Positions 1-64,000 of a DNA stretch of 64,000 nucleotides are shown here, piece by piece. The notes beneath the pieces were generated by a model, which ran no database searches, was not told where the DNA came from, and saw nothing but the letters and a program-made list of their open reading frames with translations. Position 1 is the first letter of the stretch. The number at the start of each line of letters is the position of its first letter. Origin of the DNA: an uncultured Puniceicoccaceae bacterium (GTDB taxonomy: Bacteria > Verrucomicrobiota > Verrucomicrobiia > Opitutales > Oceanipulchritudinaceae); contig CAWVVV010000002.1 of the NCBI GenBank assembly GCA_963933835.1, forward strand, positions 352,001 to 416,000, given 5' to 3'. Made by a program: the position numbers and the translations under genes.

Positions 1-281
1 TGCCGCTTTTTGTTCGTGTGAAAGGATTCGGACGCTTTGAGAAGGGGGCTTTTCTAGCCTCTGAAGTGGGACTTCAACGAGGACTCCGCGTGGAACGAAA
101 TCATCAGCTCTGGGAACAATATCTTCTCTCATATGCGGATATCGCGCCGGGGCACATTGACTGGACGGTCGATCAAGTGGAGCACGTCTTGAGTCCCGAA
201 CTGATCAATGAATTAGAAATCCTCATACAAGAGCGGACGGGTGAATCCTTTGAAATCGCATCGCGGGGAGGTATAGCGTGA
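1..281 (+). CDS. 3' end of a gene ending in a DtxR/MntR-type metal-binding/dimerisation domain, probably an ABC-3 permease-repressor fusion; truncated by window edge
   Basis: Frame open from window start; RNHQLWEQYL...DQVEHVLSPEL matches the DtxR RxHRLWE...EH pattern; stop overlaps start of next permease (GTGA). Confidence 0.7.
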   Translation, partial: PLFVRVKGFGRFEKGAFLASEVGLQRGLRVERNHQLWEQYLLSYADIAPGHIDWTVDQVEHVLSPELINELEILIQERTGESFEIASRGGIA

Positions 282-1600
282 TCGATTTTATTCCTGCACT
301 TGATCTGTTCCCCCTTATGGCTGCGCTGCTTGCAGCCCTTACCTGTGGACTGCTGGGGAACTTCCTCGTTCTCAGAAAGATCAGTTTGATGGGCGACGCG
401 ATCAGTCATTCGGTGCTGCCGGGGCTTGTTATTGCATTTTTGATTACATCAACGCGGAGTCCGATGATTATGTTTATTGGAGCGGCGGCGGCGGGACTCG
501 CGACGGTTGCTCTCGTCGAAGTAGTGAAAAAGCTAGGACGCGTCGAATCTGGTGCCGCGATGGGGGTGGTGTTTAGCATCCTCTTCGCTTTTGGCGTATT
601 GCTCATCGAGCAGGCGGCGGCGCGACATGTGGACCTCGATGCGGACTGTGTCTTGTATGGACAACTGGAAACGCTGGTGTGGTTTGAGGCTCCGCTGGAA
701 TTAGGGGCCTTGCTTTCGTTCGCGACGATCGAGGCGCTGCCTCGGCAAGTGATTGTGTTGTTTTCGATACTTACACTTTCGTTGGCATTCGTCGTGGTTT
801 TCTTCAAGGAACTCCGGGTGACGGCCTTCGACCCCGCGTTAGCGACGAGCCTAGGGATCAACGCGAATATGATGCACTACGGCTTGATGCTCTTCGTCGC
901 AGCGGCCACCGTCGCAGCTTTTGAAGCAGTGGGATCGATCCTTGTTATTGCGATGTTGGTTTGCCCCGGCGCGACGGCTCGGCTTTGGACCGATCGGCTT
1001 TCGCATCAGATTTTTGTAAGCTTGGCCTTTGCCACTGGAAGTGCGGTGACGGGTTATTTCGGAGCGACGACGATACCGTCTTGGTTCGATGCCGGGAGCG
1101 TGAATGCGGCGGGGAGCATGACGGTGGCAGCGGGAGGCTTTTTGGCCCTGTCAGTTTTCTTTGCTCCGCAGTATGGGCTAGTAGCGAAGCGTCTACGGGC
1201 GAAGCGGCTTCAACGTGATTCCGCGATGGATCAGCTCTTGGCTGGACTACTGCGTGCTCGAGAAAAAGGGGCGCACTGGATTGATCTGTGTGTCCTCACT
1301 CGGGCTTCGATGGGGTTTGATTTGGGGAGGGCAGCAATACGGGCAAAGCGGCTCGGCTATGTCGAGCGGCAAGCATTGGAGTTAAATCTGACAGCGCGCG
1401 GCCTCGAGGAAGCAAAAGCGATCCTGAGACGCCACCGCGGCTGGGAGAGCTATCTGGTTGATGATGCGGGCATCCGTCCAGACAATGTTCATGCGCTCGC
1501 CGAGCAGCTTGAACATATCTCAGTTGAGCCAACCGTTGCGAAGGAGTTGGACCCTCATGGGCAGCCTATTTACCCCCGTAAATCAGAGGATGATACATAG
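278..1600 (+). CDS. Mn/Zn/Fe ABC-3 permease with C-terminal DtxR-like domain
   Basis: LVLRKISLMGDAISHSVLPG and AFEAVGSILVIAML are ABC-3 permease motifs; C-terminal LTARG...RRHRGWESYL...HALAEQLEH...DPHGQPI is DtxR-like. Confidence 0.9.
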   Translation: MIDFIPALDLFPLMAALLAALTCGLLGNFLVLRKISLMGDAISHSVLPGLVIAFLITSTRSPMIMFIGAAAAGLATVALVEVVKKLGRVESGAAMGVVFSILFAFGVLLIEQAAARHVDLDADCVLYGQLETLVWFEAPLELGALLSFATIEALPRQVIVLFSILTLSLAFVVVFFKELRVTAFDPALATSLGINANMMHYGLMLFVAAATVAAFEAVGSILVIAMLVCPGATARLWTDRLSHQIFVSLAFATGSAVTGYFGATTIPSWFDAGSVNAAGSMTVAAGGFLALSVFFAPQYGLVAKRLRAKRLQRDSAMDQLLAGLLRAREKGAHWIDLCVLTRASMGFDLGRAAIRAKRLGYVERQALELNLTARGLEEAKAILRRHRGWESYLVDDAGIRPDNVHALAEQLEHISVEPTVAKELDPHGQPIYPRKSEDDT

Positions 1601-1615
1601 TTTGTAGGCGATTTC

Positions 1616-2461
1616 CTAATACGCCATGCCGATGCCGATGCGAAATTCATCGCCCCCGCCAAGACTAGAGTTCTGACGTTTCTCGTAGAGGTTGAAGTTG
1701 TATCCGACTTTGAAGAGAATGGTCTTATCGATCCACCAAAATAAGGCGGGCCCACCGCGTAGTCGGGTATAGCCAGATCCACCGTCATCGTAGTGGTGGT
1801 CGAAGTCGAATTCGAGGGTGACTTGGGTTGAGGTCGTCGGAATGAAGCCGATTTTGGCATCGGCATCAATCCGGTTGCCGCGATTGTCTGCGCCTTCCAG
1901 CCAGTAAGTGATCCCGCCTCCGATGATATAGTTGGGGGTTTCTCGTTTTGCGCTGATACCGATGCCCCAATCGGTCGAGCCATCGCTGAAGCCAATGGGG
2001 CTATCTTCGTCGCCGGTTGGCAGCTCGATGCGAGGATTTAGGGAGATGTTCCCCGAAAAACCTTTGCCGTTGTAGTATTTCCGGATCGGGAAGGCCAGTT
2101 TGAGGTTTCCAAAACCTTCGTCTGTCTGGGTGACGGCGGTGCCGTTCTCGATCGTGGTTTTCTCAGCTCGATGGTAAGGCAACGTTCCGACGATGCGGAG
2201 TGAGCGATCCCAGGTGTAGACACCTCCAAATTCAGCGGTGTGCAGGCTCGATGAGAGGCCCAGTGGATTGGCAATTGAATCGGTTCCATTCAGAATTTCA
2301 TCCGCGTCCTGCCATTTATAGAAGACCTGCCAGCCGTAGCCATAATCCCAGCGCGGGACCATGCTCATGACGGGGGTCTCGGCAAAGGTGGCGGGTGCGA
2401 CCAAGAGAGTGCCAAGGACAGCGACGAGCCATCCTCGAATACCGGAGCGCTTTCTCTTCAT
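1616..2461 (-). CDS. Putative outer-membrane beta-barrel/transporter protein
   Basis: N-terminal signal peptide, alternating aromatic beta-strands, GFGN and IELPTGD segments, C-terminal aromatic residue (IGIGMAY). Confidence 0.7.
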   Translation of the reverse strand: MKRKRSGIRGWLVAVLGTLLVAPATFAETPVMSMVPRWDYGYGWQVFYKWQDADEILNGTDSIANPLGLSSSLHTAEFGGVYTWDRSLRIVGTLPYHRAEKTTIENGTAVTQTDEGFGNLKLAFPIRKYYNGKGFSGNISLNPRIELPTGDEDSPIGFSDGSTDWGIGISAKRETPNYIIGGGITYWLEGADNRGNRIDADAKIGFIPTTSTQVTLEFDFDHHYDDGGSGYTRLRGGPALFWWIDKTILFKVGYNFNLYEKRQNSSLGGGDEFRIGIGMAY

Positions 2462-2464
2462 GCT

Positions 2465-3004
2465 CTAGAGGGTGGATGTGAGCTCAGCGATATAGCTCTG
2501 CGCCTTGAGGTCGCTCTGGCGAATTGAAATCAGCTGCTCGCTGGCGAGGTCGGTCGATTCGACGGTCAAGTTCAGCGGCGTATCGATGCCGGGCACAGTG
2601 TATTGCTCCCCTAGGAGTTCCCCGTCTTCGAGGAGGTAAATCGAGATGGGGTCGTAGCCGGCATCGCTGACTGCTTTGACAATCGCGCGCAGATCAATCG
2701 CTTCACCGGGTTCGCGGGCAAGAGTTAGGAACTGGGTATAGATGTCCATCTGCAGCCCTTTGTCGAAACGGCTGCGGTCGATGCCGTCGACTTTGCGCAG
2801 CTTGCGATTGATCCCGAATGCGCAGGTTTCGCAGATGAGACCTTTGACGCGCAATGCGACGGTGTTGTCTTCCGCTTGTAAGATCTCGGTGGCTTTGGCG
2901 GCCTCGATTTCAGGGGTGTAGGATTGTTCGACGGCGTCCGTCGGAGAGGCACTGAGCGCGCTCGCACAGAGGAGCGCGGTAAAAAGAAGGGTCTTAAAGT
3001 TCAT
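2465..3004 (-). CDS. Exported heavy-metal-associated (HMA) domain protein
   Basis: Start at MNFKTLLFTALLCASALSA (signal peptide); LRVKGLICETCAFGI has the HMA GxxCxxC motif; AVSDAGY end motif. Confidence 0.8.
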   Translation of the reverse strand: MNFKTLLFTALLCASALSASPTDAVEQSYTPEIEAAKATEILQAEDNTVALRVKGLICETCAFGINRKLRKVDGIDRSRFDKGLQMDIYTQFLTLAREPGEAIDLRAIVKAVSDAGYDPISIYLLEDGELLGEQYTVPGIDTPLNLTVESTDLASEQLISIRQSDLKAQSYIAELTSTL

Positions 3005-3113
3005 GATTTTGAGTATTTCGAAGTTAGAAAGTGTGTTGAAGAATTTGCATACAGCATTGGCGCTGTGCGATTTGCCGCGTGAAAGGTACACGGCTGAGTC
3101 GTCTTCTAGGTTT

Positions 3114-3581
3114 CTAGCTTCGAGGTGGAGGTGAATCCACTCCCTCAAATTGCTGCGGCGAGAGCACAGCTGAACTGTCGATAAGGGCGGCATCGCTTCC
3201 TTGAGCGAAGCTATGGCCTAAATCGTCGTTTAATTTGATGTGCGCGTGTGAGCTGGGCGCAGTCTCTGAAGGACCGCAACCGTGGCTGCATGCCCCCGTG
3301 TCGTGGCATGATTTGCCGGGGCAGTCGTTCGAACCATGGTCCTGATGAGCGTCTTCGCTCGGCTCTGGTTCTGAGTCGCTGCAGCAAGGATCTGCTTCGC
3401 AGCTATCTTGCACTATCACCGCTGTTCCCTGCTCATGGTCGCTTACAGGCAAGGTGTTCACGCTCCACGCGGGGAGGAAAACAAGGCTACTGCAAAGGAG
3501 GAAAACAAGGCTACTGCAAAGGAGGAAAACAAGGCTACTGCAAAGGAGGAAAACAAGGCTACTGCAAAGGAGGCGCATCAT
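3114..3581 (-). CDS. Cys/His-rich secreted small protein ending in PPPRS (candidate regulatory leader ORF)
   Basis: MMRLLCSSLVF... hydrophobic N-terminus, DCPGKSCHDTGACSHGC cluster, proline-rich C-terminus; co-oriented upstream of the HMA gene. Confidence 0.65.
   Translation of the reverse strand: MMRLLCSSLVFLLCSSLVFLLCSSLVFLLCSSLVFLPAWSVNTLPVSDHEQGTAVIVQDSCEADPCCSDSEPEPSEDAHQDHGSNDCPGKSCHDTGACSHGCGPSETAPSSHAHIKLNDDLGHSFAQGSDAALIDSSAVLSPQQFEGVDSPPPRS
3473..3573. repeat. Perfect 24-bp tandem repeat, 4 copies plus 5 bp (GGAGGAAAACAAGGCTACTGCAAA)
   Basis: Units at 3473-3496, 3497-3520, 3521-3544, 3545-3568; encodes LCSSLVFL repeats on the minus strand. Confidence 0.98.
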
Positions 3582-3698
3582 AGTGCTATAATGAAGAAGC
3601 ATAGGTTGCAGAGATTATTCCGCAAGCAAATCTTTTCACTGTATTAACTCGGGTGGTCGGCGCTTTGCTGAAGGCGCGTAGTTGTCGCACGGCGGCGC

Positions 3699-5465
3699 TT
3701 ACATTCTTTCGAGCGTTTCTAGGCCGAGAAGATGCAGTCCAGTTTCCAAAGTGAGGAGCGTTTGCGCGCATAGACTCAAGCGGCGGGCGCGAATCGCGGG
3801 GTCTTCAATCGAGACCCGATCTGCGGCGTAAAAGGTGCTGAAAAGCCCGGCCAACTCGAAGAGGTAAGTGCAGAGGTTGTGTGGACGGTAGTCGCCAAGT
3901 GCTTGTTCGAACGCAGATGGAAAGGCGACCAGTTTGCGTGCGAGTGCGATCTCGGTTTCGGTTTCAGGAGCGGAGGCCGCGCTGACAAAGTCGTCCGTCG
4001 GGCGCACCTCGAGCTTGCGGAAGATACTGTGGATCCGCGCGCCTGCGTAGAGCAGGTAAGGGGCGGTGTTGCCCTCAAGAGCGAGCATCTTGTCCCATGA
4101 GAATTGGTAATCGCTTGAGCGGTTTTGCGAGAGGTCGGCATAGCGCACGGCACCTATCCCAATGGCCTCGGCGACGCGGGATTGCTCTTCTTCGGCGAGT
4201 TCAGGATTTTTCTCCGAGACGATCGCGAGGGCTCGATTGTGAGCTTCTTCAAGGAGGGCTTTGAGCTTAACGTTATCGCCTTCCTTTGTTTTGAGGGGCT
4301 TTCCGTTGGGTCCGAGGATAGTGCCGTTGCTCACGTGCTTCAGCTTTGGAAGGGTCCATCCGCGCGCTTCAAACCACTTCTTCGTCGTGAGAAAAAGCTG
4401 TTCGAAGTGATCGCTTTGTCGCGAATCGACGCAGTAGAGGATATCGTCGGAGGCGAGTTCTTTGGCTCGGTAATAAATCGTTGCGAGGTCAGTCGTGGCG
4501 TAGTTCGACGCACCATCAGTCTTGCGGACAATGAAGGGCTGCTTCGCGAAACGCGGGTGCTCGGGGTGGAAGACGACAAGCGCGCCTTCACTTTTCTCTG
4601 AGAGTCCAGTTTCAGCCAACTCTTCGTAGATGTTGTCGACGCGGTCGCGGTAGAAGCTTTCACCCAGGGCGGTGTCGAATTTCACGCCAAGGCGATCGTA
4701 GTTGCTCTCGAAGGCATGCCAGCTGACTTCGGTGATCTTCTTCCAGATCGTAAGGTTCTCTTCGTCACCTTGCTGGAGTTTGACGAGTTCGTCGCGGACT
4801 TCCTGTGCGATTTCTGGGGAGCTTTTGTAGGCGGCATTGCCCTCTTTATAAAGTGCTTCGAGATCGGCGACGGGGTTTTCGTGTTCAGCATCGAGGTCGT
4901 GGCCACTTTTCTTCAGGGAGTAGATGATCATCCCGAACTGGGTGCCCCAGTCGCCGAGGTGATTATCGCGGGTCACTTCAGCGCCCGCATAGGTAAGCAT
5001 GCGTGCAAGGGCCTCGCCGATGACGGTCGAGCGGATGTGCCCAACGTGCATTTCCTTCGCCGTGTTGGGCGAGCTGTAGTCGACGACCGCTTTTAAGCCC
5101 TTTCGTAGCTGCGAAGAGTTTTGGGCGAAGGCATCAGCGGCGCCGAAGGCTTCGATCCACTTGAGCAGAAAGGTGGGTTGCAGACTGAAATTGAGAAAGC
5201 CCGGTCCAGCGATCGATACCGTAACGTAGTTTGGGTCGAGAGCGCCCGAGGCGACGACGGCGTCGAGGAGTTTTTGCCCGAGAGGTCGCGGTGGAACGCC
5301 GACCTTTTTTGCGACGCCGAGGATGCCATTGGCCTGAAAATCTCCGTGCCGCGGATCGGCGGCGCGGAGGATCGGGTCGAAGTCAGCGCCGAGCTCAGGT
5401 ATCGCTGCCGCCGCATCGACGATGACTCGTTGGAGAAAAACGGAGGGTTGATAGTCCACCTGCAT
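3699..5465 (-). CDS. argS: Arginine--tRNA ligase
   Basis: VDYSSPNTAKEMHVGHIRST (HIGH-like), HLGDWGTQFG, EGNTAPYLLY, terminal LERM. Confidence 0.97.
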   Translation of the reverse strand: MQVDYQPSVFLQRVIVDAAAAIPELGADFDPILRAADPRHGDFQANGILGVAKKVGVPPRPLGQKLLDAVVASGALDPNYVTVSIAGPGFLNFSLQPTFLLKWIEAFGAADAFAQNSSQLRKGLKAVVDYSSPNTAKEMHVGHIRSTVIGEALARMLTYAGAEVTRDNHLGDWGTQFGMIIYSLKKSGHDLDAEHENPVADLEALYKEGNAAYKSSPEIAQEVRDELVKLQQGDEENLTIWKKITEVSWHAFESNYDRLGVKFDTALGESFYRDRVDNIYEELAETGLSEKSEGALVVFHPEHPRFAKQPFIVRKTDGASNYATTDLATIYYRAKELASDDILYCVDSRQSDHFEQLFLTTKKWFEARGWTLPKLKHVSNGTILGPNGKPLKTKEGDNVKLKALLEEAHNRALAIVSEKNPELAEEEQSRVAEAIGIGAVRYADLSQNRSSDYQFSWDKMLALEGNTAPYLLYAGARIHSIFRKLEVRPTDDFVSAASAPETETEIALARKLVAFPSAFEQALGDYRPHNLCTYLFELAGLFSTFYAADRVSIEDPAIRARRLSLCAQTLLTLETGLHLLGLETLERM

Positions 5466-5683
5466 GGTCGAAGGACGCTGCGAAGGGGCGGGGGGCGAAT
5501 CAAGCTATTCGCGTGTTTCTGAGCAAAAATGACCGTTTTTGAGATTCGTTGCATCCGGCGAGGACGCGCCTAATCGGCTGCTCGAGCAATTTTTACTCGA
5601 CGGAGGCAACCTTAATCCGCTTATAGTTAAAAGTTTACGGATTCACCAACCCTCATCGGGTCTCACTCCGGATTATCTGCTCA

Positions 5684-7018
5684 ATGAGAAAAACAATAGT
5701 TTCTGTGCGTAAGTTCGTCAAGCCGTCCTACGCCTACTTAATAGAGAAAAAACGAGATGGAGGCGAGTTCTCGCATGACGAGATTCGCTACATCGTAGAC
5801 TCTATTTACGAAAAAGAACTGCCAAAACACCAATTGGCGGCACTCGTTATGGCGATCTATTTCCAGGGCATGAGTGCTCAGGAAACAGCCATCCTCGCTG
5901 AGGAAATGATGCTCTCCGGTGAAGTGGTTGATCTTTCGAAAATCACTAAGCCGAAGATCGACAAGTATTCGACCGGTGGCGTGGGTGACAAGACTTCGCT
6001 CGTGCTCATCCCACTCGCAGCAGCCTGTGGCGTCGTGATGCCAAACATGAATGGTGTCGACGAAGAGTTTGTTATTTCGAGCCTCGATAAGCTGAGCTCA
6101 ATCCCTGGATTCAGTCCGACGATGGACCTTGCGGGGTTTGTCAGTCAGCTCAGTACGGTTGGGGCAACGATCGCAGGTCAGTCGAGGGAAATTGCGCCCG
6201 TTGATACGGTGCTTTATGAGATGCGTCAGCTTACCGCGACGGTCCCAAGTTTACCACTCATCACCGGTTCGGTCCTCTCTCGTAAGCTCGCGCAAGGTGC
6301 TGAAGGCCTGGTCGTCGATGTGAAGTGGGGCAACGGGTCGTTCATCAAGGATGTTGAGCAAGCGAAGCAACTTGCCCGTTCCCTAACGCGAGTCGGTCGC
6401 TCGATGGACCGCCGCTGTGTGGCACTTGTTACCGATATGAACCAGCCGCTCGGCGACACCGTCGGCACAGGGTTGGAAATCATTGAAGCGATCAAATTAC
6501 TCAAGGGTGAAGGTCCTGAGGATCTTCAGGAGCTAGTGCTGAAGCTAGGTATGGAAATCGTTCGTCTGGCCGGTGTGGCTGGTTCAACGCTCTCTGCAAA
6601 GCAGACAGTCCAGCGCGCCCTCAAGGATGGAGCTGCATTTGAGAAATTTAAGGAAATGGTCGCTGCCCAAGGCGGAAAGACCGCTTGTCTCGATGATACG
6701 AGCAAGTTCCCAGAAGCGAAATACGTTCGTAAGCTTCCTGCACCGAAGCGTGGCTACGTCCACACGATCAATGCGGGTATGATTGCTCGCGGCGTTCAGA
6801 TGCTCGCCCAGAAGGGCGGTAAGAAGCTCGACCCAGCCGTCGGCGTATCCGAAATCAAGAAAGTCGGGACTCAAGTGAAACAAGGTGAGCCGCTCATGAT
6901 GATTCACTACAACGACGAATCGAAGCTTGAGACTGCGCTCGACTACTTGCGTCAGGCCTACCGCCTCGCACCGAAGCGCCCAACACCGCCAGATCTCCTC
7001 GTTGAGCGTGTGGCCTAA
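5684..7018 (+). CDS. Thymidine/pyrimidine-nucleoside phosphorylase family protein with divergent active site
   Basis: IEKKRDG, DKYSTGGVGDK, LDKLSSIPGF, DVKWGNGSF, TDMNQPLG motifs; phosphate loop is non-canonical. Confidence 0.9.
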   Translation: MRKTIVSVRKFVKPSYAYLIEKKRDGGEFSHDEIRYIVDSIYEKELPKHQLAALVMAIYFQGMSAQETAILAEEMMLSGEVVDLSKITKPKIDKYSTGGVGDKTSLVLIPLAAACGVVMPNMNGVDEEFVISSLDKLSSIPGFSPTMDLAGFVSQLSTVGATIAGQSREIAPVDTVLYEMRQLTATVPSLPLITGSVLSRKLAQGAEGLVVDVKWGNGSFIKDVEQAKQLARSLTRVGRSMDRRCVALVTDMNQPLGDTVGTGLEIIEAIKLLKGEGPEDLQELVLKLGMEIVRLAGVAGSTLSAKQTVQRALKDGAAFEKFKEMVAAQGGKTACLDDTSKFPEAKYVRKLPAPKRGYVHTINAGMIARGVQMLAQKGGKKLDPAVGVSEIKKVGTQVKQGEPLMMIHYNDESKLETALDYLRQAYRLAPKRPTPPDLLVERVA

Positions 7019-7045
7019 GGGGTTCTAACGAACCATCAGTTTTAT

Positions 7046-7091
7046 AAACAAAGACGCCCCGGACTTGAAGGTCCGGGGCGTCTTTTGTTTT
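7046..7091. terminator. Bidirectional intrinsic terminator
   Basis: 15-bp perfect stem AAAGACGCCCCGGAC / GTCCGGGGCGTCTTT, loop TTGAAG, A/T tracts on both sides, between convergent genes. Confidence 0.9.
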
Positions 7092-7111
7092 AAAGGATTG
7101 AAGGGGTGTCT

Positions 7112-7669
7112 TTAGACGCGGCCGAGGTAGCTTTTGTCTTCGGTCGATACCTTGATTTTGTCGCCCGTCTTGATAAAGAGCGGGGTCTGAACGACGAGGC
7201 CCGTCGCGGTGGTTACAGGCTTGAGGGCAGCGCCGGAGGTATCACCCCGGAGAGCAGCAGGCGCTTCGGTCACTTCCATTTCAACGGAGACTGGTAGTTG
7301 AATCTGGACAGGATTATCATCGACGAAGAGGACGTCGACGGGGTTGCCCTCATCGAGAAAGTCTTTCGCCTCTTCGACGAGATTTTCGGCAAGGATGACA
7401 TCTTCGAACGTCTCAGGGTCCATGAAGTGGTAGCCCATGTCGTCGATGTAACTGAACTCGAGACGCTTTGTGTCTGTCGTAAGAATATCGACCGTTTCGG
7501 TGGAGCGAATCTTCTGCGTCGTGCTCGAACCGGAATTGAGGTTGCGCATATTGACCTGAACAAAACCAGCTTGGCGGCCTTGCGACCGTTGTTGGGCATC
7601 GAGAACGAGATGCGGCTGTTTGTTGTAGAGGATTACATTCCCTTTTCGGATTTCAGTCGGAGTAGCCAT
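7112..7669 (-). CDS. efp: Translation elongation factor P
   Basis: FMDPETFE, LRGDTSG, KPVTTATGLVVQTPLFIKTGDKIKVST...YLGRV. Confidence 0.95.
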   Translation of the reverse strand: MATPTEIRKGNVILYNKQPHLVLDAQQRSQGRQAGFVQVNMRNLNSGSSTTQKIRSTETVDILTTDTKRLEFSYIDDMGYHFMDPETFEDVILAENLVEEAKDFLDEGNPVDVLFVDDNPVQIQLPVSVEMEVTEAPAALRGDTSGAALKPVTTATGLVVQTPLFIKTGDKIKVSTEDKSYLGRV

Positions 7670-7837
7670 GCTGGGTGTTAGTTAACGCGATCTTTGGATG
7701 ATGGGCGGAAACGGGTCAATCGGTTTGTTACAAGGCTGTTCAACTAGAGCGTGGGCAATGGGGAATGCCCTTTACAGGGGAAACGTGCCCGATCTATATC
7801 GTAATGCTTGATCGGCGTCCCAGTCGGCCCCCTTGGT

Positions 7838-9205
7838 ATGAAACAAAGAACAATCTTAAGCGAGGTATCTACCCATGGTAAATCGCTCCATACCGGCAAA
7901 GAAGTCCACCTCACTCTAAAGCCCGCTGAAATAGGCGCTGGCATCGTTTTTCGCCGTGTTGATCTCTTTGGAAAACCCGAGGTAAAGCCTGCCATCGAAC
8001 TCGTTAATAATGAGCTCGTTCGCAGCACTGACATCACTTCTGGCCACACGCAGCTGAAGACGATCGAGCACGTTCTCAGCGCTCTCTCCGGCTGTGGGGT
8101 CGACAACTGTATCGTCGAAATGGATTCGGCGGAGCCACCCATTGTGGACGGTTCTTCTCGCCAGTTTGTCGAGATGATCGAAAAGGCCGAGCCCGTCGAA
8201 CAGGATGCCGACCGCGAATACTTCGAATTGAAGGAGCCGATCTCGATCATGGACGGCAACCGCTCGATCATCGCGCTGCCCTACGATGGTCTGAGGATTA
8301 CTTGCACGAGTGCGGATGATCGCGGCACACATACGCAGCACCTTTCGCTCGATGTGGATCCAGTTGTCTACAAGTCAGACATCGCCCACGCTCGTACCTT
8401 TACTGTCTACGAGGACATCGAACCTCTGCTCAAGATGGGTAAGATTCAGGGCGGTAGCCTAGATTCTGCGATCGTGATCAAAGGCGATCAGATCCTCTCG
8501 AAAGAGCCGCTGCGCTATAAGGACGAATTTGTCCGCCACAAGATTCTCGATGTCATTGGCGACATTACACTACTCGGCAAACCGCTGAAGGCCCACATTG
8601 TAGCGGTTCGCACGGGCCACAAGCTCAACGCCGAACTGACCAAGGCAATGTATCAGCAGATGCTCGCTGCCGAGGGCAGTAAAAAAGCTAAGAAGGCAAA
8701 AGCGACGACCAAGGCGTCGACCGCAAAGGAGCGCAAAACACTGCGACCCGACGAGACGACGATCGATATTCGCCGGATCCTCGACATCCTGCCGCACGCT
8801 TATCCCTTTGTTCTGATCGATCGAATCACAGAGTTTGTTAAAGACGACGAGCTCACCGCGATTAAGAATGTAACGATCAATGAACCGTTTTTCCAAGGGC
8901 ACTTCCCCGGGAACCCAGTGATGCCGGGCGTGCTTCAGCTCGAGTCGATGGCTCAGGCGTCGGGCTTTCTTATGCTTCGCCGTATATCAAGTGAGGGCAA
9001 AGTCGCCTTTTTTATGAGTGCGGACAACGTGAAATTCCGCCGTGCGGTTGTGCCTGGTGATCAATTGGAGATTCACGCGAAGATCACAAAGAACCGCGCA
9101 AATAAATTCATCGGCGCGAGCGTTAAATGCACCGTTGATGGTAAAATTGTTTCCTCTGGCGAACTCAGCTTCGTCATCCTCGACGTGCCGGAAGAAGGGA
9201 TGTAG
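7838..9205 (+). CDS. lpxC: Bifunctional LpxC deacetylase / FabZ dehydratase
   Basis: MKQRT start, TIEHVLSAL and [10 protein letters not shown] (LpxC zinc motifs); LPHAYPF and [18 protein letters not shown] (FabZ). Confidence 0.95.
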
Positions 9206-9211
9206 TTAAAA

Positions 9212-9991
9212 ATGGCTACACCTAACATACACCCCACCGCGATTGTCGAAGAAGGTGCCCAGTTGGGCGCCGACGTCGTCATCGGCCCACTTTCCTACGT
9301 CGGCCCGCTCGTTCGTCTCGGCAATGGTACGCGCCTCCATCACCATGCGACCGTCGAGGGCAATACCACGCTGGGTTCCGGCAATGAAATCTTTCCCTAC
9401 GCACTCGTTGGTGGACGAACGCAGGATAAGAAATGGGCAGGCGATGAAGCTCCGGTTAATATCGGCGACAACAACATCTTTCGCGAACACGCAACCGTTC
9501 ACACCGCTACTTTTGATGGCGGGGAAACGCGAGTGGGTTCAGGGAACCTCTTCTGCGCCTACAGCCACATCGGGCATGAAAGCAGTGTCGGCGACGACTG
9601 CGTCTTCAGTAACAACGCTACCCTTGGTGGCCACTGTGTGATCGGCGATCGCGTCGTTATCGGCGGGCTCTCCGCCGTGCACCAATTTGTCAACGTAGGT
9701 TCGATGGCGATGATCGCCGGTATGGCCCGCGTTGTTCAGGATGTCATGCCTGGCATGATCGTTGAAGGAACGCCAGCGACCCACCGCGCTTACAATAAGG
9801 TAGGACTGCAAAGGGCAGGATACGATGAGGCTGATCTCATCGCGGTGAAGCGCCTCTACAAGCATTTCTTCCGCTCGAAGCTCAATCGAGGCCAAGCTGC
9901 TGAAGCCCTCAATGCAGGCGACTTAGGCGACCACCGCTTCCACGAGCTGATCAAAGCCTTTCTCGAAAAGAGCACCCGCGGGCTCGCCTGA
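9212..9991 (+). CDS. lpxA: UDP-N-acetylglucosamine O-acyltransferase
   Basis: IHPTAIVE start, hexapeptide repeats, SHIGHE, VHQF, NKVGLQRAG; follows lpxC-fabZ. Confidence 0.9.
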   Translation: MATPNIHPTAIVEEGAQLGADVVIGPLSYVGPLVRLGNGTRLHHHATVEGNTTLGSGNEIFPYALVGGRTQDKKWAGDEAPVNIGDNNIFREHATVHTATFDGGETRVGSGNLFCAYSHIGHESSVGDDCVFSNNATLGGHCVIGDRVVIGGLSAVHQFVNVGSMAMIAGMARVVQDVMPGMIVEGTPATHRAYNKVGLQRAGYDEADLIAVKRLYKHFFRSKLNRGQAAEALNAGDLGDHRFHELIKAFLEKSTRGLA

Positions 9992-10060
9992 TTTTAGGGC
10001 GAGGAGGTAGGCTTTAGTTTTTCAGTATAAGAATTTGGATACATATCGATAATTCAAATT

Positions 10061-10378
10061 ATGGAAACCGATCACATTGTCATCTTAACCACCTGTCCAA
10101 CAATGGAGGAGGCGGTTAAGATCGAAACAGATTTACTTCAGCGGCGCCTCGCGGCCTGTGTTCAAAAGGACAAAATAGAAAGTTCCTATCTTTGGAAAGG
10201 AAACCTCCAGACTGCGACCGAAGTGCGTTTGATGATAAAAACCAAACAGGCACTTTTCGCCGCGGTAGAAGGAGCGATTCGGAGCGGATCTAGCTACGAC
10301 ACTCCGGAAGTGATCGCCCTGCCGATGGTGGCTGGGAGCAGCGACTATCTTTCATGGATCGATCAGGTGACTGCCTGA
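10061..10378 (+). CDS. cutA: Divalent-cation tolerance protein CutA
   Basis: RLAACVQ, SSYLWKG, SYDTPEVIALP, YLSWI. Confidence 0.9.
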   Translation: METDHIVILTTCPTMEEAVKIETDLLQRRLAACVQKDKIESSYLWKGNLQTATEVRLMIKTKQALFAAVEGAIRSGSSYDTPEVIALPMVAGSSDYLSWIDQVTA

Positions 10379-10466
10379 GCGTCGGCCTAGGGGACTGCAT
10401 CCTTATCCGAAATATCCTTCTGAAGACTGAGGTATCGAAATTTCGAACAGCCTAGGGTTTGAGAAT

Positions 10467-10546
10467 GGAGGGATCGGCTCCCGCCGGTCCGCTGCGCTCT
10501 AAAATCACATCATCCACGTCGTGGACAGGCAGGAACCTGTCCCTTA
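10467..10546. repeat. REP/REPIN-like pair of inverted palindromes
   Basis: GGAG + GGATCGGC-TCCC-GCCGGTCC (10467-10490) and GGACAGG-CAGGAA-CCTGTCC (10523-10542); the two units are imperfect reverse complements, 32 bp apart, between convergent genes. Confidence 0.6.
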
Positions 10547-10580
10547 AATGCGGTTCTTCCGCGTTTTAAAAGACACTTGG

Positions 10581-11525
10581 TTACCCGAGCTTGTCTTTGG
10601 CCTGATCGAGGGTCCGCTTTTCCTCTTTGGTTAAGGAGCCGAAGCCGTAGGTGTTGATTTTGTCGAGGATGCGATCGACTTCGTTGCGCAGCGCCTTGCC
10701 TGCGCTCGATGGTTCATCTTGAGCGCGCGCTCTCTTCTGCTTCAGGTTTAGAGTGACGCGCCCTGTAGTTACTTTCGGTTCATTTGAGCTCGATGAGGGG
10801 GTATTTCCTGAGTCCGCAAGCCCTTGCAAGAAACTTAAAAGAGTGGGCCGTGAGAGGAGAAAGCGGAAGTATAGGTAGGCCGCGCCAATCCCTCCAAGGT
10901 GTGCTGAATAGGCAACGCCGCTCTGTCCATTCAGCTCGGTGAAGCGAAACATGAAAACTTGGATGCCGGTGATGACCAAGAAGCCGGTCTTCCCCGTGAA
11001 AGAAACCGGGATCACGAAATAGAGCAGGATCGTGGTGCGCTCCGACCAGCGTTCGAGGAAGAAGAGGACGAGAAGCCCGTAGCCCGCAGACGATGCGCCG
11101 ACAAGGGCACCAGAACTACCTCCGAGCTGGTTTATCTGAAAGATTTGGACCGGCAGCCAGACCAAGCCGCCCGCTAGGACACAAAAATGAAAGATTTCTA
11201 GGAGACGCTGGGAGCCGAATCGCTGTTGAATGTGCCTCCCTACAAAATAGATGATGAGGGTGTTGACGAGGAGATGCCATGGAATGACCCCATCAGTGCT
11301 ATGAAGATAGCCGTAGCTCAGAAAGGAATAGAAGAGCCCCGTCTTGAGGCCACCCACGGAGAGCCCAAACCAGTTCGAGAGCACCTCTGGGCCGATCCAG
11401 TTTTGAAAGATCTTCTGGATAACAAAGACGACAACCAGCGTAATGAGGATGGTTTTGAGCGCGTCGAAGCGCTTCTCTGGACGAGAGAAATCTTCCCGCA
11501 TGTAGGAACGACTGTAGATACTCAT
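10581..11525 (-). CDS. Rhomboid-family intramembrane serine protease with soluble C-terminal tail
   Basis: WHLLVN, GASSA (catalytic Ser), AYSAHLGG (catalytic His); tail EVDRILDKI...GSLTKEEK. Confidence 0.9.
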   Translation of the reverse strand: MSIYSRSYMREDFSRPEKRFDALKTILITLVVVFVIQKIFQNWIGPEVLSNWFGLSVGGLKTGLFYSFLSYGYLHSTDGVIPWHLLVNTLIIYFVGRHIQQRFGSQRLLEIFHFCVLAGGLVWLPVQIFQINQLGGSSGALVGASSAGYGLLVLFFLERWSERTTILLYFVIPVSFTGKTGFLVITGIQVFMFRFTELNGQSGVAYSAHLGGIGAAYLYFRFLLSRPTLLSFLQGLADSGNTPSSSSNEPKVTTGRVTLNLKQKRARAQDEPSSAGKALRNEVDRILDKINTYGFGSLTKEEKRTLDQAKDKLG

Positions 11526-11654
11526 AAAGCCTTAAGATCGTGCCCAAGGGCGTTCGCTTGGCAAGTGTCTGTCCATCTTCATATGACTAAGATGGAATGT
11601 AAAAGACCCGATCGTCCTTGACTCATTCAGCCGAATGCGGAGCTTTTCCGCTCT

Positions 11655-11891
11655 ATGGCAGACAAAGAAGACAAGTGGGAAGACAACATCATAGGTAAGT
11701 TTTACGTCGACGAGCAGTGCATCGACTGTGACCTGTGCCGCGAAACCGCCCCTGACTTTTTCACCCGGAGTGATGATGGCGGGTTTTCATTTGTCCATAA
11801 GCAGCCAACCTCGGACGAAGAAATCGGCCAATGCATGGAGGCCCTCGAAGGCTGCCCAGTCGAGGCGATCGGGGACGACGGCGACAGCTAA
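11655..11891 (+). CDS. Single-cluster ferredoxin
   Basis: CIDCDLC...CPVEAI. Confidence 0.9.
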   Translation: MADKEDKWEDNIIGKFYVDEQCIDCDLCRETAPDFFTRSDDGGFSFVHKQPTSDEEIGQCMEALEGCPVEAIGDDGDS

Positions 11892-11925
11892 GAGCGCCAC
11901 GAATTACGAAGGACTCGGCGCAGGC

Positions 11926-12246
11926 TCAAGTAAACGCGCCCTTGAACCAGCTTCCGAGCAGTGGCACAGGCTCTTGCTTTTTGTTCACTGCGTTCATCAA
12001 GCCAAAGACCCAGAGAACGAGGGAAAAGACCCACGCGAATAGGTTCACGATGGGTATAAAGGTAAAGCCGATGCTGAGAAGAAGCAGGCCCATCATCTGG
12101 CGCAGGTGATAGGCGCCGAGTAGCGTCTTCTTTTGAGTGTGAAGCACGATCGCCACGATGAATCCAATGATCGTGATATAAGCGACAATCGCGGTGGTGT
12201 TATCGTCCCCAGAGGTGGACGTCGTTGGGTTTTCGGTTTCTTCCAT
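11926..12246 (-). CDS. Small three-helix membrane protein (DUF4870-like)
   Basis: AIVAYITIIGFIVA, YHLRQ, GLMNAVN...PVPLLG pattern. Confidence 0.7.
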   Translation of the reverse strand: MEETENPTTSTSGDDNTTAIVAYITIIGFIVAIVLHTQKKTLLGAYHLRQMMGLLLLSIGFTFIPIVNLFAWVFSLVLWVFGLMNAVNKKQEPVPLLGSWFKGAFT

Positions 12247-12310
12247 AGCTTGTGTAGTTAGCGGTGAAAAGAGATGAGGCCGCCTTGGCTAGTGTTTGAT
12301 TTCAAGGAAA

Positions 12311-13783
12311 TTAGTAGCGTTTCCATAAAGCGGGTACAAAGAGGACTAAAATAGCGTAGAGTTCAACCCTTCCTAGCACCATCAAGAGCGAAAGGAATCC
12401 CTTCGTGATGCTTTTGAAGCTAGCATAGGTTTCTGTGGGGCCGATCTCGGCGAACCCCGTCCCGATATTAAAGAGACAGGAGATCGTGGTAGACACGGTC
12501 CCAACGAGACTGAGGTTCGGCTCGAGCAGAGCGACGACAAGGACGCCGCCCACCGTAGTGAATCCCAGGGTGAGGAAGTAGACCATGACGGCTTCCTGCG
12601 AACTTCGGCCGATCGTCTGCCCATTGGCGAGGAGCGGCCGGACGACGTGGGCACGATAAGCCTTTTCGATGTGGAGGCGGGCGATTTTGCCCGCAACGAT
12701 GAGGCGAATCACTTTCGCCCCTCCAGCGGTCGACCCAGAACAGCCTCCGCAAATCATGAGGAGGACGAGGATGATCTGAATCAGAGGGCTCCAAAGATCG
12801 TAATTCTCGGTCGAAAAGCCACTGGTCGTGATCAAACTTACGACCTGAAAGAGCGAGGCGCGAAGACTGCCCTCGATCGTTCCGTAATTATCACCAAGGA
12901 ACAGGACAATAGCGGTGAAAGTACCCGTCACCAAGATGATCGCGTAGAAGAGCTTGATCTCGGTCGATTTGCTGAACGCTGCCCAATCGCCACGAAGCAA
13001 ACGGAGCATGGGGATAAAACTCGTCCCGCCGATCACCATGAAGACAATCATGACCCATTCGATCGCTGGGCTGTTGAAGGCAGCGATACTTCCAGAGCGC
13101 GTACTGAACCCAGCGGTGCTCAAGGTTGTGAAGCCATGATTGATCGCATCGAACAGGCTCATCCCTGCCAAATAGAGCGCTCCGATACAGGCAGCCGTGA
13201 GCCCGAAGTAGAGATACATGAGGCGAAAAATGCCTTTTTGAATCCGCGCTGAGTCGAGCTCAGTGGAGTCGGCACTCGATTCACGCGAGAAAAGAACCTT
13301 CGAGCCGGCACCGAGAAAAGAGAGCACCGCGACGAAGAAGACGACGATCCCGAGGCCGCCTATCCACTGGGAAATCGAACGCCAGAAGAGGAGGCTGGGT
13401 GGCAACCTCTCAAGATCACTCAGGACGGATGCGCCCGTTGTGGTAATACCTGAGGTGGATTCAAAGAGTGCTGAGAAGAAATCAAGTTCCGGAATGATCA
13501 GGTAGTAGGGAAGTGCCCCAATGAGACTTGCGCTCAGCCAGGCAGTCCCGATGACGGCAAGCGCCTCGCGCCGAAAGATGACGTTCTTACTATTGCGACC
13601 CAGGAGGTAGAATCCGATCGCGAACGCTGCGGTGAGGAGCGCACTGAGGAGGAAGCCATTCAGTGTCGGATATTTCCCGTAGGGATCGTCGATCGTTGCG
13701 GCCAGTAGCGCGCTGCCGCCGAAAGCTACCGTCAGCGCCGCAAGGATCACGGCTTGGAGTTTGAAAACGAGGAGATAATTCAT
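12311..13783 (-). CDS. trkH: Trk potassium uptake membrane protein
   Basis: FESTSGITTTGAS, QWIGGLG, STAGFS, GGCSGSTAGGAK, MVLGRVE. Confidence 0.95.
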   Translation of the reverse strand: MNYLLVFKLQAVILAALTVAFGGSALLAATIDDPYGKYPTLNGFLLSALLTAAFAIGFYLLGRNSKNVIFRREALAVIGTAWLSASLIGALPYYLIIPELDFFSALFESTSGITTTGASVLSDLERLPPSLLFWRSISQWIGGLGIVVFFVAVLSFLGAGSKVLFSRESSADSTELDSARIQKGIFRLMYLYFGLTAACIGALYLAGMSLFDAINHGFTTLSTAGFSTRSGSIAAFNSPAIEWVMIVFMVIGGTSFIPMLRLLRGDWAAFSKSTEIKLFYAIILVTGTFTAIVLFLGDNYGTIEGSLRASLFQVVSLITTSGFSTENYDLWSPLIQIILVLLMICGGCSGSTAGGAKVIRLIVAGKIARLHIEKAYRAHVVRPLLANGQTIGRSSQEAVMVYFLTLGFTTVGGVLVVALLEPNLSLVGTVSTTISCLFNIGTGFAEIGPTETYASFKSITKGFLSLLMVLGRVELYAILVLFVPALWKRY

Positions 13784-13803
13784 CTCGGAAGGCGGTGCCG
13801 AAC

Positions 13804-15156
13804 TCAGTCGCGAAGGAGGCGAAGAAGGTCCTTAATGTTTTCGTCGCGTGTGATCACAACGACACGATCGCCCGCGAGAATCTGATCCTCAGCGCCAGGG
13901 ACCCTCGCCTGATGCTCGTGCAGAAGTGCAACGACGACCGCGTGCTCCGGCCATTCGATTTCACGCAGGCGTTTGTTTGCGGCAGGGCTCTTAGCCTCGA
14001 CCGGAATTTCGAGGACGCGCCCGCTGTGGTGTGGAAATTGGAACAGTTCGATGTAAGGATCCTTCGATACGTAACGCATGACCTCCTTTGCCGTCACGAC
14101 GCGGGGAGAGACGATGGTCTCGATCCCGAGCCCCTGCTTCATGTTGAGCAAGATATCTTCGTAGTCACTCTTCGTGATGATGGCCTGCACGTGTTTCGCG
14201 CCGAGCTTGTTCGCTTGGGCCGAAGTGAGGACATTGCGTTCATCATCGGCGGTCGCGGCGACAAAGTAGTCCGCTTCGCCGATTTGTTCCTCTTCCATGA
14301 GGCGCAGGGAGGTGCCGTCACCATTGATAAAGGTGACGTGAGGAAATTGATTTCCGAGCAACTCGCAGCGCTCCTCGACTTTTTCGATCACCCGGATCTT
14401 GAAGCGGGTGTGGTTGAGCAGCCGAAGGAGGGCGAGCGCGACTTCACCTCCGCCAAGGATGGCGATGTTGCGCATGTGGCCGGTCGAAGCTGGATCGATC
14501 TTCGAGCGCAGATCGTAGAGATCGTTCGAGCGACCAAAGACAGTGAGCGTGTCTCCGGCTACTAGGATCGTGTTGCCCGTCGGCACGTCTTGATCCTCCC
14601 CCCGGGCGATATAACCGATTTTAACCTGCGGCGGGAGCTTGATGTCACGCAGTGCCAAGCCGACATACTTTGATTTGGAGTTCACTTCAAAGCGCTGGGC
14701 TTCGATCTGACCCCGAGCAAAATTCTCGACCGCGACCCGAGCTGGATTACGGATCGATTTCGCCAACTCGACCGCAGAGAGCATCTCTGGGTTGATCAGG
14801 ATATCGATGCCGAAGTGTTCGCGGTAGTTAAAGTGTGAGGTGTCCGCAAAAGTGGAGTCGTGGATGCGTGTGATGACGGTTCCCGCACCCAGCTTCTTTG
14901 CTAGGGAGGAGGCGATGAGGTTCGTCTGGTCATCACGTGTCATTGCCATGAAGAAGTCTGCCTTCTCTACATGGGCTTTGTTCAGAACTGAGACGCTGCT
15001 GCCATTACCGTTCACGACACGGACGTTATAGTGCTCGTCGAGGAGACGGCAGATCTCGGGATTCGTCTCGATGACCGTTACCTCATGCCCGCGCTCACTC
15101 AGTTGCGCGCTCAGATAGCTGCCGACTTCCCCGGCGCCAACTACAACAAGTTTCAT
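13804..15156 (-). CDS. trkA: Trk potassium uptake NAD-binding subunit
   Basis: Two RCK halves (GAGEVG, GGGEVA) with TrkA-C domains; upstream of trkH. Confidence 0.95.
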   Translation of the reverse strand: MKLVVVGAGEVGSYLSAQLSERGHEVTVIETNPEICRLLDEHYNVRVVNGNGSSVSVLNKAHVEKADFFMAMTRDDQTNLIASSLAKKLGAGTVITRIHDSTFADTSHFNYREHFGIDILINPEMLSAVELAKSIRNPARVAVENFARGQIEAQRFEVNSKSKYVGLALRDIKLPPQVKIGYIARGEDQDVPTGNTILVAGDTLTVFGRSNDLYDLRSKIDPASTGHMRNIAILGGGEVALALLRLLNHTRFKIRVIEKVEERCELLGNQFPHVTFINGDGTSLRLMEEEQIGEADYFVAATADDERNVLTSAQANKLGAKHVQAIITKSDYEDILLNMKQGLGIETIVSPRVVTAKEVMRYVSKDPYIELFQFPHHSGRVLEIPVEAKSPAANKRLREIEWPEHAVVVALLHEHQARVPGAEDQILAGDRVVVITRDENIKDLLRLLRD

Positions 15157-15542
15157 AAGCGATGGCAGGCTAGGGCACTTGGCGCGAAAGGAAAGGGTAA
15201 TAAAAGGGGGCTGTGCGGCGGTTTTCTAGCGGGGAGCCATCTTAGATTCCTAGCGTGGTCCGATTCGCAATGGGGCAATTTCTGAAGGATACATTCCTGC
15301 TGAACTTCGGTTTTTCTCCGGTATTCCAGCTTTAAGAAATAGATATAGATGTCTTGGGTAGACTGAACTTTTAGGCCAAGTTTAATAGAGTGGCTTTCTT
15401 TGAGCGCCGGCTGGGTTTATTTCCTCGATGATGCGGAGGGCCGTTGGTTCCACTCAAGCGCGACGAATGATTGGCGTTTTGTCGCTGATTGAGCGGTTTT
15501 CCGGCGGATCAGGAATTTTCTGCTAAATATATCGTTCCCTCC

Positions 15543-15571
15543 TTGACAGGTGTGATGCCACCGTCCTTTTT
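15543..15571 (+). promoter_or_regulatory. Probable sigma70 promoter of the S10 operon
   Basis: Consensus TTGACA at 15543-15548, about 230 bp before rplC; -10 is poor. Confidence 0.4.
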
Positions 15572-15773
15572 CGAGGGCTTTCTCAATTGAAAATGAGGTG
15601 TGAAGGAAAGCCGCCGGACCTCTCCGCGGAACTCCACTAGTAACACTTCGAGCCATCACTTTAGTTTTACTGACTCCCGCAGCGCGGGCTGTCCCCTTAC
15701 TTTCTTAATTTTAAACCCTCTAATGCAGGTCTCAAAGACGGCGCACCGCGCTTTCCCCTGCCGCTTAGACACT

Positions 15774-16415
15774 ATGAAAACAACCCTCCTAGGCACCAAA
15801 ATTGGGATGACCCAAGTTTACAGCGACGAGAATGAACTCGTTCCTGTGACTGTCATTGAAGCAGGCCCTTGTCCTGTTATCCAAGTCAAGACGACCGAAA
15901 CGGATGGCTACAATGCTATCCAGATTGGCTTCGGCTCAAGTAAAGTGAAGAACACGCCAAAGGCGCTTCTCGGACACTTGAAGAAGGCCGGCCAAACACC
16001 TTTTGCGGAAATCCGCGAAGTTCGCACCGAGGGTGCGCCTGAGCAAGCTGTTGGCGACTCGATCGACATCACTGCTTTTGAAGGTGATGCGAAGGTCGAT
16101 ATCATCGGTGTTTCTAAGGGTCGTGGTTTCCAAGGCGTTATGCGTCGCTGGAATATGCATGGTCAGCCTGCCTCGCACGGTCACATGATGCACCGTCGCC
16201 CTGGTTCGATCGGTATGTGTCAGACACCGGGCCACGTTCAAAAAGGAAAGCACATGCCTGGCCACATGGGTCAGACACGTATCACCGCCCAAAACCTCAA
16301 GGTGGTGAAAATCATTCCTGAGAAGAACATCATCATGGTTAAGGGAAGTATTCCTGGCGCCAATGGCACTGCCGTTATGGTTCGCACCGCGGTTAAACAA
16401 AAGAAGTCGGCTTAA
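15774..16415 (+). CDS. rplC: 50S ribosomal protein L3
   Basis: LGTKIGMTQV, PVTVIEAGPC, SKGRGFQG, HRRPGSIG; start set at MKTTLL. Confidence 0.97.
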   Translation: MKTTLLGTKIGMTQVYSDENELVPVTVIEAGPCPVIQVKTTETDGYNAIQIGFGSSKVKNTPKALLGHLKKAGQTPFAEIREVRTEGAPEQAVGDSIDITAFEGDAKVDIIGVSKGRGFQGVMRRWNMHGQPASHGHMMHRRPGSIGMCQTPGHVQKGKHMPGHMGQTRITAQNLKVVKIIPEKNIIMVKGSIPGANGTAVMVRTAVKQKKSA

Positions 16416-16434
16416 CTGCACACGCCCTAAGACG

Positions 16435-17064
16435 ATGAAACTCAAACTTTATACTACCGACGGAGCGTCCTCCACTGAGAAGGATTGCTCGATTCCGGAA
16501 TTTGAAGGCGACAAGGGCATTCAAGCCCTCAAGCAAACAGTCCTTGCTCACCTCGCCAACCGCCGCCAAGGCACTGTCTCGACCAAGACCCGCTCGACGG
16601 TTCATGGAACAGGCAAGAAGCCGTTCAAGCAAAAAGGCACTGGTATGGCGCGTCAGGGCTCGAAGGTCGGCCCTCACCAATACCACGGTGCGGTGGCCCA
16701 CGGGCCTCAGCCCCACGACTGGTCGCAGAAGATCAACAAGAAGATGAAGAAGCTGGCTCTCAGCCGCGCTCTCTTTGACCGCGCTTTAGACGGCGAAATC
16801 GTTCTGATCGCGAACTGGGAAGTCTCTGCATCGAAAGCGAAGATCTTTAACCAACTCCTCGGCTCCGTTGCTCCTGAGGGTAGGGTGCTCATCGTCGATG
16901 ATGCCTGGAATGATCAAAACATTCTTGCAGCTCGTAACATCGCTCGCGTCGACATTTCGGAAGCGAAGGACGTCAACTCCGTCGATCTCTGTGATCACGC
17001 GACTATCATCTTAAGCGAAAAGGGCTTGGATACGCTCCTCAGCCGCACCAACGGAGGTAAATAA
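16435..17064 (+). CDS. rplD: 50S ribosomal protein L4
   Basis: RQGTVSTKTR, KKPFKQKGTGMARQGS. Confidence 0.97.
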   Translation: MKLKLYTTDGASSTEKDCSIPEFEGDKGIQALKQTVLAHLANRRQGTVSTKTRSTVHGTGKKPFKQKGTGMARQGSKVGPHQYHGAVAHGPQPHDWSQKINKKMKKLALSRALFDRALDGEIVLIANWEVSASKAKIFNQLLGSVAPEGRVLIVDDAWNDQNILAARNIARVDISEAKDVNSVDLCDHATIILSEKGLDTLLSRTNGGK

Positions 17065-17066
17065 TC

Positions 17067-17357
17067 ATGGCTGATCCTGCAAAAATTATCGTTCAACCCC
17101 TCGTGACTGAAAAAGCCACCGAGGCGACTTCGAACCTTAACCAATATTTCTTTAAGGTAGCTAAGAACGCTAACCGCGTCGCGGTGAAGTCTGCTATCGA
17201 GAAGCAATTTGGAGTTTCGGTTATAAGTGTTAACATCCTCAACGTTAAGCCTAAGGCCAAACGCAGCCGTCAACGCCGTGGTGTTGTTGGCTTCAAGTCT
17301 GGTTACAAAAAGGCGATCATCCGCGTAAAAGCCGGTGAAACGATCGACCTCGTCTAA
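17067..17357 (+). CDS. rplW: 50S ribosomal protein L23
   Basis: PLVTEKA, YKKAII. Confidence 0.95.
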   Translation: MADPAKIIVQPLVTEKATEATSNLNQYFFKVAKNANRVAVKSAIEKQFGVSVISVNILNVKPKAKRSRQRRGVVGFKSGYKKAIIRVKAGETIDLV

Positions 17358-17370
17358 GGAGAACTGAACC

Positions 17371-18216
<846 letters not shown>

Positions 18217-18237
18217 CCCTTCTAAGAATTTAAAGAT

Positions 18238-18504
18238 ATGGCACGCTCGCAAAAAAAAGGCTTTTTCGTTGATCTCAGCCTTTGGAAAAAGATCAAAGAG
18301 GCACAAGCGACAGACAATCGTCGCCCGCTCAAAACGTGGTCCCGACGCTCGGTCATCACACCTGAGTTTGTTGGCCTCAACCTCGAAATTCACAACGGTA
18401 AGATCTTCATTCCGCTCCACGTTACGGAAAACATGGTTGGACACCGTCTCGGTGAATTCTCGCCGACTCGCACCTTCCGTGGCCACGTTGCCGGGAAGAA
18501 ATAG
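18238..18504 (+). CDS. rpsS: 30S ribosomal protein S19
   Basis: [20 protein letters not shown]. Confidence 0.98.
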
Positions 18505-18532
18505 CCATCATTCTTTACTGAACTTTTTTCCT

Positions 18533-18877
18533 ATGAAAGCACTCATCTCTCTTCTCTCTCTGGCTTGCGCCGTCGCCTCTTATGGCGCCGTCGAGCTGCC
18601 AGCATGGGCGAAGGCTGCGAGCGCTTCTCAGACACCTGCGATTGTCTCCGAAATCGTCGCCGGCGAGCACACCGACTTGGTAGTGCTCAATGGTGGATAC
18701 GACATCGGCCTTCGTAACGGAATGGTTCTTCAAGTCGCGCTCAGCTCTGAAGCCTCCGCGCGACTCCTCGTCGCCGAAGCCTCTGCCGAAAGCGCCGTCG
18801 CTCTCATCCTTGAATTGCCCGAAGGGCATTCCCTCAGCTCCGGCGGTAAAGCATACCCGTCCGTCATCCGCCTTTAA
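18533..18877 (+). CDS. Hypothetical secreted 114-aa protein inserted in the S10 operon
   Basis: Fills the rpsS-rplV gap on the same strand; signal-like MKALISLLSLACAVASYG; beta-rich VVLNGGYDIGLRNGMVLQV. Confidence 0.8.
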   Translation: MKALISLLSLACAVASYGAVELPAWAKAASASQTPAIVSEIVAGEHTDLVVLNGGYDIGLRNGMVLQVALSSEASARLLVAEASAESAVALILELPEGHSLSSGGKAYPSVIRL

Positions 18878-18896
18878 TTTTTCGCTCCACTCAATC

Positions 18897-19250
18897 ATGG
18901 AAGTCACTGCCTTAACCAAGCACACGCGCATTTCGCCTAAGAAAGCCCGCGATGTATCCAGCGTCATTGTCGGCCTCGCCGCCAACGACGCCCTTGAGCA
19001 GCTCAAGTTCATCCCGCGTAAAGCCGCCCGCCTTTTGCACAAGACACTCCAGAGTGCGATTGCGAATGCGGAAAATAACCACGACCTCTCTTCTGACGAC
19101 CTCGTCATCAAGTCAGCTATCGTGAACGAAGGCCCGGCCATGAAACGCTTCAAGCCTGTTGCCCGTGGATCTGCTCACCCGATCCGTAAGCGCACGAGCC
19201 ACCTCACTATCGTTCTCACTGAGAAGGCATCCGCTACTTCCAAAGCTTAA
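18897..19250 (+). CDS. rplV: 50S ribosomal protein L22
   Basis: RISPKKAR, SAIANAENN, VNEGP, KRTSHLTI. Confidence 0.97.
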   Translation: MEVTALTKHTRISPKKARDVSSVIVGLAANDALEQLKFIPRKAARLLHKTLQSAIANAENNHDLSSDDLVIKSAIVNEGPAMKRFKPVARGSAHPIRKRTSHLTIVLTEKASATSKA

Positions 19251-19260
19251 TTTCCACACT

Positions 19261-19899
19261 ATGGGACAAAAAGTAAATCCGATCAGTTTCCGCCTCGCCG
19301 TCCGTCGTGACTGGCAGAGCCGTTGGTTCGCAGGTAAAGACACCTACGCCGCCAACGTTGAGGAAGACTACCGCATCCGCGAATTTCTCGAGAGTAAGTT
19401 CCGCTTTGCTGCGGTGCCTAACATCTACATCGAACGTGCTGGACAGCGTGTTCGGATCAAGGTCCCAACCGCGCGCCCTGGTGTTGTCATCGGTCGTAAA
19501 GGTCAAGAGCTCGAAAAGATCAAGGAAGAGCTCAACAAGATGCTTAAGCGCGATGTCCTCCTCGATATTCAGGAAGTGAAGCGTCCGGACACCAACGCCC
19601 AGCTCGTTGCTGAGAGCGTGGCTCTCCAACTCGAGCGTCGTATTGCCTTCCGCCGTGCGATGAAAAAGACCATCCAGCAGACCATGAGTGTCGGCGTGGA
19701 CGGTATTCGTCTCCAAGTTTCAGGTCGCCTCGGTGGTTCTGACATTGCCCGCACAGAAAACTCCCGCGCTGGTCGCGTGCCTCTTCACACCCTGCGTGCC
19801 AACATCGACTACGGTTTCTGCGAAGCCCGCACTGTTTACGGTATTATCGGCATTAAGTGCTGGATCTGCCTTCCTTCTGACGAGCTTGGCCTCAGCTAA
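19261..19899 (+). CDS. rpsC: 30S ribosomal protein S3
   Basis: MGQKVNP, ARPGVVIGRKG, GRVPLHTLRANIDY. Confidence 0.98.
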   Translation: MGQKVNPISFRLAVRRDWQSRWFAGKDTYAANVEEDYRIREFLESKFRFAAVPNIYIERAGQRVRIKVPTARPGVVIGRKGQELEKIKEELNKMLKRDVLLDIQEVKRPDTNAQLVAESVALQLERRIAFRRAMKKTIQQTMSVGVDGIRLQVSGRLGGSDIARTENSRAGRVPLHTLRANIDYGFCEARTVYGIIGIKCWICLPSDELGLS

Positions 19900-19947
19900 G
19901 CGCGCCCTTTCACCCTTTTTCTTTTAATCCTCAATATTTGACGACTT

Positions 19948-20367
19948 ATGCCTTTGATGCCCAAACGCACCAAGTATCGGAAGCGCCAGCAAGGCCGTCT
20001 TCGCGGAATCGCGAAGAGTGGCGACACGCTCGCTTTCGGTGACTTCGGCATTCAAGCCCTCGGCCGTGGTGAATTCACTGCCCGCCAGATTGAAGCCGCT
20101 CGTGTCGCGATCAATCGTTACCTTAGCCGTCGTGGTAAGGTCTGGATCCGTGTCTTCCCTCACATGCCGATCACGAAGAAACCGGCAGAAACTCGCCAAG
20201 GTAAAGGTAAGGGCCCAGTTGAATACTGGTGTGCTCAGATCAAGCCAGGTGTGGTTCTTTTTGAACTCACTGGTGTGACTCAAACCCAAGCCCGCGAAGC
20301 AATGCGCCTCGCCGATCGTAAAATCCCTTTCCGTTGCCGCTTCATCTCTAAAGAAGTCTTCGAGTAA
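19948..20367 (+). CDS. rplP: 50S ribosomal protein L16
   Basis: [26 protein letters not shown]. Confidence 0.98.
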
Positions 20368-20388
20368 ACCTCTAGCGCTTAAAATCAA

Positions 20389-20598
20389 ATGGCCAGCAAC
20401 ACCAAAGACCTTCGTGAAAACTCAGTCGCCGAGCTTGAAAAACAGCTCCGCGATCACCGCCAGGAACTCCTCGACAGCCGTCTGAAGAAGCAAACTGGTC
20501 AGTTGGAACGCCCACACCTTCTAAGAGAGCTGCGCCGCAGTATCGCCCGAATCGAAACGCTCGTCTGCGAGAAGAAGCGCTCAGCAGCTGCAGCATAA
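20389..20598 (+). CDS. rpmC: 50S ribosomal protein L29
   Basis: LRRSIARIET; position between rplP and rpsQ. Confidence 0.95.
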   Translation: MASNTKDLRENSVAELEKQLRDHRQELLDSRLKKQTGQLERPHLLRELRRSIARIETLVCEKKRSAAAA

Positions 20599-20630
20599 GT
20601 CACCTAATTAATTTCTAAGGAACCCGCACC

Positions 20631-20897
20631 ATGTCAGAACGCAATCGACGCAAGACCTTCACCGGCACTGTTACCAGCTGCTCCGGCGACAAATCGGTCA
20701 AAGTCACCTACGACTATAAAATCCGTCACCCCCTCTACATTAAGGAAGTGAAGCGGAAGACAGTTGTCCACGTCCACGACGAAGAGAACGAAGCCAAGAT
20801 CGGTGACCGCGTAGAAATCATGGAAACTCGCCCAATCAGTAAGCTGAAGCGCTTCCGGGTTGTGCAAGTCATCGAGCGTGCTCCGATTCTCGGATAG
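20631..20897 (+). CDS. rpsQ: 30S ribosomal protein S17
   Basis: HPLYIK, HDEEN, METRPISKLKRF. Confidence 0.97.
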   Translation: MSERNRRKTFTGTVTSCSGDKSVKVTYDYKIRHPLYIKEVKRKTVVHVHDEENEAKIGDRVEIMETRPISKLKRFRVVQVIERAPILG

Positions 20898-20933
20898 AGC
20901 CTTTAACTGGAACGAAAAACAAAAGATTAAGCC

Positions 20934-21299
20934 ATGATTCAAATGCTTTCCAGTGTCGATATTGCCGACAACACAGGTGCCAAATCGGGGAAAATGATCC
21001 GCCGTTTGGGCCAACTGAAGAAAACCGCTTCGATCGGTGATGAGATCGTTATTCACATCCGTGATGCGAGCCCTGACGCCCAGATCAAGAAGGGTAGTGT
21101 TGTTCGCGCCGTTGTCGTGCGCACTCGCGCTCCTGTTCGTCGTGCAGACGGCAGTTACCTGCGTTTTGATAGCAACGCAGTCGTCATCATCAACCCCGAC
21201 GGCCAACCGCGCGGAACTCGTATCTACGGACCGATCGCTCGCGAAGTTCGTCAAAAGAAATTCATGAAGATTGTGAGCTTGGCTCCGGAGGTGTTGTAA
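20934..21299 (+). CDS. rplN: 50S ribosomal protein L14
   Basis: [31 protein letters not shown]. Confidence 0.98.
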
Positions 21300-21301
21300 A
21301 G

Positions 21302-21565
21302 ATGAAGAATAGGATCAAAGCAGGCGACGAAGTCGTCGTTATCGCAGGAAATGACAAAGGCTCACGAGGCAGTGTTCTCAGCGTCATTCCTTCCAAGAAC
21401 CGTGTCCTCGTAGAAAACGTGAACAAGCGCAAGCATCACGAAAAAGCGAAGAGCGAAAACGAGCCGGGTGGCATCACTGAACGTGAGAACCCGATTCATA
21501 TTTCCAATGTCATGCTCGCGAGCCGCTACGACGAAAAAGTCGGCTCGAAGCAAAAGACTTCCTAA
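21302..21565 (+). CDS. rplX: 50S ribosomal protein L24
   Basis: GDEVVVIAGNDKG, PIHISNV. Confidence 0.96.
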   Translation: MKNRIKAGDEVVVIAGNDKGSRGSVLSVIPSKNRVLVENVNKRKHHEKAKSENEPGGITERENPIHISNVMLASRYDEKVGSKQKTS

Positions 21566-21585
21566 TTTTCAAGGAGACTGAGATC

Positions 21586-22152
21586 ATGCCCGTCCCTGTA
21601 TTAAAAAAACATTACCAAGACGCCATCGTTGCCGAGATGAAGAAACTTCACGGCTACGAAAACATCCACGTCGTTCCACAGCTCGAGAAAATCGTGGTGA
21701 ACAGCGGTTTCGATGCTGACATCGATAAGAAGGAGATCATCACGACTCAAAAAGAGATCAGTGCGATCACCGGACAGAACACTGTTATCACTAAAGCGCG
21801 TAAGAGTGTATCGAACTTTAAGCTACGTGAAGGCATGCCAGTCGGCACGATGGTCACGCTCCGTGGTGCTGCGATGTATGAATTTCTCTACCGCCTCATT
21901 GCGGTTGCACTTCCAGGCATCCGTGACTTCCGCGGTGTGCAGGAAAAATTAGATGGCAGTGGTAACTACAACCTCGGTATCGCCGATCACACTATTTTCG
22001 CTGAGATAAACTCAGATGGCAGCAAACGCACCATCGGAATGGATATCAGCTTCGTAACGTCTGCCAAGACAGATGCTGAGGGTCGTGACCTTCTTCGTCT
22101 TTTTGGTATGCCTTTCCGCAAGAAACAAACCAGCACGGCAACCGCCGCCTGA
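21586..22152 (+). CDS. rplE: 50S ribosomal protein L5
   Basis: EKIVVN, ARKSVSNFKLREG, IRDFRG. Confidence 0.97.
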   Translation: MPVPVLKKHYQDAIVAEMKKLHGYENIHVVPQLEKIVVNSGFDADIDKKEIITTQKEISAITGQNTVITKARKSVSNFKLREGMPVGTMVTLRGAAMYEFLYRLIAVALPGIRDFRGVQEKLDGSGNYNLGIADHTIFAEINSDGSKRTIGMDISFVTSAKTDAEGRDLLRLFGMPFRKKQTSTATAA

Positions 22153-22179
22153 GGAATCACCTCTTAACACACTTTTGCT

Positions 22180-22485
22180 ATGGCCAAAAAGGCAATGATC
22201 GAACGGGACAAGAAGCGCGCACGGACTATTGAAAAGTTCGCTGCAAAACGCGCTGAACTGAAGCGCATAATGGCGGATCCTAAAACGACCGACGACGAGT
22301 TCTATGCAGCGATGCACAAACTCGCTAAACTCCCTCGTGACTCCAGCCCTGTGCGTTTGCGTAACCGCTGTAGCATCACTGGCCGCCCTCGTGCCTTCAT
22401 CCGCAAATACGGCGTTAGCCGGATTACCTTCCGCGAACTTGCCTCCCAAGGTAAGCTTCCTGGTGTAACCAAGTCTTCCTGGTAA
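22180..22485 (+). CDS. rpsN: 30S ribosomal protein S14 (long, zinc-free type)
   Basis: 101 aa, [22 protein letters not shown]; single Cys. Confidence 0.97.
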
Positions 22486-22522
22486 TCCACCGCGACGAAA
22501 CTTCTGCAAAGGAACATATTAT

Positions 22523-22915
22523 ATGTCTGACAGCATCAGCGACTTCCTGACCATCATCCGAAATGCCTACGGGGCAAACAAGGACACGTGCTCAGCGAAA
22601 TACTCAAAGATCCACCGCGCGATCGCCCAAATCCTGAAGGATGAGGGTTACCTCAAATCCGTCGACGATGGCGAGGACAGCAACGGGCACAAGTGCCTCG
22701 TCCTCAGCCTGAAGTATGTCGACGACACCCCGGCACTCTTGGGCATCAAGCGAGTTAGCCGTCCAGGTCGCCGTCTCTATTTTCAGTCCACCGAAATCCC
22801 CCGAACATTGGGTGGATTGGGTGTGGGCATTCTTACCACCTCCCGTGGTGTCTTGGGTGATCGCGATGCCCGTCAACAAAACGTCGGCGGCGAGCTCATC
22901 TGCTCTGTCTGGTAA
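22523..22915 (+). CDS. rpsH: 30S ribosomal protein S8
   Basis: DFLTIIRNA, RVSRPGRRLY, GGELIC. Confidence 0.97.
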   Translation: MSDSISDFLTIIRNAYGANKDTCSAKYSKIHRAIAQILKDEGYLKSVDDGEDSNGHKCLVLSLKYVDDTPALLGIKRVSRPGRRLYFQSTEIPRTLGGLGVGILTTSRGVLGDRDARQQNVGGELICSVW

Positions 22916-22944
22916 TCGACCTATAAGTTCTGGAGATCCCCCCC

Positions 22945-23484
22945 ATGAGTCGTATTGGAAAACTTCCTGTATCCATCCCTGACAAAGTTAAAGTCGCGGT
23001 CGATGGATCATCCATCAAAGTCGAGGGCCCGAAGGGCAAACTCGAGCAATCCTTCAACCCAACCGTCATCACGCTGAAGCAAGAAAACGGCGCTGTTGTC
23101 GTTGAGCCTGTCGGTAACAGCCGTCATGCGAAAGCGATGTATGGCACTGCGCGTTCACTTATCAACGGAATGGTTGTGGGTGTAACGACGGGCTTCATGA
23201 AGCAGCTTGAAATCAACGGTGTTGGTTTTCGTGCCACCATTCAGGGCAAGAACGTTAAGCTCGAGCTCGGCTATTCGCACGATATCATCCACCCGATTCC
23301 TGCAGGCGTTACCGTCACGATGGATGGCCAGACAAAGATGAAAGTCGAAGGTGCCGACAAGCAGAAGGTCGGACAGTTTGCAGCTCACGTTAAGAGCTTC
23401 TACCCAGTTGAGCCTTACAAGGGCAAGGGTGTCACGATTGTTGGTGATTACGTTCGCCGCAAGGAAGGTAAGAAGAGCGGATAA
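22945..23484 (+). CDS. rplF: 50S ribosomal protein L6
   Basis: MSRIGK, GVGFRA, LGYSH, EPYKGKG. Confidence 0.98.
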   Translation: MSRIGKLPVSIPDKVKVAVDGSSIKVEGPKGKLEQSFNPTVITLKQENGAVVVEPVGNSRHAKAMYGTARSLINGMVVGVTTGFMKQLEINGVGFRATIQGKNVKLELGYSHDIIHPIPAGVTVTMDGQTKMKVEGADKQKVGQFAAHVKSFYPVEPYKGKGVTIVGDYVRRKEGKKSG

Positions 23485-23521
23485 TCGCCTCGCGGCCTGA
23501 CTCACTCCAAGGAGACATACG

Positions 23522-23884
23522 ATGAATTTACAACATAAGAAAATGCTCCGCCAGAAGCGTATCTGGCGCATCCGCAAAAAGGTTTCCGGCACCGCTGAGT
23601 GCCCGCGTCTTTGCGTGACTTTCTCAAACAAGCACATCTACGCTCAAGCTATCGATGACGAAGCGGGTCGCACTCTTGTGTCGATTGCTTCGACTGAGAA
23701 GGCTGTTCGTGAGCAGTCCTTGCGTGCGAATGTTGGCGGTGCTACTGAACTCGGTAAGCAACTCGGCGAAAAAGCTAAGACTGCTGGTATCGAATCAGTC
23801 GTTTTCGACCGTCACGGTCGGCGCTATCATGGCCGCGTCCGTGAGTTCGCCAACGCCGTTCGCGCTGCAGGAATCAAATTCTAA
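23522..23884 (+). CDS. rplR: 50S ribosomal protein L18
   Basis: SNKHIYAQ, VVFDR, YHGRV. Confidence 0.97.
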   Translation: MNLQHKKMLRQKRIWRIRKKVSGTAECPRLCVTFSNKHIYAQAIDDEAGRTLVSIASTEKAVREQSLRANVGGATELGKQLGEKAKTAGIESVVFDRHGRRYHGRVREFANAVRAAGIKF

Positions 23885-23896
23885 TACACCCGTCGT

Positions 23897-24703
23897 ATGA
23901 CTGAAGAAAACAAAGACTCTCCGGAAGAAATTTCAGCTCCATCTACTCCACCTGTAGCCCCTAGCCTGAACCCTGAACAGGGTTCCGACATCATCGGTGC
24001 TGCAGCAGAGAAAGAAAAGCGCGGTAGCGCTGTTCTTGGAATGGTCGAGCCATCGGCTGCATCGAGAGAGCAAGACTCACGTCGTGGCGGTGGCGGTCGC
24101 GGTCGCGGCGGTCGTGGTGGCCCAGGTCGCGGTGGCCCAGGTCGCGGTGGCCCAGGTCGTGGTGGCCCAGGCGGCGGTCGTGGTCGCGGTGGCCCAGGTG
24201 GTCGTGGTCGTGGACGTCGTGGTCAGCAACGCCCTCAAGAAGAGGATAGCGGACTGATCGAGAAGGTCGTCAACATCAACCGTTGCGCTAAGGTTGTCGC
24301 TGGTGGACGTCGTTTCAGCTTTTCTGCACTCGTCGTCGTAGGCGATGGCGAAGGTAATGTCGGTGTTGGCTACGGTAAAGCAAAGGAAGTACCTGAATGC
24401 ATTCGCAAGGGAACTGAAAAGGCCAAGGCAAACATGAAGCCGATCAATCGCCGCAACAATACCATCCCACACCCCGTTATCGGTGAACATGATGGTGGGC
24501 GCGTGATGCTCCGCCCTGCAACTCCCGGAACCGGTGTCATTGCTGGTGGTGGTGTGCGTGCGGTGCTCGAAGCAGCTGGGATTAAGGACGTGCTGACGAA
24601 GAGTCTCCGTTCAAACAACCCCCTTGCGACCGTTAATGCTACGCTCGATGCTCTCAAACAGCTCCGTTCTAAAGAACAAATCTACGCGCTTCGTCGCGGC
24701 TAA
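23897..24703 (+). CDS. rpsE: 30S ribosomal protein S5 with long N-terminal extension
   Basis: [24 protein letters not shown]; about 118 extra N-terminal residues including an RGG tract. Confidence 0.96.
24110..24196 (+). repeat. 15-bp coding tandem repeat GGTCG(C/T)GGTGGCCCA encoding GRGGP
   Basis: Four adjacent copies 24110-24169 and a fifth at 24182-24196, inside rpsE. Confidence 0.9.
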
Positions 24704-24756
24704 TATTTCCTCGGGAGTCATTCCCGTCTCACTAAAACTTCAATACTTTTTCAGTC

Positions 24757-25239
24757 ATGCGACTCCACAATTTACCTAAGAGCGGCGGTTTTAAAAAGCG
24801 CAAGCGTATCGGCCGCGGTGAAGGCGGCGGCCGTGGTAAGACCTCTGGCCGTGGACACAAAGGTCAGCGTTCACGTTCCGGCTTCAGTCAACGTCCAGGT
24901 TTCGAGTCTGGTCACATCCCACTTTACCGTAAGCTGCCAAAGCGCGGTTTCAGCAACTTCCAGTTCCGCGTTGATTTTGACGTTGTGAACTTGGGTGACC
25001 TCGATCGCCTCGAAGTTGATATAGTGGATCGCGCTACGCTCATTGAGGCCGGACTTCTTCGCTCCAGCTCTAAGCTGTTCAAGATTCTCGGTACCGGTGA
25101 AATTAGCCGGAAGGTAACCATTTCCGCCCACAAGTTTTCTGCTTCTGCCAAAACTAAGATTGAAGCTGCTGGTGGAGAAGTTCTTCTCCTCAGCGCCCCA
25201 GTCGAAGAAAAAGAGGAAGAGGCCGAAGGCGAAGCTTAA
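24757..25239 (+). CDS. rplO: 50S ribosomal protein L15
   Basis: [22 protein letters not shown]. Confidence 0.97.
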
Positions 25240-25241
25240 TC

Positions 25242-25268
25242 GAGAACGTCTTTCGTGACGTTTTTTTT
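25242..25268 (+). terminator. Weak terminator/attenuator-like hairpin between rplO and secY
   Basis: AACGTC-TTTCGT-GACGTT followed by a T run. Confidence 0.45.
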
Positions 25269-25324
25269 CGATCCCGCACTAGCAGACGCTAGCCCATTGA
25301 ACTGTTGTCCGACCCGCTCGCCCG

Positions 25325-26851
25325 ATGATCTCAGCTTTCTTCAATAGTTTTAAAATCCCTGAATTGCGGGACAAAATTTTTATCACCCTCTTTCTCCTCT
25401 TTATTGCGAGAATGGGTGCTAACATCCCGCTCCCAGGCCTAGATCCGTCGCCGCTTCAGGATTACTTTAAGGCTCAGAGTGAATCCGGGCAGGGAGGAAT
25501 GCTTTCTCTCTATAACATGTTTACTGGGGGAGCGCTTGCTCAAGGAGCTTTGTTCACCCTCGGCATCATGCCGTACATCAGTGCGTCGATTATTTTTCAG
25601 CTCCTCGGTGCCGCTGTTCCGAGCCTCGCTCGTCTACAGCAAGAGGGCGAAACCGGCCGCCAAAAGATTGCTCAGTACACCCGCTATGCAACCGTCGTCA
25701 TTTGCTTGATCCAAGCGAGCTTGATGGTCGGATCTATGCTCAACCCGGGTAAGGTTTTCCAAGGTTACTCAGTTGAGAACTACGGAGCGATCGTGATCAC
25801 CGATCCGATGTGGTTTAGCATTACAGCGGTCATTTTCCTTACGGGTGGAACGGTCCTGCTCATGTGGATCGGCGAGCAAATCACCAGTCGCGGAATTGGT
25901 AATGGTATTTCGCTTCTCATTACGATCGGTATTTTGTCCGATCTACCGGGAGCACTCAGTCTAACTTACGGACTCTTCCAACGTCCGGATGCAGCGACGG
26001 ACCCGATCCTTCGATGGGAGATGGGAATCGTCATGCTCGCCTTCCTTGTCCTTGTCGTGGCAGGGGTCGTCATGATCGTGCAAGCGGTTCGACGCATCCC
26101 GGTACAGCACGCAAAGCGTGTCGTCGGGCGCAAAGTCTTTGGCGGTCAGAGCAGTTTCCTGCCTCTCAAGGTCAACTACTCCGGGGTTATGCCGATCATC
26201 TTTGGTTCGGCGATTCTGATGTTTTTCGTCACGATCTTCCCCCCCCTCGGTAACCTCCTTGGTAACGAAAACTGGTTTGGTCGCGCCGTGATCGCATTTG
26301 GTAACTTGTTTAACCCAGGTGCGTGGACCTACTACCTCTTCTTTGGAACACTCATTTTCGGATTCAGCTACGTCTGGGTATCGATGATGTTCAAGCCGAC
26401 GCAGATTGCTGACGACTTGAAGAAAAACGGCGGCTATGTCCCCGGTGTTCGCCCAGGGGAACCGACCGCGAAGTATCTCGATTTTATTATGACCCGGCTG
26501 ACTTTTGCCGGTGCCATCTTCCTCGTCTTTATCGCTATCTTGCCGAACATGGTGAGCGGTGCCCTTGGCATCCCTTACAAGGCAGCACAGTTTTTCGGCG
26601 GCACCGGTTTGTTGATTATCGTCGGTGTGTTGCTCGATCTCCTTCGCCAGATTGAGACGTATCTCCTGCAGCGGCACTACGATGGTTTCCTCAAGAAGGG
26701 GCGCATCCGTGGTAAGAGTGTTGGTCGCACGCGTAATTTGGTTGATACAACGGGTATTTCCGAAACGAAGCCTGCTTGGCGCTGGCTCGCCCTCATGTTT
26801 GTCTCCGGACTCGTGGCATGGGTGATTACCACGTTCGATCTCGTCGGTTAG
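25325..26851 (+). CDS. secY: Preprotein translocase subunit SecY
   Basis: LGIMPYISASII, GIGNGISLLI, GYVPGVRPGEPT, GGTGLLIIVGV. Confidence 0.98.
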   Translation: MISAFFNSFKIPELRDKIFITLFLLFIARMGANIPLPGLDPSPLQDYFKAQSESGQGGMLSLYNMFTGGALAQGALFTLGIMPYISASIIFQLLGAAVPSLARLQQEGETGRQKIAQYTRYATVVICLIQASLMVGSMLNPGKVFQGYSVENYGAIVITDPMWFSITAVIFLTGGTVLLMWIGEQITSRGIGNGISLLITIGILSDLPGALSLTYGLFQRPDAATDPILRWEMGIVMLAFLVLVVAGVVMIVQAVRRIPVQHAKRVVGRKVFGGQSSFLPLKVNYSGVMPIIFGSAILMFFVTIFPPLGNLLGNENWFGRAVIAFGNLFNPGAWTYYLFFGTLIFGFSYVWVSMMFKPTQIADDLKKNGGYVPGVRPGEPTAKYLDFIMTRLTFAGAIFLVFIAILPNMVSGALGIPYKAAQFFGGTGLLIIVGVLLDLLRQIETYLLQRHYDGFLKKGRIRGKSVGRTRNLVDTTGISETKPAWRWLALMFVSGLVAWVITTFDLVG

Positions 26852-26899
26852 GAGTGTCCTGCCTGGACGCTTCTATTCTGCAAAGAGCAAGGAGTTCGA

Positions 26900-27673
26900 A
26901 TGATCCCGATAAAAACGGAGAGCGAGCTCACTCAAATGCGGGCCGCCGGTAAAATTGCCGCCAACGTTCTCGCCAAACTCAAGAAGCTCGTTGAGCCGGG
27001 GGTGAATACCTACGATCTCGACCAAGAGGGGAAGCGATTGATCGAAGCGTATGGCGCGACGAGTGCGTGCTATAATTATCCCAATGGGGCTCTTCGCTTT
27101 CCTGCCTACACCTGCCTTTCCGTAAACGACGAAATCGTCCATGGTATCGGCGATATCAAACGAGTTTTGCAAGAAGGCGATATCATCGCGCTCGACGTAA
27201 GCATTGTTTACGATGGGTGGATTGGTGATAACGCCTTTACTGTCCCAGTGGGCGAAGTCTCTTCTGCCGTTCAAAAACTGCTGGATGAATCCAAGCGCGC
27301 TCTGGATCTTGCGATCGATGAGGCGCGTCCGGGTAATCGCGTCGGATTCATCTCGAATCGCGTGCAGTCACACATTCTTCCGCTGGGCTTGGGAATCGTT
27401 CGCGATTTTGTTGGCCATGGGGTGGGGCGGACGATGCACGAGGCTCCGCAGATCCCTAATTTCGGACCCCGCAAGCGCGGAGAAACGCTGCGCCCTGGAA
27501 TGACCCTCGCGATTGAGCCTATGATCACGATGGGCAACGGTAAGATCCGCATGGGCACTGATGGATGGACCGCTTTGAGCGCAGATGCATCGCCTGCTGC
27601 TCACTTCGAACACACCGTCCTAGTGACAAAAAATGATCCTGAAATTCTCACCACCCCGGACCCCGAGATTTAA
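26900..27673 (+). CDS. map: Methionine aminopeptidase type I
   Basis: SVNDEIVHG, GHGVG, HEAP, AIEPM, AHFEHT. Confidence 0.97.
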   Translation: MIPIKTESELTQMRAAGKIAANVLAKLKKLVEPGVNTYDLDQEGKRLIEAYGATSACYNYPNGALRFPAYTCLSVNDEIVHGIGDIKRVLQEGDIIALDVSIVYDGWIGDNAFTVPVGEVSSAVQKLLDESKRALDLAIDEARPGNRVGFISNRVQSHILPLGLGIVRDFVGHGVGRTMHEAPQIPNFGPRKRGETLRPGMTLAIEPMITMGNGKIRMGTDGWTALSADASPAAHFEHTVLVTKNDPEILTTPDPEI

Positions 27674-27708
27674 ACTTGAATTTATCTCAGAAAATATCGG
27701 TGAAAGCC

Positions 27709-27737
27709 TTGACAGCATTTTCTTTGACGCGTTGTCT
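27709..27737 (+). promoter_or_regulatory. Probable alpha-operon promoter
   Basis: TTGACA-17 nt-TTGTCT upstream of rpsM. Confidence 0.45.
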
Positions 27738-27826
27738 GTCCGCTTTTCGCGATAAAACAACGCCTGTTCGTTGTTCTATGCGCATCCCCTTTTTACTTAT
27801 ACTAACTTAAGCTTCATTCTGATCTC

Positions 27827-28198
27827 ATGCCACGGATTCTAGGAGTCGAAATTCCAGCCAATAAGAAAATTCCTTATTCGCTAACCTATATATACGGAAT
27901 CGGTTTAACCACTGCTCAAAAGCTGTGTGTTCAATCTGATCTGGATCAAGATCGACGCGCTCATACATTGAGTGAAGAAGAGCTCAATAAGATCGCTGAA
28001 AGCGCGGTCAAAGAAGGCATCCGTGTTGAGGGTGATCTTCGCCGTGAGATCTCTTCTAACTTGAAGCGTCTCCAAGCGATCCAAAGCTACCGCGGTATCC
28101 GTCACCGTAAAGGACTTCCTGTTCGTGGCCAACGCACTAAGTGCAACGCACGCACTCGTAAGGGTAAGCGCGTCGCAATCGCCGGCAAAAAAGGGTAA
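27827..28198 (+). CDS. rpsM: 30S ribosomal protein S13
   Basis: [26 protein letters not shown]. Confidence 0.98.
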
Positions 28199-28236
28199 CT
28201 AACTCCCATCCAATACTTTATTTATAACTCATCAAT

Positions 28237-28782
28237 ATGAGCGAAGAAAACACTAAAGAGCAGCAGCCCGAGACTGCCGCCGCGGAAAAGATCGAAGCCA
28301 CCGCGGCCGCCCCTGTGCAAACAGAAGGTGCTGACAAGGCCGAAACCGAGGAAGTAAAGGCAGCGCAACCTTCAGCAGCAGATCTGTTGAAGAGCGAAGT
28401 CGACCTCAATGTCAGAAAAGCTAAGGGCTCAAAGAATATTCATTCTGGGATCGTCAATGTATTGGCGACCTTTAACAATACGAAGGTCTCTTTCTGCGAC
28501 ACCGCGGGAAACGTAGTCTCCTGGTCAAGTGCCGGTAAGATGAGTTTCCGTGGTTCCCGCAAAAGCACTGCCTACGCTGCTCAAGTCGTTACTCAAGACG
28601 CGGGCAAGGTTGCGCTTTCGCACGGAATGAAGGAAGTAGAAATTCGTGTGAAGGGCCCTGGAATGGGTCGTGATAGTGCGATCCGCGCTATTCAATCGCT
28701 CGGCATGACTGTCAGCGCGATCACGGACAACACTCCGATCCCGCACAACGGTTGCCGTCCTAAGAAGCGTCGTCGCGTCTAG
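28237..28782 (+). CDS. rpsK: 30S ribosomal protein S11 with N-terminal extension
   Basis: [31 protein letters not shown]. Confidence 0.97.
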
Positions 28783-28832
28783 GCCCTCCGTCCCTCCTTT
28801 ACTTTCATTTTCGGTTTCTAAATTTTCGACTC

Positions 28833-29441
28833 ATGTCACGTTATACAGGCCCAGCTACACGGATTAATCGCCGTTTCAACATGTCGATCTTCCCGCCTAA
28901 TAAGGCGCAAGAACGCAAGCCTCACCCTCCTGGCCAGCACGGTCCCCGTCTTCGCCGCAAAGTTTCTGAATACGGCCTCGGCCTCAACGAGAAACAAAAG
29001 CTCCGCTACCTTTATGGTCTGACGGAGAAGCAGTTCCGCCGCACTTTTGAAAAAGCAAAGTCGCAACGGGGTGTTACCGGTCAAATCTTTCTCCAGCTTC
29101 TGGACACACGTCTCGATTCGGTCATCTACCATCTCGGTTTCGCTCGCACTCGTCGCGCTGCGCGTCAATTTGTTGCCCACGGTCATGTTAAGATCAATGG
29201 TCACAAGGTAGATATTCCGAGCTACCAAATCATTGGTGGAGAGACGATCGAAGTTCGTGAATCGACCTCATCCCGCCAGTTGGCTACCCGTTCGATCGAA
29301 GACACACGTGTTCGCCCGGTACCAAATTGGATCACTCGCAACGACGACGCGCTCACCGCGACGATCAACCGTTTGCCAACCGCTGAAGAAATTGAAACCG
29401 GGATCAACGTCCAGTTGATCGTGGAATTCTACAGCCGCTAG
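28833..29441 (+). CDS. rpsD: 30S ribosomal protein S4
   Basis: MSRYTGP, PPGQHG, EKQKLR, ARQFVAHGH, IVEFYSR. Confidence 0.98.
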   Translation: MSRYTGPATRINRRFNMSIFPPNKAQERKPHPPGQHGPRLRRKVSEYGLGLNEKQKLRYLYGLTEKQFRRTFEKAKSQRGVTGQIFLQLLDTRLDSVIYHLGFARTRRAARQFVAHGHVKINGHKVDIPSYQIIGGETIEVRESTSSRQLATRSIEDTRVRPVPNWITRNDDALTATINRLPTAEEIETGINVQLIVEFYSR

Positions 29442-29532
29442 TTTCTCTCACGGGACCGGTTGCGCAACTCGATTTGCGCTATTTTGCGGCCCCACCTCAC
29501 CTCGCTGAACACAACCATTTAATAGATCACAC

Positions 29533-30531
29533 ATGGCCATTCGTTTGGGAAAATTTCAGTTGCCGAATCGTCTGATCAAAGACGAGTCGAGTAACGACAT
29601 CTACGGTAAATTTACAGCAGAACCGTTTGAAACCGGTTATGGGCACACGATTGGCAACAGCCTTCGCCGTATCCTTCTTAGTTCGATTGAAGGTGCTGCA
29701 ATTGCATCGATTAAGATCGAAGGCGTTCAGCATGAGTTCCAGAGCATCGAAGGCGTCCTCGAAGACGTGACCGATATCGTCTTGAATCTGAAGAAGGTTC
29801 TCGTCGTGTCGCACAAGCGAGAGTCGACGCGCCTTCTCATTGATGTAACCCGTGAAGGAGCAATCACGGCGGGCGACATTCAGCCTGATGCTGGCATCGA
29901 GATCCTCAACCCTGAGCAAGTCATTTGCACACTAGGTAGTGAGCAGCGCTTCCAAGCAGAAGTAGAAATCCGCGTTGGTCGCGGATATGTTTCTGGCGAA
30001 GACAATAAGATTGAAGAGCAGTCAATTGGCGAAATTTCAGTCGATACACTCTACAGTCCCGTTCGTCTCGTAACATACGACGTTGAGAACTCTCGTGTCG
30101 GTCAAATGACTGACTTCGACCGTCTTATCCTTGAGATCAAAACCGATGGCCGGGTAACGCCTGACGAATGCATCAAGCAAGCGGCTGCGATCATGAAGCA
30201 TCACCTCGATATCTTCGACGAAGTCAGCGACGACGAAGTTCAGTTCGAAAACGCTGGCGCTCAAGTCACCGAAGAGCAGAACAAACTCCGCAAGTTGCTC
30301 AACATGTCTGTTAACGAGATCGAGCTTTCGGTTCGTGCGGCAAACTGCTTGAACAACGCTAACATCACAACGGTTGGTGAGCTTGCGATGAAGTCTGAGC
30401 AGGAAATGCTCAAATACCGTAACTTCGGTAAGAAATCTCTTAACGAGATCAAAGCGAAGCTCGAACAACTCGGCCTTAGCCTCGGTATGAAGCTCGATGA
30501 GCGTCTCCTCGAGAGCCGTGCTGAATTCTAG
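29533..30531 (+). CDS. rpoA: RNA polymerase subunit alpha
   Basis: EPFETGYGHTIGNSLRRILLSS, ELSVRAANCL, NFGKKSLNEI. Confidence 0.99.
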   Translation: MAIRLGKFQLPNRLIKDESSNDIYGKFTAEPFETGYGHTIGNSLRRILLSSIEGAAIASIKIEGVQHEFQSIEGVLEDVTDIVLNLKKVLVVSHKRESTRLLIDVTREGAITAGDIQPDAGIEILNPEQVICTLGSEQRFQAEVEIRVGRGYVSGEDNKIEEQSIGEISVDTLYSPVRLVTYDVENSRVGQMTDFDRLILEIKTDGRVTPDECIKQAAAIMKHHLDIFDEVSDDEVQFENAGAQVTEEQNKLRKLLNMSVNEIELSVRAANCLNNANITTVGELAMKSEQEMLKYRNFGKKSLNEIKAKLEQLGLSLGMKLDERLLESRAEF

Positions 30532-30589
30532 ATCACCCATCACCCTTTCTTTTTAACCCAACCATTTTTGGTCAACTCCCCGCAACGCC

Positions 30590-31120
30590 ATGCGTCACCG
30601 TAAACACCGTCACCAACTAGGTCGTAAAAAAGAGCACCGCGCAGCCCTCATGGCTAATCTCGCCGCTGCTCTCCTTAAGCACGACCAGATCAAGACCACG
30701 ATTTCAAAGGCGAAAGCCCTCCGTCCATTCGTTGAGAAAATCATCACGATGGCGAAGAAAGCACATGGCGCCTCTCCGGAGCGCGCACTTGCTTACCGTC
30801 GCTTGGCGATGGCGCGTGTTCGTGATCAAGAAGCCATCGCTCTTCTCTTCCGCGAGAAAGTGACAGAGTTTGTTGATCGTCCAGGTGGTTATACACGCAT
30901 CTACAAGCTCGGGCAACGTGTTGGTGATGCTGCTGAAATTGCCTTGATTCAACTCATTCCTGGATCCGACGAAGGCTACGAGAAGAAGAAAGCTCGTCCG
31001 GCTAAGAAGAAGGAAGCAACACCCGCTCCTGCTGCCGCAGAAGAAGTTGAAGTTGCTGAGCCAGTGGTTGAGGCTGAAGTTGTTGAAGCAGCTCCAGAAG
31101 AAGCCAAAGACAAAGAGTAG
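30590..31120 (+). CDS. rplQ: 50S ribosomal protein L17 with C-terminal extension
   Basis: MRHRK, KTTISKAK, RPGGYTRIYK, RVGDAAE. Confidence 0.97.
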   Translation: MRHRKHRHQLGRKKEHRAALMANLAAALLKHDQIKTTISKAKALRPFVEKIITMAKKAHGASPERALAYRRLAMARVRDQEAIALLFREKVTEFVDRPGGYTRIYKLGQRVGDAAEIALIQLIPGSDEGYEKKKARPAKKKEATPAPAAAEEVEVAEPVVEAEVVEAAPEEAKDKE

Positions 31121-31145
31121 CCCTCTAGTCTTAGTTCAATTTATC

Positions 31146-31175
31146 AAAAAGCACCTGCCTCGCGGGTGCTTTTTT
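31146..31175 (+). terminator. Intrinsic terminator ending the ribosomal cluster
   Basis: AAAAA-GCACCTGC-CTC-GCGGGTGC-TTTTTT. Confidence 0.9.
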
Positions 31176-31244
31176 GTTGTTTAAATTCTTTCTGCAAAGC
31201 CCCATCTTCTTTCGCGGTCGACTGCCCACGCAGATCCCAATCTG

Positions 31245-31478
31245 ATGACAGAGTTTTCCCTCGAATTTGTAATTACCGGCTTCCTCGTTATGGGACTGGG
31301 GCTCTTTTTCGTCATCTGGATCTACTACGATCGGCGAAATCGCCTGTATGGCATCGCACGGAAGCGTTCCCGCGCATTCCACTGTTCTCGCTGCGGGGAG
31401 CTCTACGAAAGTCGCGAGGCAGATGATCCAGTCTCTTGTCCGAGCTGTGATGCTAAGAATCCTTCGCTCAGGTTTTGA
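31245..31478 (+). CDS. Small membrane-anchored zinc-ribbon protein
   Basis: One TM helix, then CSRC...CPSC. Confidence 0.7.
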   Translation: MTEFSLEFVITGFLVMGLGLFFVIWIYYDRRNRLYGIARKRSRAFHCSRCGELYESREADDPVSCPSCDAKNPSLRF

Positions 31479-31549
31479 AAAAAGTGAGGCCTCTTCAGTT
31501 CCTTCCCGCTTGCGCCTGAGACGCATCATGCCTTCTCTTGGCGTCTTTC

Positions 31550-33088
31550 ATGTCTCAGATAATAGCAGTTCTCGACTTTGGATCTCAGTATACACAGGTC
31601 ATCGCGCGGCGTTTGCGTGAATGCCAGATCAATTCCCGTGTCTATCCCTATCATACCTCCGCCGAAGACTTGAAAAAGATCGGTGTGCAGGGGGTAATTC
31701 TCTCGGGAGGTCCTTCCAGTGTTCTCGCGCCAAAAGCGCCCATGCCTGACCTCAAGATTTTTGATCTTGGGGTTCCTGTATTAGGAATTTGTTACGGCAT
31801 ACAGCTCCTCGCTCACCACCTAGGAGGCAAGGTCCTGCCGAGTCTTGAACGGGAGTATGGTCGCGGTAAGCTAGTCGTCGAGACGGACAGTCTGCTCTTT
31901 GCAGGCATCCGCCCTGAGATTCAGGTTTGGAATTCTCATGGCGATCGCCTTGAGGCAGTACCCGAAGGTTTTCAATCGATTGGCCGAACCGAGAACAGCG
32001 ACTTTGCTGCGATTGAAAATTCCGATCGTAAAATTTACGGACTGCAGTTTCACCCCGAAGTCTTCCATACCGAGCAGGGCACGGATATTATCCGTAACTT
32101 TGTGAAGGGTATCTGTGGCTGTGTGGGTGATTGGACGATGGCTAACTATGCCGAAATGACGATCGAACGGATACGCAAGACCGTCGGTGACAAAAACGTC
32201 ATTCTGGGACTGAGCGGTGGGGTAGATAGCTCTATCGCCGCGGCCCTCATAGATCGCGCTATTGGAAAGCAGCTCACTTGTGTATTCGTCGACAATGGAC
32301 TGCTCCGCAAGGACGAGGCTGGAGCTGTCGAAAAGCTCTACGGAGACAACTTTAAGCTCAACCTCGTCGTTTCCCGATCAGCGGATCTATTTCTAGATCG
32401 GCTCGCTGGTATTACGGATCCGGAGCAGAAGCGTAAGATCATTGGGAACACCTTCATCGAAGTCTTCGAAGCAGAGGTTGGTGGCATTGGTGAAGTAGAT
32501 TTTCTAGCACAGGGCACGATTTATCCCGACATCATTGAATCGGTTCCGATCGATGGAAATCCTGCCGCTTTGATTAAAAGTCACCACAATGTGGGTGGGC
32601 TTCCGGAGCGAATGCGGATGAAGATCCTCGAGCCTCTCAATGAGCTATTTAAAGACGAAGTACGTGCTCTAGGTGAAGAGCTAGGTTTGCCAAAAAGCGT
32701 GGTGTGGCGCCAGCCCTTCCCCGGCCCAGGCCTCGCTGTTCGGATATTAGGTGATATCACACGTGAAAATCTCACCGTCCTCCGCAATGCCGATGCAATT
32801 CTAATGGAGGAGATGAAAGCGGCGGATCTCTACTACAGCGTTTGGCAGAGTTTTTGTGTCTTCTTGCCCGTGCGTACTGTTGGAGTGATGGGTGACGAGC
32901 GCACCTATGACAACGTCATCGCCCTGCGTATTGTTGAGAGTATTGATGCGATGACAGCGGACTGGGCGAAGCTGCCTAACGAGCTCTTGGCAAAAGTCTC
33001 AAATCGGATCATGAACGAAGTGAAAGGTATTAACCGCGTTGTTCTTGATATTTCTTCGAAGCCCCCAAGCACGATCGAATGGGAATGA
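31550..33088 (+). CDS. guaA: GMP synthase (glutamine-hydrolysing)
   Basis: [44 protein letters not shown]. Confidence 0.98.
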
Positions 33089-33828
33089 TCTTTCGCCGCA
33101 CAACAGTCGGATTAGTCTGCACATGGTTTTTTTTGGTCGGCCTTGCGTGGGGCGATGAACCTAAAGTAGACGTCGGATCGATCATTGAGCGCGCCCGTGC
33201 AGCCATTGCATCTGAGGAGGTCCTCAATGAGCTAGACTCTTTGTATTTCGAAGGCGTCCTTGAGCTTTATCAGAATAACATTCGCGGCGCAGTTCGTGTA
33301 TTCCTCCAAAAGCCTGCGTTTCAACGCATAGAGGTCGAAACAGAGGCTTTTCTAAAAGTCACCATTATCGGGGAGGATCTTGGCTGGGAGATCTTAACCA
33401 ATAAGCAGGCGGAAGACGCAGTGCCAAAGAGGCGCCTGCTGACACCTGAAGAATATTGGGAAAATCGCTACAATGCTGTCGAAAACCTCTACTTTTACCA
33501 TGGCTACAAGCGAGAAAGAGGGCAGCTGGTATTCCTCGAACAGACATTTCTTGAAGGTATTGAAGTGGATGTTTTCCAAGTAACTTTTGATCAAAAAAAT
33601 ATTCACCAGCGTATGATCTCGGTCGACACGGGTGAACTGGTCGCGTCCAAGGCGCCGGATGGGACACTTGTCTTTGCGCGTGAGCGTGAGACGATTGATG
33701 GCATCAAGCTGCCGAAGGAAGTGGAATACTACTCTGATGGGAAACGCGTCTCACGCGTCCGTTTTAATAAGATTGAAGTGAACCCGTGGCTTGATTCTGC
33801 CCTCTTTCGGGTGCCTGTATTTCGTTAA
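33085..33828 (+). CDS. Exported protein, putative LolA-like/lipoprotein-sorting fold
   Basis: Signal peptide; ends IDGIKLP...[20 protein letters not shown] overlap with guaA. Confidence 0.65.
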
Positions 33829-33840
33829 TTAATATCCAGA

Positions 33841-35148
33841 ATGAGACTACTCGACTACACAGACCCGAAGTTCTACGCGAAGCTAGAACGCTTTATTGTC
33901 GGCCGTAGTGAAAAGCCTGAGATCAATGAGCTCGTCGGTGATATTCTATCCGATGTTAAAACTCGTGGTGATAAGGCACTGATCGACTACACGGAGCGGT
34001 TTGATGGCCATCGTTTTAAGCCATCTGAACTACGGCTCAAAGAAGAAGACCTACGCGCCGGTGTTGATGGCCTGACCGCTCGACAGAAGCGGGCAATGAA
34101 GGCCGCAATTCGATGCGTAGCAGACTTTCATCGGAACACGTTTCCGAAGAACTGGATGGGCACAAATCCACAGGGCGCGAAAGTGGGCGAACGCTGGTAT
34201 CCGATCAAAAGAGTCGGCATTTACATCCCCGCGGGGAATGTGCCACTCGTGTCTACGGTCGTTATGACGACCACGCTCGCAAAGCTAGCAGGCGTCGACG
34301 AGATCGCAGTTTTCACACCTCCTGGGCCTGATGGCGCTGTCGATGCTGGTATGCGCGCAGCTCTTTGCCTTGCGGGTATAACAGAAGTCTACCGAGTTGG
34401 CGGTGCGCAGGCGATTGCAGCAGCAGCTTATGGGACGAAAACGATTCCGGCTGTTGATAAGACGATGGGACCGGGAAATGCGTTCGTTACCGAAGCGCAG
34501 CGCCAAGTGTTTGGTCGGGTAGGGGTCGATCTCCTCCCTGGGCCAAGTGAGGCTCTTGCGATCGCTGATAAGACAGCAAATCCTGAATGGCTAGCGGCCG
34601 ATCTTCTCGCGCAAGCTGAACACGGCAGTGGTGCCGAAAAAGTTTATTACGTTTACTCTAACGAGAAACAGCGTGCTGCGGTTGAGCTAGCGATGGACCA
34701 GCAGGTGAAGACGCTTAAGCATCGCAAGGCGATTGAGAAGATCCTCAAAACGAACTGCCTAGGATTGAAGGTTTCAAACTTGGATCAAGCGATTGAGGTG
34801 GCCAATTTTATCGCACCCGAGCACCTCGAACTTCACGTCGCGAAAAAGTCGATACAACCCCTTGTAAAAGGCATTCGAACCGCTGGAGCCATCCTTTGTG
34901 GTCACGAAACACCCACTGTGATTGGCGATTTTACGGCGGGGCCAAGCCATGCCTTACCGACGTCACGATCAGGCCGTTTTTTCAGTGGCTTGAAGATTAC
35001 TGATTTCATGAGGCGCTCGAGCATTGTTCAATACGACCGTAAGTCTCTAGAGGCCGCGCGTGAAGTTGTTGCCGTATTTTCAGAGCTTGAGCAGCTCGAT
35101 GCCCACGGGCGCTCGATGGAGATTCGATTCGAAAAGGGTTCAAAGTGA
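33841..35148 (+). CDS. hisD: Histidinol dehydrogenase
   Basis: GGAQAIAA, GPGNAFV, GPSE, QAEHG, APEHLE, AGPSHALPT. Confidence 0.97.
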   Translation: MRLLDYTDPKFYAKLERFIVGRSEKPEINELVGDILSDVKTRGDKALIDYTERFDGHRFKPSELRLKEEDLRAGVDGLTARQKRAMKAAIRCVADFHRNTFPKNWMGTNPQGAKVGERWYPIKRVGIYIPAGNVPLVSTVVMTTTLAKLAGVDEIAVFTPPGPDGAVDAGMRAALCLAGITEVYRVGGAQAIAAAAYGTKTIPAVDKTMGPGNAFVTEAQRQVFGRVGVDLLPGPSEALAIADKTANPEWLAADLLAQAEHGSGAEKVYYVYSNEKQRAAVELAMDQQVKTLKHRKAIEKILKTNCLGLKVSNLDQAIEVANFIAPEHLELHVAKKSIQPLVKGIRTAGAILCGHETPTVIGDFTAGPSHALPTSRSGRFFSGLKITDFMRRSSIVQYDRKSLEAAREVVAVFSELEQLDAHGRSMEIRFEKGSK

Positions 35149-36251
35149 GCTCTCCCGGAGAGTCCGATTTTACTGCCGAGACTTGGGCCAATCCGCATGT
35201 GCGGTCGTTGCATCCATACGTTCCTGGAAAGCAGCCGAAGGGAAGTGATTGGACAAAGCTGAATACGAATGAGCTCCCGTATCCACCGAGCCCGAAGGTC
35301 TCAGAAGCGGTTGCTGCTGAGGTCTCCAGGCTTCCTAAATACCCGTCACCAACCAGCGCTCCATTGCGAGAGGCGATTGCGGCTCATCACGGACTCGATC
35401 CGTCACAGGTATTGATTGGCAATGGCTCGGATGAGATATTAACCATGCTCTTTCGTGCTTTTGCGGGTCCAGAGCGTGAAGCAGGAGAAACAACCCCAAG
35501 TTATTCTCTGTATCCAGTTTTAGCGACGATTCAGAATACATCTGTTCAATCCTACGCGCTCGAGAAAGACTTGAATTTGCCGCTCGAAGAGATCGCTAGT
35601 TGTCGAGCACCGGTCTTTTTTCTCACGACGCCGAACGCACCTTTTGGGAAAGGATTCAGCCTCGATGAACTTAGGACAGCAATTGACGGCTTCGCGGGCA
35701 TCTTTGTTGCCGACGAGGCGTATGCAGATTTTGGCGACACCTCTGCGATTGAGCTCCTTAGTCAGTGTAAGAATTTGGTTGTGACGCGGAGTTTCTCAAA
35801 GAGCTATGGCCTTGCTGGACTTCGTGTCGGCTATGCCTTGGCTAGCCCAGAAATCATTGGCCTGCTCGATCGCCTGCGTGACAGTTATAATGTGAATTGC
35901 TTGAGCCAGGCAGGCGCGCTCGCCGCTTTTCAAGATCAGGCTTATCTGAATCTTGTTGTTGGGAAAGTGAAGGCGACGCGTGAGCATTTCAGCGTAGCAT
36001 TGCGTTCGATGGGATGGGAGGTCGTTCCGTCCCAGGCGAATTTTATTTTTGCGCGCCCGCCGGTTTCAGGCGAACAGAATCGCAGTGCATTGGCGTCGGA
36101 GATTTTTAGCCGGCTAGAGTCCAAGAAGATCCTAGTTCGCTACTTCCCGAAAGACCCACTGACGGCCGACGGACTGCGTATCAGTATTGGGACGGACGAT
36201 GAGATGGACCGGTGTCTCGAATCTTTGGCTGCTCCTCCTATTGGCGGGTAG
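35145..36251 (+). CDS. hisC: Histidinol-phosphate aminotransferase
   Basis: KLNTNE, GNGSDE, DEAYADF, RSFSKSYGLAGLRVGY. Confidence 0.96.
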   Translation: MSSPGESDFTAETWANPHVRSLHPYVPGKQPKGSDWTKLNTNELPYPPSPKVSEAVAAEVSRLPKYPSPTSAPLREAIAAHHGLDPSQVLIGNGSDEILTMLFRAFAGPEREAGETTPSYSLYPVLATIQNTSVQSYALEKDLNLPLEEIASCRAPVFFLTTPNAPFGKGFSLDELRTAIDGFAGIFVADEAYADFGDTSAIELLSQCKNLVVTRSFSKSYGLAGLRVGYALASPEIIGLLDRLRDSYNVNCLSQAGALAAFQDQAYLNLVVGKVKATREHFSVALRSMGWEVVPSQANFIFARPPVSGEQNRSALASEIFSRLESKKILVRYFPKDPLTADGLRISIGTDDEMDRCLESLAAPPIGG

Positions 36252-36278
36252 TCCCCGTTTTCTCCGCGTTGAGCCCAG

Positions 36279-36307
36279 TTGACATAGGGCAAGGTCTCTT
36301 CCAACAT
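36279..36307 (+). promoter_or_regulatory. Possible internal promoter for hisB
   Basis: TTGACA-17 nt-CAACAT, 45 bp before the hisB ATG. Confidence 0.4.
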
Positions 36308-36351
36308 TTTTGAAATCTGCTGAAAGATTCAGCACATAGACAGGAAGACCC

Positions 36352-36948
36352 ATGTCAGATACACGCTCAGCAAAGATTGTCCGAAACACGAACGAGACTC
36401 AAATCGAGCTCAAGCTCACGATCGACGGAACGGGAACGAGCTCGATTTCGACGGGCATTCCGTTCTTTGACCACATGCTCGAACTCTTCAGTCGTCACGG
36501 GATCTTTGACCTTGAGCTCAAGGCGACCGGTGACATCGCAGTTGATTACCACCACACGGTGGAGGATGTCGGAATCGTTCTCGGTGAAGCCTTTAAGAAG
36601 GCGCTCGGTGACAAACGAGGTATTCGACGCTACGGGTTTTTCGTCCTGCCAATGGATGAATGCTTGGCCCGTGTAGCGGTCGACCTCAGCAATCGCCCCC
36701 TCATGGTTTACAAAGTCGAGGCGGAGGAAGCTTTCGTGCGCGATTTTAACATCCACCTTTTCCGCGAGTTTTTCCAAGCCTTTGCCAATTCAGCCGGTGC
36801 GAACGTGCACCTCGGGCTGGTCTATGGTGACGAGCCCCACCACATCGCGGAGGCACTCTTTAAGGGCTTCGCTCAAGCGATGCGCATGGCCTGTGAATCT
36901 GACCCACGTCGCGGCGATCAATTGCCGACGACGAAGGGTATGGTGTAG
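36352..36948 (+). CDS. hisB: Imidazoleglycerol-phosphate dehydratase
   Basis: [33 protein letters not shown]. Confidence 0.97.
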
Positions 36949-37023
36949 TCCTTTTCAATACTCTTATTTTTCGGCCGTCTTCTGGCCTTCCCGTTTGGCA
37001 TGATCTGTGTTGTTTAATCGGCT

Positions 37024-38172
37024 ATGAATGGTGGGGGAATTATAGCGGCGGTTGAAAATGCGCCTTGGCACGAACTATCCGTAGTGGGCTTTGAGCTCTG
37101 GCGACTGCTGGCGTTTTCGGCGGCTATTTTTGGTGGCTATCTTATAGGAAAAATTCTCGCTCTAGTCTTTCGCCAATTTGAAGCACGGGCGCTGAAAGCG
37201 GGGCGACATTTAGCGGAGGCACTTTGGTCGTCCTTTGCGAGTGCGCTGGGGCCGTTGGGCTTGGCCATGGGGCTGAAGTTTGGGATTCTCTTTCTTGATC
37301 TGATGGCAGTCGCTGGCGAGGTCATCAGCACGATAACCTCTGTATTTGTCGTGATCGCGATTGGCTGGCTCTGCTTCTGTTTGGTCGAGGTGCCGACGGC
37401 GACGTATTCACGCTGGTCGCGACGCCAGAAGTCAAAACTCACCGATATGCTCGTGCCAATCATGCGCACGGGACTGAGGGTGGTCGTCTTCATCCTCACG
37501 ATTGTCCAGATCGTGCAGGTCGTCAGCGACAAGCCGATCAGCTCAATCTTGGCCGGCTTGGGGATCGGCGGGCTGGCCTTTGCTTTAGCAGCTCAGGATT
37601 CGCTCAAGCACCTCTTTGGCTCGGTGGTCGTTTTCACCGACCGGCCGTTTGAAGTAGGGGATCGTCTCGTCGTTGATGGCCATGATGGGCCCGTCGAGGA
37701 GGTTGGCTTTCGTTCGACTAAAATACGGACGTTAGATGGCCATCTCGTGACGGTTCCGAATGGCGACTTGGTGAACAAGAGCATCTTGAATATCTCCAAG
37801 CGGCCGTTTATCAAACGGCAGTGTGATATTTCGATCACCTACGACACCCCGTCCGAGAAGATCGAAGAAGCCATTCAAATTCTTAAGGACCTCCTCGAGA
37901 ACCACGAGGGGATGGATGAGGAGTTTCCGCCGCGCGTCTACTTTAAGGATATGAAGTCGGACTGCCTGAATCTTTTCGTCATCTACTGGTATCACCCGCC
38001 TGCTTATTGGGACTATTTGGCGTTTTCGGAGCGCTTTAATCTCGAGGTAATCAAGCGCTTCCGCGCGGCTGGGATCGATTTTGCCTTCCCGACGCAGACA
38101 CTTTATCTTGCAGGCGATGAGGCTCGGCCGTTGAACATCGGCCTGAATGAGCTCCCCGGAAAGTCCAGTTAA
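37024..38172 (+). CDS. Mechanosensitive channel, MscS family
   Basis: [43 protein letters not shown]. Confidence 0.93.
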
Positions 38173-38803
38173 GCCAAAACTCGCCGTGATTGATTACGGC
38201 ATGGGTAACCTGCGCAGTGTTGTGAAGGCGTGGGAGCACGTCGGCGCGGATGTTCAGCTGATCAGTCAGCCTTCGGAGGCGGAGGGTGCCGATGCGCTCG
38301 TTTTTCCGGGGCAGGGCGCGATCGTCGATACGATGGAGCTGCTCCAACGCACGGGCTTCGATAATCTCGTCCGTGAGTGGATTGGTGCGGATAAACCGTT
38401 TTTTGGAATCTGCCTTGGGTTACAGGCGCTTTTCGAAAGCTCTGAAGAAGGTGGCGGAACGCCGTGTCTGGGGATTTTCCCCGGTGAAGTGAAACGCTTT
38501 TCTTTTCCAGCCGAACTGGGCCTTAAAGTTCCGCACATGGGTTGGAACACAGCTGAATTTACTGAGAAAGGTGGCTTAAAAACGCCGCTCGGCCCTGAAG
38601 GCGAGGCACCGTTCTTCTACTTCGTCCACAGCTATCATGTGGATACCGCGCCGGATGACATAGTCTGGGCGAAAACGACTTACGGCGCTAAGACGTTTGT
38701 CAGTGCAATCCAGAGAGGCCGTTGCTTCGCGACCCAGTTCCACCCGGAGAAATCTCAACGCGTGGGACTCGAGCTTTACCGCGCATTTCTGGAAACGCTC
38801 TAG
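38147..38803 (+). CDS. hisH: Imidazole glycerol phosphate synthase glutaminase subunit
   Basis: [38 protein letters not shown]. Confidence 0.97.
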
Positions 38804-38949
38804 GTGTCAATTTTGGGCATTTCGTAGAACGCAACAGCTAGCTAAAGTGTTCTAAGGCTCGTCGATCGGCGGGGCTTTCTGAGATTTTATCACGATATTG
38901 GGCTGAGAGGACTTGCCCCGGAGGTAAGACCCGTGGTTCTTTTATAGTT

Positions 38950-40266
38950 ATGAGTAGTGATCCTTCCAATTCTTCGTCGGCGGAGACAGCCAGTGTCGAT
39001 CTAACCCTTGATGGTAAAACTTATACCTATCCAATTATCGTTGGATCGGAAGACGAGAAGGCGATTGATTTGCGTAAGCTGCGGGCGGAAACCGGATACA
39101 TCACTTACGATGATGGCTATGGGAACACAGGATCCTGCCTGAGCAAGATCACCTACATCGACGGCGAGAATGGCATCCTGCGTCACCGAGGAATTCCGAT
39201 CGATCAACTCGCGGAGCGTTCAACGTTTCTGTGCACGTCCTATCTGATCATCTACGGCAAGCTCCCGAATCAAGCGGAGTTGGAAACGTTTCGCAAAAAG
39301 GTGGGGGCAAACTCAGGCCTGAACGAAAACTTCAAGAATCACTTCGAGGGCTTTCCGAGGGACAGTCATCCCATGGCGGTCCTCAGCTCGATGCTGAACG
39401 CTCTTGGCTGCTACCACCCTGAGATGACGAGTAATGATCGCGCACAGGACCTAGAACACTTCGACGATGCGGCAGCGTTTCTCCTTTCCAAAGTGAGATC
39501 CATCGCGGCGATGACGTATCGCATGAGCAAAGGCCTGCCCTACAACTACCCGCGCAAAGACCTGCGCTACGTGGAGAACTTCCTCCACATGATGATTACC
39601 GAGCCTCACGCTGAATACGAAGCGATCCCAGAAGTCACGGCAGCACTCGATCTTTTCTTCCTCCTTCATGCTGATCACGAGCAAAACTGCTCAACCTCCA
39701 CCGTCCGAATGGTGGCCAGTAGTGGGGCAAACATGTTCGCCTCTGTCTCGGCGGGGGTCTGCGCTCTCTGGGGCCCTCTACACGGCGGCGCGAACGCGGC
39801 GGTGATCAAGATGCTCGAGCAAATCCATGCTGATGGTGACGACGGTAGCCGCTTCATCGAAGCAGCTAAGACCGGTAAGGCGCGCTTGATGGGCTTCGGT
39901 CACCGTGTTTATAAGAACTACGATCCGCGGGCGAAGATCTTCGGGCAGGTTGCAGAGAACTTATTCACGACGCTCGGAGTGCAAGATCCGCTCCTCGATA
40001 TTGCTCGTCACCTCGAACAGGCGGCACTCAGCGACCCTTACTTCATCGAGCGTAAGCTTTACCCGAATGTAGACTTTTACAGTGGTATCGTGCTCAAGGC
40101 GCTCGGTATTCCAGTTGATATGTTTACGGTCATGTTTGCCATCGGGCGGATGCCTGGCTGGATCGCAAACTGGAAGGAAATCGCTGAGACTTCGAACAAG
40201 ATCCACCGCCCACGTCAGATCTATACAGGTGCAGTCAAAACCGACTATTCTACAGCCGCTAAATAG
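38950..40266 (+). CDS. gltA: Citrate synthase
   Basis: [43 protein letters not shown]. Confidence 0.98.
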
Positions 40267-42025
40267 GATCTGACTTAGTTCTAGGCAATAGCTCGACGGT
40301 CTCACCGTCGAGTGACGTCGCCTTCGGAAATAGGTCAGCATTAGTTCGAAGCCATTCGCTCCCCATGGGCTTGAGGAGCAGGTCGTCACCTTCCCACTGA
40401 AAGTTTACGCTACCCAGATCAAGGTGTTCAATACGGCCAGCTCCTGTTTCCTCGTTGATTTCGAGGAGTTGGTAGATCCCGAGCCAAGGTGAGAGCCACC
40501 AAGTAGCAGCGCCTTTTTTCAGTTCAATCAACGTATCTGGATCAACTGTATCTGGATGCTCTTTCCCAAAGAAGAGTTCGTTCGCATCGAGGACGAGTGC
40601 GTGGTGGGTATCGAAAATTTCCTTGGTCAAGAAGATGGGTACACTTCGAGCGTAGTCTTTACCGAACTGCTCAGACATAAGAAGGCGAAGGAACGGATCG
40701 ATCGTCCATTGGTAGTCTGCGCTAGATGTCAGTAGGCCGAAGAGGTATTTCTTTCTTTTACCTCCATAAGTTGATTCGACGGATGGAATCACAATCAATG
40801 CATCGGGAGGGCCATCATTTAAACTCGCTTCGATTTGAGCCCGATATGTGAGCACCTCATTTGACGCTGGGCTTACCCAAAATCTATGTAAGACGTCTCC
40901 GCAGGCAATGACTTGAAGCGCTGCGATGAAGGCAAAGGCAGTCAAGGTGAACCGTTCCCTACGTGGGCTGGCGATTGACCGGAGGCTACTGAAAACCAAA
41001 ACGATGATGATCGCACTGAAAGGTCCCATTAGTCTGTATGGGCTGCCATCGTAGAGATACAGACAAGGGATAAAAATAAACATGAGGGCGCCGATCCCTA
41101 GGCCCCTTAGGCTCGAGATGACACGGGGACCTCGCCAGAGACTAAAGACACCCCCAGTAAGAAGGGCTGCAAGGGTCGTGATCGCTACAACTGTTTTTGC
41201 AGTTAAGCCGTAGAAGTACGCCCAGCCATGGAGGGTCTCAGGAATCGCTCTGCCAAATAGAGTAGCAAACTGGTTTAGGAGATCTTGAGCCAGAGATATG
41301 CGTGCTAGGGAAACGCCTTCCTGGGGCGGCATTAGTGGCAGGAAAAGAAGCTTATATGTGATGTAGTAGATTCCTAATACACTGTAAAAATAGGATAGGT
41401 TTAGGGTGTTTTGGCGCAGAAATGACCGAGGGGATGCCTCCTCCTCAAGTAACTTCAAAAGCAGAGGGATCAATCCAAAGAGAGTAGACGGCTGGTATAC
41501 CCAGAGGGCAATGAAGAGACCGATCCAGCCGGCTAGCTTTCGCTTAGAAAATAGGCGGTCTGGTTCATCACAGCAAAGTTGTGCGCTCAAGACTGCCAAG
41601 GCTGCAGCCCAAGTGTAAGGGAAACAGACGGTCCAGAGAACGAGCGTCGCTAGCCCCGGAACACTGCAAATTGCTAGGGTGAGGAATAATCGTGCGCAGG
41701 GACTATAGTTATGTTTGCGAAAAAGCCTTTCGAGAGTGAAGGCAAAAACGAGCAAGCCAATAAAGCCGATGAAACGTACTCCTTGAAGACCAGAAATCCC
41801 GCCTGCAGTTGCAAAGAAGAGCTCAGTCAGGGCTGAGGTCAGAGGACGCCCTTGGATCGAGATCCAACTCTTCCATGTATCAAAGGATCCAAGCGTGACT
41901 TCATTTAAAAACCCAAATGTATCGAGCTTCGCATAGTCGTTTGTGAAGGCAGGAAAATAGACGAGCGTCAGAATCGTCAGCGAGCCCCATAGGGCCCAGT
42001 TCCAGCCGCCCCTTTCTTGCTCCAT
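40259..42025 (-). CDS. Multi-pass membrane protein, GtrII/GT-C glycosyltransferase-like, with soluble C-terminal region
   Basis: About 10 TM segments; N-terminal LDT...QGRPL and YQ motifs resemble GtrII; Trp-rich C-terminal WWLSPWLG segment. Confidence 0.55.
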
Positions 42026-42747
42026 CAGCTCTGCTTTACGTTTTCTTGGCGATGGGCTTCAGCGAGCGCATCTTCCATCGCGAGGCCTGTGTTCTGGCGG
42101 ATGCCTTTGATGAGGTAGAAGACGATGCCCATTGTGATGACCGTTGAGGGCACTGCGATGATGATCATGCTCCACATTGTCATGCTGCCGACCTCTTCAT
42201 TGAACTTCACCGGGTCGATCGCTGGCTCAGTTTGGATAAAATGGAGCGCTACGTAGTAGTTTAAAACCGCCGAGATGAAAAACGAAGAAGCGAGGAAAAC
42301 GGTCGCTCGGTTGAGTAGCTTCTGGAAGTTTTTGTTTGTCCCTCGGGCGTCGAGTTCTCTCTGAATTCGATCAACGTCAAACAGCTGGGGCGAGAGAAGG
42401 AGCGTTTTGATGAGGGGGTAGGGCGTAAAAAGTGAGCCAAGGATCGCGAGACCAAGGATACCGGGAATCGCAGCTTCTTTGACGATTACCCAGAAGCGAG
42501 GGAGCTCGAGGAGCCCGATTCCGCCGGTTAGCAGGACACTGACGAAGCCGAGGATTGAGATAAAGTTCTTCTTCCCCCGTGTTTTGAGATCGTAGAAAAA
42601 ATAGCCGACCGGGAACGCCAGCGCGAGGACCAGAACTGCCGCGGGAGAGCCGATGAACTGATCTCCCTTGCGCAGGACGAGAACGGGTAGGATAACATTC
42701 AGTCCAAGATTCCACCAAATCGATTCAGGCTTTTCGCTTTTCTCCAT
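42025..42747 (-). CDS. Conserved membrane protein (VC0807-like)
   Basis: NFISILGFVSVLLTGGIGLL, KEAAIP, SFFISAVLNY, FNEEVGSM; start set at MEKSEK. Confidence 0.75.
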   Translation of the reverse strand: MEKSEKPESIWWNLGLNVILPVLVLRKGDQFIGSPAAVLVLALAFPVGYFFYDLKTRGKKNFISILGFVSVLLTGGIGLLELPRFWVIVKEAAIPGILGLAILGSLFTPYPLIKTLLLSPQLFDVDRIQRELDARGTNKNFQKLLNRATVFLASSFFISAVLNYYVALHFIQTEPAIDPVKFNEEVGSMTMWSMIIIAVPSTVITMGIVFYLIKGIRQNTGLAMEDALAEAHRQENVKQS

Positions 42748-42773
42748 TTGCGCGGATCGTTTTTGATCAAGAG

Positions 42774-43439
42774 ATGAAGGCAAGACCCATTCGATGTCTG
42801 ATTTCCGCGGGACCCACGCGGGAGTACTTTGACCCCGTCCGTTACGTGAGCAATCCCTCGACCGGGAAGATGGGCTATGCTCTTGCCGAAGCGGCAGTAG
42901 AAGCGGGCTGGGAGGTCGATTTGGTTTCAGGCCCCGTGTCTTTGCCGGCTCCTAGTGGCGCCTGCCTCCACTCGGTCATGACCGGTGCAGAAATGTTTGA
43001 AGCCGTCGGCAAGCTTTTCGGTGAATGCGATATTCTAATCATGACGGCTGCCTTGATCGATTTTAGGCCGTGCACCATGGCAGCTCACAAGGTGAAGAAG
43101 GACGTCCTCGATATGGTCGTCGAAATGGAACCTGTGATTGATGTCCTCGCCACGATGGGAAAGCGGAAAACCTCGCAGTTTATCGTCGGATTTGCGGCCG
43201 AGACAAACGACGTCGAAGTTTATGGTCGTCGAAAGCTGGAAACGAAAAACGCGGATTACATCGTCGCGAACCAAATTGGTGTCGAAGGTTCGGGCTTCGC
43301 GTCAGACGACAACAAGATCATTCTTCTCGGACGCGATGGTTCACGCGAAGAGATGGGTCCAACCAGTAAGCGTGCATTGGGGTCCGCGCTGGTCGCGCAG
43401 TTTCAAGTAGACCTAGAAGCGCGTTTAGAATTAGAGTAG
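42774..43439 (+). CDS. coaB: Phosphopantothenate--cysteine ligase (standalone CoaB domain)
   Basis: AGPTREYFDPVRYVSNPSTGKMG, VGFAAET, IVAN. Confidence 0.9.
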   Translation: MKARPIRCLISAGPTREYFDPVRYVSNPSTGKMGYALAEAAVEAGWEVDLVSGPVSLPAPSGACLHSVMTGAEMFEAVGKLFGECDILIMTAALIDFRPCTMAAHKVKKDVLDMVVEMEPVIDVLATMGKRKTSQFIVGFAAETNDVEVYGRRKLETKNADYIVANQIGVEGSGFASDDNKIILLGRDGSREEMGPTSKRALGSALVAQFQVDLEARLELE

Positions 43440-43466
43440 AAAGATGGATACAAGAGCGCATAAATC

Positions 43467-44657
43467 GTGAAGCCGAAAGAAGATCATTTGCAGTCAGTCC
43501 TAGAGCGGGCTGAAGACCTCGATGTAACGAGCCTACGAACGCTCATCAGCCGATTGGCGAAAGAACGCACTCTCTTTCAGGGCATTCTGACGAGTTTGCG
43601 TGAAGGTATCCTCGTTATCGATGCTTCGGGTTCGATCGAATATGCCAACACGTCAGCTTCAAGCCTTCTCGGATTCAAGTCGCGTGATCTATCGACCTCT
43701 AATCTCTGGAAGCAGGTGCCTGATTTGCGGCGGACGCTCGAGTTTACAGGTGATGGCGACTTGCTCTCGGATCGAGGAATCACGCGGGAGATCGAGCTGA
43801 CTTATCCAGAGTGGCGGATTGTTCGACTTTATCTCTTCCCTTTTGACTTAGAAGCGGAGGAAGGGGTGTCGGTTGCGCGCTATGCCGTGATCCTGAGCGA
43901 TGTCACTCAAGAGAAGGAGCAGACGCAGCAGCAGATTGAAAACGAGCGTGTGCAGTCTATCCTACAGCTGAGCGCGGGCGTGGCGCACGAATTGGGCAAT
44001 CCATTGAATTCGCTCAACATCCATTTACAGGTGGTGGAGCGTTCACTGAAGAAGCTGGAGACTGTTTCACCAGCGACTGAAAAGCTTTCACGGTCCCTTG
44101 AGGTGTGCCTCGGTGAGGTTGATCGACTCGACAGCATCATCACGCATTTTCTCGAAGCGGTTCGACCAACCAGTCCTGATTTTTCTGATCTCGATCTCAT
44201 TGCCGTGCTTGAGGAGGCGGTTGACTTTCTCATGCCCGAGCTGGAGTCGGCGGGCGTCCGAGTGGAGGCTTCGCTTGATCGTACGGTACCGATCGTCGAG
44301 GCTGACAGAAATCAGATTAAGCAGATCTTCTTCAACCTATTGAAGAACGCTCGCCAAGCGATGAAGCCGGGCGGCACGATCAAGGTCGCGGCGACGAGTG
44401 ATGACGAGTTCGTCTATCTGCGTGTAGCTGACAACGGTAGCGGGATCGCCGAAGAGGACTTGCCGCGTATCTTCCAGCCCTACTTTTCGACGAAACAAGG
44501 TGGGCATGGCCTCGGTATGATGATCGTCGAACGTATCATGCGCGACCACGGTGGCCAAGTTGGGATCGATTCGAAGCAGGGCACAGGGACGGTTGTGACG
44601 CTGCATTTCCCGCAAAAGCACCGCAGAATTCGAATGCTCGCTGAGGCCCGGAAGTAG
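43467..44657 (+). CDS. PAS-domain sensor histidine kinase (NtrB/AtoS-like)
   Basis: AHELGNPL H-box, NLLKNA, DNGSGI, FQPYFSTK, GHGLG. Confidence 0.93.
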   Translation: MKPKEDHLQSVLERAEDLDVTSLRTLISRLAKERTLFQGILTSLREGILVIDASGSIEYANTSASSLLGFKSRDLSTSNLWKQVPDLRRTLEFTGDGDLLSDRGITREIELTYPEWRIVRLYLFPFDLEAEEGVSVARYAVILSDVTQEKEQTQQQIENERVQSILQLSAGVAHELGNPLNSLNIHLQVVERSLKKLETVSPATEKLSRSLEVCLGEVDRLDSIITHFLEAVRPTSPDFSDLDLIAVLEEAVDFLMPELESAGVRVEASLDRTVPIVEADRNQIKQIFFNLLKNARQAMKPGGTIKVAATSDDEFVYLRVADNGSGIAEEDLPRIFQPYFSTKQGGHGLGMMIVERIMRDHGGQVGIDSKQGTGTVVTLHFPQKHRRIRMLAEARK

Positions 44658-44671
44658 AGCTAGAATGGGGT

Positions 44672-45540
44672 CTAGCTGCCAGAGAGCGGCACGTAAATCC
44701 AGATGCCGCTGTCTATTTGTTGAGGCGGATTTGGAAAAAAAAAATAGCTCTCCAGTTCAAAGGAGTAGGCCCATGTCGGTCCTCCGCTTGTATCGAAGAG
44801 TGAGAGCCATCCCAACCAGCTGCCGGTATCAACAAAGATGTCATTTATGAGAACATACTGGCCCCATTTCGGGTCGTTTAGCCCTCCTGAGCCGACCTGC
44901 AGGTAAAAAGAATGCTCTTCGTAGTGGAGATCTGATCCTTCAAAATAGCGAGGCCTAGCGTGATTAAATAGATATCTTCCGGCGTTGAAGCAGCAATCTG
45001 CATTGGAAAATCCACTTGGTTTGGCCCAGGATTGTTCATGCCGAATCCGCCCCATGTGTAGTAGAATTACCATGACGGCTGCACGAAGATGTCTTGAGGC
45101 ACCCAAGGGGGATCTCCACTGCCTTCCGTGTCATAGGTAAAGTCCAAGAAGTTATCTTGGCTCACATACACTCCTCCGAGATGCATACCGCGGATGGTGA
45201 AAGAGGTGCTGCCGTCCAGATTGGTGGCGGTTACGGTTGGGCGGACCGTTTCCCCTGGCTGGACGATGTATCGTTCTAAAGCGCCGAGCGCCTCCCCATC
45301 TAGCTGAATGCCCAGATCAAGTGCAGTTTGCGCTGGATCGATGCTGAACCGCCCGCTCACCCAAGAACCGTCGCGGACTCCGGCCCATTCTCCGGGTGCG
45401 GTCTGCTCTGACGCAGGAAGGCCATGGCAGGCTGCGCAGTTTCCAAGCACCGAAGCAGGCGCAGCATACTCGGGAAGTGCCGTTAACTTTACGGCCAAGA
45501 GGCAGCATCCTGCGGCAGAGATAAATTGATAGGTATTCAT
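44672..45540 (-). pseudogene. Disrupted secreted c-type heme (CxxCH) protein with Trp-rich C-terminal module
   Basis: Signal peptide, CAACH; in-frame TAA at 45067-45069 followed by FYYTWGGFG...STPEDIYLITLGLA; frame change near 44950 into YFEGSDLHYEEHSFYLQV...VDTGSWLGW. Confidence 0.7.
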
Positions 45541-45647
45541 GAAGCGCCGATTTGATGATCTAGCCTGCGCGATATTCTACCTAAGTAGTATGATCCCTTT
45601 CTTCGCTAGACTAAGAATATCCGACAGCGAGTTCAACAATTGCTGGA

Positions 45648-45929
45648 TCACCGCTGGAGGTAGAACCAGTAGCCGTTTGCTTGAGGACTTGAAACATTGG
45701 TAAATGCCCAACTATTGAAGTTGAGAATATAGACCCAACCTTCGCTATTTGTTGCAAAGCTGACTTCAACCCAACCGAGCCATGATCCAGTGTCGACCCA
45801 AGTTCCGTCTGGAAGATCTGAGATCGGGTAGCCTGCCCATCCATCAACAGGGGAGAGGGGGTCGTTTGCGGCGCGGACGAACTTACGGACCCAACGGTCA
45901 CGCTTACTCATGACAGCGCTCGCGCTCAT
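45648..45929 (-). pseudogene. Gene remnant or standalone ORF consisting mostly of the same Trp-rich C-terminal module
   Basis: WAGYP...WVDTGSWLGW...WVY...NGYWFYLQR; no signal peptide; in-frame stop shortly upstream. Confidence 0.55.
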
Positions 45930-46178
45930 CGAATGGAGCCTCGCCCCTGACTCTTAGCCTTAACGAGATAACACCTTTCCTCATGTGTTTCATTGTTGGA
46001 TTTGAGCTCAGTGAATGTGGCCGGCCGGTGCTAATTCATAAATATACATTTTGCGTAGTGGAAATTATCTACGATTTAAAAAATGATTGGCCACCCCCCT
46101 CAGGGTCTGCAAGGTGTGCTCCACCAAAGTCGGAATATCCTCTTATATCTGGCATTGGCCTTACCCCCATTGATTTCT

Positions 46179-48821
46179 ATGTACGTATATGTTATCGGAT
46201 CCCTCGGGAGCATTCCAGCTCCATTTTGGCTAGCCCCCATTGGCGGTATTCTTGCCCTCGTGATGGCTCGATTTTTCTCCGCATCGGTAATGCGAAAATC
46301 TGAAGGCGACCCCGAAATGGTGCGTATTGCCCAGGCGGTTCGCGAAGGTGCGATTGCGTATTTGAAACGCCAATACAGAATTGTCGTATACGTTTTTGTC
46401 GGATTGGTCGTTTTCTTGGGAATTCTTGCGGCGATGGGCTTACAGCCTACGCTGAGTCTTGTTGGGGTGCCTCTAGCCGGGTTCTTATCCGGGCTCTGCG
46501 GTTGGTTCGGTATGAAGATGGCGACAAACGCCTCAGCTCGGACTGCGGAGGCGGTGAAGACTTCGCTCAATGAAGGATTGAAAGTTGCTTTCAGATCCGG
46601 CGCGGTGATGGGGCTCAATGTCGTAGGCTTCGCAATTCTCGATGTTGCATTCTGGTTCATCTTACTGACCTCGATCGGTGATAAACTGGGGATCAATGGT
46701 GGGATTGTTGAGATGTCGACGATCATGCTCAGCTTCGGAATGGGTGCTTCTACGCAGGCTCTATTCGCTCGTGTTGGTGGAGGTATTTATACGAAGGCGG
46801 CGGACGTCGGCGCAGATCTCGTGGGTAAGATCGAGGCTGGTATTCCTGAAGATGACGCCCGTAACCCCGCCACGATTGCCGATAACGTCGGGGACAATGT
46901 GGGTGATGTTGCTGGCATGGGTGCCGACCTTTACGAGTCCTACTACGGCTCGATTCTCGCGACCTTTGCACTCGGTGCCGCCTCTGCGTTTGCGCTGGCA
47001 TCACCTGAGCATGCGACTGCCTTTGCTCTCAAACTTGGATCCGCCCCGATCGCCTTGGCCGGAATGGGTATCTTCGCATCGATTCTAGGAATCTTTACCG
47101 TGAGGGCCCGCAAAGATGCTTCTTTTTCCGAGCTTCTCAAGGGCTTGCACTTTGGTGTCTACGTCGCCTCCGGGCTTATTGTTCTGGGCGCTTTTGGGAT
47201 GCTTTACGTGCTCTTGGGCGATGATCCGACACTGGCCGCTCTAGGGGTTCCGTGGTGGCGTTTCGGCCTTTCGATTGTCGCGGGGCTCGTCGCGGGGCTC
47301 GTCATAGCTCATGCTACGGAGTACTATACTTCGTATGAACATCCTCCGACAAAGCGCATTGCTGAACAGGCACTGACGGGACCCGCTACGGTTATTATCA
47401 GCGGTATCGCGGAAGGAATGAAATCCACTTGGGCTTCTCTTTTAACAGTCGTCATCGCAATTCTCGCGGCCTTTTCCGCTGCGGGCGGATCAGAGAGTTT
47501 CCTCCTCGGTCTCTTTGGCGTCGGAATCGCGGCGGTCGGAATGCTCTCAACGCTTGGAATTACTTTAGCGACCGACGCTTATGGGCCGATTGCCGATAAC
47601 GCAGGTGGGAATGCTGAAATGACGGATCAAGACCCCGAGGTGCGGAAGCGCACGGACATGTTGGATTCGCTTGGAAACACGACCGCGGCTACGGGTAAAG
47701 GATTCGCAATTGGCTCAGCGGCATTGACTGCCATGGCCCTCCTCGCGGCCTATGTCCAGATTGTCCAAACTCAGCTACACGGCCAAGCCGCTCGATTTGC
47801 GGAAGCAGAACTCGTATCTGTAGAGACGCCGACCGCGGTTTACAAAGGATACGGCATCTACGGCCTGGCCTTTCCTGATGGCACTTTTGATGGGGCGATT
47901 GCGATAAAACCACAAGGGATGAAACCACTTTCAATTGCGACGGAAGCTCCTTCGAAAGGTGATGTGATGCCTTGGGTCGAATCACCGTTCAGACTTCGAA
48001 CGAGTGAGCTTGGGATCAAAGATGTGCTGGCTTACTATGACGTTAGTCTGACGAACCCACGCGTCCTTGGGGGGCTCTTTGTCGGCGCCATGTTGGCTTT
48101 TGTTTTTTGTGCCCTGACGATGAATGCCGTCGGTCGAGCAGCCTATGAAATGATGGGAGAATGCCGTCGTCAGTTTGGTAAAATGCGGGAAGCCTTTCGT
48201 GCCAACGGCATGAGTGAAGAGGACATCGCTAACCCGTTGTCGTGGCCAAAGCAGGTGAAATATGAAGGGGTTGAGTATCCTGATTACGCGACCTGCGTGT
48301 CGATTTCGACTGCAGGTGCCCAGCGAGAGATGGTCTTCCCGGCCATCCTTGCGATTGTTTCTCCGCTTATCCTAGGACTTATTTTAGGCGTTGCGGGAGT
48401 GATGGGCATGCTCGTGGGCGGTCTTGTTTCCGGGTTCGCGCTTGCTGTATTCATGGCCAATGCAGGAGGTGCGTGGGACAATGCGAAAAAGCTTCTGGAA
48501 TCATACGGCAAAATCACCGCAAAGGATTTTAAAGAGAATGCGTCCGTCCGCGAATCGATTCCGGAGTCGGTGCGCTCGACCATTTTAGACCGCGCCAAGG
48601 AAGCAGTGCGCAAGGGTGACCCTGAGCTCATCGTATATGGCAAAGGGTCCGACGATCATAAAGCAACGGTGGTCGGCGATACCGTGGGTGATCCTTTCAA
48701 AGACACCTCTGGCCCAAGCCTCAATATACTCATCAAGTTGATTTCAATCGTCTCCGTTGTTTTTGCCGGATTGGTCGTAAACTACGGTGCCATTGTCGGA
48801 AGTTTCCTCGGATTAGAATAA
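46179..48821 (+). CDS. hppA: Membrane-integral pyrophosphatase, K+-dependent, probably Na+-translocating
   Basis: [55 protein letters not shown]; start could be as early as 46083. Confidence 0.95.
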
Positions 48822-48841
48822 CGCCCGAGCGTCTTTTGCCG

Positions 48842-48877
48842 TCTTGGCAAGTGAGGCTTCGGCTTCGCTTGCCAAGA
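48842..48877. other. Strong intergenic hairpin after hppA
   Basis: TCTTGGCAAGTGAGGC-TTCG-GCTTCGCTTGCCAAGA, 16-bp stem (two G-U pairs), C(UUCG)G loop, no U tract. Confidence 0.6.
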
Positions 48878-48911
48878 TGAGTGCCGGCACCAATTCTCGT
48901 GATCGGTTGAT

Positions 48912-49520
48912 ATGGCAGGATTTGATGAGCAGATAGTGCGGGAGTATTTTGAGCTACATGGCTTCCTCGTGCGCCAGGCGCGAAAATACCAAATCCAGTC
49001 GCGCAAGAAACTGGCTGAGGAGGAGATCGACCTGCTCGTCTATAATCCGGCCTACGCGCTTCAGGAGCGGAAGCCCAACTTCCTCCTCTTCGCAACCGAG
49101 CTTCCATATGTTCATCGCGCCGTTGTAGTAGTGAAAGCGTGGCACACGACGCAGCGCTTCACGCCGACGATGCTGAAGAATAGCGCTGAGTTCTTTAAAT
49201 TCCTCGAAAAGAACGTCATCAAAACTGCCGAAAGTCTTTTTCAGGATGAATCGGAGGATTTCGACCGGACGGATCTGCTCAAGGTCCTCGTCCTTCCGGG
49301 CTTGCCGACGCAAGAGCCTCATCGCAGTGAATCGATCCAACTCCTGCGTGAGCACGGCGTTGATGGGATCATTTCGTTTCGCTCCATGTTGCTCGATATT
49401 CTGCAGAAGGTGGAAGTAAATCGAAACTACTCAAAGAGCGATACGCTGCAGATTCTGCGGATCCTCAAGAATTATGATCTCGTGAAAGACCCGCAGTTGG
49501 GATTGTTCCCGGCTGAGTAA
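48912..49520 (+). CDS. Hypothetical protein with restriction-endonuclease-like (PD-(D/E)XK) pattern
   Basis: EQIVREYFELHGFLV...EIDLLV...VVVKAWH. Confidence 0.6.
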   Translation: MAGFDEQIVREYFELHGFLVRQARKYQIQSRKKLAEEEIDLLVYNPAYALQERKPNFLLFATELPYVHRAVVVVKAWHTTQRFTPTMLKNSAEFFKFLEKNVIKTAESLFQDESEDFDRTDLLKVLVLPGLPTQEPHRSESIQLLREHGVDGIISFRSMLLDILQKVEVNRNYSKSDTLQILRILKNYDLVKDPQLGLFPAE

Positions 49521-49526
49521 AAGCCC

Positions 49527-50348
49527 ATGTCGACTCTACTCATTCATCCCACAGCAGTGATTCACCCTGCTACGCGTATCCATGAAACAGTGACAATCGG
49601 ACCCTACTCAGTCATCGAGGAGGGCGTTGAGCTCGGGCCGCAAACGACGGTTGGACCCTTCGTCCAGATCTGCTCGGGCGTATCGACGGGTGAGCAGTGT
49701 GAGATCCATGCACACTGCGTGATCGGTGGTCTTCCGCAGGCCCTGAACTTCGATCCCAAGACGCTGAGTGGAGTGAAGATGGGTGACCGTGTTGTGATTC
49801 GAGAAGGCTCATCCATCAACCGCTCAACGCAGGCGGGTAGTTTTACTGAAATAGGGAACAATTGCTTTCTTATGGCGACGACTCATGTGGCGCACGACTG
49901 TATCGTCGGGAACCACGTGATCATGGCTCACAACTCCGGTCTCGCCGGCCATGTTACGGTCGGTGACAACACCTTTGTCGGTGGCGCCGCCGTCTTTCAC
50001 CAATGCTGCCGAATAGGTGAAGGAGCCATTATCGGCGGAGCTTCCCGCATCAGCATGGATGTGCCGCCTTTCACGATGACCGCTGAGCGGAATGAGCTGA
50101 TTGGCCTCAACCTCATCGGGCTCAAGCGACGCGGCTACAGTCGGGAGGCGATCAAGGCGCTGAAACTTGCTTTTCGCGAAGTTTGCGGGACCTCGGGAAA
50201 CATGAAGGAGCGAGCGGCCTTACGCTTGGGAAAAGGAGTAGCTGAAGAGGTTGAGCGCTGCTTCTTAGCCTTTTTTGCCGATGGGAAACGCGGCTTCGTT
50301 CAGCCGAATGGACGCGCTTTAGATAATGAGGCCGGGGCGAAATCATGA
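49527..50348 (+). CDS. lpxA: Second UDP-N-acetylglucosamine O-acyltransferase-like protein
   Basis: IHPTAVI, hexapeptide repeats, HVAHDC, LAGHV, FHQ, GLNLIGLKRRG. Confidence 0.85.
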   Translation: MSTLLIHPTAVIHPATRIHETVTIGPYSVIEEGVELGPQTTVGPFVQICSGVSTGEQCEIHAHCVIGGLPQALNFDPKTLSGVKMGDRVVIREGSSINRSTQAGSFTEIGNNCFLMATTHVAHDCIVGNHVIMAHNSGLAGHVTVGDNTFVGGAAVFHQCCRIGEGAIIGGASRISMDVPPFTMTAERNELIGLNLIGLKRRGYSREAIKALKLAFREVCGTSGNMKERAALRLGKGVAEEVERCFLAFFADGKRGFVQPNGRALDNEAGAKS

Positions 50349-51253
50349 AGCCACTCGCGCTCACCTGTGGTGACCCCGCAGGCGTGGGACCTTTGATTAT
50401 TAGGGACTGGCTAGAGAGTGATCTTGAGCGACCTCCCGTCATCGTCTTTGGCCCAGCGCAGTGGCTTGAAACACTGTCCGTCGAGGGTGTAGCGGTTGGA
50501 CCGAAAGGCTATGTCGCCGAGCCCGGCTCGCCGAGTCCTGAGGGTGCGCGGGTTGCGCTAGCAGCGATGGAGGTAGCGGCCGCAGCGTGCCTCGAAGGGC
50601 GCTGTAGTGCCGTCGTGACGGCCCCAGTGAGCAAGGCTGAGTTACAGGTAGTGGGCTATCCCTTCCCCGGGCAAACCGAGTTTTTTGCCGATCGCTGGGG
50701 TGGGGCACCGACAATGGCGTTTGCGGGCGAGGAGCTACGGATGGTGCTGGCGACTTGGCATGATCCGCTCATCGAAATTCCCCAAATTTTAGAATCTCAT
50801 CCAGAGTTGATCGAGCGCGCGGTGGAGCGGGCTGACATGCTCGCGCGGGCACATGGATTTGATCGCCCTCGCATCGGCGTCTGCGGTCTTAATCCGCATG
50901 CGGGCGAGGGTGGAGTCCTTGGAAGTGAAGAGCAGCGTTTCATCGATCCGCTTCTGGATCGCCTGCGTTCGAAGTATCCGGGGCTTTCAGTCTGCTTGCC
51001 AGGGGACACCGTTTTTTGGCGGGTGCGCAAAGGAGAGTTCGATGTGGCGATCGCGCTCTACCATGATCAAGGCCTTGGGCCGCTCAAAACGCTGGAATTT
51101 GATCGGGCGGTGAACATCACCCTCGGTCTCCCGTGGGTGCGGACGAGTCCTGACCACGGGACTGCGTTTGCCCTCGCTAAAGCAGGTGAAGGCATCGATT
51201 CGGGTAGCTTCTCGAGGGCCGTGGAGTTCGCGGTGCGGCTAAGCTCACTTTAG
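50345..51253 (+). CDS. pdxA: 4-hydroxythreonine-4-phosphate dehydrogenase
   Basis: GDPAGVGP, GLNPHAGE, YHDQGL, RTSPDHGTAF. Confidence 0.93.
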   Translation: MKPLALTCGDPAGVGPLIIRDWLESDLERPPVIVFGPAQWLETLSVEGVAVGPKGYVAEPGSPSPEGARVALAAMEVAAAACLEGRCSAVVTAPVSKAELQVVGYPFPGQTEFFADRWGGAPTMAFAGEELRMVLATWHDPLIEIPQILESHPELIERAVERADMLARAHGFDRPRIGVCGLNPHAGEGGVLGSEEQRFIDPLLDRLRSKYPGLSVCLPGDTVFWRVRKGEFDVAIALYHDQGLGPLKTLEFDRAVNITLGLPWVRTSPDHGTAFALAKAGEGIDSGSFSRAVEFAVRLSSL

Positions 51254-51391
51254 CCTTAGAACAGTCTTGTTCGACAGATTATTCTTGATTTGAGGCCTTG
51301 ACGGGCGCCTTCCTGCGTTTGATTAGATTTACCCTTGTATGTTGCTGGGCCGAAGCCTTGCTCCTGCCATTCTTTCAACAAAATTCAACTA

Positions 51392-53454
51392 ATGCACCTC
51401 ACTGCCTCGCGGTTTATCCGATCGATTTCGACCTCTACTGTTTGCCTCTGCGTAACGGTCCTTTCATCATGGGGAGTAGATGCGGAACCGAACCCAGAAG
51501 TGGTGTCTATGACCCCATTTATGGTGAATGCTACAAGGATGGAAGTGGCGATCGATTCGATTCCTGCTGCGGTGAGTTTTATCGACCTTGAAACGGTGCA
51601 GCAGGGGACTCAGCAATTGGGACTGGATGAAGCGCTTAAAATGGTGCCAGGAGTCTTTATCCAAAATCAGTACAACTTCGCTCAGGATAACCGGATTTCG
51701 ATTCGTGGGTTCGGTGCACGGGCGAATTTTGGTATTCGGGGCATTCGCTTGATGATCGATGGTATTCCCGCAACGACGCCGGATGGACAAGGCAGCGTGG
51801 ATCGAATCGCACTCGGGTCGGTTCAAAGTATCGATGTGTTAAGAGGGCCTGCTGGGGCCTTTTATGGAGCTGCTTCCGGTGGAGTAATTCTGATCAAAAC
51901 GGAAGAAGGCAGATCGCCTCCTTTTTTGGAAACACGTTTGGCAGTAGGCGCGGATGATTTTTTTGAAACTCAGGTTAAAGCGGGTGGGGTCTCGGGTAAG
52001 TTGAATTATTTTTGGGGCTGAAGTAGCTAAGGACACCAAAAACTGTCCTAATCTACTGAAATGTATGTAAGAAGAAGCCGTCTGAGTTCACACAATCAAC
52101 CCTGAGACTGATCGTAAATGTAATCGATATACCGATACAGGACGACCCCGGATCTCTCACTCTCGCGGAGGCCACAGCCAACCCGAGACAAGCGAGGCAG
52201 CGTAATCTGGACTTCGACGGTGGTGAAAGGGTTCAGCAAGAGACCTTTGGTCTGACCTACGAGCGGGAGTGGAATGAAGTGCATTCGCTCAGTGTCTCGA
52301 GCTACCATGTGCACCGGGATTTCGCGAACAAGCTACCCTTCGAGTCCGGTGGCCAAGTATCATTTGAGAGAGCCTTTTGGGGCGGAGGGGTCCAATACAA
52401 TTATAAGAACGAGGAATCTCGTTTGAGCGTGGGCTTAGACTACGATCGTCAGGACGACGACCGTCGCAATTTCGACAACCTTCTCGGGGTGCGTGGACCG
52501 ATCGTTTTGGATCAGAATGAACTCGTTACGAGCGTCGGCCTATTCAGCATCTATGACTACGCTTTGACGGAGAATCTGACCATAGCTGCAGCACTGCGTT
52601 ATGATCTAGTGAAGTTTGCTGTGAGCGATCATTTGCTGAGCGATGGCGATGATTCTGGGGAATTGGAATTTGAAGAATTTAGTCCCATGGCAGGATTAAT
52701 CTGGGCGATCGATCCGGCCATAAGCCTCTTCGCAAATGTCTCGACCTCCTTCGAAACGCCGCCGACGACGGAGCTCGATAATCCTAATGGCGGCGGTTTC
52801 AATTCGGATTTGGACGCACAGAAAGCACAAAGCTTTGAGGTAGGAGCAAAGGGGCTTCTCAGCATCGCTGGGCGACCTTTAAACTATGAGCTCACCGCCT
52901 TTCATCTCGATATTGAAGACGCCTTAGTGTCCTACGAGTTGGCGGCCTTCCCAGATCGTGAATTCTTTCGCAATGCGGGTAGCAGTCAGCGCCGTGGTGT
53001 AGAGACGGCTGTGAGGATGGAATTGTTCCCAGGACTGACCGCCTCGGCGATGTACACCTGGTCGGATTTCAGCTACGAGCAATTTGTCACCGACAGCGCG
53101 GACTATTCGGGGAATACCACTCCGGGGATTCCGGAGCACTTTGGTAGTGTTCAACTGAAGTATGAACATAAGTCAGGCTTCTACGTGCGTTGGACAACTC
53201 AGTGGGTCGACTCGATCTACGCCAACGAGAGTAACGCTACCGAAATAGATTCATACACGGTATCCGACTTGAGATTTGGATTGGAAAAAGATTTCGGAAA
53301 CTGGCGTTTGGCTCCTTTTGTCGGCATAAATAATCTCTTCAACGAGACTTACTTTTCCAATATTCGAATAAATGCATTTGGTTCTCGATTCTACGAGCCA
53401 GCGCCTGAGCGCTATGTCTACGGAGGAATTCGTATCCTCTACTCATTCGATTGA
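51392..53454 (+). pseudogene. TonB-dependent receptor interrupted at about 52014-52095
   Basis: Plug motifs (ISIRGFG, IDGIP, IDVLRGP, YGAASGGVI) in 51392-52021; barrel resumes in another frame (DDPGSLT...NPRQA) and ends NNLFNETY...YEPAPER...YSFD. Confidence 0.85.
52014..52095 (+). mobile_element. Left-end remnant of an IS1595-family (IS1016-like) insertion sequence
   Basis: GGGGCTGAAGTAG terminus, internal inverted repeat AGTAGCTAAGGACA / TGTCCTAATCTACT, ATG at 52061 reading MYVRRSRLSS, like the recalled IS1016 transposase start MRKSRLS. Confidence 0.65.
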
Positions 53455-53523
53455 TTTCGGGACGAGCTTCGGCAGCCGGTAATCGTTGCCGAGCTTGCAC
53501 TATAGAATGTTATCAGCAGAGTT

Positions 53524-53904
53524 GTGAGTGTGAACGAAGTCATCACTAAATTGCCCGAAGGCGTGCGCGAAGGGAATGAAAAGCTCGTTCTCCTGACCTC
53601 GGCCGCGGGCTCAAAAGTCGCCACCCTGCTCGATCGCGAGGGTGCGGGTAATTACCTGCGGGTTAAAATCAATGGCGGCGGATGCAATGGACTTTCCTAC
53701 AAACTCAAGTTTGTTGAGGGCTCCAAAAAGGGTGATATCCTCGTGCGCAGCCAAGGCGTCGAAGTGCTCGTCGACCCCCGGAGTGCGCTCTACCTGCGCG
53801 GCACTCATCTCGACTATTCTGATGCGCTTGTATCGGGCGGCTTTAAATTCTCCAATCCGAATGCGCGGTCGAGCTGTTCGTGTGGGGAAAGCTTCTCTGT
53901 TTGA
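53524..53904 (+). CDS. A-type Fe-S cluster carrier (HesB/IscA/ErpA family)
   Basis: GGGCNGLSY, GFKFSNPNARSSCSCGESF. Confidence 0.93.
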   Translation: MSVNEVITKLPEGVREGNEKLVLLTSAAGSKVATLLDREGAGNYLRVKINGGGCNGLSYKLKFVEGSKKGDILVRSQGVEVLVDPRSALYLRGTHLDYSDALVSGGFKFSNPNARSSCSCGESFSV

Positions 53905-54055
53905 GGGCAAAAAATTCTTTGCCAAATGGGGCACATTCACGGTTGTCAAGGCACTCGGCTTGTCCCATTTTACTCAGCTTTTAATGGGATCTCGCTTCAA
54001 TGATGCTTCTGCATCGCCTGAGTATTCTCACTTTTAAGGTCTCCTAAACTCATAC

Positions 54056-54727
54056 ATGGCATATCCATCTGGTCCGAGAGGACGCCGCGGCCGCATGCCG
54101 CGTGGCCCTCGCAAGAATGATCGCATCCGAGCTCGCGAAGTGCGGCTCATCAGCCCTGAAGGCAAACAAATCGGTGTAGTTGAACGCGACGAAGCGTTGA
54201 AACTGGCGAAAGATGTTGGGCTCGACTTGATCGAAATATCGGGGAGCGCCCGCCCGCCTGTCTGCCGTATTCTCGATTACGGTAAATACATGTATGAGCT
54301 CTCCAAAAAGCAGAAGGAGAGTAAGTCGAAGAAGTCGATCACGACGAAGCTGAAGGAAGTGAAATTCCGCGTTCGGATCGAAGAACACGACTACCTCGTG
54401 AAGATTCGCCGTGCGGAAGTCTTTCTCTACAAGGGGGCAAAGGTGAAACTTTCCCTCATGTATCGTGGTCGCGAGAACGAGCACAAGGAGCTCGGTATCG
54501 AAGTGCTCAAGAAAGCTGCCAAAGATCTTGAATTGATGGCGGTGCTCGATAGCTATCCACGGATTTCAGGGCGTCATGCTAGCGCTGTCGTTTCACCTCT
54601 CCCTATTCAGCAACGCCGTCTAAAGTTCAACACCAAGATGGCTGCTGAACAAGAACAGCCGGACGAGCCGGACGAGCCGGAGCTCGATGGGGATGAGGAA
54701 GAAGAAGGCGTAGAAGACGAGTCCTAG
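54056..54727 (+). CDS. infC: Translation initiation factor IF-3
   Basis: [34 protein letters not shown]. Confidence 0.96.
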
Positions 54728-54756
54728 GTCGGACTGCGTCGCCTAGACCCCTACCA

Positions 54757-55149
54757 ATGTCGATGCGACCGACGGATCTCCTGCTTGTAGCAATCGGGGG
54801 AATGGTTGGCGCACTTGCTCGGGTCCTAGCCGAGCAGATGTTTGCTCCGCTTGCAGATGGCTTGGGGCTTTTCGCTGCGAATGTTTCAGGTGCACTGGCA
54901 CTTGCCTCGATTGCTGTTCTCAGCGATCGCATCGCTCCCAGAGTGCGTGTTTTTCTAGGGACTGGTTTCTGCGGATCATTCACGAGTGTTTCGGCACTGA
55001 ATGCGCTTGTTGCGCTTGAGACGCAGGGTGGGAGTGCTTTTTCCGGGGGGATGTATTTTGCCCTATCGATCGCCTTCGCGCTGCCGCTGGTCTATTGGGT
55101 CTTGGGTTGGAAGTCGCGAGATGAAGTCGAGGGAGGGCGCTCACAGTGA
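54757..55149 (+). CDS. crcB: Fluoride channel Fluc/CrcB, subunit 1
   Basis: GGMVGALAR, ANVSG, TGFCGSFTSVS. Confidence 0.8.
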   Translation: MSMRPTDLLLVAIGGMVGALARVLAEQMFAPLADGLGLFAANVSGALALASIAVLSDRIAPRVRVFLGTGFCGSFTSVSALNALVALETQGGSAFSGGMYFALSIAFALPLVYWVLGWKSRDEVEGGRSQ

Positions 55150-55502
55150 GTCTGAGCCTTGAAGTCGTCCTTGCCATCGCACTGGGTGGCTCCGCCGGAG
55201 CGCTCCTTCGTTTTTGGATGACGCATCTGGGTAATGGTCGTGCGCCGTGGGGTACGCTAACCGTCAATCTACTTGGATCAGCTGCCCTTGGCATTTTGCT
55301 CAACGTTCAGGGAACGCTTCCGCAGTGGCTTTGGATTGGGCTGGCAGCAGGTGTCTGCGGGGCCCTAACCACATTCTCGACCTGTATGGTCGAAGCGGCG
55401 GAGTGGATGCGAGCGGGTCTCTTTGGGCGAGCGATTGCTTATCTCTTGGCTACCTTTGGAGGTGGAATAGGACTGATCCTGCTTGCTCTTAAGATGGGCT
55501 AG
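55146..55502 (+). CDS. crcB: Fluoride channel Fluc/CrcB, subunit 2
   Basis: GGSAGALLR, PWGTLTVNLLGS, GVCGALTTFST. Confidence 0.88.
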   Translation: MSLSLEVVLAIALGGSAGALLRFWMTHLGNGRAPWGTLTVNLLGSAALGILLNVQGTLPQWLWIGLAAGVCGALTTFSTCMVEAAEWMRAGLFGRAIAYLLATFGGGIGLILLALKMG

Positions 55503-55512
55503 TAACTTGGTA

Positions 55513-57301
55513 ATGGGTAAAATGTTAAGCGTGAATCGACTTCTTCAAGTATGGATATGTCTAGTCTTCGGTCTGCTGACGCTCGAAGCGCAGGCCGCAC
55601 ACCCCTTGGCAGATCGAGTTGTTGTTGTCGCAAATGCGGATGACCCTGATTCGGTTGAAATTGCGCGGGCTTATCAGAATTTTCGGGGTATTCCCGAGGG
55701 AAACGTCATCCTCTTATCGCTTCCGCTAGCACCACAAATCAGCCGAGTGGTCCTAACTGAAAGGTTGGTTAACCCCCTCCGCGCTGCGTTGATGGAGCGC
55801 GGTCTTGTCACCGGCGAATACCTCGGATCAAACGATGTTCACGGCCGTGAAGAAATCGAATGGAAAGAAATGCCCATTCGTTACCTCGTGCTCTGCCGTG
55901 GAGTTCCTTTGAAGGTCAATAAGGGGTCCAAAGACATCGATAGACCGCTCCTCGATGCTTACGTAAAACGCACTGCAGGTATTTCAGCAATGCCGGGTCC
56001 GTATAGTCGAACTAATGGCTCCGTCGATGGTGAGCTGGCGCTACTCGCCCATAACAATCAACCCGCCACTGGGATCATTATCAACCCGATCATGGGTAAA
56101 CTTCCGATCGATGAATCGGAGCAGATACTACGGGTCACTCGACTCGATGGTCCGACCAAGGAAGACGTCCTGAACATGCTCGAGGGCGTGCGCACGGTTG
56201 AGGCAGAAGGACTGCGTGGGCGTGCCTATTTTGATCTGAGAAATCGGAAGAAGGGCGATGCCTACCGTATTGGAGACGACTGGATTCGCGGTGCATCTGA
56301 AGCGGTTGGGCAAGTCCACTTTGATACAACGGTTGATAATCTGCCCAAGATTTTCGAGCTCCACGATCGTATGGACATGCCTGCAATCTATGCGGGCTGG
56401 TACACTGGTATCGTTGAAGGTCCCTTTCTGGCCCCCTGGCTTTCGCTTCGCTCCAGGGGCGATTGCGATGCACCTGCATAGCTCGAGTGCGGCCCGCCCA
56501 CACCTCAGTCAGCATCACTGGGTGGGCCCACTCATTGCACGAGGGGCGTCGGCGACAGTGGGGAATGTCTACGAGCCCTACCTGACCGCGACGCACCATT
56601 TCGATATTATCTTCAAAGCCCTCCTCATCGGTTATAATTTTGGCGATGCGACGCATGTTGCTCTTCCCTATTTGAGTTGGCAGGCGGCTGCTTTTGGCGA
56701 CCCGCTTTATCAGCCCTTTAAGGTGAGCCATGACGTCATGCTCAAGGCTGCTAAGCAGCATTACGATCCTGCCCATGATGAAGCAGTCATCCTTCGCGAG
56801 GTGAATCGTCTTGAGAGTGGCGGCTTCAAGTTCAGCGCGATGGACATGCTTGAAAAAGTATTCGCCCAGCATCCGTCACCCGCTCTCTCGCTGGCGCTCT
56901 CAGAACGGTTGGCCGCTGATGGGTCCGAAGCGAAAGCGCGTGCTGCGCTCCGCCGATTTGCACAGCCCCGAAGAGTTGAACCGCAACAGTGGGCCGTTTA
57001 CCGTGAGATCGCAGCTAAGCTGATTGAACTCGATCAACCAATTTCAGCCGTCGAGATCTACCGTTCGATCCTCGATGATGGGCGCCTGAACCGCAGCTAC
57101 CGCAAAGTCGTTTTAAAGGAGGCCCTGAATCCACGGGTTGGGCCAACGCCGGAAGAACGCACTGCTTGGCGTGAGACCCTCGATGGCATTATCGAGCAAG
57201 AGCGCATCGAAAAAGAGCGTGCCGCTGCAGCGAAAGCTGAGCGTGAAGCTGCGAAAGCAAAAGAGGAAGCGGCCAAGAAGGCAGCTTCCTCTGAAAAATA
57301 G
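55513..57301 (+). pseudogene. TIGR03790-like exported protein split by a single-base frameshift (real lesion or sequencing error)
   Basis: VVVVANADD, YLVLCRGVP, SVDGELA, RLDGP, YAGWY in the first ORF; PGAIAMHLHS, GNVYEPYL, GDPLYQPF in the second; one extra C in the C5 run at 56432-56436. Confidence 0.8.
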
Positions 57302-57324
57302 CAGAGCCTTCGCTCGGAGGTGAA

Positions 57325-57948
57325 CTAGATCACGTCTTCGACAATCGAGTCGGCAAGACCGTATTCGATGCACTCTTCAGCATTCAGGTAAAAGTCGCGG
57401 TCGGTGTCGGCGCGGATCTTTTCGATGGGCTGGCCCGAGGCGTCGGCGAGAACCTTATTCAGCTCTTCGCGATGCTTCTCCATCTCTTGCGCCTGAATGT
57501 GAATATCCACGGCCGCGCCGCGCATCGTTCCCATGATCAAGGGTTGGTGAATGAGAACGCGGGCATGCGGATAGAGGAAGCGTCGGCCTTTCGTGCCTCC
57601 GGAGAGAAAGATCGAACCCATGCTTGCAGCAAGACCGACGACGACGATCCGGATCGGACTCGTGATGAGCTTCATCGTATCGTAAACCGCCATACCTGCA
57701 GTGATCGATCCACCAGGGCTGTTCAGATATATCGTGATCTCTTTGCCGGGGTCGATCGCCTCAAGGTAGAGGAGCTCTTCGGTCGCTTGACGACAGCGCT
57801 TGTCATCGACTTCGCCCCAGAAAAAGAGCTTCCGCTCATCCAAGAACTTGCGTCGCATCAGCTCACCCAGAGGCGGCTTCTTGCTTTCAGCAGATTCGTT
57901 TGGGGTCTTCTCTTCTTCGTCTTCAAAACGGGTGGAATTTTGCCACAT
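57325..57948 (-). CDS. clpP: ATP-dependent Clp protease proteolytic subunit
   Basis: YLNSPGG, AASMG, IHQP, DRDFY, YGLAD. Confidence 0.96.
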   Translation of the reverse strand: MWQNSTRFEDEEEKTPNESAESKKPPLGELMRRKFLDERKLFFWGEVDDKRCRQATEELLYLEAIDPGKEITIYLNSPGGSITAGMAVYDTMKLITSPIRIVVVGLAASMGSIFLSGGTKGRRFLYPHARVLIHQPLIMGTMRGAAVDIHIQAQEMEKHREELNKVLADASGQPIEKIRADTDRDFYLNAEECIEYGLADSIVEDVI

Positions 57949-58019
57949 TTTCCGAAAGAAGAGCCTTTCTCTCAGGCTGGCAAGTCACGAGCTAAGCTTC
58001 TTGCTCTTGAAGACGCTTT

Positions 58020-59657
58020 TTACCCGACGTATTTCTGCACAATCGGGATGCGTCGGCCGACGCCAAAGGCGAGGGGCGTGATCTTGAGACCGGGTGCAGC
58101 TTGTTTGCGTTTGTATTCGTTGAGGTCAACTTTTCGCACGATCTCATTCACGATCTCGCGGTCATAGCCTTGCTCGGCAATTTCGGCGCGCGATTTCCCT
58201 TCTTCGACATAAAGCTGAAGAATGCCATCGAGGATGTCGTAGGGTGGAAGCGAGTCTTCGTCCTTTTGGTCGGGACGCAGTTCAGCTGAAGGAGGCTTCG
58301 TTATCGTGTTCGATGGGATGATTTCGCGGTCGCGATTGATCCATCGGCAAAGCTTAAAGACTTCAGTCTTCGCTAAGTCGGAAATGACTGCGAGTCCACC
58401 GGCCATGTCGCCGTAAAGGGTGCAGTAGCCGACCGCGATTTCACTCTTGTTTCCGGTCGTAAGAAGGAGGGCGCCAAATTTATTCGAAAGGGCCATGAGG
58501 AGGAGGCCGCGAGAGCGTGCTTGAACATTTTCCTCCGTAACGTCTGCAGTGGCGTCAACAAAGAGCGGAGCGAGAGCGGAATTGGCTGCCTCGACGAGCT
58601 CAGCGATCTCAACGGTGTGATAGGCGATCCCGAGGTTGGCCGCGAGGACACATGCATCATCACGACTGTGTTGACTGGAGATTTCGGAGGGGAGGCTCAC
58701 GCCTACGACGTTTTCCGATCCGAGCGCCTCGACGGCGATGGCGGCGGTGAGGGCACTATCGATTCCGCCCGAAAGGCCGATGATTGCTTTGTGGAAACCG
58801 CTCTTTCTGACGTAGTCGCGTAAACCAAGGCTCAGCGCTTCGTAGATGTCGGCGCTTTCTTCCTGCTCAAAGTGTGGGTCAATCGATGGCGTGCCCTTGA
58901 GCTCGACCACTTGCACGGCTTCAGTGAATGGACGTAGTCCAGACTGAAGTTTGCCGTCAGCGCCCACGATCATGGAGTGGCCATCGAAAACTAGCTCGTC
59001 GTTGCCACCTACTGCATTGACGTAGACGACGGGCGCATTGACCCGCTTGGCAGCCTTAGAGACGATTACCTCGCGGGTTGAATCTTTGCCCGTATGCCAT
59101 GGGCTGGCTGACAGGTTGATGAGAAGGTCTAGCTCTGCTTTTTCGAGCTCCAACAAAGGATCACGATTGTAGTGGCGACTCGTTTCGACGATCGCTCCGG
59201 TCCAGATGTCTTCACAGATTGTGAGGCCAATCTTTTTACCCTTCCACTCGACGATCGTCGCTTTTTCGGCGGCGGTAAAGTAGCGGTCCTCGTCGAAGAC
59301 ATCGTAGGTCGGGAGGAGTGATTTATGCGCGCGATGTAAGACCTTGCCCCCTTCGCACCAAGCGGCGGAATTAAAGAATGGTCGGCCCTGTTCGGCCGGG
59401 TTCTTCGTGATCACGCCGATGACCGCTGGCACATCGCCGACGGCTTCTGCGAACGCTTTGAGTACGTCAGCTGTATCTGCTGCGAATCGGCTCTTGAAGA
59501 GCAAGTCTCGCGGCGGATAACCTGTTAGAACAAGCTCAGGAAAGACAACGATGTCTGCCCCGTCTTTGACGAGTTTAGAGTAGGTTTTAAGGCACTTGTC
59601 GAGGTTCCCTCGCAAGTCTCCAACGGTAGTGTTCAGCTGAGCTAGCCCAACTTTCAC
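58020..59657 (-). CDS. nadE: Glutamine-dependent NAD+ synthetase
   Basis: Nitrilase domain (FPEL, ICEDIW) plus [27 protein letters not shown]. Confidence 0.97.
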
Positions 59658-60920
59658 TTAGTCGAATTGATGAGGCGGCAGATGCTTAGCAACGCGCTTT
59701 TGCGAGAGCGAGCTGTAGAGCGGAAGTCCGTTTTCGCGAGGGATCGCGACTTCACCTTCGATGAGCGGCGCAGCGTATTTGATAAATTGATACGTCATGC
59801 TGACGCCGTCTTCGGCAATCCAGTTCGTCGGTAAATTCTTCACGCCATTGGCGACCTCTTGAAGGTCAGCTAAGCCCGTTCCACAAGTGTAGCGTTCGTC
59901 TTCGCCACGGACGAGAGTGATCATCTTGTCGGTGATGCCATTGAGCGCAGCCTCGACGGCCTTTTGGCCTACGAGATTAGCTTCATCGCGGTCCGTCATC
60001 GACATGTTAGTTGCGGCGCAACGTTGCGAGTGGCCGAGACTACAGGAGCGGGCCTTTACGCCCGTAACGTGTTGATCGAGGAGGGACTTGAGGTAAGTTC
60101 CGGCGCCGCCAAGTGCGGCGTGGCCAAAGCTGTCCGTCGTATTACCGACTGCAATGTAGTCCCCATTCGCATCCACGAGGCCTTCGCCAACGACGACGAT
60201 GCAATACTTCTGTGTCTTCAGGACCCCTGTTACATCTTCGAGGAATTTGTTCACGTCGAAGCTGACCTCTGGAAGATAAATGAGGTGCGGTGCGTCTGAT
60301 GGGTGGTCCCGTCGCTTAGCAAGGGAGGCGCCTGCGGCGATCCAGCCGGTATTGCGTCCCATTACTTCGAGAATATACACGATGTCATGCTGACCCATTG
60401 AGGCGGCGTCTTGAGCGAGCTCGCGAACGGTCGTGGCGACGTGTTTGATGACGGAGCCGTAGCCGGGCGTGTGGTCAGTGACAACAAGATCGTTATCCAC
60501 TGTTTTTGGAATGCCGATGCAGCGCATTTCCCAGCCGGCATTGCGGGCAAATTCGGAAATCTTGGCAGTTGAGTCCTGGCTATCATTCCCTCCGATGTAG
60601 AAGAAATAGCGAATGTTGTGAGCCTGGAAAACTTCCAAGATGCGTTGGTAGTCCGACTCTTTCTTGAGCTTGAAGCGGCAGGTGCCGAGGGCAGCCGCCG
60701 GTGTGTAGCCCAAGCCACGAATGGCTTGTTGGCTCTCTTCAGCAAGGTCGATGAACTCTTCTTGAAGAATACCTTGGATGCCATTGAAGCCTCCGTAGAT
60801 TTCTTCAATGCATTCGTGATTAAGGGCTTCGCTGATGACGCCTGCGAGGCTCGCATTAATGACCGCTGTAGGGCCACCGCTTTGCGCTACGAGGACGTTT
60901 CCGATGAGTTCTTCTGCCAT
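59658..60920 (-). CDS. 6-phosphofructokinase family enzyme, predicted PPi-dependent
   Basis: QSGGPTAVIN, GGNDS, PKTVDNDL, EVMGR; Asp and Lys at the two donor-specificity positions. Confidence 0.9.
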   Translation of the reverse strand: MAEELIGNVLVAQSGGPTAVINASLAGVISEALNHECIEEIYGGFNGIQGILQEEFIDLAEESQQAIRGLGYTPAAALGTCRFKLKKESDYQRILEVFQAHNIRYFFYIGGNDSQDSTAKISEFARNAGWEMRCIGIPKTVDNDLVVTDHTPGYGSVIKHVATTVRELAQDAASMGQHDIVYILEVMGRNTGWIAAGASLAKRRDHPSDAPHLIYLPEVSFDVNKFLEDVTGVLKTQKYCIVVVGEGLVDANGDYIAVGNTTDSFGHAALGGAGTYLKSLLDQHVTGVKARSCSLGHSQRCAATNMSMTDRDEANLVGQKAVEAALNGITDKMITLVRGEDERYTCGTGLADLQEVANGVKNLPTNWIAEDGVSMTYQFIKYAAPLIEGEVAIPRENGLPLYSSLSQKRVAKHLPPHQFD

Positions 60921-61058
60921 GGAGTGTAGTAAAGTTCGATTTTGTGAAACGGCGGAAACTTGGTGCTTTCCGATGGGTTGGCAAATTCTTTCGGGGCTTG
61001 AATGAACCCTTTTCTCGGGGAGGGCACAGTTCGCTGATAAATCACCGTTTTTTGGGCC

Positions 61059-63428
61059 TCAATTGGCCTCCGAAAGCCAGTCTGCGAACGCCTGCGTGGT
61101 TCGGATGATGTGTGGGTCTGCCCATTCGGCAGGGAAAAGTGTTTGATAACTTTTTTGGGCGAATCGGTTTCCGTGGAGGAGGATGTCTGCGGAATGGCCC
61201 GGGGCGCGCACGAGTCGACCAATCGCTTGCTGAATCCGCTGCATGCCCGGCACTTGGTAGACGGCACGGAAGGCATCGGGGTGGCCGCTTTCGCTGAGTG
61301 CAGTGCGTCGGGCTTCCTCGACGCTATTGACCTCCGGCAGTGCGGGGCCGACGACCATTGCGCGGGTCACTCGCCCGCCAAGGGAGTCGACCCCCTCTGC
61401 AAAGCTACTCCCGAGAACTAGAAAGAGGGCGTGGGCGGTTAGGAGGGACTGTTCGATGAACTCGTTTTGTTGCCTGAGATCGAGTCCGCGGGGTTGCATC
61501 GCGACTTTGGTCCATGCGCTTTGCCATTCGATCTGTCGGGCGACCTCCTCGGCGTAGCGATAGGAAGAGAAGAAAACCGCAATGGGCTGGGGCTGGCCTT
61601 GGCAGAGGTCGATGACGGTCTCGGCCGTCGTTGGGACTGATTGCGCACGCGCACGGAAGCGGGTATCGACCCGCGCATCGACCGCGACGCGATAGGCGCC
61701 TGCTCGCCATGGGGTCTCGGCTTCGAGGGAACAAACGTGCCCGATGCTTTGTTCGCTCCCCGGGGCCGGGAGTCCGATCATACGGCTGATTTCAGGGTAG
61801 GGCTGGAGCGTGGCAGACATCAGGATAGAGTGGCCGAAACGCTCGATGACGGGCCCGACTTCAGCGGCGGCATCAAGGCAGGTCAGTGACCATTGGCCAT
61901 TTCTCGGGCTCCATGAGAGGAAGGGTAGAAGCGTATTTTCAAGCGATTGGAGGGCTGCAGGGAGACTCCACAGTTGATCAATAAGGAGGGGTGGGACCTG
62001 TTCCCAAGCAATCCGGCCAGTCTGAATATGTTTTGAGCAGCGGCCCAGAAGCAACTGAGCTTCAATGGCTTGCGCTTCCGTTAAGGCATCGCAATGGCTT
62101 AGATGGTCGAGGGAATCAGCCCATTCACGAAGGTCGCGGAGAAACTTCTTATCGATGTCTCCGGCTGCGAGTTCGGTCGCGAAGAGGTGCCAGTTACTAG
62201 CGGAAAAAGAGTGTGACCAGCCGCTAGCGGAACGGCTTGGGAGGTTGTGCGCCTCATCGACGATGAGCAGCGTTTCGGCGGGGTTGAAGCCGATCGCGTC
62301 TTCGAAGACCGAGGATGCGCTGGGCGAGAAGAGATAATTGTAATCTCCGATCCAGATGTCAGCGAGCGGGAGGAGTGCTTTCGCGATCGCGTAGGGGTCG
62401 ACGTTCAAGCGTTCACCGGTGGCGAGGAGTCTCTCTGGCGTGACCGTGGCCTCTTCGAAGAGATCTTCTAGGCGGAGGCCAGCTGCGTTCCAGCTTTGCT
62501 GCATGTCGCGGCGTGAGATGAGCCGAGTCTGGTCGTCGGGCAGGGACAGCTCGCTGCGATTGCGCATTTGCAGGTAGCGCAGTTCAGTTTCCGATCCCAG
62601 CATGCGTTGGAGCTGACTTGTGACGGGAGTTTGACCGGAGCTTTTACCAGTGAGGAAGACGATTCTTGAGACAAGGCCAGAGCGTAAAGCGTCGATCCCA
62701 TGGGCGAGCGCAATGCCAGTTTTGCCGAATCCTGTCGGGGCTTCAAAGAGGACGGTGCGGGCCTTCTCGCTGACCTGACGGAGCAGGTCCGGAACGTCGG
62801 CTTGTCCGCTGCGCCATTCCACAAAGGGTGCGACGGGGGGCATCTCACCGAGTGCCTTTTGGGTCGATTGGCGCAGTTGGACGAATCGACTGAGCTTCAG
62901 TGTTTGCTCCAGAATCCGCCAGCTAGCCTCGCCCTCATCGAGCGCAACTTCTTGGATGAAGCCTTCGTCCATATCGACAAATACGAGGGTGCCGTAGAGG
63001 GGGCGGTCGTTCCAGGCTGGATGCTTGCGAAGAAGTTCGAGGTAGATCGAAAGCTGAGCGAAATAGGTCGGATAAGCATCGCGCAGCTCGTCCGGATCGA
63101 CCGGGAGGGTGCGGCGAACCGTTTTTATTTCTCGCAACTGTCGTTTTTCCGGCTGCGTCCAGACCTCATCAATGCGCCCTCGCAGCAGGGCGGTCCAGCC
63201 ATCGAGAGACCACCGGGCGCTGATCGAGACTTCACACTGTCTCGAGATTTCGGATTCCGTGGGCGCGGCTGTAATCGGAGCGTTTTGAAGCTGATCGTGC
63301 CACTGCCGGCCTACCTCCATGCGCCACTGGCTTCGGCTTCCTGAATCATTGAAACTAGGTGCGAGATCAAAGCGGGCGAATTCGCCAACGCTCAGCTTAA
63401 CTTGCTTTGTCTCGAAAACGATCTGCAC
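61059..63428 (-). CDS. DinG/XPD-family helicase with N-terminal RecB-like nuclease domain
   Basis: GRIDE...EIKT...QLSIY; APTGFGKT, DYNYLF, DEAHNL, SATL, QAIGRLVR. Confidence 0.9.
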   Translation of the reverse strand: MQIVFETKQVKLSVGEFARFDLAPSFNDSGSRSQWRMEVGRQWHDQLQNAPITAAPTESEISRQCEVSISARWSLDGWTALLRGRIDEVWTQPEKRQLREIKTVRRTLPVDPDELRDAYPTYFAQLSIYLELLRKHPAWNDRPLYGTLVFVDMDEGFIQEVALDEGEASWRILEQTLKLSRFVQLRQSTQKALGEMPPVAPFVEWRSGQADVPDLLRQVSEKARTVLFEAPTGFGKTGIALAHGIDALRSGLVSRIVFLTGKSSGQTPVTSQLQRMLGSETELRYLQMRNRSELSLPDDQTRLISRRDMQQSWNAAGLRLEDLFEEATVTPERLLATGERLNVDPYAIAKALLPLADIWIGDYNYLFSPSASSVFEDAIGFNPAETLLIVDEAHNLPSRSASGWSHSFSASNWHLFATELAAGDIDKKFLRDLREWADSLDHLSHCDALTEAQAIEAQLLLGRCSKHIQTGRIAWEQVPPLLIDQLWSLPAALQSLENTLLPFLSWSPRNGQWSLTCLDAAAEVGPVIERFGHSILMSATLQPYPEISRMIGLPAPGSEQSIGHVCSLEAETPWRAGAYRVAVDARVDTRFRARAQSVPTTAETVIDLCQGQPQPIAVFFSSYRYAEEVARQIEWQSAWTKVAMQPRGLDLRQQNEFIEQSLLTAHALFLVLGSSFAEGVDSLGGRVTRAMVVGPALPEVNSVEEARRTALSESGHPDAFRAVYQVPGMQRIQQAIGRLVRAPGHSADILLHGNRFAQKSYQTLFPAEWADPHIIRTTQAFADWLSEAN

Positions 63429-63506
63429 ACACGCACTGTGTCGATGCGTTTTCTATCTTGGCAACTCTGACTCGGGATTGCGGCAACAGTGCTCGCAGAA
63501 AAAGCT

Positions 63507-64000
63507 CTACCGTAGCCAAAATTCTTTGATGTGAGGCGGGTCGAAAGTGGGTTCACGATCAACCTTGTTTGCGATATTTTCGTCGAATCGCAGGGAGCGA
63601 AATTTCTGTCCGTCGATGTAGAAATCAAAACCGGACTCGATGATGCCGCCCTCGATTCGGCTGATGCCTACGGGCACTGCGAGAATGCTCTGGAGAGTTC
63701 CGGCGAAGCGAAACGGCATCTCGATGGCGAGAATCAGACCCGATTCGAGATCGAAAATGTAGGTCATCTGGATCGAATCGTTGGATTCGATCTCAACCCA
63801 AGCTGCACTTCGATTCCTAATGGTGCGGTCATCTATGTAGGCAGTTTCCCATTCACCACTGAGGGCTTGGCGGAGTGGGAAGGCGATGTCCGTGACCATC
63901 CATCCTACGCTTAGAAATTGAGCTTTGGAGTCACCCGTGAGAGTGGCTGGGCGCTTGGTTTGTGGCGCGACAGCTTGCGACCAAGTGATCTCACCGTTGT
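63507..64000 (-). CDS. 3' part of an exported-type protein resembling the 33085-33828 product; truncated by window edge
   Basis: Frame open to window end (NGEITWSQ...); ends IEGGII...SLRFDENIANKVDREPTFDPP, parallel to IDGIKL...[21 protein letters not shown]. Confidence 0.6.
   Translation of the reverse strand, partial: NGEITWSQAVAPQTKRPATLTGDSKAQFLSVGWMVTDIAFPLRQALSGEWETAYIDDRTIRNRSAAWVEIESNDSIQMTYIFDLESGLILAIEMPFRFAGTLQSILAVPVGISRIEGGIIESGFDFYIDGQKFRSLRFDENIANKVDREPTFDPPHIKEFWLR

Follow-up and report, generated by a model that had tools for sequence, protein, structure and literature searches.

The closest described counterparts of the locus analysed here are CutF of Rhodobacter capsulatus and CruR of Bordetella pertussis. 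In the accessible part of one preprint (bioRxiv 10.1101/2025.02.05.636593), CutF has the tail P109-EPEGPPPRL-118; CutO is raised both by Cu and by loss of EF-P, and a PPP-to-PAP change abolishes the induction by Cu. The available portion of a second report describes CutF as acting only in cis and as being degraded after export, and counts 5,334 proteins as CutF-like on the basis of rule-based searches (PMC9973294). CruR is characterised by a CxxC motif, a RAPP tail and the involvement of Rho (PMC9426467). Outer-membrane barrels of the COG4313 family are also relevant: the accessible text of PMC4493636 implicates this family in the uptake of hydrophobic molecules rather than metals, and in Pput2725 the lumen is plugged by the first 14 residues.

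We analysed a window of 64,000 nucleotides from an uncultured Puniceicoccaceae bacterium, in which an ORF scan places three ORFs on the minus strand: a leader (3114-3581), an HMA gene (2465-3004) and a gene for an outer-membrane barrel (1616-2461). The gap between leader and HMA gene is 109 nt and the barrel gene follows the HMA gene after 3 nt, in agreement with the three co-oriented genes and the gap length given in a preliminary description of this DNA. We consider the leader to be probably a CutF-like nascent-chain sensor that acts as a metal-ON translational switch for the HMA protein and the barrel, because it ends in PPPRS and because its final codons show complementarity to the sequence ahead of the HMA start. 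The features on which this reading draws are as follows.

3114-3581, minus strand: leader ORF, 155 aa from the ATG at 3581, with alternative ATGs at 3602 and 3578
3473-3573, minus strand: perfect in-frame 24-bp tandem repeat (LLCSSLVF x 4.2), which lengthens the signal-like region
3276-3323, minus strand: Cys/His cluster CPGKSCHDTGACSHGC with CxxxC (3276-3290), the predicted metal sensor
3114-3131, minus strand: PPPRS-TAG, the predicted pause site, of the same form as the CutF tail PPPRL
3111-3123, minus strand: 5' arm of the predicted gating helix, from the last Pro codon to the stop codon (RNA fold)
3074-3094, minus strand: first of two hairpins enclosed by the multiloop, 7 bp (RNA fold)
3047-3068, minus strand: second enclosed hairpin, 7 bp and bulged (RNA fold)
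3005-3046, minus strand: G-poor HMA initiation region (1 G in 42 nt), which includes the helix's 3' arm (3018-3030)
2465-3004, minus strand: exported-type HMA protein (GLICETC) of MerP/CopZ fold, extended by one more helix at the N-terminus
1616-2461, minus strand: outer-membrane barrel of COG4313/Pput2725 fold with a Met-rich N-terminal segment (PVMSMVPRW)

The leader is composed of a hydrophobic N-terminus, an acidic Cys/His-rich middle and the PPPRS end; it carries DCPGKSCHDTGACSHGC, and the 162-aa form contains 11 Cys and 9 His. The signal-like N-terminus, Cys cluster, several His and GVDSPPPRS-stop (here GVDSPPPRS-TAG) that had been described are all present, and the N-terminus passes a hydropathy filter, the sole signal-peptide check that was run. 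The Cys/His cluster sits 49 residues before the first terminal Pro, and its CxxxC (C98-S-H-G-C102) is invariant in the relative P0002. PPP occupies residues 151-153 of 155; 3 of 1127 long ORFs have PPP among their last 6 residues. The preliminary description had regarded this end as a non-RAPP arrest motif; that it is a new motif we reject because CutF itself ends PEGPPPRL, so that PPPR-x-stop is CutF's own tail. By the rules set out in the accessible text of PMC9973294, the leader has PP in its last 15 residues, a Cys/His metal motif (CxxxC) and a same-strand next gene at a gap below 1000 nt (109 nt); its length of 154-162 aa with four repeats is borderline relative to the limit of 150 aa because of the 24-bp repeat, the two-copy protein P0001 having 146 aa and P0002 131 aa.

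Among 4583 candidates there was one independent relative of the leader, P0002, which is 44-46% identical and keeps both CPGKSCHDxGACSHGCGPS and VDSPPPRS with zero indels between the two. No Pfam or NCBIfam family matched the leader above cut-off, and a leader profile run over 401 genomes across the order returned, besides the leader itself, 7 weak matches (E 0.003-0.01) that were noise on inspection. Searches for DNA around close leader relatives yielded 1 unrelated locus from genome contigs and none from metagenome contigs (2 scans) or viral contigs. The profile searches that the preliminary description had proposed, against DUF2946, DUF6660 and CzcI, gave no match: DUF2946/PF11162 matched neither the leader, nor P0002, nor the locus in a whole-genome search, and neither DUF6660, CzcI nor CopL was matched in Pfam or NCBIfam, with the CzcI model PF28244 perhaps outside the Pfam set searched. 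By profile, the leader is not a DUF2946 member, and it has CxxxC and PPPRS rather than that family's CxxC and C-terminal RAPP. As a lead only, the ESM Atlas neighbours of P0002 include a cluster that bears the name DUF2946 (0.96), as well as clusters of CzcI and of DUF6660 (0.94).

Most of the 'signal-like' N-terminus of the leader is made up of the 24-bp repeat, which had been overlooked earlier and whose 24-mer is unique to this site within the genome. Copy number differs between data sets: P0001, drawn from other assemblies, has two copies; one contig of run X10 skips 48 bp of the repeat; and in run X4 a 53-bp piece has depth 8, a 31-bp piece depth 4 and the flanks 3-4, depths that would fit three copies. 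The four-copy protein is absent from a collection of 15 billion under any of three starts, so the count of four could reflect either a true allele or the assembly. The frame of the leader is kept at any copy number, and the repeat most likely reflects tolerated slippage.

The two spacer hairpins of the preliminary description (3074-3094 and 3047-3068) were recovered in the MFE structure and again in the centroid. For the 201-nt fold z is -2.89, and 3 of 200 shuffles fold equally well. What had been overlooked is a helix that closes the multiloop around both hairpins. Its arms (3111-3123 and 3018-3030) are a 13-nt inverted repeat with 92% complementarity, and it connects the end of the leader, from its last Pro codon through those for Arg and Ser to the stop, with positions -26..-14 relative to the HMA start, the start codon itself being outside. 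The fold windows were picked after the first fold, so the pairing and accessibility figures are not blind, and with this reservation the pairing between the leader end and the HMA start region amounts to 11.7 expected bp, a value reached in 0 of 40 shuffles and, among 139 ordinary co-oriented gene pairs that the genome has with 60-140-nt gaps (median 0.5), in 5. On the same footing, omission of the leader end from the fold lifts the unpaired fraction at -25..-9 to 0.73, compared with 0.32 when it is included, and a footprint mask gives a modest rise in the accessibility of -25..+3, from 0.46 to 0.59 (1 of 40 shuffles as high). The -30..+15 window of the HMA gene alone has no structure. The helix contains the stop codon, and therefore every terminating ribosome would open it.

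The region before the HMA start had also been described as nearly free of G and lacking a Shine-Dalgarno (SD) sequence, of which the first part is unusual and the second is not. The 42 nt upstream of the HMA ATG contain 1 G, and no more than 1 G is found at 4 of 370 confident starts of the genome; G depletion before starts is itself genome-wide. An SD-like word at -16..-5 precedes 30 of the 370 starts, versus 14 in a control window, as scored without the genome's own anti-SD, the 16S 3' end being absent from the assembly. Since SD-less starts are normal in this genome, the lack of one carries no particular significance at this site and was discarded as a regulatory sign. The accessible text of PMC10783764 describes some Verrucomicrobia as SD-scarce.

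Fold predictions uphold the earlier labels of both cargo proteins. The HMA protein matches PF00403 (E 0.0046) and MerP (E 1e-7), both under cut-off; its model (pLDDT 80) has MerP 1OSD as the best fold match, and G-x-x-C-x-x-C is invariant across 38 sequences. The barrel model (pLDDT 96) aligns with 4RL8 by Foldseek (E 2e-9, TM 0.78) and by profile (E 3e-4). Its Pfam score of 19.6 bits is below the gathering cut-off of 22 for PF13557, a family matched by 15 of 61 barrel relatives at E≤0.01 (best 3e-10). An N-terminal segment lies ahead of strand 1, as in COG4313/PF13557 barrels, and Met is found at barrel positions 5, 7 and 8 in 46/59, 42/59 and 40/60 rows, respectively. This segment is predicted to plug the lumen, and its richness in Met suggests a soft-metal path. 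The family is small, with 112 representatives among 1.84 billion at E≤0.001. No HMA-barrel fusion was demonstrated among 123 proteins; two of them (P0101 and P0034) match both profiles and may be mis-called overlaps. Neither merT/merA nor copA was seen beside the HMA gene in the ORF lists, and literature outside the subscription journals yielded nothing on an HMA-barrel cassette or on WRL-ending leaders.

The operon is convergent with an ABC-3 permease/DtxR-C fusion that ends at 1600, and a C-terminal PF02742 (DtxR/Fe_dep_repr_C) domain is present on both ABC-3 permeases (window 3-281 and 278-1600, plus strand). Convergence on an ABC-3 importer, as described earlier, thus holds at this locus; in the ORF lists of relatives no ABC-3 gene was seen next to the barrel (by eye, ~1.5-kb flanks). 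RNA run X8 has contigs over 1688-3550 with gaps, one of which spans 2470-3502, and none in the flanks; as a single run seen as contigs only, it says nothing on one transcript or on levels. Run X16, of which a small share was covered, gave just two short near-identical pieces. A promoter and terminator scan of 1500-3800 found 1 and 1 sites, where 1.1 and 2.3 were to be expected, and neither is on the strand of the operon. An Rfam scan of 1-8000 gave a single sub-threshold match at 7048-7154 and nothing in the operon, and a riboswitch or known RNA as operon control was rejected accordingly. The sole efp gene of the genome lies at window 7112-7669 (minus strand), 3.5 kb from the leader, and encodes the loop RSQGRQAG, where the usual EF-P loop is PGKG; at 7808-9205 (plus strand) is an apparent LpxC-FabZ fusion, judged by eye.

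Two more leaders of like design are present in the genome, with the ends GPPPRLA and RAPPIESVVTA and an end-to-start pairing of 9.0 and 13.0 expected bp. The former (contig C2, 347720-348109, minus strand; CGYC ... GPPPRLA-stop) lies 142 nt upstream of a PF13557-like barrel of 365 aa that is rich in His and Met, and this leader and barrel (C2, 346480-348109) are ~4 kb before the window start. With a ZnuA-type ABC operon between them, the GPPPRLA and PPPRS cassettes form a ~9-kb metal locus. The RAPP-type leader (contig C3, 276093-276491, plus strand) precedes a TonB-dependent receptor by 79 nt.

The barrel did not turn up in 36 further genomes from the family, but is present in 43 of 400 genomes of the order and in 17 of 400 of a phylum sample, 3 of them outside the order. 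We examined 49 distinct barrel loci, leaving out one weak match (G234), and found the HMA gene directly upstream of the barrel in 48. Eight loci were unscorable (7 too short or masked, 1 without the HMA gene); in the 41 others the head of the cassette is a Cys-rich signal-bearing ORF at 12, a MerR-family gene at 2 and nothing recognisable at 27. Both MerR-family regulators (L047, 1321-1725, where the barrel is split by a frameshift, and L096, 743-1072) stand directly before the HMA-barrel pair in place of the leader; ZntR, CueR and MerR models score them alike, all under cut-off, and the complete protein has three Cys, which we take to be a divalent-metal pattern. A comparison of L005, L014, L021 and L038 with L006, L008 and L027 shows that, within one family, some genera have the order sigma factor, leader, HMA gene, barrel, and genus g48 has sigma factor, HMA gene, barrel without the leader; this suggests that a leader was lost or gained there at a fixed site. 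Barrel copies broken by stop codons or frameshifts (L099, L098 and L036) suggest that the cassette often decays.

The 12 leaders of these relatives are 15-24% identical to the first row of their alignment and matched no Pfam family, and homology with the PPPRS leader was undetected (hhalign probability 8%). Conservation of the terminal prolines among syntenic homologs, on which the preliminary description had staked its reading, is seen in part: PPPRS is kept in the sole relative P0002, whose neighbours were not seen, but 0 of the 12 syntenic leaders end PPPR and at 27 of 41 scorable loci no head can be recognised, while PP does occur within the last 16 residues in 8 of 12. Seven end WRL and the rest WLM, VRLL, VCLL or FLI (2), with a TGA stop in 11 of 12; the tails of the family can be written [CGS][VI]WRL, CxLL or FLI, mostly before UGA. 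The last Cys cluster is 63-67 residues from the end in all 12, and 46-53 residues ahead of PP in the 8 that have it. Pairing between leader end and HMA start is at least 11 bp in 5 and below 11 bp in 7 (some of the 12 are close kin), and the change in accessibility is at most 0.02, or is a drop, in 4 of 12. The profile of these leaders found 10 further ORFs elsewhere, with ends such as CVYRI, CVRRL and CVYLL; downstream of the 2 that were scanned are OEP and CusB/HMBD efflux proteins. Loci L074-L083 carry Cys-rich exported-type ORFs that end CVYRI, CVRRL, CVYLI or CVYLL (at ~1440-1910 of each oriented locus). TGA is the stop in 9 of the 10, several lack PP, and the genes that come next are TolC/CusB-like; these ORFs are a candidate proline-independent arrest family.

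In the CutF-like reading, which we favour, the hydrophobic N-terminus would send the nascent chain through SecY, and when the ribosome reaches PPP the Cys/His cluster, at its observed distance of 49 residues upstream, would be newly out in the periplasm. Metal binding there would prolong the PPP pause against EF-P, by analogy with CutF, and the paused ribosome, covering 3111-3123, is predicted to free the G-poor, SD-less initiation region. The barrel would then be translated by coupling to the HMA gene 3 nt ahead. Thus, high periplasmic metal would turn on translation of the HMA protein and the barrel, and this cargo likely acts on a soft metal in the envelope, by buffering or by removal. The metal is somewhat more probably copper than not; zinc, cadmium or mercury is possible, if short of an even chance. 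MerR-type sensors activate on metal, and the MerR-family heads and efflux contexts, taken as annotated, would point to induction by metal.

The helix could also work without a sensor. Since it includes the stop codon, any terminating ribosome would open it, tying HMA translation simply to completion of the first gene, whose product would be an exported metal-binding or buffering peptide with no regulated pause. The 11 Cys and 9 His of the leader agree with such a product, as does a cargo that has no recognisable head at 27 of 41 scorable loci; we nevertheless hold this account to be unlikely, since PPPRS-stop and the 49-residue spacing are exact in P0002 while the remainder has diverged to ~45%, and CutF, in the accessible part of PMC9973294, acts only in cis and is degraded after export. 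Chance or decay of the ORF, with the repeat as an assembly artefact, is highly improbable. The missing four-copy protein (15-billion collection, three starts) and a GC3 of 0.57, compared to 0.65-0.72 in three neighbours, are in line with it, but P0002 conserves the frame, the Cys cluster and the tail, the recognition score is 2512, and the repeat is in frame at any copy number, with two copies in independent data; for the ORF itself this explanation is largely refuted.

The sign of the response might instead be the opposite one, as in CruR: a default pause would shield the RNA from Rho, metal would free the ribosome, Rho would terminate transcription in the C-rich, G-poor spacer, and the barrel would be a metal-repressed uptake channel. 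Two rho-like genes are present in the 1.9-Mb genome (contig C1, 47802-49205, and contig C4, 195938-196990; one in a 725-codon frame), both under cut-off. C exceeds G by 10-15 per 78 nt in the spacer and HMA start (~90th-98th percentile), and COG4313 proteins are described as uptake channels in the accessible text of PMC4493636. However, the leader tail is of the CutF type, PPPR and not RAPP, the excess of C over G is weak in the last half of the leader, G depletion before starts is genome-wide, and the MerR-family and efflux contexts favour induction by metal; we regard this sign as decidedly unlikely. A broader proposal, which is tentative and rather doubtful as a whole, is that the HMA protein and the Met-plugged COG4313 barrel are a dedicated soft-metal channel with swapped heads (a PPPR leader, two MerR genes and an unrelated leader family at 12 loci), that this leader family, with its Cys cluster 63-67 residues before its conserved tail, would pause at termination and not at prolines as a second arrest chemistry, and that 24-bp slippage may tune the sensor between strains.

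If the CutF-like reading is true, the CutF mechanism reaches a lineage that mostly starts translation without an SD, in which case the gate must hide an A/U-rich landing zone, and a barrel family known for hydrophobic-solute uptake is tied to metal handling. Swapped heads on one cassette would be a natural test of the tail chemistries that couple periplasmic metal to ribosome pausing. The CutF mechanism itself is already published and, as far as the accessible text of PMC9973294 goes, CutF-like proteins have been catalogued by rule; its cluster lists may already include such proteins. What remains of note is the HMA-barrel cassette itself, the exchange of its heads, the family of WRL-UGA leaders and the repeat of variable copy number in the signal region.

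The analogy with CutF and CruR drawn in the preliminary description is supported by the CxxxC, by PPPR at the end of a leader whose N-terminus is hydrophobic, by the predicted helix that reaches the start region of the following gene and by the metal-binding cargo. Like CutF in R. capsulatus cutFOG, the leader is the first gene of its operon, with a signal-like N-terminus, CxxxC, PPPR-x-stop, a predicted RNA helix over the initiation region of the next gene and an exported metal-handling cargo. The distance from sensor to PPP is 49 residues, versus ~41 in CutF as computed from the papers' numbering. The locus differs from that of CutF in that its cargo genes encode an HMA protein with a COG4313-fold barrel instead of a multicopper oxidase and a chaperone, the masked region has no SD, the signal region has a variable repeat and the leader has no DUF2946 match. 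With CruR (Bp2923; DUF2946/PF11162) it shares a Cys-motif upstream ORF with a proline tail, a long spacer and an outer-membrane transport gene, but CruR has CxxC and RAPP, is Rho-mediated and turns expression off in copper in the accessible part of PMC9426467, whereas the leader ends PPPRS and a predicted helix ties its stop to the next start region. The HMA protein resembles MerP/CopZ (PF00403) in its ferredoxin-like fold and CxxC, and MerP in its signal-like N-terminus, and differs in falling under all family cut-offs and in its extra N-terminal helix and long insertion. Similarly, the barrel shares with Pput2725 (PDB 4RL8; PF13557) the fold (TM 0.78) and a 14-residue N-terminal segment ahead of strand 1, but is ~9% identical to it, has a Met-rich N-terminal segment and belongs to a family with an HMA neighbour in 48 of 49 loci.
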